The notes under the pieces: generated by a model
What the model was told of the DNA's origin: nothing
The model's input: only the letters and a program-made list of their open reading frames with translations
Database searches by the model: none
Made by a program: the position numbers and the translations under genes
Shown: one piece after another, positions 1 to 32,000 of the stretch
Layout of the letters: each line of letters begins with the position of its first letter
Position numbering within the stretch: position 1 is the stretch's first letter
NCBI GenBank assembly: GCA_942492995.1
Contig: OW818653.1
Span: 1,680,001-1,712,000 of the forward strand
Direction of reading: 5' to 3'
Length of the DNA: 32,000 nt
From: an uncultured Erysipelotrichaceae bacterium
Lineage (GTDB): Bacteria; Bacillota_I; Bacilli_A; Erysipelotrichales; Erysipelotrichaceae

Positions 1-1
1 T

Positions 2-1045
<1,044 letters not shown>

Positions 1046-1095
1046 TACAAAAGTATCAATTTGGATATGAAGAATAATAGCTACTGATAATTATG

Positions 1096-1129
1096 AAAAG
1101 TACAAACTCGAAACAAGTTTGTACTTTTT
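1096..1129. terminator. Bidirectional rho-independent terminator between convergent genes
   Basis: Perfect 13-bp stem aaaagtacaaact (1096-1108) / agtttgtactttt (1116-1128) with a 7-nt loop, flanked by an A-run and a T-run. Confidence 0.75.
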
Positions 1130-1221
1130 AATTCGTAGATATATACAGATTAAAATATATTATGTTTTATTGATATTGACCATGTGAAAATCATTATTTA
1201 GTTGCTTTTTGTTTAACATAA

Positions 1222-1980
1222 TTAGAATTCTAATTCTTGTTTATTCATATCGGATAATACGTTATACAATCTAGCATTTGTTGCTTCTACATATGGAGCT
1301 ACAAAGTAACTTGATAATCCAAATGTGATTAAACTTAATAAGTTCCATAAGATAAATGAGAAATCTAATATAAAAATATTTCCCTTATGTCCCATTGTCA
1401 TTTGTTTACTCTTACTGAGTACTTCTTTAGGAGTCAAGCTTGTATTTTCAGCTAATAAATAAGGTACGTATCGATATTGATATCCCTTTACAATTCCAGG
1501 AATAATAAATACAAATGTCCATAAGAGTATGTAAATGAAGGCTAATCCTTGAGCTTTTATAATAGGCATATAATCTTTTGAATTGAACCCAAAGAATAGT
1601 TTACTAATATCAACATCTCCTTTAAATGCATCTAAGAAGAATTTACTCTTACCAACTTCGATAATAAACCCTAGTAGTAACATTGCGATACCGATAACAA
1701 TCGATATAAACGATGCCGTACCTAATGCTAGAAATCCTAATGGTCTAATACTACGGAATGCGGATTGAAAGAATTGAAATATTGGCGCAATAGATACCGA
1801 TACATTTCCTTGACCAAATACATATTCATAATTCTGCTTATATTCCATAACCACATTAGACTTCCCATTTCCTAATCCATTCATTAGTAGTGTAGTGATG
1901 AGTACGACTAAAAAGGCTTTCCAATAATGTTGTTTTAGAAAGTCTTTAGCGTAGTCTTTTAATTCGCTTCTTGTCCACAT
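1222..1980 (-). CDS. DUF975 family integral membrane protein
   Basis: N-terminus MWTRSELKDYAKDFLKQHYWKAFLVVL and several hydrophobic helices are typical of DUF975. ATG start with AGGGGGA upstream. Confidence 0.7.
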   Translation of the reverse strand: MWTRSELKDYAKDFLKQHYWKAFLVVLITTLLMNGLGNGKSNVVMEYKQNYEYVFGQGNVSVSIAPIFQFFQSAFRSIRPLGFLALGTASFISIVIGIAMLLLGFIIEVGKSKFFLDAFKGDVDISKLFFGFNSKDYMPIIKAQGLAFIYILLWTFVFIIPGIVKGYQYRYVPYLLAENTSLTPKEVLSKSKQMTMGHKGNIFILDFSFILWNLLSLITFGLSSYFVAPYVEATNARLYNVLSDMNKQELEF

Positions 1981-2014
1981 ATAATATAATCCCCCTTTTA
2001 TTTAGTGTACTATT

Positions 2015-3073
2015 CTAAAATTGTAGGCTATTTCTATCTTTATCATGATTTGATACATGATTTGTAGAACTGTTATAGACAGATTCCATATATTTCAATG
2101 ATTTTTGAAGAACGCTAATAGATGCTGTATATTTATCAAAATCTATTGTAGAGTTTTTTATATCATTCGTTAAACTATCTAACTGAGCTCTGAACTTTTG
2201 AAGGACAGCTTGAGAAGTATAACTATCTTTCTGAGTGTTAATAATAATCTCTTTTATAACAGTTTCCAATTTTGCGGATTGTGTTAATGCGGATTGATTA
2301 GAAGACGCAATATGTGCGAAAGTTTCATCAATGGAAGTTCCTTCATTTAATAATCCTAACATTGCGCCACCACCTATAATAGCGAGAGGAGCATCGGGTT
2401 TACCTGTAGAACCAAAAGGTACATAACTACCACCAATGATTGTGAGTAATCGGTTGTAGTATGAATAGAAATATTTAACGACAAAGCCTATTCCAATTAG
2501 AATCATAATTTCTAGTACGGATAGAAAACCGATTGCGGTTAATGACACTGCAGCTAATATACATGCGATTGCGATAAGGTTCTTTTTGGTAGTTTCGTTC
2601 AATCTCGAGATAGAACTTGAATAAGCATTTCTATATTGATCAACTAATTCAACATCCATTATATTGTTTCTACGAACTAGATCTTTTATTACATTAGTTT
2701 GGTCGTTAAATTTTAATTTCATATAAACATTATCATTCTTTGAGTTTGCGCCTAATGGAGAATATGGCCAAAAATGAGTCATTTCAAACATTAATAGATA
2801 ATACCAAGTCATATTCAGTCCACTTGATTGTAAGTTTTTAATAGCTTCAACAATTCCATCTTCATCGAGTAAAACAACATTCTCATTTAGTGTAATAGTA
2901 GAAATATATTTTAAGTATGGTGTTTCCCAATCTTTTAGCCACATTTGTTTTGCGGATTTTTTACCACCTGATTGTATATCTTTATCTACTAATAGTCTTT
3001 CAATTGAAGCTTTAATAATTAATTGTTCACTATTTAATCCAAATATTGAGATAAGATCGCTACTATAATTCAT
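2015..3073 (-). CDS. Hypothetical membrane protein (352 aa): soluble N-terminal domain, central TM helices, helical C-terminal region
   Basis: Long ORF with GGAGG 6 nt upstream of the ATG. Hydrophobic stretch LIAIACILAAVSLTAIGFLSVLEIMILIGIGFVV. No family recognised. Confidence 0.6.
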   Translation of the reverse strand: MNYSSDLISIFGLNSEQLIIKASIERLLVDKDIQSGGKKSAKQMWLKDWETPYLKYISTITLNENVVLLDEDGIVEAIKNLQSSGLNMTWYYLLMFEMTHFWPYSPLGANSKNDNVYMKLKFNDQTNVIKDLVRRNNIMDVELVDQYRNAYSSSISRLNETTKKNLIAIACILAAVSLTAIGFLSVLEIMILIGIGFVVKYFYSYYNRLLTIIGGSYVPFGSTGKPDAPLAIIGGGAMLGLLNEGTSIDETFAHIASSNQSALTQSAKLETVIKEIIINTQKDSYTSQAVLQKFRAQLDSLTNDIKNSTIDFDKYTASISVLQKSLKYMESVYNSSTNHVSNHDKDRNSLQF

Positions 3074-3099
3074 ATTATTCCTCCACCACGTGTACTTTA

Positions 3100-3128
3100 A
3101 TTCTATTAAATTACTTGTACACTTACAA
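3100..3128 (-). promoter_or_regulatory. Candidate sigma-A promoter for the 3073-1222 minus-strand genes
   Basis: On the minus strand, TTGTAA (3128-3123), a 17-nt spacer, then TAGAAT (3105-3100). Confidence 0.3.
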
Positions 3129-3165
3129 ACATATATTTTGATATTTTAATGTATTCACAATTAAA

Positions 3166-3194
3166 GTAAACGATATAAAGTAAAATGGTATAAT
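3166..3194 (+). promoter_or_regulatory. Candidate extended -10 promoter for the five-gene operon
   Basis: TGgTATAAT at 3186-3194 with a weak -35 (gtaaac, 3166-3171) at 17-nt spacing. A 9-bp direct repeat taaagtaaa occurs at 3162-3170 and 3176-3184. Confidence 0.4.
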
Positions 3195-3235
3195 CTATAT
3201 AAATTAGTTTTATTTTTCTATGCAAGGAAATCATT

Positions 3236-3550
3236 ATGAAAGAAACGATAAAAAGAGTTCTACAATTCACTAAAGAACGAGATTGGGATCAATTCCATCA
3301 TCCAGAGAATCTCGCAAAATCTATTTCTATAGAATCTGCAGAATTATTAGAATGTTTTCAATGGAGTTCTGATTATGATCATGACAAAGTTGTGGATGAA
3401 TTAGCAGATATACTTAATTACTGTATCTTGATGGCTGATAAACTTGATGTAGATATTGAAGAAATAATATTAAATAAAATAGAAAAGAATGAGATTAAAT
3501 ATCCAGTAGATAAAGCTAAAGGCAAAAGCGATAAATATACGAAATTATAG
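3236..3550 (+). CDS. MazG-like nucleotide pyrophosphohydrolase (small all-alpha NTP-PPase)
   Basis: RDWDQFHHPENLAKSISIESAELLECFQW followed by VDELADILNYCILMADKL. These are the ExxE / ExxD metal-binding helices characteristic of the small MazG-like family. Confidence 0.85.
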   Translation: MKETIKRVLQFTKERDWDQFHHPENLAKSISIESAELLECFQWSSDYDHDKVVDELADILNYCILMADKLDVDIEEIILNKIEKNEIKYPVDKAKGKSDKYTKL

Positions 3551-3559
3551 GGGTGGGGA

Positions 3560-5425
3560 ATGATAGTTTATTCGGATTCTAAGTACAATTTCATGGAAGT
3601 TGTTTTGGATGGGAAAATTGCGAATATAGTTGAACAAAGCTTGAGAGAAAGAATTGGTGTTCAAGTATCTTTAGCGGAATTTAATTCTTTCCAGAATTCT
3701 CTAGTTTTTGTGCGCATGATGTTAAGTCAAACAAAATTACATGATGATACTACTGTATCAATAGAATATAGAATTCCTAACACTTCAAAACGAATTGATT
3801 TTATTATCAGTGGATTAACTTTGGAGAATAAACCGAGTGCAGTTATTTTAGAGCTTAAGCAATGGCAACAGGTAGAAGCATTACCATTATCTGATGGACT
3901 TGTTAGAACAGTAGTTGGAGGAGGGAAGAGGATTGTTACTCATCCATCCTACCAAGCGTGGTCATATCAGAGTATGTTAAATGATTATAATGAAAATGTT
4001 TATAGAATCCCTATAGAACTATCCTCATGTGTTTTTATGCACAATTATCCAAGGGTAGACAATGTAGGGATTTTTGATTCTCATTATGAACCATATCTAA
4101 AAAAATCACCTGTTTTTGGACAATCTGATATAAGAAAATTGAGTCAATACATAGATCAAAGAATAGAATTTCCTGATTATAAAAAGACAATTGAATTAAT
4201 AGAATTCGGGAAAATAAAACCATCTAAATCACTTCAAGATTCATTAGCAAATATGCTTGAAGGAAATACTGAGTTTATCTTAATCGATGAACAGAAAGTA
4301 ATCTTCGAACAAGCGATATCTCTTGCTAGACTTTCACAAAAGGATAGAAAGAAAAGAGTCATGATTATAGAAGGTGGACCAGGTACTGGGAAGTCGGTTG
4401 TCGCGATTAATCTAATGGTTCACTTAACTTCAGCATTTGGTATGCATTGTCGATATGTAACTAAGAATTCTGCTCCTCGACAAGTTTATAAATACTATTT
4501 AAGAAAGAATGGTCAAAAAGGTAAGAATATTGATTATCTATTTACTGGTTCTGGTAGTTTTACAGATACTCCAACTGATTACTATCCAGCATTGATAGTA
4601 GATGAAGCTCATCGGTTAAATGAAATGTCTGGAATGTTTGAAAACTTAGGCGAGAACCAAGTTAAAGAAATTATAAATTCATCAGTCTTCTCGATATTCT
4701 TTATCGATCATGATCAAAAAATACATATTAAAGATATTGGAAGCACAGAAGAAATTAAGCGTTGGGCTAAATACCTTAATGCGGAAGTATTTGAGAATAA
4801 GCTAGAGTCACAATTTAGATGTAATGGATCGTCTGGTTACTTGAATTGGTTAGATAATTTATTAGAGATTCGACCAACCGCAAATGAAGTATTTGAGTTT
4901 GATTATGACTTTAAAGTATTTACTGATCTCAATGAAATGCGTAAAGCGATAGAAGAGAAGAATGTAGAAAGAAATAAGTCTAGATTATTAGCAGGATATT
5001 GTTGGAATTGGGTATCTAAGAATAATAAAGACGCATACGATATCGTATTTGATGAGTTCGATTTCAAAATGAAATGGAATTTAAGTAATGAGATTTATGC
5101 AATATCCGACTCATCAATTACTGAAGTTGGCTGTATACATACTTCTCAAGGATTAGAATTTGATTATGTTGGAGTAATTATTGGAGAGGATATGTCATAT
5201 AAAGATGGACATATTGTGACAGATCCATTAAAGAGAGCATCAACTGATCAATCATTAAAAGGTATTAAGGGAATGTTAAAGACAGATCCTGAAAAAGCAT
5301 ATAAGATTGCGGATGAAATTATAAAGAATACATATAGAACTTTAATGACTAGGGGAATGAAGGGTTGTTATGTATATTGTTTAGATAAAAAATTAGAAGA
5401 AATTCTATATTCAGAAACATCATAA
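3560..5425 (+). CDS. DUF2075 domain protein: N-terminal PD-(D/E)xK-like nuclease motif plus Schlafen/Nhi-like SF1-type ATPase
   Basis: Motifs seen: EYRIPNTSKRIDFIISG...VILELKQW (restriction-endonuclease-like), Walker A GGPGTGKS (nt 4373-4396), Walker B LIVDEAHRL, and FRCNGSSGYLNWLDNLL typical of DUF2075. RBS GGGGTGGGG upstream. Confidence 0.85.
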   Translation: MIVYSDSKYNFMEVVLDGKIANIVEQSLRERIGVQVSLAEFNSFQNSLVFVRMMLSQTKLHDDTTVSIEYRIPNTSKRIDFIISGLTLENKPSAVILELKQWQQVEALPLSDGLVRTVVGGGKRIVTHPSYQAWSYQSMLNDYNENVYRIPIELSSCVFMHNYPRVDNVGIFDSHYEPYLKKSPVFGQSDIRKLSQYIDQRIEFPDYKKTIELIEFGKIKPSKSLQDSLANMLEGNTEFILIDEQKVIFEQAISLARLSQKDRKKRVMIIEGGPGTGKSVVAINLMVHLTSAFGMHCRYVTKNSAPRQVYKYYLRKNGQKGKNIDYLFTGSGSFTDTPTDYYPALIVDEAHRLNEMSGMFENLGENQVKEIINSSVFSIFFIDHDQKIHIKDIGSTEEIKRWAKYLNAEVFENKLESQFRCNGSSGYLNWLDNLLEIRPTANEVFEFDYDFKVFTDLNEMRKAIEEKNVERNKSRLLAGYCWNWVSKNNKDAYDIVFDEFDFKMKWNLSNEIYAISDSSITEVGCIHTSQGLEFDYVGVIIGEDMSYKDGHIVTDPLKRASTDQSLKGIKGMLKTDPEKAYKIADEIIKNTYRTLMTRGMKGCYVYCLDKKLEEILYSETS

Positions 5426-5440
5426 AATAGGGGGATAATT

Positions 5441-6070
5441 ATGGGGTCATCAACAAGAAACACTTTTCCACGTTTTAAAAAGAGATTAGAAGAAACTATT
5501 GAACAAGAAGATGAATTAAATATAATTGAAATTTTAAGAAAATATTATTTTAAAAAAAATGGGGTTAGTAATTTACAGAAAAATATAATAACAACATTAA
5601 AATCAAATGAATATATTAATGTCGTTAATGGAATAATTAAGGTTTCAAAAGTTGTAAGTAGTGGACTATTATCGGGATTAGGGTTACCAGGGAATTTTAA
5701 TAGTTTAAATAATTATGAGAAAGTAGATATAATTTCAGATATTATTGGATTAAAAAGTGAACTATTATCTAATTCTTTAAACAAAACATTTGATGAGATT
5801 AATATTGATAATATTATTAATTTCGTAAAAACATTCACTGGGAATATTCTTAAATCAATTATAGAAACATTTTGCATAGAAGATATACTAGAAGTTGTAG
5901 GTGAAGATGCTAAAGAAAAAGCTGAAAATGAAATAAATGATTTCGTTAATGAAACACTTTCAAACATTCCATTTGATTTAGAATATGATGAGAATGATGA
6001 TGCAATAAATTTAACAGAAAAATTGGATAATATGTTTAGAAATATCTATCTAAATCTAAAAGGCAAATAA
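5441..6070 (+). CDS. Hypothetical protein (209 aa), N-terminus MGSSTRN, acidic C-terminus; no recognisable domain
   Basis: ORF with RBS GGGGGA 6 nt upstream. It sits 15 nt after the upstream gene and 5 nt before the next one. Very AT-rich and N/I/K-rich. Confidence 0.6.
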   Translation: MGSSTRNTFPRFKKRLEETIEQEDELNIIEILRKYYFKKNGVSNLQKNIITTLKSNEYINVVNGIIKVSKVVSSGLLSGLGLPGNFNSLNNYEKVDIISDIIGLKSELLSNSLNKTFDEINIDNIINFVKTFTGNILKSIIETFCIEDILEVVGEDAKEKAENEINDFVNETLSNIPFDLEYDENDDAINLTEKLDNMFRNIYLNLKGK

Positions 6071-6075
6071 TCTAT

Positions 6076-7338
6076 ATGTCTAATCAATTACCAACAACTT
6101 TTTATAGTGAACACTTCCAATCAACTCAAGTTAGTTTGTTTGATATAGAATTTAACGATACATTATCATTAGACATTTTTGATATCCTTGCTGGGATCGT
6201 ATATAGAGATTTTGATATGCAAAGAAATGAATATTTAATAAATAAAAATATAGTTTGTATTGATGTAAATAACTTAGAAATTCTTTTGCCATATGTTCCT
6301 ATTTTTGAAGAATTAGCTAGTTATATGACTGGTGAATTATGGAGAGTTGAATTAAAAGAAACTCAAATCTCAAAAAAAATATTTTTTGAGAATGAAAAAT
6401 TAAGCTGGGAAATAGACTCAGTTTGTTTGTTTTCAGGGGGGTTAGATTCTCTAGCGGGAGTTTGTGAAGAGTCCAGATTGAAATTAAAAACTTTGTTGAT
6501 AAATTATCAAACAAATGGTCATGAAATGAAAGTCGCAAAGAGCACTTTTGATGGTTACTTGGTAAAGAATTTCAAGCTTATACAATTTAAGAAAGCAAAA
6601 TATACAAAATATAATCATCATACTCAAAGAACTAGAAGCCTAATATTTATCGGTTGTGCATTTGTGTATTCAAGATTTCTTAATGTTAAAGATATTAAAA
6701 TTTATGAAAATGGTATTATGAGTTTCAACCCAAATGTAGCAAATATTAGGAAAACTTCAAAAACAACGCATCCGAAAACGATTTATTTACTAAATAGAAT
6801 AATGAAAATTTTTAATATTAGAGTATTAAATCCTTTTATTTATATGACAAAAGGTGAAGTAATATCAAGAATTGATGAACAGCTTTTGCCAAATATTAAA
6901 AATACAGTCACTTGTTCTAGAAATCAAAGAATAAAGTATCACTCAGATCGAGGGAATAAATATCAATGTGGTTACTGTATTTCATGTATTTTAAGACAAA
7001 TTGGTATGACCAAAATCCAATTAAATTTTATAGACTCTGAGTATATTACAGAATTGAATGAATATATATTTCCAGAATCTCGATGGATAAACGACGTAAC
7101 ATTGAAGAATATTTATTCTAAAAATCAGTTATATAGACTTAATTATAAAAACTCAACTATTAGATATTTTAGATTTTTAAAAATAGAGTTTGAAAAAGGT
7201 AAATTATTTGAATTACTTAATATTAGAAGTATGTACTTTAATGAAAGCAATTATCAAGAATTAATAATTGGACTATACATGCGCTTTATTGATGAATTAA
7301 ATTATTATTTAGAGGTTATAAATGAAAAAAGAGAATGA
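6076..7338 (+). CDS. QueC-like PP-loop ATPase (7-cyano-7-deazaguanine synthase family) with N- and C-terminal extensions
   Basis: PP-loop VCLFSGGLDSLAG (SGGLDS at nt 6433-6450). NPFIYMTKGEVI resembles the QueC PL..K.EI motif. Zn-type cysteine cluster C..(x)..CGYCISCILRQ (nt 6967-6987). Length is 420 aa versus roughly 220-230 aa for canonical QueC. Confidence 0.8.
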   Translation: MSNQLPTTFYSEHFQSTQVSLFDIEFNDTLSLDIFDILAGIVYRDFDMQRNEYLINKNIVCIDVNNLEILLPYVPIFEELASYMTGELWRVELKETQISKKIFFENEKLSWEIDSVCLFSGGLDSLAGVCEESRLKLKTLLINYQTNGHEMKVAKSTFDGYLVKNFKLIQFKKAKYTKYNHHTQRTRSLIFIGCAFVYSRFLNVKDIKIYENGIMSFNPNVANIRKTSKTTHPKTIYLLNRIMKIFNIRVLNPFIYMTKGEVISRIDEQLLPNIKNTVTCSRNQRIKYHSDRGNKYQCGYCISCILRQIGMTKIQLNFIDSEYITELNEYIFPESRWINDVTLKNIYSKNQLYRLNYKNSTIRYFRFLKIEFEKGKLFELLNIRSMYFNESNYQELIIGLYMRFIDELNYYLEVINEKRE

Positions 7339-7948
7339 ACAACTGAACATTAATAGAAAAAAATTCTATTGTCTTGACAGTAAAAGTAATAATGCATTAA
7401 ATTGTTTTAGTAGAATTAACTCGGATATAAGCCAACTTGTGAACTTAATAAAATTGAATGTAGATATTGATGAATATTCAATGTCAAAGACACTAATGCT
7501 TATAAAATATCTTTTATTGACACTAAAAGAAGCGTTGAAGTTCATATCGAATGTTATCGAAAATGAAAATTTAAAATTATTGATTCCAAATGAAGCAGAT
7601 GAAATTATAAATGAATTATCAAGTGAAATTCTCAATCCTAAATTAGCGGAAGATACATTTAATGCAAGAATTTTGACAAAAGTAAGAGATGATATTGCAC
7701 ATTATTCTATAGATAATAAGCAAGAGCGCAAAAACACTTTAATTTTGACGGAGTTAATCAATCAAGAAAAGAATATGATATTTACTCAAGCCAATAAGCA
7801 AATTGATTTTGAATTATTTACTGATATTTTATTCATAAACAATATTAGTGAAACTGAAAGAAGAGAGATGCTTTTATTAGCTGATAAGATAAGATTATTA
7901 TCAAAACAGGTTTTGATGTATCATATTAAAAATAATATGAAGGTTTGA
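7322..7948 (+). CDS. Hypothetical protein (208 aa), probably all-alpha, with HEPN-like Rx4H motif (RDDIAH)
   Basis: RBS AGAGG 6 nt upstream of the ATG. The start overlaps the QueC-like gene by 17 nt. Motif KVRDDIAHY lies at nt 7685-7702. No family recognised with certainty. Confidence 0.55.
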   Translation: MKKENEQLNINRKKFYCLDSKSNNALNCFSRINSDISQLVNLIKLNVDIDEYSMSKTLMLIKYLLLTLKEALKFISNVIENENLKLLIPNEADEIINELSSEILNPKLAEDTFNARILTKVRDDIAHYSIDNKQERKNTLILTELINQEKNMIFTQANKQIDFELFTDILFINNISETERREMLLLADKIRLLSKQVLMYHIKNNMKV

Positions 7949-7953
7949 GTTAT

Positions 7954-7979
7954 GGAGAGATTTTATTCTCTCCTTTTTT
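7954..7979 (+). terminator. Rho-independent terminator ending the five-gene operon
   Basis: Stem ggagaga (7954-7960) / tctctcc (7967-7973) followed by TTTTTT (7974-7979). Confidence 0.65.
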
Positions 7980-8081
7980 AATTGGAGAATTAATAATTAA
8001 TCTAATCTTTGCCACAATAGTTGAAGAATAATGGTGTAGATGTTGCTATTCTTAAATTGTAGACTATAGGTGAAGGTAAAT

Positions 8082-10034
8082 ATGATCAAAATAACGAAGA
8101 GACAAAAAGACATTATTTATTATCTTTTAGATAATAATGGATTTGTGACGGTTAAATATCTTTCAGATCGATTTAATGTGAGTCAAAGAACATTACGATA
8201 TGAACTAGATACGATCGAATATTTCCTCAAGTCATACAAAATTGAAATTGAACGTAAACCACATTATGGAATAAGGATTGAAGTAACAGATAAACAATAT
8301 AAGTCAATTAATGAAGATTTAAGTTGTGAAGATGACTACCAACTACATATAGACGAAAGAAGACGATTGATATTGTTCTATTTGTTATGCGAACAATTAG
8401 TTACCATAGAAACACTAGCTGAACTGCTCAATGTAAGTAAACAAACGATACAAACAGATTTAGAAGAATTAGATAAAGAATTAAATAAAACAGATTTAAC
8501 GATTGTACGTAAAGTAAGAAAAGGATGTTTTATTGAAGGTAGAGAAAAGGAAATTAGAATTTACTTTAGCCAACTTTACGCAATGACGAGCGAGATTGAA
8601 AGATCAATTATTGATAAACACATCAATGATAAATGCCATATAATTTCAAGCCAAGCGAATCAAATCGTATCAAATATGGAGAAATTTCAGAAGTTTAACT
8701 TTGCACATCCAAATGAGATAAAGAGTTTTGTGGCATTAAATTTATACCGAACGAGTAATGGAAACAAGCTAATCGATAGTGATACAAACAAGTTTGAAGT
8801 AGGAAGACTATCACTGATAGAAAAACTAACGAACAACTTCGAGTTACGAATAGATGAAAACGATGCGCTGTTTATTCTTGAAACGATGCTTGAAGCAAAA
8901 GTGGATTCGATGCCTCAAACATATATACAAGAAGATGAAGATGAAAGAATTGCGTCTGAACTAGCTGATTTCTTATTAGATGGATTATCAAGTTCATCGA
9001 AATTAAATGAAGAAGAAAGTTTAGTCTTTACGGAGAATTTAAGACTACATTTAAAAATAACTTTATTTAGAATACGTAATAGATTAAATGTTGAAAATCA
9101 AATACTTGATCGAGTAAAAGTAAGTATTCCATTGATATATGAATACACTAAGAATCGATTAATAGAATTTGAGAATAAGTCAGGATTGTATTTCAACGAA
9201 GAAGAAATAGCCTATATTGCGATGCATATAGGAGCGATAGTTGAAAAAAGAACATTATATTCACCAGGATTGAATGTATTAGTTGTATGTCATTTCGGAA
9301 TAGCGACATCCAAGATTATGGTATCTCGTCTGAATGTTATGATTCCTGAGATTAATATCATAGGGCCAATGACTATCGAAGAAGCTAAAGATGAATTAAA
9401 TCGTATTAAAGTTGATCTCATAATTACAACTGTAAAATTTGAATCGATGGTAGATACAATCCAAGTTAGTCCACTCTTATCCGATGAAGATATATATCGA
9501 ATTAAGACAAAAGCGTATAAAAATACGTATTTAAAACAATGTAATAAATTCATAAAGAATTTTAATACAAATTGTACTGTAGATTATGCGCTATCTAATT
9601 TCTTAAAAGATGGTCATATTCAGATTCGAGAATCTGTTTCGGAATGGAGAGATGCGATACGGATAGCGGCTCAACCATTATTGGATGATCAATTGATTGA
9701 AAAGCGATATGTTGAAAGAATGATAAGAGCTGTAGAAGAGTTTGGTAATTATATGGTGATTCTACCTGAAACTGCTTTTGTGCATGCAGGAATAGATGAT
9801 GGAGTGAATCAGCAATGTGTCAGTATGCTAATTCTAAAAACACCTGTTGTATTTGGGAATAAAAACCAAGAGTTGATTCGAAACATAGTCGTTATCGCAG
9901 TAAAGAAAAGAGAAGATGACATTATCTTGAAGCTTGCTAAGATATTAGAAAATCCAGAAAATCGAAACAAGATGTATAGAGAAGATATCACAGTAAAGGA
10001 AATATTGAATTTAAAATACGAGGTTACATTATGA
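8082..10034 (+). CDS. PRD-domain PTS-regulated transcriptional activator (HTH + Mga-like + PRD + EIIB-like + EIIA-like; MtlR/LicR class)
   Basis: N-terminal HTH (KRQKDIIYYLLDNNGFVTVKYLSDRFNVSQRTLRYELD), EIIB-like VLVVCHFGIATSKIM, and a C-terminal EIIA type-2 module (ETAFVHAG). The ATG at 8082 has AGGTGA 8 nt upstream and is preferred to the GTG at 8070 in the ORF track. Confidence 0.85.
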   Translation: MIKITKRQKDIIYYLLDNNGFVTVKYLSDRFNVSQRTLRYELDTIEYFLKSYKIEIERKPHYGIRIEVTDKQYKSINEDLSCEDDYQLHIDERRRLILFYLLCEQLVTIETLAELLNVSKQTIQTDLEELDKELNKTDLTIVRKVRKGCFIEGREKEIRIYFSQLYAMTSEIERSIIDKHINDKCHIISSQANQIVSNMEKFQKFNFAHPNEIKSFVALNLYRTSNGNKLIDSDTNKFEVGRLSLIEKLTNNFELRIDENDALFILETMLEAKVDSMPQTYIQEDEDERIASELADFLLDGLSSSSKLNEEESLVFTENLRLHLKITLFRIRNRLNVENQILDRVKVSIPLIYEYTKNRLIEFENKSGLYFNEEEIAYIAMHIGAIVEKRTLYSPGLNVLVVCHFGIATSKIMVSRLNVMIPEINIIGPMTIEEAKDELNRIKVDLIITTVKFESMVDTIQVSPLLSDEDIYRIKTKAYKNTYLKQCNKFIKNFNTNCTVDYALSNFLKDGHIQIRESVSEWRDAIRIAAQPLLDDQLIEKRYVERMIRAVEEFGNYMVILPETAFVHAGIDDGVNQQCVSMLILKTPVVFGNKNQELIRNIVVIAVKKREDDIILKLAKILENPENRNKMYREDITVKEILNLKYEVTL

Positions 10035-10507
10035 ACGAACTCATCAAATTAGAAAATATAGAAGTAAATCAAGAACCAAGTACTTGGCAAGATGCGATTA
10101 AAATTGTTGGTCAATTGCTTCTAAAATCAGACTGTATCGAAGAGAAATACATTCAGGCAATGATTGATGCGGTAAATGATTTAGGTCCTTACATTGTAAT
10201 AGGTCAACATATAGCGATTGCACATGCGGCACCTGAGAAATATGTAAAAAGTAATGGATTAACCTGTGCAATATTATCAAAACCAATTGAGTTTGGATCT
10301 CAAAACGATCCTGTAAAAGTTATGTTTGCCATATCCAGTGTAGATGGTAAATCACATCTTCATATGTTAATGGATTTAGCGAAAATAATTGGTGAAGATG
10401 ATGAGGTTGTAACGTTATTAAGTCAATGTACAACAAAAGAAGAAGTATACGAAATTATTAATGGTGTAAACGATGGAACGCGTCCATTGTCACATAGAGA
10501 GGGTTAA
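10031..10507 (+). CDS. PTS EIIA component, ascorbate/mannitol type 2 (UlaC/SgaA-like)
   Basis: GQHIAIAHAAPE phospho-His region and a size of about 158 aa. The ATGA overlap with the regulator's stop indicates translational coupling. Confidence 0.85.
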   Translation: MNELIKLENIEVNQEPSTWQDAIKIVGQLLLKSDCIEEKYIQAMIDAVNDLGPYIVIGQHIAIAHAAPEKYVKSNGLTCAILSKPIEFGSQNDPVKVMFAISSVDGKSHLHMLMDLAKIIGEDDEVVTLLSQCTTKEEVYEIINGVNDGTRPLSHREG

Positions 10508-10511
10508 AGCA

Positions 10512-10805
10512 TTGGGAAAGAAGCTAAAGATTCAGACTGTTTGTGGATTTGGTGTTGGGACTTCGATGTTCCTTAAGATGAAAGTAGATGAAGTAGTAAA
10601 GAGTAATAATTTGAATATTGATGTGTTTTGTGGGGATGTTACGACTTGTACTTCAAGTGAATGTGATGCCATCTTTACTTCGGCGGAGTTAGCTGAAACG
10701 ATTGGTAGAAGTACAAAAGTTCCAGTAATAGTAATTAATAGTTTCATTAATTCAAAAGAAATCACTGAGAAAACATTAAAGTTCATCAGTGAATTCGAAC
10801 AGTGA
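10512..10805 (+). CDS. PTS EIIB component, ascorbate family (UlaB/SgaB-like)
   Basis: Active-site Cys motif KIQTVCGFGVGTSMFLK. A TTG at 10512 preceded by AGAGAGGG is a more plausible start than the ATG at 10473, which overlaps the EIIA gene by 35 nt. Confidence 0.75.
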   Translation: MGKKLKIQTVCGFGVGTSMFLKMKVDEVVKSNNLNIDVFCGDVTTCTSSECDAIFTSAELAETIGRSTKVPVIVINSFINSKEITEKTLKFISEFEQ

Positions 10806-10815
10806 AAGGGAAAAA

Positions 10816-12102
10816 ATGGAAATCTTAAATTTTATAGTATCTGATATATTTGGGAATGCTGCTATATTCTTAGCATTAATCGCTGCAGTTGGTTTAATCG
10901 TTCAACGTAAAACTGTTGTAGAAATATTACAAGGTTCTGCTAAAACTGCAATTGGTGTTGTTGTTTTATCACAAGGGAATTCAATCATTATCTCAGCTAT
11001 ACTTGGATTATCAGCTGCATTCAGCGCATTAAATCCTTCTACAGCTAGTTCAGTGACAGAAATTGGTTCTGATGCATTTAGTGCAATGTTCGGAACACAA
11101 ATTGGTATCGTAATGATGATTGCATTTGCACTTAATATCCTAGTAGCTCGTTTTACAAAATGGAAAACTATTTTCTTAACAGGACATATGTTATATTGGT
11201 TCCCATTTGTATTCTTAGCAGCTGGATATGATGCTGGATTAAGAGATACTAAACTTGTAATTTTAGCCGTTATCTTTACAGCATTATATATGATCATTAT
11301 GCCTAACTTACTTCAACCATTCGTTAGAAAAGTAACGGGTAGTGACGCATTTGCTATTGGTCATCCAACAGCTGGTTTATCAATTATTAGTGGTTTCTTA
11401 GGTCAAATATTTGGTGATAAATCTAAATCTACAGAATCACTAAACTTCCCTAAAGGCTTAGGCTTCCTCAAAGAAATTTCTATTACAGGTGGAATCGTTG
11501 TTGCGTTGACATACACTGTAATGACAGTGTTGATGTCTATAAATGGTATCGATGCAGCTGCAACATTCGGATTAGCTTCTGCTTCAAAACTATTCTCTCA
11601 TATCTTATTAATGGGATTCACTTTCGGTGCTGGTTTAACAGTACTATTATTAGGGGTTCGTATGGTTATTGCAGAAATCGTTCCAGCATTTAAAGGTTTC
11701 TCTGACAAAATCGTACCAGGTGCTATTCCAGCACTAGACTGCCCAATGTTATTTGCTTATGCTCCTAATGCTTTAGTAATTGGTTTTATAACAGCAATGA
11801 TTACGTCTGTTATTACAATCATTATTACGAGCTCAATGGCTATCTTCCCAGCAGTTGTACTACCTCTAACAATCACATGTTTCTTCGAATTAGGAACAGC
11901 AGCTATTATTGGTAATGCCACAGGTGGCGTTAAAGGTGCTGTTATTGGTTCCGCAGTTGGTGGAGTTATAATGGTATTCTTAGTTGGTTTCGGCGCAAAC
12001 TTCTTCATGAACACAATTAATCAATGGATGTTAGTATTTGGCGGACAAGACTTCTCAATTTGGGGTATGGTTGCCGGCTTCTTTGCTCGATTCTTTGTAT
12101 AA
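10816..12102 (+). CDS. PTS EIIC permease, ascorbate family (UlaA/SgaT-like)
   Basis: Polytopic membrane protein of about 428 aa with N-terminus MEILNFIVSDIFGNAAIFLALIA typical of the family. ATG at 10816 with AAAGGG upstream. Confidence 0.85.
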   Translation: MEILNFIVSDIFGNAAIFLALIAAVGLIVQRKTVVEILQGSAKTAIGVVVLSQGNSIIISAILGLSAAFSALNPSTASSVTEIGSDAFSAMFGTQIGIVMMIAFALNILVARFTKWKTIFLTGHMLYWFPFVFLAAGYDAGLRDTKLVILAVIFTALYMIIMPNLLQPFVRKVTGSDAFAIGHPTAGLSIISGFLGQIFGDKSKSTESLNFPKGLGFLKEISITGGIVVALTYTVMTVLMSINGIDAAATFGLASASKLFSHILLMGFTFGAGLTVLLLGVRMVIAEIVPAFKGFSDKIVPGAIPALDCPMLFAYAPNALVIGFITAMITSVITIIITSSMAIFPAVVLPLTITCFFELGTAAIIGNATGGVKGAVIGSAVGGVIMVFLVGFGANFFMNTINQWMLVFGGQDFSIWGMVAGFFARFFV

Positions 12103-12845
12103 TGGCTAGTAAGAGTTTACAGTATGTGCAACATATCAAAGATATAATTGGTAATGTTGTAGAAACGCAATATAAACAAATTGAATCTGCTTCAAACCTT
12201 ATAGTTAACGCAATAATAAATGAAAAATGCATCTACGTCTTTGGAGCGTCGCATGCAGGAATTATTGCTCAAGAAGTTTTTTATAGAACAGGGGGGTTGG
12301 TCCCGATAAACCCAATATTACCAGCTTCCTTAATGTTAAATACTCGTCCTGTTACACATACCAGTGCTATGGAACGATTAGAAGGATATGGATCAGAAGT
12401 ACTTAAAACTGTGAATATACAAGATGGAGATATCTTGTTAATTCATTCTGTATCTGGTCGTAATGCTGTCGCAATTGACATGGCTCGTGATGCTAAGGCT
12501 AAAGGAGTTAAAGTGATTGCACTAACCAATCTTAACTACTCATCTCAAGTTACCGCACGTCATAGTTCGGGTAAACGACTGTTTGAATGCGCAGATATCG
12601 TAATTGATAACTGTGGAGATTTTGAAGATTCATGTATAGAATTAGATAACTTTAATCAGAAAGTAGCTCCTTCTTCAACAGTTATTGGCGCATTAATTGT
12701 CAATATGATGGTTGTTCAAGTTGCGGAAACATTATTAGAATTAGGAATTGAACCACCGATTTATCATAGCGCTAATGTCGATGGTGGAGATGCTTTCAAT
12801 CAGTTAATGTTTGAAAAGTATAAGAATCAAATTCATTATTTATAA
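12102..12845 (+). CDS. SIS (sugar isomerase) domain protein, UPF0309-like
   Basis: Motifs VFGASHAGIIAQEVFYRTGGL and SVSGRNAVAIDMA. The ATG at 12102 overlaps the EIIC stop (TAATG). The longer ORF-track start lies inside EIIC. Confidence 0.8.
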   Translation: MASKSLQYVQHIKDIIGNVVETQYKQIESASNLIVNAIINEKCIYVFGASHAGIIAQEVFYRTGGLVPINPILPASLMLNTRPVTHTSAMERLEGYGSEVLKTVNIQDGDILLIHSVSGRNAVAIDMARDAKAKGVKVIALTNLNYSSQVTARHSSGKRLFECADIVIDNCGDFEDSCIELDNFNQKVAPSSTVIGALIVNMMVVQVAETLLELGIEPPIYHSANVDGGDAFNQLMFEKYKNQIHYL

Positions 12846-12853
12846 GAATCATA

Positions 12854-12880
12854 AAATGGACACCAAAATGTCCATTTTCT
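12854..12880 (+). terminator. Rho-independent terminator of the PTS operon
   Basis: Stem aaatggaca (12854-12862) / tgtccattt (12869-12877) followed by a T-rich tail. Confidence 0.7.
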
Positions 12881-12924
12881 ATTTCTATAATGACTATTAT
12901 AAATTAGATTAATCAAAGATTGAA

Positions 12925-12953
12925 TGAATATGAGATTTAACAAATGATATAAT
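12925..12953 (+). promoter_or_regulatory. Candidate extended -10 promoter for the PASTA-domain gene
   Basis: TGaTATAAT at 12945-12953 and tttaac at 12925-12930, with 17-nt spacing. Confidence 0.35.
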
Positions 12954-13002
12954 TATTCCAACAAATGAGTGAAAAAACACAAATAATTCAAGGGGACACA
13001 AA

Positions 13003-13830
13003 ATGGGTTGGAAAAAGATATTAATGGATGGAGGAACTAAAGCTGTTAGTGAATTTATAGGAAAAGATGCTATAAATCTCGGTGTTAAAATTGGTACCGA
13101 AATATATGAACAACAAAAAGCACTAATAAAGATTCCTGATTTAAAAGATGTAAATATTGATGAAGCAATGCGTATTCTAAAAGATGAATTACACTTGATT
13201 CCAACAATGGCAATCGCAAATCCTAACATTGCATATGCTGATGAAAGTTATAAAGAAGTTATGTACTCAGAACCTCGATTTGGCTCGAGAGTTAATCCTG
13301 GTACTGCAATCAAAGTGTACTATGTCACTCAGGAAGTTATTGATAAATGTAAGGAACTATTAAAGACAGCTGTAAGTGAATTTAAAGTTCCAATAGTAGT
13401 TGGATTAAACGTATATGAGGCAAGAGAAGATCTTGAGAATCTAGGATTAAGAGTTGCTGAAAAACTAGAAAATCCTAATTTAAGTTTTATAAATAAGGAA
13501 GATGGTCAGGTCACAAAATTAACTTATCCAAACGGTCAAAAGGTTGGTTCTAAGATGAAAACCGGTGATCGTGTATTTCTTTATTATGTAAATGAAGAAG
13601 TTATTTTAGAGAGTAAATCATTAAAAGATAAAAGTGATAAAGATAAACAAGAAATGATTGATAATATCAGTAAATCTGCAAAGGATTTGACTAAAGGAAT
13701 ATCAACTGGTGCTGCAGATATAACCAAAGGAATCTCTAGTGGAGCAGTAGATGTTACTAAAAATATTGCACATAGTTTTGGAAAACAATTTGGTAAGCAT
13801 AAAGTAGATTTAGAGGAAGAAAAAGAGTAA
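13003..13830 (+). CDS. Protein with two PASTA-like domains and a C-terminal short-repeat tail
   Basis: Two segments fit the PASTA pattern: IPDLKDVNIDEAMRILKD...EPRFGSRVNPGTAIKVYYV and VPIVVGLNVYEAREDLENLGLRV...GSKMKTGDRVFLYYV. The tail repeats TKGIS(T/S)GA(A/V)D(I/V)TK. Confidence 0.6.
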   Translation: MGWKKILMDGGTKAVSEFIGKDAINLGVKIGTEIYEQQKALIKIPDLKDVNIDEAMRILKDELHLIPTMAIANPNIAYADESYKEVMYSEPRFGSRVNPGTAIKVYYVTQEVIDKCKELLKTAVSEFKVPIVVGLNVYEAREDLENLGLRVAEKLENPNLSFINKEDGQVTKLTYPNGQKVGSKMKTGDRVFLYYVNEEVILESKSLKDKSDKDKQEMIDNISKSAKDLTKGISTGAADITKGISSGAVDVTKNIAHSFGKQFGKHKVDLEEEKE

Positions 13831-13903
13831 TAACAATTTTATCTTATGTAACATTCACCATGATACAAGAAATCATAATGTTACAAACAATTCTATATAT
13901 AAA

Positions 13904-13936
13904 AAGGATAAGTTCATTTAGATCTTATCCTTTTAT
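13904..13936. terminator. Bidirectional terminator between the PASTA gene and addA
   Basis: Stem aaaaggataag (13904-13914) / cttatcctttt (13926-13936), immediately after the addA stop codon (13941-13943 on the plus strand). Confidence 0.65.
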
Positions 13937-13940
13937 GTTA

Positions 13941-16900
13941 TTACTCTGTTTCTATCACTTTCTGGTATCTAAAACTATAGATTCCAGTACGTATATGATG
14001 ATTCGGATAAACAAGTTGAATCGCTGTACGATAATCATTTAACTGTGAAGAATAAACTTCGATGAGTTCTTGTTCACTCAAATGTCTATCGGTTTTAAAG
14101 TCTACGCAATAAACTGTTTTCTCATCATTCGCTAATATATCCATAATCCCTCTGACAATCTCGTTGTTCGATTGATATACAAAAGGGAATTCCTTATAAC
14201 AGTTAATTGTTTTCATCTTGGTATACCAATCACTGTGATAGAAGGATAATAAGGCTTCTATTTCATCTTCTGTACTATTAGGATCTAATTCTAAGATCTT
14301 TTCTTTTGACCAATCATTAAGTGGTAATTGTTCGATAAGACGATGTAAACGCGTACCACGCTCTTTACCATCATTGAAGTAATCTAAATCAAGATTAGTC
14401 GTAGATGTTTTAAATTCATGGGCTGATGGACGTCTGAATACGATTGAATCTTGATGAGTATTGATAAACGTAAAAGGAGGAGTAGGTGGAGGTGTAGGCA
14501 TTGTGTGAGATTCAATGGTTGATGGATCAATTTCTTTGATCTTAAAAATATCATAAATCTCTCTACCTGCCGCATGCGTTAAGAATGTATAGCCACGATT
14601 ACCTAAGATAAGATCTAAGTTCAACTGTGATTTCTCTAAGTTCTTATGATTCTTATCCACAATAATCAGTTTCTTCTCTGCCCGTGTCAATGCGACATAC
14701 CAGACTCTGAGTGCTTCTTCTTTCTCTTCACGTAGAATCTTGTGTTTAATCCCTAAACTCATTGGATTATCCCGTTTATAGCGTTCTGGTAAGAGAATGG
14801 TATTCATCGCAATCCCAATATCATTATCATAATGAATTAAACTCGAACTATTATGATTCATAAATTGTTTCGTACCTAAGACAAATACAACAGGCCATTC
14901 TAAGCCTTTGGATTGGTGAATGGTTAATACCTTAACCACATCATCTTCTTGAGAAACAGGAATCGCCTCAGAAGTCTTCTCATCTTGAATCGCTTCTACC
15001 ATTTGAATAAACTCAATTAAACTAAAGTTCTCTTCATCCAAACTAATCGCTTTAACTCGTAATAAGTCAAGATTCGTACGTTGTTGGGTATCGATATGAT
15101 GGGTATAATAACCATTAAATTCATAAAGGATATTTAAGAACTCACTGAGTCGTTTATAGTTGGCTTGTCTAACTAATTCCATTAAAGATGCATATTCATT
15201 TGGATAGTTTAATCTGAAACCATCTGTTAGTGAATTTTGACTAACAATTCGTAACTGTGCTAATTTATTCTCATCAAACTCAAAGAACGATGATAATAAC
15301 ACTCCCACAAGCGATAAATCATCTCTTGGATCTAAACAGAATCGTAGAACTTGAAGTACATCTTGAACTGATGACGACAAATAGAAACCAGCTTTCACAT
15401 CAATAAAATTAGGAATGTGATACGCATCAAATGCTTTCTTTAACTCTAACTTTGTACGATGTGATTTAACCAATACAACATAGTCTTTCCAATGTGGATA
15501 GATATTTTCTTTACGCATCTTAATAATCGTTTGTGCAATATGATTCGCCTTAATACGATCTAACTTAATCGTTTCTTCATCACTCTCTTCTAATTCATTA
15601 ATCAAATGGAGTTCAATTGTTTCTCCACCCAATTGCGAATCAACCCCAATCTTCACCGTATCTTGAGGTGAATACGAAGAATCTAAGCCTTGGATGTTCA
15701 TCAAATTACTGAAGAGTTGATTGTTAAATTCTACGATTGATTCTTTCGATCTATAGTTATTACTAAGATATAAGGTTAAATCGCTCGGATTTGTGGATTG
15801 AATTAAACCTTTCATTAATTGTGGACGTGCATTTCTAAACCGATAAATGGACTGTTTCACATCCCCAACTCTAAACACATTATTCCCTCGACTAATACAT
15901 TCAACTAATTCATCCTGTACTTCATTAGAATCCTGGAACTCATCAACTAAGATATCTTTTATTTGATTCCGTAATTGATCAGACACATCAAAATCCGGAT
16001 GTTTAAGTATCTGTAATGCCATCTTTTCCATATCTGAAAAGTCTAAGACCTGTGCTTCTTCTTTAATGGATTGATAAATAAGATTGAAATGTTCTACACA
16101 ATCAATAAGTGCAGAAATCGGTTCTTTTAGATATTCAATATCCCGTAAATAATCTTCTTCCTTGAAGTAATGTGTCACAACACTCTTCACCGTATCATAG
16201 AATTGATCACGCATATTCTTCGTATTCTCTTCTAGTCCACGTAATGGTTTAGCTGTTAAACTACCAAGGATGATCAACGCATGATGGAAGGTATGGTAAT
16301 TGAATGTGTCAAGCGCAAGCGTAGCTTGTACGATAGAATCTTCAAGGTGTTTGATCTGAAACTTTGACTCATCTTGAAGTTCATCAAGAGTAAGAGATAA
16401 CTTAAACTGATTCAATGAATCTGTAAGAGATGTCATATCATCTCTTAACACTTGGAAGAAAGCAGATCTATATGGTTCATCTAATTCAGATAAATGATTG
16501 TATCTTCGATACGATGATTTAATCTGATTCAACCATTGTGTAGGATCAATCTTAGCTTCTAACTTAGAACTTAAATCAAGAATTGTTTCTCTAAGAAATG
16601 TATCTTCTTCAGGTCTATTGTGTAGTATTTGAACTAGATTCAAGAATGCAGGATGTGCTTTCTTATACGCTTCATCCAATACAATATCCAAGGCTTGCGA
16701 TTGATAAATCTTCGAACTCGCTTCATCACAAATCGAATTCGCACGTTTCTGACTAATCCCTAATACATACGCATAATCCTTTACTAAACTTAAACAAAAC
16801 GAGTGAATAGTCGAAATACGAGCAGATGCGAGTAAGGCAATCTGTCGATAAATACGTTCATCATGATTGCGTTGGTACTCTTCTTGAAGTGCTTTAGCCA

Positions 16901-17099
16901 AACGTTTCTTCATCTCAGTCGCAGCCAAATCCGTAAACGTCATCGCTAAGATCTCATCCACATTCACGCCATCCTCTAAAATACGTTTCATCAAACGCGC
17001 AATTAAAACCGTTGTTTTACCCGCTCCTGCTGAAGCGGACAGAATAATATTCTTGCCTACGGTATTAATCGCAGCTAATTGTTCAGGACTCCGTTTCAT
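13941..17099 (-). CDS. addA: ATP-dependent helicase/nuclease subunit A (AddA/RexA)
   Basis: UvrD-type motifs SASAGAGKTT and ILVDEFQDSN, plus the C-terminal RecB-nuclease motif GIMDIL...VYCVDFKTD. The ATG at 17099 has AAGGAG 6 nt upstream; the ORF-track start at 17102 is a GTG. Confidence 0.9.
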   Translation of the reverse strand: MKRSPEQLAAINTVGKNIILSASAGAGKTTVLIARLMKRILEDGVNVDEILAMTFTDLAATEMKKRLAKALQEEYQRNHDERIYRQIALLASARISTIHSFCLSLVKDYAYVLGISQKRANSICDEASSKIYQSQALDIVLDEAYKKAHPAFLNLVQILHNRPEEDTFLRETILDLSSKLEAKIDPTQWLNQIKSSYRRYNHLSELDEPYRSAFFQVLRDDMTSLTDSLNQFKLSLTLDELQDESKFQIKHLEDSIVQATLALDTFNYHTFHHALIILGSLTAKPLRGLEENTKNMRDQFYDTVKSVVTHYFKEEDYLRDIEYLKEPISALIDCVEHFNLIYQSIKEEAQVLDFSDMEKMALQILKHPDFDVSDQLRNQIKDILVDEFQDSNEVQDELVECISRGNNVFRVGDVKQSIYRFRNARPQLMKGLIQSTNPSDLTLYLSNNYRSKESIVEFNNQLFSNLMNIQGLDSSYSPQDTVKIGVDSQLGGETIELHLINELEESDEETIKLDRIKANHIAQTIIKMRKENIYPHWKDYVVLVKSHRTKLELKKAFDAYHIPNFIDVKAGFYLSSSVQDVLQVLRFCLDPRDDLSLVGVLLSSFFEFDENKLAQLRIVSQNSLTDGFRLNYPNEYASLMELVRQANYKRLSEFLNILYEFNGYYTHHIDTQQRTNLDLLRVKAISLDEENFSLIEFIQMVEAIQDEKTSEAIPVSQEDDVVKVLTIHQSKGLEWPVVFVLGTKQFMNHNSSSLIHYDNDIGIAMNTILLPERYKRDNPMSLGIKHKILREEKEEALRVWYVALTRAEKKLIIVDKNHKNLEKSQLNLDLILGNRGYTFLTHAAGREIYDIFKIKEIDPSTIESHTMPTPPPTPPFTFINTHQDSIVFRRPSAHEFKTSTTNLDLDYFNDGKERGTRLHRLIEQLPLNDWSKEKILELDPNSTEDEIEALLSFYHSDWYTKMKTINCYKEFPFVYQSNNEIVRGIMDILANDEKTVYCVDFKTDRHLSEQELIEVYSSQLNDYRTAIQLVYPNHHIRTGIYSFRYQKVIETE

Positions 17100-19719
17100 C
17101 ACTTGCTCCTTCGACTAAACTCTTAATACTCGTACGATTACGTTCTTCCTTCTCTTCGCCCCTAAACTGACAAATAGCCTTGTAGTCGCAATATTTACAT
17201 CCATCTTTTACCACATCTTTATCAATGACACCGTCTTCAAGTGAATGATAGAGAAGCGTATATAAATCACGAATCGCTTGATTCAATAGTTCTATATTGT
17301 ACTGTTTAGACCGTGTAACTGTTCCGCCTTTTAACTTCAATCCTTTAATGTATTTCGCAGATGTATCTTGATTCGCCTCATCATCCAAGGTATATCCAAC
17401 CCATTGACGTAACTTGAGATAATCGTCTTCATAATCTTTATTCGTTAACTCAACCATACCTTTTGTCTTCGCATAGGTATATGGTTCGATTGAAACAGAA
17501 CCTGGTTGACCAAACGACGCATAGTAAATTCCTGACGCAATCTTATCAAACAATTCTTTACTGAATAATGCATACGTTGGTAACTGTAATTTATTTCCAC
17601 TTAATACAGATTTTTCACTCAGTGATTTCGCACTACTCTTATAATCCACAATCCTAACGTATTCATCTCGTACATCAACACGATCAATAAATCCCTTTAG
17701 ATGGACTTGTTTATCTTGATCAATCGTAATGGATTGATTAAACTCTACTTCAACTTGATAGGGCGCATATTCTGTATTCTGTTCTAACGCCGCAAAATTA
17801 TTTAAACTCTCAAGAATCAACTGTTTAGCCCGTTCTTGAATGGAAAGGATACGTGAAATTTGTTTAGGATACAACTTCATTAAGTCATTAAACATTGGGT
17901 CAATCAATTCATTTATATGACGTTTCCCAAAATTCGGATAATCCTTACCAGCCTTATGTACACTCTGTTCAAACACCGCATGCGAAATGGTACCCATTAA
18001 TGAATTATCAATCGTAAAAGGTTTTTGGATATATAGTTTTAATCCTGATTTTAAATAATATTGATACGGACAACGGAAGAAACTCTCAAACGAAGAGACA
18101 CTTCCATACAATCCATCCTGTTTAAAAAAGAGTTCTTTCGCAATGGTTGGATCTAATTTAAATACACGCTCATGTTTAACTTCTGCTTCAATCAATTCTA
18201 ACGGTGTAAACTTAGGTCCATTATGTCGTTTCAAGAAATCTTCAATCTCAAACGATAATGAAGCACCTTTGCCCTCATAATTCCCTACTGAATAGGTAAA
18301 ACACGTATTCTTAGATAACTTAAAAATCGTCTCTAACTGAGTCATATGCCAAAGATAACGTTCACTCGAAGTATCACTGATACATTGATTAAAATAAGTC
18401 TCATCAAAGAATCCACTGTGAACAGGATATTGCGGATAATTCTTCGATGAACATCCCAACACAAACATCTGATCCATAAATGGAATCATCGCATTTGTAA
18501 GTGACACAATCTGTATGCCTTGTTCAGTTGATTCAGATTCTGATAATTGTTCCAACTGATGAATTAAATAGGGAATTGATTGAGGACTAGTTAAGTAAGG
18601 AAGAGAAGTTTGAAGACATTGTCTAATCTGACTAATCGCAGAAGGATTATGCGAAAGTTGAGTGAATAAATTAAATAATCGTTTAATGGTTTCAACTAAA
18701 TCAGAACTATACTCAAAGTTAATAAGCTCAAGATACAACGGTCTACACTCATCACTCTTACGCTCTATCTCCAATAAATGTTTAATACTCCGTTTATCCC
18801 AAATATCATTCTCATATAAGGTATCGTTTAAATGCGTAAATGTTTGATTAAAATCACTGAGATTTGGAGACGCAATCTCAATGTATTGTAAGAGCTGTAA
18901 GGTATGTGAACTATGAATCAAACCACTCTTGATAATCTTGACTAGCTTATCCATACTCGGATTCAACACAAACGCTAAACAATCCACAAACTGTCTAGCT
19001 TCAATGAGGGTTATTTTCTTCTGATAGGTATACGGTATTTTAAGTTGCGATAAATAATGCGTTAAGGGTTCAATCGTTTCAGGATCTAAACATACAATCA
19101 CTGTTTTATCATACGCAATCTTTGATTGAGCAATCTTCTGTACAACGCCATACGCTTCCATCCGCGGATTCTTCGCATAGTACGCCTCAAAGGTTGTTTG
19201 AACTTCATGAATCTCTAAAAACTTTGCGCCTTTATCCATCAATTGATCTAAACGTTTCTTTGACGCATAGGATTGATAAGACGGTATTATCTGAATCGAT
19301 TGATCAAATTGTTTCAGATTAAATTGGGTATAACTCAATGCCTTCGGATGTTTATCGGGATTTAAATACGCTAATAAACGTTTCAATTCCTTATCCTTAT
19401 TAGACATATTCGGTAAATCATCTAAGTGTATATTCTCTTCTGCCATCTCATCCATAAACGCTATTAATTCATCTATCGCACTTGGATAATCCAAGCTTTT
19501 TAATAAAATCGGAAATTCACGACGATGGGATAGGATAACTTCTACACATTGCCAATAATATTCCAACGAACTAGGTAAGACTTGGTCTAATTTCACAAAG
19601 TTATCCCAGGATAAGAATTCAGTCCCAAACAGAATAGGATTTTCATTCATAAAATGCTTAATCACCGCTTTTTGAGCGTGTTTTTGTGTGATAACTGTCG
19701 TTATTATGTGCTTGTTCAT
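17083..19719 (-). CDS. addB: ATP-dependent helicase/nuclease subunit B (AddB/RexB type)
   Basis: C-terminal nuclease motif GFIDRVDV...VRIVDYKSS and Fe-S cysteines (FFRCPYQYY, CKYCDYKAIC). The 3' end overlaps the addA start. The N-terminus lacks a Walker A motif, as in RexB-type subunits. Confidence 0.85.
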   Translation of the reverse strand: MNKHIITTVITQKHAQKAVIKHFMNENPILFGTEFLSWDNFVKLDQVLPSSLEYYWQCVEVILSHRREFPILLKSLDYPSAIDELIAFMDEMAEENIHLDDLPNMSNKDKELKRLLAYLNPDKHPKALSYTQFNLKQFDQSIQIIPSYQSYASKKRLDQLMDKGAKFLEIHEVQTTFEAYYAKNPRMEAYGVVQKIAQSKIAYDKTVIVCLDPETIEPLTHYLSQLKIPYTYQKKITLIEARQFVDCLAFVLNPSMDKLVKIIKSGLIHSSHTLQLLQYIEIASPNLSDFNQTFTHLNDTLYENDIWDKRSIKHLLEIERKSDECRPLYLELINFEYSSDLVETIKRLFNLFTQLSHNPSAISQIRQCLQTSLPYLTSPQSIPYLIHQLEQLSESESTEQGIQIVSLTNAMIPFMDQMFVLGCSSKNYPQYPVHSGFFDETYFNQCISDTSSERYLWHMTQLETIFKLSKNTCFTYSVGNYEGKGASLSFEIEDFLKRHNGPKFTPLELIEAEVKHERVFKLDPTIAKELFFKQDGLYGSVSSFESFFRCPYQYYLKSGLKLYIQKPFTIDNSLMGTISHAVFEQSVHKAGKDYPNFGKRHINELIDPMFNDLMKLYPKQISRILSIQERAKQLILESLNNFAALEQNTEYAPYQVEVEFNQSITIDQDKQVHLKGFIDRVDVRDEYVRIVDYKSSAKSLSEKSVLSGNKLQLPTYALFSKELFDKIASGIYYASFGQPGSVSIEPYTYAKTKGMVELTNKDYEDDYLKLRQWVGYTLDDEANQDTSAKYIKGLKLKGGTVTRSKQYNIELLNQAIRDLYTLLYHSLEDGVIDKDVVKDGCKYCDYKAICQFRGEEKEERNRTSIKSLVEGASDETES

Positions 19720-19766
19720 CCGTGAATCCTCAAGTATAATTATAAGGTATATTCACGGGAGTTTTA
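19720..19766. promoter_or_regulatory. Compact divergent promoter region with palindromic back-to-back -10 boxes
   Basis: TATAATTATA (19735-19744) reads TATAAT on both strands. It is flanked by the 8-bp inverted repeat ccgtgaat (19720-19727) / attcacgg (19751-19758). Confidence 0.4.
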
Positions 19767-20633
19767 ATGAAAAATAACGCATTGTACGGGAAATTGGCCT
19801 TGTTTACTGCAGCCTTCCTCTGGGGAGTAAGTTTTGTGGCAGTGGAAAAGGCGATGAATTTTGGATGGACACCGTTTGCGTTACTCGGAATGCGCGGATT
19901 ATTATCAGGATTAGCATTATCCGTCTTCGGGATGAAAAACAAATTCTGGAAGAAACCGACGTTAATAATTGAAAGTTTAATGGCTGGAACATTAATGTTT
20001 ATCGGAATGGCTTTACAAACTTATGGACAAGCAATGTCCACAGTAAGTAACTCATCCTTTATCACAGTGTTATATGTCGTGTTTATTCCAGTATTACTAT
20101 GGAAGAAACAAAGAGCGACAGGAAGTGTTGTATTAGCTGTAATCTTAGCGGTTGTAGGAACGGCATTTCTTACCCTCAATGGTGGATTATCACTCAATGT
20201 AGGAGATATCTTATTAATTGGATGTGCATTATCCTTTGCCATTCATATCATATTCTTAGGTCATGTTATACGTCATAATGACTTATTATCAGTTGCCATG
20301 ATTCAATCACTTACGATGGGTGTCTTAGGCTTTCTATTCGCAAGTTTTAATGGGCAAGGTATACCAACAAGTGGATGGATCTATGTTCTCTATGCGGGGA
20401 TAGTGAGCAGTGGATTAGCCTTCTTACTTCAACTATATGGCCAACAACATGTTAGCCCTACGATATCTGGATTAATATTAACGCTTGAATCTTTATTTGG
20501 TAGTTTGGGGGCAATCTTCTTATTGAATGAACCCTTTACTTTAAATGTTTTGGTGGGAGGCAGTCTGATGTTATTGGCGGTCGTAACGATTGAGTTAGGA
20601 CCACGATTGTTTCTCCAACTTAAGGGAGGATAA
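19767..20633 (+). CDS. EamA/DMT family transporter
   Basis: About ten hydrophobic helices and a duplicated EamA-like architecture. N-terminal LFTAAFLWGVSFVAVEKAM is typical of the family. Confidence 0.85.
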   Translation: MKNNALYGKLALFTAAFLWGVSFVAVEKAMNFGWTPFALLGMRGLLSGLALSVFGMKNKFWKKPTLIIESLMAGTLMFIGMALQTYGQAMSTVSNSSFITVLYVVFIPVLLWKKQRATGSVVLAVILAVVGTAFLTLNGGLSLNVGDILLIGCALSFAIHIIFLGHVIRHNDLLSVAMIQSLTMGVLGFLFASFNGQGIPTSGWIYVLYAGIVSSGLAFLLQLYGQQHVSPTISGLILTLESLFGSLGAIFLLNEPFTLNVLVGGSLMLLAVVTIELGPRLFLQLKGG

Positions 20634-20635
20634 TA

Positions 20636-21439
20636 ATGGAATCTTTTGTAACACTAACGCAAATCTTAGACCAACGAAAAGGAAATCCAAATTGTGAATT
20701 CAATGGGTTTCTGGAAGACTATGTCGCAAGCTTAGAGGAAGATCATCCACAAATTCAATTGTTTCGTAAGATACTTGAGAAGAACTGTGATTTTCGAATT
20801 CTAGTCCATTATCGTTTTAATATTAATCATGAACTAATTTCGAATCAGATTATCCGTTACAAAGATATTCAAAAAATCCCTGCTTATCAATTTGATTTAC
20901 CGTATTTAGTCTATGGACAAAATGAAGATAAAGAACTATGTGGACTTATCTTACTAGAAGGTAAAGAAGATGCGTATATCCTTGCGAAGGGATACTATCT
21001 AGCATTGACTGAACAAGGTTCAATTCTAGAGGCAGTGAAGAACCAATGTGTATCCTGTAATACGGAACATCCTAATCTCTTTAAGGCAATGGATAAACTC
21101 CATGATGATCATCTTAAAGCGGGAGCTGTTCAACGTATGCTCGATTCAGATATTTTCTGTAATTATCAAGATTTACTGGATGTTGTACAAGGTGTATCCA
21201 TCAAGGTACAAAACAAAGTTAAAGATTTTATTAAATCCGTTGAGAATAAAGAAGTTGTGATTTATCCTGCAGTTGTACACTGGTTTCTTCTAAAGAAGAT
21301 GGTCTATGTACATACGATGATGAATCGTAATCTCTTATTACAAGATTGTGAAGGCGATGTACGTAAACAACGTCATCTCGCTAAACTAAATTCCGATCAT
21401 GTACAATTCTTGATGTATAGCGAAATGTGGAGAATGTAA
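20636..21439 (+). CDS. Hypothetical protein (267 aa)
   Basis: ORF starts 2 nt after the EamA stop, with a strong AAGGGAGGA RBS located inside the upstream gene. No family recognised. Confidence 0.6.
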   Translation: MESFVTLTQILDQRKGNPNCEFNGFLEDYVASLEEDHPQIQLFRKILEKNCDFRILVHYRFNINHELISNQIIRYKDIQKIPAYQFDLPYLVYGQNEDKELCGLILLEGKEDAYILAKGYYLALTEQGSILEAVKNQCVSCNTEHPNLFKAMDKLHDDHLKAGAVQRMLDSDIFCNYQDLLDVVQGVSIKVQNKVKDFIKSVENKEVVIYPAVVHWFLLKKMVYVHTMMNRNLLLQDCEGDVRKQRHLAKLNSDHVQFLMYSEMWRM

Positions 21440-21442
21440 AAG

Positions 21443-21464
21443 AAGCACTACATGTGCTTTTTTT
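21443..21464 (+). terminator. Rho-independent terminator
   Basis: Stem aagcac (21443-21448) / gtgctt (21454-21459) followed by a T-run to 21464. The stem is short. Confidence 0.55.
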
Positions 21465-21537
21465 GTCTATGACAAAGACTTTTGACAGACAGAATAATCA
21501 AATCTTTATAAGATGAGATTGTTCAAAGGAGAAACAT

Positions 21538-22095
21538 ATGAAGATTGCGAACCAAATAAAGAATCATAGGAAGTATCACAGTTGGTCCCAAGATGATTTA
21601 GCAGAGAAAGTTTTTGTGTCTCGCCAAACGATTTCAAACTGGGAAACTGAGAAGAGCTATCCTGATTTACACAGTTTATTTCTATTAAGCAATCTATTCA
21701 ATGTGACCCTTGATGAACTTGTCAAAGGAGATCTGGAAAAGATGAAGAATGAATTATCCAATAAACGTATGCATAACTATAGTATTGGTATGAGTGTATC
21801 AATGGGCTTGATGTTTCTATCGCTTGCACTAGTTAAAAGGATTGGGTTGTATGCGGCTCCGATTACACTCATACTTGCGTGTATCATGTGTTATTTCGCA
21901 TTTAAAATCGAAGTGATTAAGAAAGAATTGAACATACAAACCTATCAAGAGATTGTGGATTTTATGGATGGTAAGGATGTTAATCGTGATACTTTAAAAC
22001 AACGTAAGAAACGCTTAATAATGGAGAATGTGCTTAAGGTAATCGGAGGATTAATAGTAAGTATAATCTTAGCGTTTATTGCGATGAGTATATAG
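21538..22095 (+). CDS. XRE-family HTH transcriptional regulator with C-terminal transmembrane segments
   Basis: HTH_3 signature SWSQDDLAEKVFVSRQTISNWETEKSYPDLHSLFLLSNLFNVTLDELV. Hydrophobic helices follow after residue 80 or so. Confidence 0.8.
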   Translation: MKIANQIKNHRKYHSWSQDDLAEKVFVSRQTISNWETEKSYPDLHSLFLLSNLFNVTLDELVKGDLEKMKNELSNKRMHNYSIGMSVSMGLMFLSLALVKRIGLYAAPITLILACIMCYFAFKIEVIKKELNIQTYQEIVDFMDGKDVNRDTLKQRKKRLIMENVLKVIGGLIVSIILAFIAMSI

Positions 22096-22163
22096 TCTGT
22101 AAAATAGCACAATCTTTCATCTGTGTTATAGTGAGGATAGTAGTGAGATGAAAGAAGGCTAAC

Positions 22164-22571
22164 ATGAAATTTATTGAAGAATTGAAAAGCAAGAAATATA
22201 TTAAAGCATATTCAGAATCTAAATTTGTGGAAAAGGTTATGAAATTTGCGAAGAATGCGGGGATAAAAGTGATCTATGTGGCGTTGTTATTATTTTATAC
22301 CCTGCAGAAAACTTCGACGCCTGCTTGGGCTAAATCTACTATTATTGGCGCATTAGGTTATTTCATTCTACCAATGGATATCATTCCGGATATATTACCG
22401 ATTGCAGGATTCTCTGATGATATCACCGCATTATTAGCTGTAATTGTCGCAGTCGCATTGTATGTGGATGAAGATATTAAAGCTAAGGCAAAAGCTAAAT
22501 TACATATCTGGTTTGAATCATATGATGAAGTAGAATTAAAAGAAATTGATGATAAAATCCAGAAAAATTAA
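22164..22571 (+). CDS. DUF1232 (YkvA-like) membrane protein
   Basis: Motif LPMDIIPDILPIAGFSDDITALLAV is typical of DUF1232. Confidence 0.75.
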   Translation: MKFIEELKSKKYIKAYSESKFVEKVMKFAKNAGIKVIYVALLLFYTLQKTSTPAWAKSTIIGALGYFILPMDIIPDILPIAGFSDDITALLAVIVAVALYVDEDIKAKAKAKLHIWFESYDEVELKEIDDKIQKN

Positions 22572-22593
22572 AAAGACGTAATCGTCTTTTTTT
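22572..22593. terminator. Bidirectional terminator shared by the DUF1232 gene and relE
   Basis: Stem aaagacg (22572-22578) / cgtcttt (22583-22589), a T-run to 22593 and an A-run on the other side. Confidence 0.7.
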
Positions 22594-22855
22594 ATCGATA
22601 AGATTGACTTCGATGCGATACCATAAGGACATGTAATATAAGTTCATCATCAAAAATCTCCGCAAGAATACGATAATCTCCAACTCGATATCTCCAAGAG
22701 CCTTTAAAGTTTGCGGTCAAAGGTTTACCAGTAGATCTCGGATCTTGATTATATAAATGTTTTTCCATCCAACTATAAATAAGCTTCGCTTGATATGAAT
22801 CAAGTTTCTTCATCTGTTTCGCAAAATCAGCACTAAACCTAATCGTATAACTCAT
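22592..22855 (-). CDS. relE: Type II toxin, RelE/ParE family
   Basis: WRYRVGDYRILAEIFDDELILHVLMVSHRSQSY is a typical RelE-fold C-terminus. The gene overlaps the upstream antitoxin gene by 4 nt (ATGA). Confidence 0.85.
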   Translation of the reverse strand: MSYTIRFSADFAKQMKKLDSYQAKLIYSWMEKHLYNQDPRSTGKPLTANFKGSWRYRVGDYRILAEIFDDELILHVLMVSHRSQSYR

Positions 22856-23070
22856 TTGATATCAAGGATCCGTTTTAAATCTTCAAATGAAATATCGGGT
22901 TCATTGATTGGATTGTCTTTTATGGATTTGAATGTCATTATGTCTAACTCAGTTTCCATTTGATCAAAAACAGCTTCTTTAATAAGCGTACTTAAACTCA
23001 CACCTTTAAATTGTGCATAATTACGAATCTGCAGTTCTTCTTCTGCTGTTACTCTAAAACTAATGCTCAT
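22852..23070 (-). CDS. Type II antitoxin, ribbon-helix-helix type
   Basis: MSISFRVTAEEELQIRNYAQFKGVSLSTLIKEAV fits an RHH N-terminus. The ATG at 23070 has GAGGTG 6 nt upstream; the ORF-track start at 23079 is a GTG that lies within that RBS. Confidence 0.75.
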   Translation of the reverse strand: MSISFRVTAEEELQIRNYAQFKGVSLSTLIKEAVFDQMETELDIMTFKSIKDNPINEPDISFEDLKRILDIK

Positions 23071-23082
23071 ATCTATCACCTC

Positions 23083-23119
23083 TGTAATACATTGTAATAC
23101 AAATTAAGATTATCCTCAA
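23083..23119 (-). promoter_or_regulatory. Toxin-antitoxin promoter with two tandem 9-bp palindromic operator candidates
   Basis: On the minus strand, TTGAGG (23119-23114), a 17-nt spacer, then TACAAT (23096-23091). TGTAaTACA palindromes at 23083-23091 and 23093-23101 are spaced 10 bp apart and overlap the -10 box and the likely transcription start. Confidence 0.5.
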
Positions 23120-23133
23120 GAATGAAAAGACGA

Positions 23134-23736
23134 TTATTTCGCCTTTTTCTCTACATCATTCAATGTTTGAGACAGTACTTCAATCTGACCTCGTGTAATC
23201 TCTTTAAGTTCTTTTAGATAATTATCATCAATCGATCGAATCGTAAGTTGAACTTGATCAGTAAATGATTTATTTAAGATCTCATAGTCTTTAAGTTTAT
23301 TTAAGATTGTATCGGTATATGTAATTGGGAATTCAATAATAGTATCTATCATCTCGACAATGGGATTTAATTTTATAGTCTCAATTGCTTGAACAACAGA
23401 GTTACTATATGCACGAGTTAATCCACCAGCTCCGAGTTGGATACCACCATAATAACGAATAACCAAGGCTAAGACATCGACAATACTTTGTTTACGCAAG
23501 ACTTCCAACATCGGTAAACCAGCTGTTCCACTGGGTTCCCCATCATCGTTGCTTTTTTCTAACTGCAGGACACGATAGGCACTACAAATATGTGTCGCTT
23601 TAGGATGACGCTTATGGGCATCCTTGATAATTACATTAATTTCATCGATTGAAAAGACCCGATAAAGTTCTGTGATAAACTCGGATTTTTTGATGATAAT
23701 ACGATGGCTTGTGTTACAATTTAAGCGATAATTCAT
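23134..23736 (-). CDS. yigZ: YigZ / IMPACT family protein (UPF0029)
   Basis: Motifs IIKKSEFI, CSAYRV and DDGEPSGTAGLPMLEVL are characteristic of the family. Confidence 0.85.
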   Translation of the reverse strand: MNYRLNCNTSHRIIIKKSEFITELYRVFSIDEINVIIKDAHKRHPKATHICSAYRVLQLEKSNDDGEPSGTAGLPMLEVLRKQSIVDVLALVIRYYGGIQLGAGGLTRAYSNSVVQAIETIKLNPIVEMIDTIIEFPITYTDTILNKLKDYEILNKSFTDQVQLTIRSIDDNYLKELKEITRGQIEVLSQTLNDVEKKAK

Positions 23737-23782
23737 GGTTAAAGTTTAACCGATTAATGACCGAAATAAAAGGGAGCACCGA

Positions 23783-25075
23783 ATGATAAAACGCTATTCA
23801 AGACCACAGATGACAGAAATATGGGAAGATAAAGCTAAATTCAATCAATGGCTAAACGTGGAGTTAGCAGTTTGTGAAGTTTACCATGAACAAGGGATGA
23901 TTAATTCCCAGGAAATAAATGCGCTTAGAACTGCGTCATTTGACATCGATCGAATCTATAAAATCGAAGAAGATACGAAACATGATGTGGTCGCATTTAC
24001 ACGTGCAGTCAGTGAAACATTAGGCGAAGAAAAACGTTGGATACATTATGGTTTAACCTCAACGGATGTTGTTGATACAGCCCAAGGATTAATCGTAAAA
24101 GAAGCGAACCAAATTATTCGTGATGATTTAAATAAACTAAGTGCAGCACTTAAAGTGAAAGCACTTCAATATAAGAATTTACCATGCATGGGAAGAACCC
24201 ATGGTGTCCATGCGGAAATAACCAGCTTCGGTTTGAAATTTGCGTTATGGGTTGATGAACTAAATCGTCAAATCAATCGTTTTGAATTAGCTGCTTCAGA
24301 AATTGAAGTAGGCAAAATAAGTGGTGCAGTCGGTAATTGTTTATATACAGGTGTGGATTTACAGGATAGAGTTTGTGAAATATTAGGACTAAACAAATCC
24401 ATGATATCCACGCAAGTACTACAACGTGATCGTCATGCGTATTATATGAGCGTATTAGCCCTAATCGGCGCTACATGTGAGAAAATAAGTTTAGAGTTTA
24501 GACACTTACAAAGAACTGAAGTACGAGAAGTTGAAGAAGGTTTCTCAAGTAAACAAAAAGGTTCAAGTGCGATGCCACACAAACGTAATCCAATTTCGTT
24601 TGAGAACATATGTGGATTATCCCGTGTCTTACGTGGTTATATGAGCACAAGCTTTGAAGATATCGCATTATGGCATGAAAGAGATATTTCTCATTCATCA
24701 GTAGAACGTATTATTCTACCCGATGCGACGATACTACTGGATTACATGTTAAATAGATTAACAAAACTAATTGAAAACTTAACGGTGTTTGAAGAAAATG
24801 TTCGTCGTAATATTGAAATAACACATGGTGTAATCTTTGCGCAACGTGTTATGACTTATACCATTGAACATAAGAATATTAGTCGTGAAAAAGCCTATGA
24901 CTTAATCCAACCCATTGCGATGCAAGCTTGGACCAATCAAATCGACTTTAAGAGTTTATTATTAAATAATAAGGATGTGAATGAATATCTTAGTGTGGAT
25001 GAAATAGAATCATGTTTTACCTTAGATTTTTACTTGAAAGAAGTAGATTCGATTTATAAACGTGTAGGTTTATAA
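23783..25075 (+). CDS. purB: Adenylosuccinate lyase
   Basis: N-terminus RYSRPQMTEIWEDKAKF, the fumarate-lyase signature GSSAMPHKRNP, and a length of 430 aa. Confidence 0.95.
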   Translation: MIKRYSRPQMTEIWEDKAKFNQWLNVELAVCEVYHEQGMINSQEINALRTASFDIDRIYKIEEDTKHDVVAFTRAVSETLGEEKRWIHYGLTSTDVVDTAQGLIVKEANQIIRDDLNKLSAALKVKALQYKNLPCMGRTHGVHAEITSFGLKFALWVDELNRQINRFELAASEIEVGKISGAVGNCLYTGVDLQDRVCEILGLNKSMISTQVLQRDRHAYYMSVLALIGATCEKISLEFRHLQRTEVREVEEGFSSKQKGSSAMPHKRNPISFENICGLSRVLRGYMSTSFEDIALWHERDISHSSVERIILPDATILLDYMLNRLTKLIENLTVFEENVRRNIEITHGVIFAQRVMTYTIEHKNISREKAYDLIQPIAMQAWTNQIDFKSLLLNNKDVNEYLSVDEIESCFTLDFYLKEVDSIYKRVGL

Positions 25076-25086
25076 AAGGAGGAACT

Positions 25087-26451
25087 ATGAGAGAAGTCAT
25101 CATTCTTGCGGCAGGTGAAGGGACCAAGTTTTGGCCATACCAGAGTACTCGGAATAAATGCATGTTTCCGATTGCGAATAAGCCACTTATTGCGTATACC
25201 GTAGAAGCTCTTATTGAGGCAGGAATTGAACACATCATCATTGTGTCTAAAACACATACCGATCCGATTCGATCGTATTTTAAGAACGTTAAACAAATTG
25301 AAATAGTAGAAGTAACTCAGACAAAAGGTAGTGCTGAGAGTTTTGTGTATGGCATGGAAAGAGTAGTTGGAAATGATATATGTGTTCTATTTGGGGATTG
25401 TTTGATTCAAAAAGAAGACTTAATATCCTTTATTCAAACTTCATCAAGTTATAATGCGCTTGTATCACCATTGCGTGAACATTCATCAAACTGGATTGCG
25501 TGTCAGGTTAAAGGTGATAAACTTATACAATTTGGTGGTCATCAACGTGGAAATGATATGACGCATCATATGGCAGGGTTTACCTGTGATCGTGATTTCT
25601 TGTTTATTGCGGAACATAATCCAAATCGATTTACACAATTAAAAGTAGGAGTAGGTTCTCCTTTTGAATCCTTTATCGAAGAGTCACTCAATGAAATAAT
25701 CAAAGAAGGTAAAACAATTAAAATCATTGAATCAAAAGAACCTGTATTTGATTGTGATAAGCCATGGCATGCATTAGAAGCGAATGCATATATGACGAAT
25801 AAATTGTGTGGTCAATTGTCGAAGAATACATTTAGTGAAGGCTCGTTTATTGACGATACTGCACGCGTTGAAGGATATGTACAACTTGGAGTAAATAGTA
25901 AGATTGGACATAATGTATGGATTAAAGGGAATGTGATTGTTGGAGATAATACCATTATTGAAAATGGTGTGATACTTGAAGGGAATATTATTATCGGAGA
26001 TGAATGTACACTCTACAATCACTGTAAAGTACATTCACATACGGTTATTGGGAATCGAAATAAATTTGATCAAGGCTTTGAGTTCTTATCAGGTGTTACC
26101 TTAGATCATGTTTATTGTGTACATTACGGGGAATATTATGGACTAATTGGAGAGAACACCGATTTAGGTGCAGGCACAACCTCAGGGACATTACGTTTTG
26201 ATGATCAACTCAGTGCACATTATGTGAAAGGTAGAAAAGAATTACCGAGCAATTATGCGAATGCGAGTTATCTTGGAGACTATTGTCGTACAGGTGTTGG
26301 GGCACTCTTGATGCCTGGTGTTAAAGTTGGGGCGTTTAGTGTAGTTGGAAGTGGTGTTGTTTTACAAAGAGATGTGAAAGACAATACGCTAATCTATGTT
26401 AAACAAGAATTGATTGAAGAAGAATGGGGAGTCGACAAGTATGGGTGGTAA
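25087..26451 (+). CDS. Sugar-phosphate nucleotidyltransferase with C-terminal left-handed beta-helix (GlmU-like architecture)
   Basis: N-terminal VIILAAGEGTKFWP (NTP-transferase G-loop) and C-terminal hexapeptide repeats (GHNVWIKGNVIVGDNTIIENGVILEGNIIIGDECTL). The gene starts 11 nt after the purB stop, with AAGGAGG upstream. Confidence 0.7.
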   Translation: MREVIILAAGEGTKFWPYQSTRNKCMFPIANKPLIAYTVEALIEAGIEHIIIVSKTHTDPIRSYFKNVKQIEIVEVTQTKGSAESFVYGMERVVGNDICVLFGDCLIQKEDLISFIQTSSSYNALVSPLREHSSNWIACQVKGDKLIQFGGHQRGNDMTHHMAGFTCDRDFLFIAEHNPNRFTQLKVGVGSPFESFIEESLNEIIKEGKTIKIIESKEPVFDCDKPWHALEANAYMTNKLCGQLSKNTFSEGSFIDDTARVEGYVQLGVNSKIGHNVWIKGNVIVGDNTIIENGVILEGNIIIGDECTLYNHCKVHSHTVIGNRNKFDQGFEFLSGVTLDHVYCVHYGEYYGLIGENTDLGAGTTSGTLRFDDQLSAHYVKGRKELPSNYANASYLGDYCRTGVGALLMPGVKVGAFSVVGSGVVLQRDVKDNTLIYVKQELIEEEWGVDKYGW

Positions 26452-26462
26452 AAGGAGGCATC

Positions 26463-27566
26463 ATGCGTAAAGTAGAAATTGGCTTAAGTGTGTATCCAGA
26501 TTTTTATGACTATGAGACGATAAAGAAACAATTAGAATTAGCGGCTAGTTTAGGGTATACTCGTGTATTTACGTCTATTCAATTGGGGGTATTAGGATTT
26601 GAAAATACCAGTGATACATTGAGTGAAGGATTTGTTAAGTTGTTTGAATTAACGAAGAAACTTAACTTGAAGATGCATGCGGATTTAAATATGGAAGTAT
26701 TTAACCAAATTGGGGCAGAAGTAGATAATGTTAAACCGATTGTGGATCTTAATATTGATGTTATACGTTTAGATGGTGGATTTAGTATCGATGAAATCGT
26801 TCGATTAACCAATAATCCATTTGGATTAGTCATAGAAGATAACACCAGTAATGATGCGCATCTACTCGATACCATTGAGATGATCAATGAAAGAGGTAAT
26901 ATAAATAATTACCGTGCATGTCATAATTTCTATCCAAGAAATGAAACAGGATTAGATTTTGATGATGCGGTCTATACAGCAGATTTATTGAATGGATTTG
27001 GTGTAGAAAATGGTATCTTTATCACATCACAAACATCACCTCGTGATTTAAATGAAAGTGGTGATGGTGTCCCTACGATAGAGGAACATCGCTATCTTCC
27101 TCCGCATATCGCATTTAGTGAACTGAGAAATACCGATGTGTTTGATGTCATATTCTTTGGGGATAGTATGCCAGATTATGCGTCACTAAAAGCAGTAAGT
27201 GATGCGGCAAGCGTTGATTATGTTGAATTAGAGGTTTGGTTGGATAAGGATTTAAATCCAAATCAACATAAAGTCTTAACCGAAACCGTGTTATGGTCAA
27301 GACCAGATCAACCTCGACTTCTATTACGTGCTACACAAACCCGAAAGAAAGCGAGTGTTCCAGCTAAGAATAACGTAGCTCGTCCTTACTTGAGTATTAC
27401 ATTGGATAATGTACACTCCAATCGCTATGAATGTGAAGTACAAATCGCTCTACAAGACTTAAGTCCAAGTCCAGTTGCGAATGTCATTGGGATGGTTAAG
27501 CCTACTTGTAAACGACTACTAAATCAAGTAAAATATAAACAGTATCCATTTAAAATAAAGGAGTAA
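26463..27566 (+). CDS. DUF871 family protein (MupG-like 6-phospho-N-acetylmuramidase family)
   Basis: MRKVEIGLSVYPDFYDYETIKKQLELAASLGYTRVFTS is a typical DUF871 N-terminus. The ATG at 26463 has AAGGAGG upstream; the longer ORF-track start overlaps the previous gene. Confidence 0.75.
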   Translation: MRKVEIGLSVYPDFYDYETIKKQLELAASLGYTRVFTSIQLGVLGFENTSDTLSEGFVKLFELTKKLNLKMHADLNMEVFNQIGAEVDNVKPIVDLNIDVIRLDGGFSIDEIVRLTNNPFGLVIEDNTSNDAHLLDTIEMINERGNINNYRACHNFYPRNETGLDFDDAVYTADLLNGFGVENGIFITSQTSPRDLNESGDGVPTIEEHRYLPPHIAFSELRNTDVFDVIFFGDSMPDYASLKAVSDAASVDYVELEVWLDKDLNPNQHKVLTETVLWSRPDQPRLLLRATQTRKKASVPAKNNVARPYLSITLDNVHSNRYECEVQIALQDLSPSPVANVIGMVKPTCKRLLNQVKYKQYPFKIKE

Positions 27567-27568
27567 AC

Positions 27569-27880
27569 ATGGAAGGTCTAGAACTCGTTAGTTTTCAAAT
27601 TATTGCGGCTGCAGGATCCGCTCGTTCTTCATATGTAGAAGCACTACAAGCTGCAAAAAAAGGGAATTATGATGAAGCTGACGCTTTAATCAAACAAGGC
27701 GACAATGATTTCGTGGAGGCTCACCATGTACATGCGGAGTTAATCCAAAAATTTGCAGGTGGAGAAGATCCAGGAGCAAACATTCTATTAATCCATGCGG
27801 AAGACCAAGTTATGAGTGCTGAAGTCTTGAAGTTAATGGCTGTAGAATTCATCGAATTATACAAGAGATTAGACAAATAA
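27569..27880 (+). CDS. PTS EIIA component, lactose/cellobiose family
   Basis: A 103-aa three-helix protein with IIAAAGSARS, HHVHAELIQ and LIHAEDQVMSAE motifs. Confidence 0.85.
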   Translation: MEGLELVSFQIIAAAGSARSSYVEALQAAKKGNYDEADALIKQGDNDFVEAHHVHAELIQKFAGGEDPGANILLIHAEDQVMSAEVLKLMAVEFIELYKRLDK

Positions 27881-27884
27881 AAGA

Positions 27885-27905
27885 AAAGGCGTAAAGCCTT
27901 TTTTT
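27885..27905 (+). terminator. Terminator-like hairpin between the EIIA gene and murQ
   Basis: Stem aaaggc (27885-27890) / gccttt (27896-27901) followed by a T-run to 27905. Confidence 0.55.
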
Positions 27906-27921
27906 GATGTAAAATAAAAGT

Positions 27922-28821
27922 ATGAACGAACACATTGAACAACTCGTAACAGAAAAGCCAAATCCACATACACTACATTTAGATGAACTTAGTCCAATTG
28001 AGATTATTCAGATAATGAACGATGAGGACCAAAAAGTTGCGCTAGCCGTAAACAAGGAACTACCGAAAATTGCGCAAGCCATTGAGATTATTGTTAAACA
28101 ATTAAATCTAAATGGAAGAGTCGTATATTTTGGGGCAGGAACAAGTGGACGTTTAGGAGTATTAGATGCGTCAGAATGTCCACCTACTTTTTCCACAACC
28201 AATGAATTTATGGCATTGATTGCGGGTGGTACACATGCGGTTAAGAATGCGGTTGAAGGTGCAGAAGATTCTGAGACCTTAATAATAGAAGAACTAAAAG
28301 CACTTAAGTTTAGCTCAAAAGATGTGGCAGTTGGAATAGCCGCGAGTGGAAGAACCCCTTATGTTATAAGTGGTTTGAATTACGCAAAAAGTATCGGAGC
28401 ACATACAATATCCATTTCATGTAATCCTGATTCCGTCTTATCACATGTAAGTGATGTTGGAATTGATGTCGAAGTTGGACCAGAGGTATTAACTGGATCT
28501 ACACGATTAAAAGCAGGTACGGCAACGAAGATGGTCTTGAATATGTTATCTACCGCATCAATGGTTCAAATGGGTAAAGTCTATGGGAACTTAATGGTAG
28601 ATTTAAACCCTAGTAATATTAAATTGATTGATCGTGCTAAACGTATCATTATGCAGGCAACGGGCGTGAATGAAAAAACAGCTCATAATGCATTAAACGA
28701 TGCGAACTTAAAAGTTAAAGTAGCTATTATTATGTTAAAGAAAAATTGTTCCGCAACGGACGCAATAAATAAACTCGAAAGGGCGAATGGATTTGTCTCT
28801 AAAGCATTAAAATTGAAGTAG
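27922..28821 (+). CDS. murQ: N-acetylmuramic acid 6-phosphate etherase
   Basis: SIS-type fold with TEKPNPHTLHLDELS, GAGTSGRLG and LTGSTRLKAGTATKMVLNM motifs, and a length of 299 aa. Confidence 0.9.
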   Translation: MNEHIEQLVTEKPNPHTLHLDELSPIEIIQIMNDEDQKVALAVNKELPKIAQAIEIIVKQLNLNGRVVYFGAGTSGRLGVLDASECPPTFSTTNEFMALIAGGTHAVKNAVEGAEDSETLIIEELKALKFSSKDVAVGIAASGRTPYVISGLNYAKSIGAHTISISCNPDSVLSHVSDVGIDVEVGPEVLTGSTRLKAGTATKMVLNMLSTASMVQMGKVYGNLMVDLNPSNIKLIDRAKRIIMQATGVNEKTAHNALNDANLKVKVAIIMLKKNCSATDAINKLERANGFVSKALKLK

Positions 28822-28849
28822 AAATGTCACATTATACGTGACATTTTTT
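28822..28849 (+). terminator. Rho-independent terminator after murQ
   Basis: Stem aaatgtcac (28822-28830) / gtgacattt (28838-28846) followed by a T-run. Confidence 0.7.
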
Positions 28850-28862
28850 ATACCGTTTTTAC

Positions 28863-28891
28863 TTGTAGGCTAGTAAGTACGGGCATATAAT
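28863..28891 (+). promoter_or_regulatory. Candidate sigma-A promoter of the ABC transporter operon
   Basis: TTGTAG (28863-28868), a 17-nt spacer, then TATAAT (28886-28891). Confidence 0.45.
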
Positions 28892-28921
28892 GAAATTGGT
28901 GTTTAAAAGATGGAGGTTTCT

Positions 28922-29800
28922 ATGAGTATCATTGAAACAAAAAAGCTTACGAAATATTATGGAAAATCACGCGGAATAATAGATGTTGATTTGAAGATCG
29001 AAGAAGGTGAAATATTTGGGTTCATCGGACCAAATGGCGCAGGGAAATCCACCACAATTCGTTTACTTCTCTCACTCATAAAACCAAGCTCTGGGAATGC
29101 GACTATTTTTGGATTAGATTGTCAAAGAGACTATAAAGAAATCCATAAAGAGATTGGATACTTACCATCAGAAGTTTTTTATTATGACAATATGAAGGTA
29201 AAAGATTTATTAGCGTACTCTGCGTCTTTTTATCAAAAAGATTGTAAGGCGAAAATAATCGAATTAGCGAAACGTTTAGATTTAGATCTAAATAAGAAGA
29301 TTGATGATCTATCGTATGGGAATAAGAAAAAAGTTGGGATTGTCCAAGGTTTATTGCATTCCCCAAAACTCATAATTCTTGATGAACCAACCGGTGGTTT
29401 AGATCCTCTTATGCAACAAACCTTCTTCGATATTCTTAAAGAAGAAAACGAAAGAGGCGCAACGGTCTTATTCTCTTCCCATATTCTAAGTGAAGTTCAA
29501 AAGTTATGTGATCGTGTTGCGATTATTAAAGAAGGTAAGATTGTACGTATCGATACAATGGCATCACTCAAAGAAAATACATACTTAAAAGTAGCGCTTG
29601 AAACAGATACTCCATTACCAACAGAATTTGTGAATGAAAATATGGTTAATTATACGGTTATCGATGGTCATACTTCATTCTTATATAATGGAAATGTGAA
29701 TGATTTATTGAGTAAATTGTCTCAATTTAAATTAAATCGAATTAATCTAACTGAACCTGATTTAGAAGAAATATTCATGCACTATTATGTGAAGGAGTAG
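28922..29800 (+). CDS. ABC transporter ATP-binding protein
   Basis: Walker A GPNGAGKST, signature LSYGNKKKV, and Walker B LIILDEPTGGLD. The ATG at 28922 has GGAGG 5 nt upstream. Confidence 0.9.
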   Translation: MSIIETKKLTKYYGKSRGIIDVDLKIEEGEIFGFIGPNGAGKSTTIRLLLSLIKPSSGNATIFGLDCQRDYKEIHKEIGYLPSEVFYYDNMKVKDLLAYSASFYQKDCKAKIIELAKRLDLDLNKKIDDLSYGNKKKVGIVQGLLHSPKLIILDEPTGGLDPLMQQTFFDILKEENERGATVLFSSHILSEVQKLCDRVAIIKEGKIVRIDTMASLKENTYLKVALETDTPLPTEFVNENMVNYTVIDGHTSFLYNGNVNDLLSKLSQFKLNRINLTEPDLEEIFMHYYVKE

Positions 29801-29803
29801 TTT

Positions 29804-30601
29804 ATGAACATATTCCTTTTTGAATTAAAGAGTAACTTTAAAAGTAATCTAATCTGGATATTAGTTTTATTAGGTGTGGCGTATGGATTTATGATGATCT
29901 ATCCTGCATTCTATGCGAATTCACAGGATTTAATTGAAGTGTTTAATCGATATCCGAAAGAAATATTAGTTGCGTTTGGGTTTGATATAGATCAATTCTT
30001 CTCGGCAATTGGATTTTATTGTTTTGTATTGATCTACATTGAATTGATTGCGTCGATGCAAGCAATGGTGTTAGGACTTGGGACTTCAGGTCGTGAATTA
30101 CGTTTACGTACCTCTGAGTTTATCATTACTAAACCAGTAACCCGTCTTCAAATCATGTTTGCGAAAACAGCGTCGATTCTTGTGATTCTACTCGTCACAA
30201 ACATACTTCTAACCATTACGTCATATATAGCGATAAGCCAAGTCACGTTTGATTCATTCTCAACACAATCCTTTTTGATGGTATGTCTCAGTACCTTCTT
30301 ATTACAATGTGTCTTCGCATCCATGGGTATTCTATTGGGTGTAACATTTAGAAAATTACGTTCAGTTGCGCCAGTATCACTTGGAATCGTTTTTGGTTTC
30401 TTCGTGGTGAATATGTTAAAGGCTATCTTTGATGATGCATGGATTCGTTATTTCTCGCCTTTCCAATTCTTTGATAAGTATTCGATTGTGCTCAAGGGTA
30501 ATCTAGAAATTGAATTCTTAGTTTGGGGAATTGTATTAATCATTGGTATGACTTTAGTAGGATTTGTGTACTTTAATAAAAAAGACATCCATGCGGTGTA
30601 G
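29804..30601 (+). CDS. ABC-2 type transporter permease
   Basis: Six hydrophobic segments. RBS GAAGGAG upstream. Paralogous to the next gene (MNIFLFELKSNFK versus MNLFLHEMKQYWK). Confidence 0.75.
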   Translation: MNIFLFELKSNFKSNLIWILVLLGVAYGFMMIYPAFYANSQDLIEVFNRYPKEILVAFGFDIDQFFSAIGFYCFVLIYIELIASMQAMVLGLGTSGRELRLRTSEFIITKPVTRLQIMFAKTASILVILLVTNILLTITSYIAISQVTFDSFSTQSFLMVCLSTFLLQCVFASMGILLGVTFRKLRSVAPVSLGIVFGFFVVNMLKAIFDDAWIRYFSPFQFFDKYSIVLKGNLEIEFLVWGIVLIIGMTLVGFVYFNKKDIHAV

Positions 30602-30610
30602 GAGGTCAAT

Positions 30611-31411
30611 ATGAACTTATTTCTTCATGAAATGAAGCAGTATTGGAAGTATTTGTTGTTCTGGGGTATTGGGATAGTCGCAATGGTAGGTGGAGGTATG
30701 GGTAAATTTACTGCTCTCTATGATGCGGGTGATACATCCATTACCGACGTATTTAATCAACTTCCTAAGGCATTCCTCGCAATGTTTGGGATGGTGAATT
30801 TAGAGGTCACATCATTAAGTGGTTTCTATGGAGTGATTAATTTCTATCTTGTGATAATGGGTGCGATTTTTGCGATTATCTTAGGTGCTGGTATATTGGC
30901 TAAAGAAGAACGCGATAAAACAGCTGAATTCTTATTGGTAAAACCTGTTACACGTACTTGGGTACTAGGTCAAAAGCTTGCGGCTGGATTAATCTATGTT
31001 CTAGCGTTTGTAGGAATTGATTATGCGGTCTCTGTCGCGATTATTGCGAAAGTAGCGCCGAATGAAGATATATCGACCGAATTATTCTTGATGATGGTAG
31101 GATTAACATTAGTTATGTTAGCGTTCTATTGTTTATCGTTTGGATTATCTGGAGCACTTAAGAATAATACGAAAGCTTCAATGATAATGATATCTGTGAT
31201 GGGTGCGAGTTATATTGGGACGGTTATGTATGATATGATTGAAAACTCTGAATGGGTTAGACCTGCATTAATCTTTAAATACTTTCCAAATGATGAAGTA
31301 ATACGTACTTTAACTTTGGATCCAATGTATGTAGGGTTGACTGTATTATGGATTATCGTTGGATTAGCCTTAGCCTTTGTACGATTCCCACGTAGAGATT
31401 TACATATCTAA
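30611..31411 (+). CDS. ABC-2 type transporter permease (second paralogue)
   Basis: Polytopic membrane protein with GGAGG upstream and the same architecture as the preceding gene. Confidence 0.75.
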   Translation: MNLFLHEMKQYWKYLLFWGIGIVAMVGGGMGKFTALYDAGDTSITDVFNQLPKAFLAMFGMVNLEVTSLSGFYGVINFYLVIMGAIFAIILGAGILAKEERDKTAEFLLVKPVTRTWVLGQKLAAGLIYVLAFVGIDYAVSVAIIAKVAPNEDISTELFLMMVGLTLVMLAFYCLSFGLSGALKNNTKASMIMISVMGASYIGTVMYDMIENSEWVRPALIFKYFPNDEVIRTLTLDPMYVGLTVLWIIVGLALAFVRFPRRDLHI

Positions 31412-31418
31412 ACAGTAA

Positions 31419-31449
31419 AATACCACTTCAATGAAGTGGTATTTCTTTG
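31419..31449. terminator. Bidirectional terminator between the ABC operon and the convergent GH1 gene
   Basis: Near-perfect inverted repeat aataccacttca (31419-31430) / tgaagtggtatt (31432-31443) followed by a T-rich tail. Confidence 0.7.
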
Positions 31450-31454
31450 TTTGA

Positions 31455-32000
<546 letters not shown>

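Follow-up and report, generated by a model that had tools for sequence, protein, structure and literature searches.

QatABCD is a known anti-phage system, reportedly described by Gao et al. in 2020. Structures of its QatBC components are described in PMC13279940, PMC13376578 and PMC13639016, and against some phages these two proteins give protection on their own (PMC13279940, PMC13434339). A census of Qat loci recorded only combinations of the A, B, C and D genes (PMC13434339), and KAP and TatD are the only Qat neighbours recorded in the supplement of PMC13329287. The chemistry presumed for the locus studied here is that of type IV CBASS, in which, as cited in PMC13279940, the QueC-family enzyme Cap9 deazaguanylates its partner CdnD at the N-terminal glycine (MGxS). 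A different kind of defence is provided by the single protein Nhi; the initial annotation of the DNA studied here had given it as a DUF2075-type protein, and it does consist of an N-terminal nuclease and DUF2075 (bioRxiv 10.1101/776245; 10.1101/2022.05.11.491447).

The locus described here lies in the window, a 32,000-nucleotide stretch of an uncultured Erysipelotrichaceae genome. Its five genes had been put forward as one new anti-phage system. We instead read the locus, with a probability of roughly 0.7, as a segment of a defence island in which two autonomous modules abut: a MazG/Nhi-like pair, and a Qat-type QatB-QatC core with a different third gene. What stands of the original proposal is that the genes are of defence type, as judged by their neighbours and homologies, and that no known-system model covers all five, PADLOC scoring well for QatC only. 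What is poorly supported is the single system.

Layout and transcription signals

The five forward-strand ORFs of the initial annotation were recovered at the same positions, with the same intergenic gaps of 9, 15, 5 and -17 nt (Table 1). They had also been taken to share one promoter and a single terminator. An extended -10 box, TGGTATAAT, and a hairpin followed by a T-run are indeed present. The box is missing from the output of a simple sigma-70 scan because its -35 is weak, and sigma-70 promoter-like matches in the region are no commoner than in shuffles (43 vs 37.8), so that a promoter at this position is only plausible. Because only 15 nt separate the two modules, all five genes are probably co-transcribed, from a single promoter to a single terminator. 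GC content is 0.30-0.32 at 3-5 kb and lower, 0.24-0.26, at 5-8 kb, a step that falls at the module boundary and supports two separate modules. A further terminator-like site, inside ORF4 at 6401-6425, is at chance level. The neighbours found across these loci (restriction, OLD/AAA_21, Fic, Mrr, BrxL, nSTAND and similar genes) constitute a defence context.

Table 1. Features of the locus, with positions in the window
Feature	Position	Strand	Description
Promoter-like box	3186..3194	+	extended -10, 42 nt 5' of ORF1; read directly from the letters; presumed function
ORF1	3236..3550	+	104 aa; MazG-like all-alpha NTP pyrophosphohydrolase; partner of ORF2
ORF2	3560..5425	+	621 aa; nuclease-helicase, Nhi-like architecture
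Module boundary	5386..5440	.	break in DNA homology to L131, and GC drop
ORF3	5441..6070	+	209 aa; QatB-like helical protein
ORF4	6076..7338	+	420 aa; QatC-like PP-loop ATP pyrophosphatase
ORF5	7322..7948	+	208 aa; small helical protein; 17-nt overlap with ORF4
Intrinsic-terminator-like hairpin	7954..7979	+	GGAGAGA-loop-TCTCTCC, then T-run

A QatB-QatC-like pair

ORF4 matches the QatC models of PADLOC (1.9e-37) and NCBIfam (5.9e-43) as well as QatC in the PDB (9zee_B, 5e-18, with TTHP and CGxCxxC aligned). Its NCBIfam score, 147 bits, is about half the equivalog cutoff of 280. Six more QatC-like proteins from these loci were scored (TatD-linked in four cases, DUF4238-linked and ORF5-linked in one each), and they too fall under that cutoff. 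ORF4 contains SGGLDS (residues 120-125), RTRSLIF (185-191), ENG (211-213), TSKTTHP (227-233) and PFIYMTK (253-259), together with a Zn site formed by C280, C298, C301 and C304 that includes CGYCISC; SGGLDS and CGYCISC had been noted before, and alignment A1 has invariant columns here. Like the QatC of QatABCD, ORF4 is a PP-loop enzyme extended at both termini, and it shares with that protein the SGGxDS loop, the Zn-Cys4 site and the Thr/THP active-site loop.

The earlier assignment of ORF4 as QueC-like is borne out by Pfam (PF06508, 3e-10, residues 184-314 only). Given this match and the PP-loop and Zn-cysteine motifs common to QueC, ORF4 could be imagined as a metabolic QueC-type enzyme of 7-deazaguanine/preQ0 synthesis or DNA modification, in a locus unrelated to protein modification or defence. 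We consider this extremely improbable. ORF4 scores 19.7 bits against the QueC equivalog TIGR00364, whose cutoff is 150, and the QatC set of motifs stands where canonical QueC has YxQxHxxE, VPxRN and YPDC (PMC13329287). Moreover, none of queD, queE, folE and tgt/dpdA is found near ORF4, its length of 420 aa with N- and C-terminal extensions is typical of QatC, and its obligate partner starts with MG[ST]S. Cap9 and QueC recognise CDG through a Tyr and an Asp (PMC13279940, PMC13329287); ORF4 lacks both and has the QatC-specific THP/Thr signature in their place. Cap9 is also far shorter (~185 aa vs ~420 aa), and type IV CBASS has a CD-NTase, Cap10 and a cyclic-nucleotide effector, whereas the locus has none of these; as originally noted, it also lacks TatD (QatD) and dpdA.

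ORF3 and ORF5 had both been described as proteins of no obvious family. This remains true of ORF5, but ORF3 is QatB-like. It begins with MGSS, the glycine motif found at the N-terminus of QatB, and almost every protein encoded immediately 5' of a QatC-like gene starts with MG[ST]S. An iterated ORF3 profile detects the gene upstream of the QatC-like gene in 44 of 51 loci, TatD-linked ones included. We found no match at the sequence level between ORF3 and QatB models or PDB QatB. The best PDB fold match of its AF2 model (pLDDT 84) is nonetheless QatB (9y01_A, probability 0.98, TM 0.55, with a Foldseek E-value of only 0.25), and the remaining fold matches all have TM <= 0.25. In many QatB proteins 30-90 N-terminal residues are reported to be disordered, whereas the tail of ORF3 is short, the first modelled helix beginning at about residue 10. 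The arrangement of the two genes is that of QatABCD: a helical protein of ~210 aa with an MG[ST]S start and QatB fold is encoded directly 5' of QatC, in tight coupling and in a defence-island setting. On its MGSS start and sole fold match, ORF3 is thus predicted to be the QatB-like partner of ORF4, which keeps the QatC active-site signature, and we take the two as a QatB-QatC pair.

ORF5 and the proposed working of the Qat-like module

In 10 QatC-like clusters (defined at 80% identity), homologues of ORF3, ORF4 and ORF5 occur together as a conserved cassette of three genes, and the gap between the QatC-like gene and the ORF5 gene ranges from -17 to +4 nt. The ORF5 family, found in none of Pfam, NCBIfam, PADLOC and PHROG, is small, with 52 clusters in a set of 5.8e9 proteins. 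Its gene lies directly 3' of the QatB-QatC-like pair in each of the loci read. Partner type (ORF5 family, DUF4238 or TatD) tracks the clades of the QatC-like tree, with TatD filling the ORF5 slot in sister clades. This pattern points to ORF5 as a co-evolving partner of the pair. QatABCD has QatA (a KAP NTPase) and QatD (TatD), whereas the locus has neither and carries as its third gene the unannotated Rx4H protein ORF5. Because QatB and QatC can protect on their own against some phages (PMC13279940), the locus stays of the Qat kind, and we regard ORF3-ORF5 as a Qat-like core with its effector swapped.

The R122/H127 pair, named in the initial annotation without a gene, belongs to ORF5, in the motif R122-x4-H127-Y128 (RDDIAHY). 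Across 40 sequences at 12-26% identity, nothing but its R, H and Y is invariant. No HEPN or other nuclease family matches ORF5 significantly by profile or fold, but its marginal matches include three HEPN-clan Pfam families (Ribonuc_2-5A, HEPN_AbiU2 and HEPN_Cthe2314). The AF2 model is a helical bundle (pLDDT 85) in which Rx4H falls in a loop modelled with moderate confidence, and its weak fold matches include HEPN toxins. HEPN RNase toxins and Abi proteins, such as HEPN/MNT toxins and AbiU2, are likewise small, all-helical and equipped with Rx4H, which is invariant in the ORF5 family. What is peculiar to that family is a conserved Tyr next to the His (on its C-terminal side) and an HL[RK]EA motif.

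The lack of a significant nuclease match and the modelled loop would also suit a regulatory, scaffolding or immunity subunit (for instance, a phage-protein sensor), with ORF3 as the effector; for QatBC-only defence, QatB has already been suggested as the effector, and the two proteins suffice against some phages (PMC13279940). This role for ORF5 seems unlikely to us. That R122, H127 and Y128 alone are invariant across a very divergent superfamily is what one typically sees with a catalytic HEPN dyad. HEPN-clan families also turn up repeatedly among the marginal matches, one distant relative is encoded directly behind a MazE-type antitoxin gene, and in sister clades the slot belongs to TatD, which is a nuclease. 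ORF5 is therefore probably a HEPN-like effector, which we label putative.

The biochemistry of the locus, like its defence phenotype, is what we infer from these comparisons. In module 2 (5441-7948), a Qat-type system cut down to QatB-QatC and a different third gene, Met1 of ORF3 would be removed, by analogy with QatBC and Cap9-CdnD. Using its PP-loop and ATP, ORF4 would adenylate a carboxylated small molecule, which might be 7-carboxy-7-deazaguanine or the kind of ligand used by QatC. ORF4 would then attach this molecule to ORF3 at the alpha-amine of Gly2, the presumed acceptor by analogy with QatC-catalysed modification. The ORF3-ORF4 complex would act as the switch, and ORF5, translationally coupled to ORF4, would take over from the TatD nuclease QatD, either acting as the effector or extending the range, and would most likely be an RNase. 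Distant ORF5 relatives occur in toxin-like settings, behind a MazE antitoxin and at a prophage edge.

The MazG-DUF2075 pair and its relation to the Qat-like genes

The MazG-like and DUF2075 assignments of ORF1 and ORF2 were likewise upheld. ORF1 matches Pfam MazG-like (PF12643, 3e-20) and a PHROG pyrophosphatase (8e-15) and has the acidic motifs ESAELLE (residues 33-39) and DELAD (54-58). ORF2 matches Pfam SLFN-g3_helicase/DUF2075 (PF09848, 7e-100). The motifs reported for it are present: RIDFII and ELKQW in an N-terminal PD-(D/E)xK-like domain (D80, E98-L-K100), and Walker A GGPGTGKS (272-279) and DEAH (348-351) in a C-terminal SF1 DUF2075/SLFN-g3 helicase (265-609). Its nuclease, Walker A and DEAH motifs are invariant (alignment A6). 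Nhi and Nhi-like proteins have the same order of nuclease motif and helicase, but PADLOC yields only weak, partial matches of ORF2 to PDC-S41, AbiO and Nhi (the last at 3e-11, helicase core only), and the conserved MazG-like partner of the ORF2 kind is not described for Nhi. In module 1 (3236-5425), the fused helicase-nuclease would degrade invading nucleic acid, while MazG would sanitise or deplete nucleotides or regulate ORF2.

MazG is adjacent in 68 of 80 metagenomic loci bearing close DUF2075 homologues (85%), and homologues of ORF3, ORF4 or ORF5 occur within 8 kb in none of the 80. In the literature searched, DUF2075 was not found mentioned together with MazG. MazG and DUF2075 are a separate, widespread conserved pair, which as far as that search goes is undescribed.

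All five genes might instead form one integrated system, with the DUF2075 nuclease-helicase in the role of QatA, a DNA-binding NTPase, and MazG tuning the nucleotide pools that gate the effector; canonical QatD is reportedly inhibited by NTPs (PMC13434339), which makes such a MazG role conceivable. The short gaps between the genes and the single promoter-like box and terminator would fit, as would the conservation of all five genes in order in L001 and the repeated presence of MazG-DUF2075, in separate lineages and differing arrangements, beside QatB-QatC-like genes. The two lie within ~4 kb of each other in 6 of 29 clusters, covering all three partner types, and abut directly in three arrangements: as in our locus and L001, convergently (L005-8), or with MazG-DUF2075 directly 5' of QatB-QatC-like genes and TatD (L035). 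In L014, L138 and L019 they lie within 3-4 kb of each other.

We judge a single integrated system quite unlikely. The initial annotation had held that a lack of conserved co-occurrence outside this genome would refute its proposal, and this is essentially what we found: the one other place where all five genes stand in this order is L001, which comes from a close relative, occupies the corresponding chromosomal site and is 79% identical at the nucleotide level. Beyond the 0 of 80 above, most ORF3-ORF4-ORF5 cassettes have no MazG or DUF2075 gene within 4-10 kb. Close relatives also differ: among loci with an identical ORF5 homologue and the same QatB-QatC-like/Fic layout, MazG-DUF2075 is present in L138 but not in L136 or L137; DUF2075 is present in L035 but not in L038, although the QatC-like proteins of these two loci share 80% identity or more; and L019 and L041 differ likewise. 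L131 occupies the same chromosomal site and encodes a DUF2075 protein in the same 90%-identity cluster as ORF2. Its DNA is 92% identical to our locus over MazG-DUF2075, the homology ending at ~5386, ~40 nt short of the stop codon of ORF2, and OLD/Gabija-like and UvrD-like genes follow where our locus has ORF3-ORF5. In co-located cases other defence genes (Fic, Mrr, DUF6414 with an AAA ATPase) often intervene, and the L035 DUF2075 gene is split into two ORFs. Across these loci, identity is ~52% for DUF2075 vs ~35% for the QatC-like proteins, which indicates different histories. The two modules are thus independent of each other. Their proximity still exceeds the expectation for unrelated genes, and MazG-DUF2075 may therefore cooperate functionally to some degree with QatB-QatC-like genes.

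Gene content and transcription signals

Rather than a categorically new system of five genes, the ORF1-ORF5 locus is a real, defence-related find of two parts: a new Qat variant and, beside it, an independent, common and uncharacterised MazG/Nhi-like pair. Much of the initial annotation, which had proposed one undescribed five-gene anti-phage system, holds. The five plus-strand ORFs lie where it had placed them, with gaps of 9, 15, 5 and -17 nt between consecutive genes, and a terminator-like hairpin and T-run follows ORF5. Family scans (Pfam PF12643 and PF09848) and motifs bear out the MazG-like, DUF2075 nuclease-helicase and QueC-like domain calls. The locus is also defence-related as proposed.

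Genes and putative transcription signals of the locus (window positions)
Feature	Position	Strand	Assignment
ORF1	3236-3550	+	MazG-like (PF12643, 3e-20)
ORF2	3560-5425	+	SLFN-g3/DUF2075 helicase (residues 265-609, 7e-100)
ORF3	5441-6070	+	QatB-like; MGSS start
ORF4	6076-7338	+	QueC-like (Pfam); QatC-type
ORF5	7322-7948	+	No family match; Rx4H motif
Promoter-like box TGGTATAAT	3186-3194		Read from sequence
GC-rich hairpin and T-run	7954-7979		Terminator-like
352-aa ORF	2015-3073	-	No family match

The proposed promoter-like box is present. However, because promoter-like matches in the AT-rich region around ORF1-ORF5 are no commoner than in shuffled sequences, we regard a single transcript across the five genes as plausible, no more. 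Between ORF2 and ORF3, the 15-nt gap is too short for an internal terminator, and promoter-like matches at 5382-5439 do not rise above background. At ~5386 the GC content steps down from about 0.31 to about 0.25; it is 0.24-0.26 over ORF3-ORF5 (window 5001-8000), compared with 0.30-0.32 over the MazG-DUF2075 genes and 0.31-0.37 over the flanking PTS genes. This contrast fits a Qat-like cassette that was acquired separately and recently.

The 352-aa ORF between the DUF975 gene and the MazG-like gene has weak matches solely to coiled-coil-type families. Because it is missing from the same site in two homologous loci, L131 and L001 (the latter a close relative that carries all five genes at 79% nucleotide identity), we consider it an extra insertion in a variable island.

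The QatB-QatC-like core and its partners

Together, ORF4 and ORF3 form a pair of the QatC-QatB type. Far more strongly than any QueC model, ORF4 matched the NCBIfam QatC model (NF041925; 5.9e-43, 147 bits), the PADLOC QatC model (1.9e-37) and crystallised QatC chains in the PDB (5e-18). Because its NCBIfam score is half of the curated equivalog cutoff of 280 bits, we call it, from its sequence, a divergent QatC; six other QatC-like proteins tested from related loci, four of them TatD-linked, also fall below this cutoff, at 154-187 bits. ORF4 has the feature set of QatC from QatABCD: a QueC-fold PP-loop with SGGxDS (SGGLDS, 120-125), a Zn-Cys4 site (C280/C298/C301/C304), and the QatC motifs RTRSLIF (RxRSxxF), ENG, a Thr-rich TSKTTHP loop and PFIYMTK (Px4TK). 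In QatC, the motifs RxRxxxF/Y, ExG, T..T-H-P and Px4TK replace the substrate motifs of QueC and Cap9 (PMC13329287, PMC13279940).

A metabolic QueC role for ORF4, Dpd and type IV CBASS were all rejected: ORF4 reaches 19.7 bits with the QueC equivalog TIGR00364, whose cutoff is 150, its active-site loop is of the QatC type, and the seven proteins scanned (the five ORFs and two upstream genes) include no match to queD or queE, a CD-NTase or a Cap10/TGT-like domain. The Cap9 of type IV CBASS is also short and has QueC-like Y/D residues, whereas ORF4 has the QatC-type loop. The scans agree with the initial annotation that TatD, CD-NTase and TGT-like domains are absent from these proteins.

That annotation had left two proteins without a family, and neither ORF3 nor ORF5 matched one in Pfam, NCBIfam, PADLOC or PHROGs. 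The fold and MG[ST]S start of ORF3, however, are QatB-like. The best PDB fold match of the AlphaFold2 model of ORF3 (pLDDT 84) is QatB (9y01_A), with a probability of 0.98 and a TM score of 0.55, while the remaining matches have TM <= 0.25. Sequence methods (PADLOC; single-sequence and profile searches against PDB sequences) did not find this link. According to structural work on QatBC, QatB has a conserved N-terminal MGTS, the Gly2 of which is essential and enters the active site of QatC (PMC13279940, PMC13639016, PMC13376578). ORF3 starts with MGSS and thus has the QatB feature of QatABCD, a helical partner directly upstream with an MGTS-type start. An iterated ORF3 profile matches the gene immediately upstream of the QatC-like gene in 44 of 51 loci, and the MG[ST]S start is near-universal among these proteins. 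The locus differs from QatABCD in its other components. QatA is a KAP-family NTPase, whereas ORF2 is an SF1 DUF2075 helicase, and KAP_NTPase (PF07693) had no match in the five ORFs and two upstream genes. As for QatD, no TatD (PF01026) was matched in the window locus, and TatD is present in sister clades.

What accompanies this core varies. Clustering of QatC-like proteins at 80% identity gave 35 clusters, 29 of them with a QatB-like neighbour. An ORF5-family gene lies directly downstream in 10 clusters and a TatD gene (PF01026 confirmed) in about 10; six have neither and instead carry, upstream and divergent, a gene for a ~350-aa protein (DUF4238 by precomputed Pfam); about three have none of these partners. 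The clades of the QatC-like tree match partner type, which indicates that the third gene co-evolves with the QatB-QatC-like core. One core thus goes with no partner or with one of at least three that are unrelated to each other (the Rx4H ORF5 family, TatD and the divergent DUF4238 protein), which speaks for QatB-QatC as a portable switch whose effectors can be exchanged. The three-gene Bacillota systems offer a small setting in which to dissect the link between switch and effector. Published Qat censuses list nothing beyond combinations of QatA to QatD (PMC13434339), and the sole neighbours named are TatD and KAP NTPase (PMC13329287). Variants with ORF5 or DUF4238 therefore appear undescribed in the literature searched, where QatC and HEPN are co-mentioned only incidentally.

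The divergent gene for the ~350-aa protein adjoins the QatB-QatC-like pair on its upstream side in L005-L008, L012, L013, L017, L021-L023, L027 and L028 (for instance, L005 6214-7269, minus strand). A Pfam scan of one member found nothing, though the precomputed Pfam assignment is DUF4238. This protein may represent a third type of partner for Qat.

The ORF5 family comprises 52 clusters among 5.8 billion proteins and is without annotation. In all loci read, its gene comes next after the QatC-like gene, with a spacing of -17 to +4 nt. Within the family R122, H127 and Y128 never vary, and R122-x4-H127 is invariant in three alignments (A3, A4 and A7). An exhaustive profile search extended the family with more distant proteins of 210-245 aa; across 40 sequences of this superfamily, at 12-26% identity, the sole invariant residues are these three and Met1. 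The ORF5 model is a helical bundle (pLDDT 85). An Rx4H dyad in an all-helical protein is the hallmark of HEPN RNases, and ORF5, with R122-x4-H127, shares the Rx4-6H motif in an all-helical domain that marks the HEPN superfamily. The marginal matches of family members include three Pfam families of the HEPN clan, and the weak fold matches of the model include HEPN toxins. No family was significant in Pfam scans of 36 and of 40 members, single-sequence and profile searches against PDB sequences gave nothing meaningful, and Foldseek of the model against the PDB and viral BFVD gave no significant match. A distant superfamily member of 223 aa that keeps Rx4HY (L132 1352-2279) overlaps the end of a MazE/AbrB-type antitoxin gene by 8 nt, which reads as the layout of a toxin-antitoxin pair; further distant relatives are solitary genes, one at a prophage edge. 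Taken together, these lines, which are not statistically decisive, tip the balance slightly towards ORF5 being a HEPN-like effector.

By analogy with the Qat and Cap9 literature, ORF4 would adenylate a carboxylated ligand and ligate it to Gly2 of ORF3, and ORF5 would be a nuclease-type output that replaces QatD.

A Fic-domain gene of ~280 aa lies directly 3' of the ORF5 homologue in L014, L016 and L136-L139 (for instance, L136 6660-7505), and upstream in L002/L003 and L026. It could be a further defence gene in its own right (compare SoFic) or serve as an accessory. Much longer QueC-like proteins (453-640 aa) occur in six loci (L043, L044, L046-L049) from Alphaproteobacteria, Rubrobacteraceae, Planctomycetaceae, Ignavibacteria, Terracidiphilus and an actinobacterium. 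In four of these (L043, L044, L047, L048) the gene is preceded by one for an unrelated ~270-300 aa protein (cluster c23), one sampled member of which has an internal MGHI that could be the true start. The two may form another QueC-family protein-modification pair.

The MazG-DUF2075 pair and its independence

ORF1 scores 72.7 bits against PF12643 (gathering cutoff 27) and has the acidic metal-binding motifs ESAELLE and DELAD. Like Nhi and Nhi-like proteins, ORF2 has a nuclease N-terminus fused to a DUF2075 helicase (PF09848, aa 265-609); its PD-(D/E)xK-like D80...E98-x-K100, Walker A and DEAH are all invariant among homologues (alignment A6). The match to the PADLOC Nhi model is weak (3.3e-11) and covers aa 237-471 alone, and those to AbiO and PDC-S41 are similarly weak. 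ORF2 may act as an Nhi-like nuclease-helicase partnered by the MazG-like ORF1.

A metagenome scan with the DUF2075 alignment found at least 574 relatives. Among the best 80 loci, a MazG-like gene adjoins the DUF2075 gene in 68 (85%), mostly as the next gene upstream in the same orientation and in some cases on the downstream side, and none of the 80 has a homologue of ORF3, ORF4 or ORF5 within 8 kb. The neighbours are mainly of defence type (AAA_21/AAA_15, Fic, ResIII, Mrr, DUF3427, HNH, nSTAND3, WYL and DndB). L131, from a related genome, encodes a DUF2075 protein from the 90%-identity cluster of ORF2, with MazG, at the same chromosomal site and with the DUF975 gene upstream. Its DNA homology to the window (92%) ends at about 5386, and where the window has ORF3-ORF5 it carries OLD-family ATPase/TOPRIM and UvrD-like helicase genes (Gabija-like; L131 9927-12523). 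The chromosomal site of ORF3-ORF5 is a hot spot for defence-cassette exchange. Conversely, among loci with an identical ORF5 homologue and the same QatB-QatC-like/Fic layout, the MazG-DUF2075 pair is nearby in L138 and absent from L136 and L137; L035 and L038 differ likewise.

These comparisons speak against the proposal of one five-gene system, the full gene order having recurred in L001 alone. Another reading is that MazG-DUF2075 is a facultative accessory, functionally linked to QatB-QatC-type cores, so that the five genes here act as one composite system. In 6 of the 29 clusters the pair does lie no more than about 4 kb from QatB-QatC-like genes, spanning all three partner types, and directly abuts them in three arrangements (the window and L001; L005-8; L035). 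If the five genes did act together, the nuclease-helicase would replace QatA as the nucleic-acid-sensing NTPase, MazG would couple nucleotide-pool changes to activation, and N-terminally modified ORF3 would release ORF5 as a new HEPN-like RNase. We consider this improbable and attribute the proximity to both kinds of gene residing in defence islands. MazG-DUF2075 is a module of its own, independent and common. Searches for DUF2075 with MazG, and for Nhi with MazG, found nothing in the literature covered. The pair, being abundant, located among defence genes and undescribed in that literature, is a candidate for a cheap test.

In some loci a 126-aa cysteine-rich ORF (CxxC...CxxC, zinc-ribbon-like, no Pfam match) lies between MazG and DUF2075 (for instance, L005 11191-11571, minus strand); a gap separates the two genes in about 15 of the 80 metagenomic DUF2075 loci. 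In L019 (6381-8400), genes for a DUF6414 protein and an AAA_2/ClpX-like ATPase lie between MazG-DUF2075 and the QatB-QatC-ORF5-like cassette, and in L041 (about 15800-17750) they lie downstream of the cassette; they look like a mobile candidate defence pair.

Follow-up and report, generated by a model that had tools for sequence, protein, structure and literature searches.

The window analysed here, a 32,000-nucleotide stretch of DNA from an uncultured Erysipelotrichaceae bacterium, holds a run of five forward-strand genes encoding, in order, a MazG-like protein, a DUF2075 helicase, a QatB-like protein (hereafter B), a QueC-like protein (C) and a third-gene protein (X), followed by a terminator (Table 1). 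The gene order and protein sizes given in an earlier, sequence-only reading of this DNA agreed with the list of open reading frames; the range of that reading (5441–7948) spans B, C and X only, the ATPase and the MazG-like gene being located upstream of it.

Table 1. Features of the locus, with positions counted from the first nucleotide of the window.
Feature	Position	Strand	Basis
AT-rich intergenic region, likely promoter of the MazG-to-X unit (inferred)	3074..3235	+	Sole sizeable upstream non-coding gap
MazG-like pyrophosphohydrolase, 104 aa	3236..3550	+	PF12643, 3e-20
DUF2075 / SLFN-group-3-type helicase, 621 aa	3560..5425	+	PF09848, 7e-100
B, QatB-like, 209 aa	5441..6070	+	ORF list, MGSS start, profile comparison
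C, divergent QatC, 420 aa	6076..7338	+	PADLOC, NCBIfam, PDB, alignment
X, orphan family, 208 aa	7322..7948	+	ORF list, position usually QatD's
Intrinsic terminator, GGAGAGA-loop-TCTCTCC then T run	7954..7983	+	Closes operon

The genes are tightly spaced, with gaps of 9, 15 (DUF2075 to B) and 5 nt followed by a 17-nt overlap between the end of C and the start of X, and X is translationally coupled to C. The junction of DUF2075 with B and the remaining short gaps are free of terminator-like sites; the one further terminator candidate lies within gene C. Weak sigma-70-like matches were located at 3138–3181, although such matches are no commoner here than in shuffled sequence. MazG–DUF2075 is probably co-transcribed with B-C-X at this locus. 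The GC content of B-C-X is 23–25.5% compared to 29–32% for MazG–DUF2075, and B-C-X lies 5–8 points below its neighbours. An Rfam scan of the window returned no match.

The QatC-like and QatB-like proteins

Judged by its sequence, C belongs to QatC as a divergent member: it is an ATP-dependent PP-loop enzyme of the QueC family that is extended at both termini in the manner of QatC. The parallel with QatC that the sequence-only reading had drawn for this protein was borne out by matches to the QatC models of PADLOC (1.9e-37, against 2.4e-7 for QueC) and NCBIfam (NF041925, 5.9e-43; at 147 bits this is below the equivalog cut-off of 280) and to the QatC structure 9zee_B in the PDB (5e-18). As the PP-loop SGGLDS occupies residues 120–125 and the last zinc cysteine is residue 304, the extensions of roughly 115 and 115 aa are real. 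Flanks of this kind (about 115 aa before and 110 aa after) had been put forward as an argument against housekeeping preQ0 synthesis; they align with canonical QatC and are in fact a hallmark of it. In an alignment with canonical QatC, the residues invariant in QatC were all kept in C, namely D33, D45, R50, W89, SGGxDS (120–125), TxRxRSxxF (183–191), ENG (211–213), S228/T230, K259, C280/C298/C301/C304 and R307. The motifs SGGxDS, RxRxxxF, ExG, HP, Px4TK, T-x-T and the Cys4 zinc site are likewise all present, S228 standing at a position that is Thr in others; S228/T230 are the equivalents of P. aeruginosa QatC T278/T280, and C has Ser at the place of the essential T278.

If C were instead a QueC with a housekeeping role, or an enzyme of DpdC or Cap9 type supplying tRNA modification, DNA modification or CBASS with 7-deazaguanine, its match to the Pfam QueC family (PF06508, 3e-10) would be accounted for. 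The E-values of the QatC models nevertheless surpass those of the QueC models by at least 30 orders of magnitude, and with the QueC equivalog TIGR00364 C scored 19.7 bits where 150 are required, which places C outside canonical QueC. The window is also devoid of CD-NTase and dpd genes, and a Pfam scan of its larger ORFs upheld the earlier remark that queD, queE, queF and tgt are missing. Canonical QatC moreover does not complement a queC deletion (PMC13329287), and the chance that C is such an enzyme is close to negligible.

B is encoded directly upstream of C and starts with MGSSTRNTFPRF, its N-terminal region of about 57 aa being followed by a helical domain. A start of the form MG[ST]S.[RK] was found in 35 of 35 distinct proteins encoded upstream of Firmicutes QatC genes, a few over-extended ORF calls having been trimmed to the MG[ST]S start. 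The QatB models of PADLOC and NCBIfam did not match B, and neither the B sequence nor the B-family profile retrieved a QatB from the PDB; the link came from profile–profile comparison only. The B family matched canonical QatB at a probability of 94.8% (E 4.9e-8, 153 columns), in keeping with the QatB role that gene order had suggested for the 209-aa protein, and the canonical profile in turn matched crystallised QatB (9vll_A, 1e-58; 9zee_A, 6.5e-53). The entries 9zee/9zef and 9vlk/9vll are QatBC structures. X-associated B matched the B of TatD-associated Firmicutes loci at 97.2% (E 2.8e-11) while negative controls remained below 1%. As the X-associated subgroup alone gave 36% against canonical QatB, the connection to the latter runs through intermediates. 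On the strength of these comparisons B is a divergent QatB and presumably the protein substrate and hub of the system. An AF2 model of B, calculated without an alignment, had a pLDDT of 43.5, too low to be of use. In the canonical system the smallest unit that defends is QatBC, Gly2 of the QatB MGTS start is essential (PMC13279940), and QatB is the hub whose N-terminal loop binds QatD (PMC13639016).

The third gene

At least 14 distinct loci share the order B-C-X although the proteins are only 23–37% identical, so that it is not a chance arrangement, and X lies directly after a QatB–QatC pair in every context read. The X family is small: a search of 5.8 billion clusters yielded approximately 52 members, and one of 1.84 billion yielded 4 representative clusters. 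Pfam, PADLOC and NCBIfam searches with 37 members, a PDB sequence search with X and a JGI metagenome scan with the family were all without a match. The sequence-only reading had held that the fourth protein is not a TatD nuclease, with a divergent TatD as the alternative to be considered. X does not contain an HxH motif, its sole invariant histidine being H127, and neither the TatD family PF01026 in Pfam nor the PADLOC and NCBIfam models matched it; profile comparison with TatD gave a probability of 0.3%, and no TatD gene was found elsewhere in the window. As X is not a TatD, the QatD slot holds a different protein. By the same comparison X is unrelated to DUF4238 as well, and a truncated DUF4238 or truncated TatD was ruled out. 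Of the earlier suggestion that the effector had been swapped, the replacement of TatD was thereby retained, whereas the label of effector for X was an assumption.

At about 25% identity the X family has 17 invariant columns, of which 13 are polar or aromatic. These include R122-x4-H127-Y128, part of the invariant motif N-x7-R-[N/D/H]-x3-H-Y (N114, R122, H127, Y128), and R122-[D/N/H]-x3-H127 is invariant across the 37 members and conforms to the HEPN pattern. The HEPN superfamily is characterised by a catalytic Rx4-6H motif in which the Arg is followed by a polar residue, and by a four-helix up-down bundle. The AF2 model of X is mostly helical (pLDDT 86.5, pTM 0.82) with the motif in a lower-confidence loop (pLDDT ~69), and the predicted fold would differ from HEPN in possessing an additional beta-hairpin and, at the C-terminus, a long helix. 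Foldseek searches of the model against PDB and BFVD gave nothing significant (E-values of 0.8 or above), several HepT chains being among the weak matches only. The motif hints weakly at a HEPN-type RNase. Based on the invariant columns, the confident fold prediction, the overlap with C and the terminator that follows, X looks like a dedicated, folded component.

Alternatively, X could be non-enzymatic, an adaptor, regulator or phage sensor on the QatB tail that for instance restrains QatBC or widens the phage range, defence itself being the work of QatBC. The small, mostly helical X shows no detectable catalytic fold, and QatBC alone protects against some phages with QatA and QatD changing only the range (PMC13279940), so that X may be an accessory and not the killing component. 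On the other hand, the polar or aromatic residues of 13 invariant columns, the Arg–His pair among them, resemble an active site more than a binding surface, and the same slot holds enzymes (TatD) in sister systems. A non-enzymatic X is accordingly a serious possibility but not the probable one. The notion that the operon is a decayed Qat operon minus QatA and QatD, with X an unrelated downstream gene, draws on the existence of truncated qat operons (PMC13434339) and is very improbable, since B, C and X are all intact reading frames with their invariant residues kept, and X, coupled to C, was found only downstream of B-C in all contexts examined, in at least 14 loci and down to ~23% identity.

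Comparison of Firmicutes loci showed that a single QatBC backbone is accompanied by one of three genes. X is found in the window and in L001, L002-4, L011-13, L015, L016, L021-23, L038 and L136-141, TatD in L008, L017 and the L026-L042 group of the ~401-aa QatC clade, and a divergently transcribed DUF4238 gene in L005-7, L009-10, L018-20 and L024-25. In one sub-branch a Fic AMPylase gene follows X. The three partners are mutually unrelated in profile comparison and the B subfamilies co-vary with them; by these sequence relationships the third gene is interchangeable. QatA is absent from the related Firmicutes QatBC loci carrying TatD, X or DUF4238, and phmmer searches with four QatA queries found it in canonical loci only. 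An IMG/VR scan with QatC returned no X-type locus and mostly a longer, different QueC-like family together with canonical qatABCD. In the published surveys considered here, qat operons appear either as canonical qatABCD or in truncated form, and neither reports another protein in the third position (PMC13434339, PMC13329287).

The MazG–DUF2075 neighbours

The DUF2075 assignment of the ATPase in the sequence-only reading stood, the protein matching SLFN-g3_helicase; its equation with QatA did not. QatA is a KAP-family NTPase, PF07693 (PMC13279940), to which the 621-aa ATPase had no match, and in PADLOC it matched PDC-S41, AbiO and Nhi weakly. MazG–DUF2075 pairs also occur in L001, L005-7, L011, L016, L134, L135 and L138, and the MazG-like gene is a fixed partner of the DUF2075 gene. 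No paper featuring both DUF2075 and MazG was found in a literature search.

The view that all five genes form one system, with DUF2075 in the role of QatA, derives from the tight spacing and the one terminator after X, and from the recurrence of the same five-gene block in L001, where QatC is 76% identical. In L005-7, L011/L138, L016 and L032, too, MazG–DUF2075 is no more than 7 kb away from QatBC, in arrangements that differ between loci and of which five were counted; as no terminator precedes B here, a functional link between the two is possible. Most B-C-X loci however have no DUF2075 nearby (L002-4, L012, L013, L015, L021-23, L038, L136, L137, L139-141), and where it is present spacing and orientation vary, one arrangement being convergent. 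In close relatives with a DUF2075 of the same 90%-identity cluster, DUF975-MazG-DUF2075 is kept with Gabija or PDC-S15 in the slot of B-C-X, and the difference in GC content also separates the two groups of genes. DUF2075 and KAP NTPases are different families in addition, and canonical QatA binds none of QatB, QatC and QatD (PMC13639016). A five-gene system is for these reasons unlikely. From gene content and relatedness, MazG and DUF2075 are a separate resident two-gene module flanking a defence-gene hotspot and not a QatA equivalent, and the helicase looks like a neighbour and not a part of the system.

Proposed model and relation to known systems

We consider B-C-X to be a three-gene Qat variant on a QatB–QatC core with MazG–DUF2075 separate, an explanation to which we assign as a whole a probability of about 0.7. 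By homology with characterised systems, C would be an ATP-dependent enzyme of the QueC family, with a PP-loop and bound zinc, that forms a 1:1 complex with B. Removal of the initiator Met would expose Gly2, and the flexible N-terminus of B would enter the active site of C, where a carboxylate ligand, deazaguanine-like or as yet unknown, would be joined to the Gly2 amine at the expense of ATP. Such a ligation would parallel the Cap9–CdnD reaction of type IV CBASS and what has been proposed for QatC–QatB; the reaction of canonical QatC has not been reconstituted (PMC13279940, PMC13639016). X would be the third subunit in place of the TatD nuclease QatD, would probably dock on B as QatD does on the QatB tail, and would perform or tune the anti-phage output. 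The preferred guess for X is a HEPN-like RNase because it is mostly helical and carries the invariant R-[N/D/H]-x3-H motif.

Taken further, QatBC could be a general core with swappable outputs that has at least three unrelated Firmicutes partners, with X as a HEPN-like RNase on the QatB tail switched by QatC modification. This joint reading is tentative and, with all of its parts taken together, rather doubtful. MntA is known to control HepT, and by analogy the Fic AMPylase might, within the joint reading, control X via the Tyr that adjoins the catalytic His.

What modified QatB does, and with it the output of QatBC, is the central question for Qat defence. B-C-X and its sister loci are natural QatBC cores without QatA and QatD, each linked to a third gene from one of three unrelated families with the QatB subfamily co-varying, and the modular view of Qat is supported on this account. 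They add two new candidate Qat partner families, X and DUF4238, and provide compact three-gene systems from low-GC gut Firmicutes that are suited to dissecting the link between QatB and its partner. Current PADLOC and NCBIfam models fail to pick up B and X and give C too low a score, so that loci of this kind probably escape annotation as Qat.

Compared with HEPN effectors and toxins of the HepT, Csm6, Cas13 and Abi_2 type, X is similarly small and helical, has R-[N/D/H]-x3-H followed by Tyr and occupies an effector-like position in the operon, but is without a profile or significant structural match. Type IV CBASS would share with B-C-X a QueC-family enzyme that acts on the N-terminal Gly of an adjacently encoded partner, the likely chemical logic. 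Cap9 is however minimal (~185 aa) with the QueC substrate motifs kept, it acts on a CD-NTase, and it is accompanied by Cap10 and a cyclic-nucleotide effector, whereas C has 420 aa with QatC extensions and the window contains no CD-NTase or TGT domains and no such effector.

The QatABCD anti-phage system was reportedly described by Gao et al. in 2020. In common with it are a QueC-like QatC with both extensions, the SGGxDS loop, the Zn Cys4 site and Ser/Thr-x-Thr replacing the Tyr-x-Asp of QueC, an upstream helical QatB-like protein with an MG(S/T)S start, the order B-C-third gene and the defence-island setting. The locus differs in having neither the KAP-NTPase QatA nor the TatD QatD, the third gene being the orphan X, in a B that is shorter (209 vs 240–300 aa), has a shorter tail and is missed by current QatB models, and in a C that scores under the NCBIfam equivalog cut-off. 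The closest sister architecture is that of the Firmicutes QatBCD operons of the ~401-aa QatC clade (e.g. L008 and the L026-L042 group). In these the third gene is TatD (PF01026) and not X, but the B family (97.2%), the order B-C-third gene and the absence of QatA are the same.

The QatB-QatC pair in its operon

Five closely spaced forward-strand ORFs span 3236-7948 in the ORF list of the window (see table), and the sizes and order of the last four match those of the sequence-only reading. Gaps of 9, 15 and 5 nt successively separate the MazG, DUF2075, B and C genes, and the first 17 nt of X lie within the end of C. Given this tight spacing, the clean intrinsic terminator directly 3' of X and the lack of terminator-like sites in any junction of the block, the five genes probably form a single transcript in this genome.

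C is a QatC. Its E-values were better with QatC than with QueC models by over 30 orders of magnitude (PADLOC, QatC 1.9e-37 versus QueC 2.4e-7; NCBIfam, QatC 5.9e-43 versus TIGR00364 4.9e-4), with the caveat that its score of 147 bits is below the NCBIfam equivalog cut-off of 280. The only solved relatives were the QatC chains 9zee_B and 9vlk_A. Aligned with the QatC proteins that PGAP annotates on eight qatABCD plasmids, C retained all invariant positions, among them D33, D45, R50 and W89 of the N-terminal domain, the SGGxDS loop, TxRxRSxxF, ENG, the Cys4 zinc site and those of the C-terminal region; a further caveat is a Ser in place of the essential T278 of P. aeruginosa, the T280 equivalent being retained. 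Long terminal extensions are a QatC hallmark (PMC13279940). As every QatC invariant is kept, terminal regions included, the extensions of about 115 aa, correctly described in the sequence-only reading, are this known hallmark and nothing novel. The absence of queD, queE, queF and tgt was likewise borne out when the larger ORFs of the window were scanned with Pfam.

B, whose N-terminus is MGSSTRNTFPRF, was matched by no family model (PADLOC, NCBIfam) nor by direct PDB search. A MG[ST]S.[RK] start was found in 35 of 35 distinct proteins encoded upstream of related Firmicutes QatC genes, in agreement with the QatB MGTS motif, of which Gly2 is essential (PMC13279940). The B-family profile matched a canonical QatB profile, built from sequences of annotated qatABCD plasmids, with 94.8% probability (E 4.9e-8, 153 columns); the canonical profile in turn matched crystallised QatB chains at 1e-58. 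The X-associated B subgroup gave 97.2% (E 2.8e-11) against the B proteins of Firmicutes B-C-TatD operons, and X-family controls stayed below 1%. By these comparisons B is a divergent QatB. B subfamilies co-vary with partner type (X, TatD or DUF4238), in agreement with the published role of QatB as the hub, which binds QatD through its N-terminal loop (PMC13639016). Two PGAP qatB starts look wrong (Roseibium, Erwinia; see table), echoing misannotation already noted (PMC13279940).

Features of the window and of compared loci (L numbers) carrying QatC or DUF2075 relatives
Locus	Coordinates	Strand	Length	Feature
Window		+	104 aa	MazG-like protein, first ORF of five
Window		+	621 aa	DUF2075/SLFN-group-3 helicase, second ORF
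Window	5441-6070	+	209 aa	B, divergent QatB by profile comparison
Window	6076-7338	+	420 aa	C, QatC by model scores
Window	7322-7948	+	208 aa	X, third-gene product
Window	7954-7973 plus T-run			Intrinsic terminator
Window	2015-3073	-	352 aa	ORF between DUF975 and MazG
Window	13941-19719	-	1053 and 878 aa	AddA-like UvrD helicase and AddB-like PD-(D/E)XK protein
L005	6214-7269	-		DUF4238 gene
L032	4055-5947		464 and 155 aa	Split DUF2075 (Paraliobacillus salinarum)
L049	3934-4821			PGAP qatB (Erwinia), annotated N-terminus lacking MGTS
L050	2728-3321			PGAP qatB (Roseibium), ORF reaching upstream to MGTSGSS
L134	6783-12523			Region compared with window block 1222-5425; downstream slot with Gabija: GajA (8e-109) and UvrD-like gene
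L135	6786-11382			Region compared with window block 1222-5425; downstream slot with 189-aa gene and FRG/PDC-S15 candidate
L136	6660-7505			Fic-domain gene after X
L140	6651-7487			Fic-domain gene after X

Third genes of QatBC loci and the orphan protein X

Neighbourhoods of QatC relatives were surveyed in assemblies, 39 GTDB genome loci and 78 IMG/VR loci, with canonical A-B-C-D operons retrieved as controls. Loci of low-GC gut Firmicutes share the B-C pair but differ in their third gene. The gene after C is X in at least 14 distinct loci, the window and L001 among them, and a recognisable TatD in the clade of ~401-aa QatC proteins and in L017. In the ~430-aa clade all seemingly two-gene B-C loci have a DUF4238 (PF14022) gene of ~330-357 aa divergent from B (L005, L009, L010, L018-L020, L024, L025), such that DUF4238 occupies every QatB-QatC locus of this clade lacking X or TatD. 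This points to DUF4238 as a third, unrelated Qat partner; pairwise comparison found X, TatD and DUF4238 mutually unrelated, and the DUF4238 gene had no PADLOC match. KAP-type QatA is absent from all these Firmicutes loci. QatB-C-TatD operons without QatA (several of L008, L026-L037, L039 and L042) account for practically all of the ~401-aa clade in the Firmicutes genomes sampled; in a QatD-anchored survey the full qatABCD form accounted for 98% of qat clusters (PMC13434339).

A separate, apparently large family of QueC/QatC-like ORFs of ~550-800 aa (lengths from crude ORF calling, possibly over-extended) was observed with an upstream protein of ~260 aa in L040, L041, L043, L045 and most of L060-L130 (IMG/VR). 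The upstream protein has an N-terminal MGH[EK]R, not MGTS, in three of the genome loci, and a gene of ~770 aa often comes next.

The TatD signature that the sequence-only reading found missing from X is indeed lacking. Neither X alone nor 37 family members matched anything in Pfam, PADLOC, NCBIfam or PDB sequences; X is not a TatD and belongs to an orphan family. Profile searching across 5.8 billion clusters yielded 52 family proteins, all strong matches and none weaker, and exhaustive HMMER searching across 1.84 billion representatives yielded four clusters. A confident AF2 model (pLDDT 86.5, pTM 0.82) predicts long helices at 20-45, 51-80, 90-103 and 132-147, a beta-hairpin at 153-165 and a helix at 177-205, for which Foldseek returned nothing significant in PDB or BFVD. 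Despite ~25% identity the family has 17 invariant columns, 13 of them polar or aromatic (R12, Y16, R31, D35, K62, E70, E102, N114, R122, H127, Y128, E164, D168). X contains an R-[N/D/H]-x3-H motif, which we take to be the HEPN signature, and seven HepT/HEPN toxin chains, all non-significant, were among its top 50 Foldseek matches. The motif and these matches are a lead, short of demonstration.

In one sub-branch (L011, L013, L136-L138, L140, L141) a Fic-domain gene (~280 aa) lies ~45 nt after X; none is present in the window. In HEPN toxins of the HepT type, AMPylation of the Tyr in an Rx4HxY motif neutralises the toxin. As the invariant His of X is followed by Tyr, control of X by Fic is conceivable in this sub-branch by analogy.

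MazG-DUF2075 and the defence hotspot

The ATPase was correctly recognised as DUF2075 from sequence, and its proposed equivalence to QatA was not upheld: DUF2075 is distinct from the KAP family and is missing nearby from most B-C-X loci. It is a neighbour of B-C-X. Where MazG-DUF2075 occurs near QatBC, its orientation and distance vary by locus: it may lie directly upstream, be convergent, or stand 3-4 kb away on either side. Two contigs, L134 and L135, encode DUF2075 proteins that share a 90%-identity cluster with that of the window and retain the DUF975(-)/MazG/DUF2075 arrangement (window block 1222-5425), directly downstream of which they carry Gabija and an FRG/PDC-S15 candidate, respectively. 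QatB-C-X fills the same slot in the window and L001, and the slot is a defence hotspot. GC content is 23-25.5% in B, C and X versus 29-32% in MazG, DUF2075 and the flanks. Read most simply, B-C-X is a cassette inserted into this hotspot, next to a MazG-DUF2075 module already resident there; that the two are functionally linked is possible, at a low probability.

MazG and DUF2075 themselves form a fixed pair, for which PADLOC showed weak similarity to PDC-S41, AbiO and Nhi. The 352-aa ORF of the window has a membrane/coiled-coil look and no significant family match; as it is missing from the equivalent position in L134 and L135, it may be a further variable insertion. The split DUF2075 of L032, which immediately precedes a QatBCD operon, is probably frameshifted or a pseudogene. 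A 1046-aa UvrD-like gene, similar to the AddA-like gene downstream in the window, abuts MazG-DUF2075 in L005-7, which suggests that the chromosomal surroundings of the hotspot are conserved.

Proposed mechanism and relation to known Qat systems

Beyond the identities of B and C, we infer the following. By homology with characterised systems, C would bind B, accommodate the Gly2 N-terminus of B in its PP-loop active site and ligate an ATP-activated carboxylate to this N-terminus; reconstitution of canonical QatC with CDG failed (PMC13279940, PMC13639016). X would most likely bind B in place of QatD and provide or modulate the output. We marginally favour X acting as a HEPN-like RNase, at a probability of roughly 0.3; a non-catalytic adaptor is a comparably tentative alternative, and another enzymatic activity is possible.

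The published Qat surveys consulted cover no forms other than canonical qatABCD and truncated ones (PMC13434339). In one survey only ~34% of the genes in the QatC cluster have QatA or QatD next to them, the neighbours of the remainder not being stated (PMC13329287). Neither X nor the DUF4238 partner is mentioned in the Qat literature surveyed. The locus represents a variant form of the known Qat system, not a new type of system, and one that should interest those who work on Qat and QueC.
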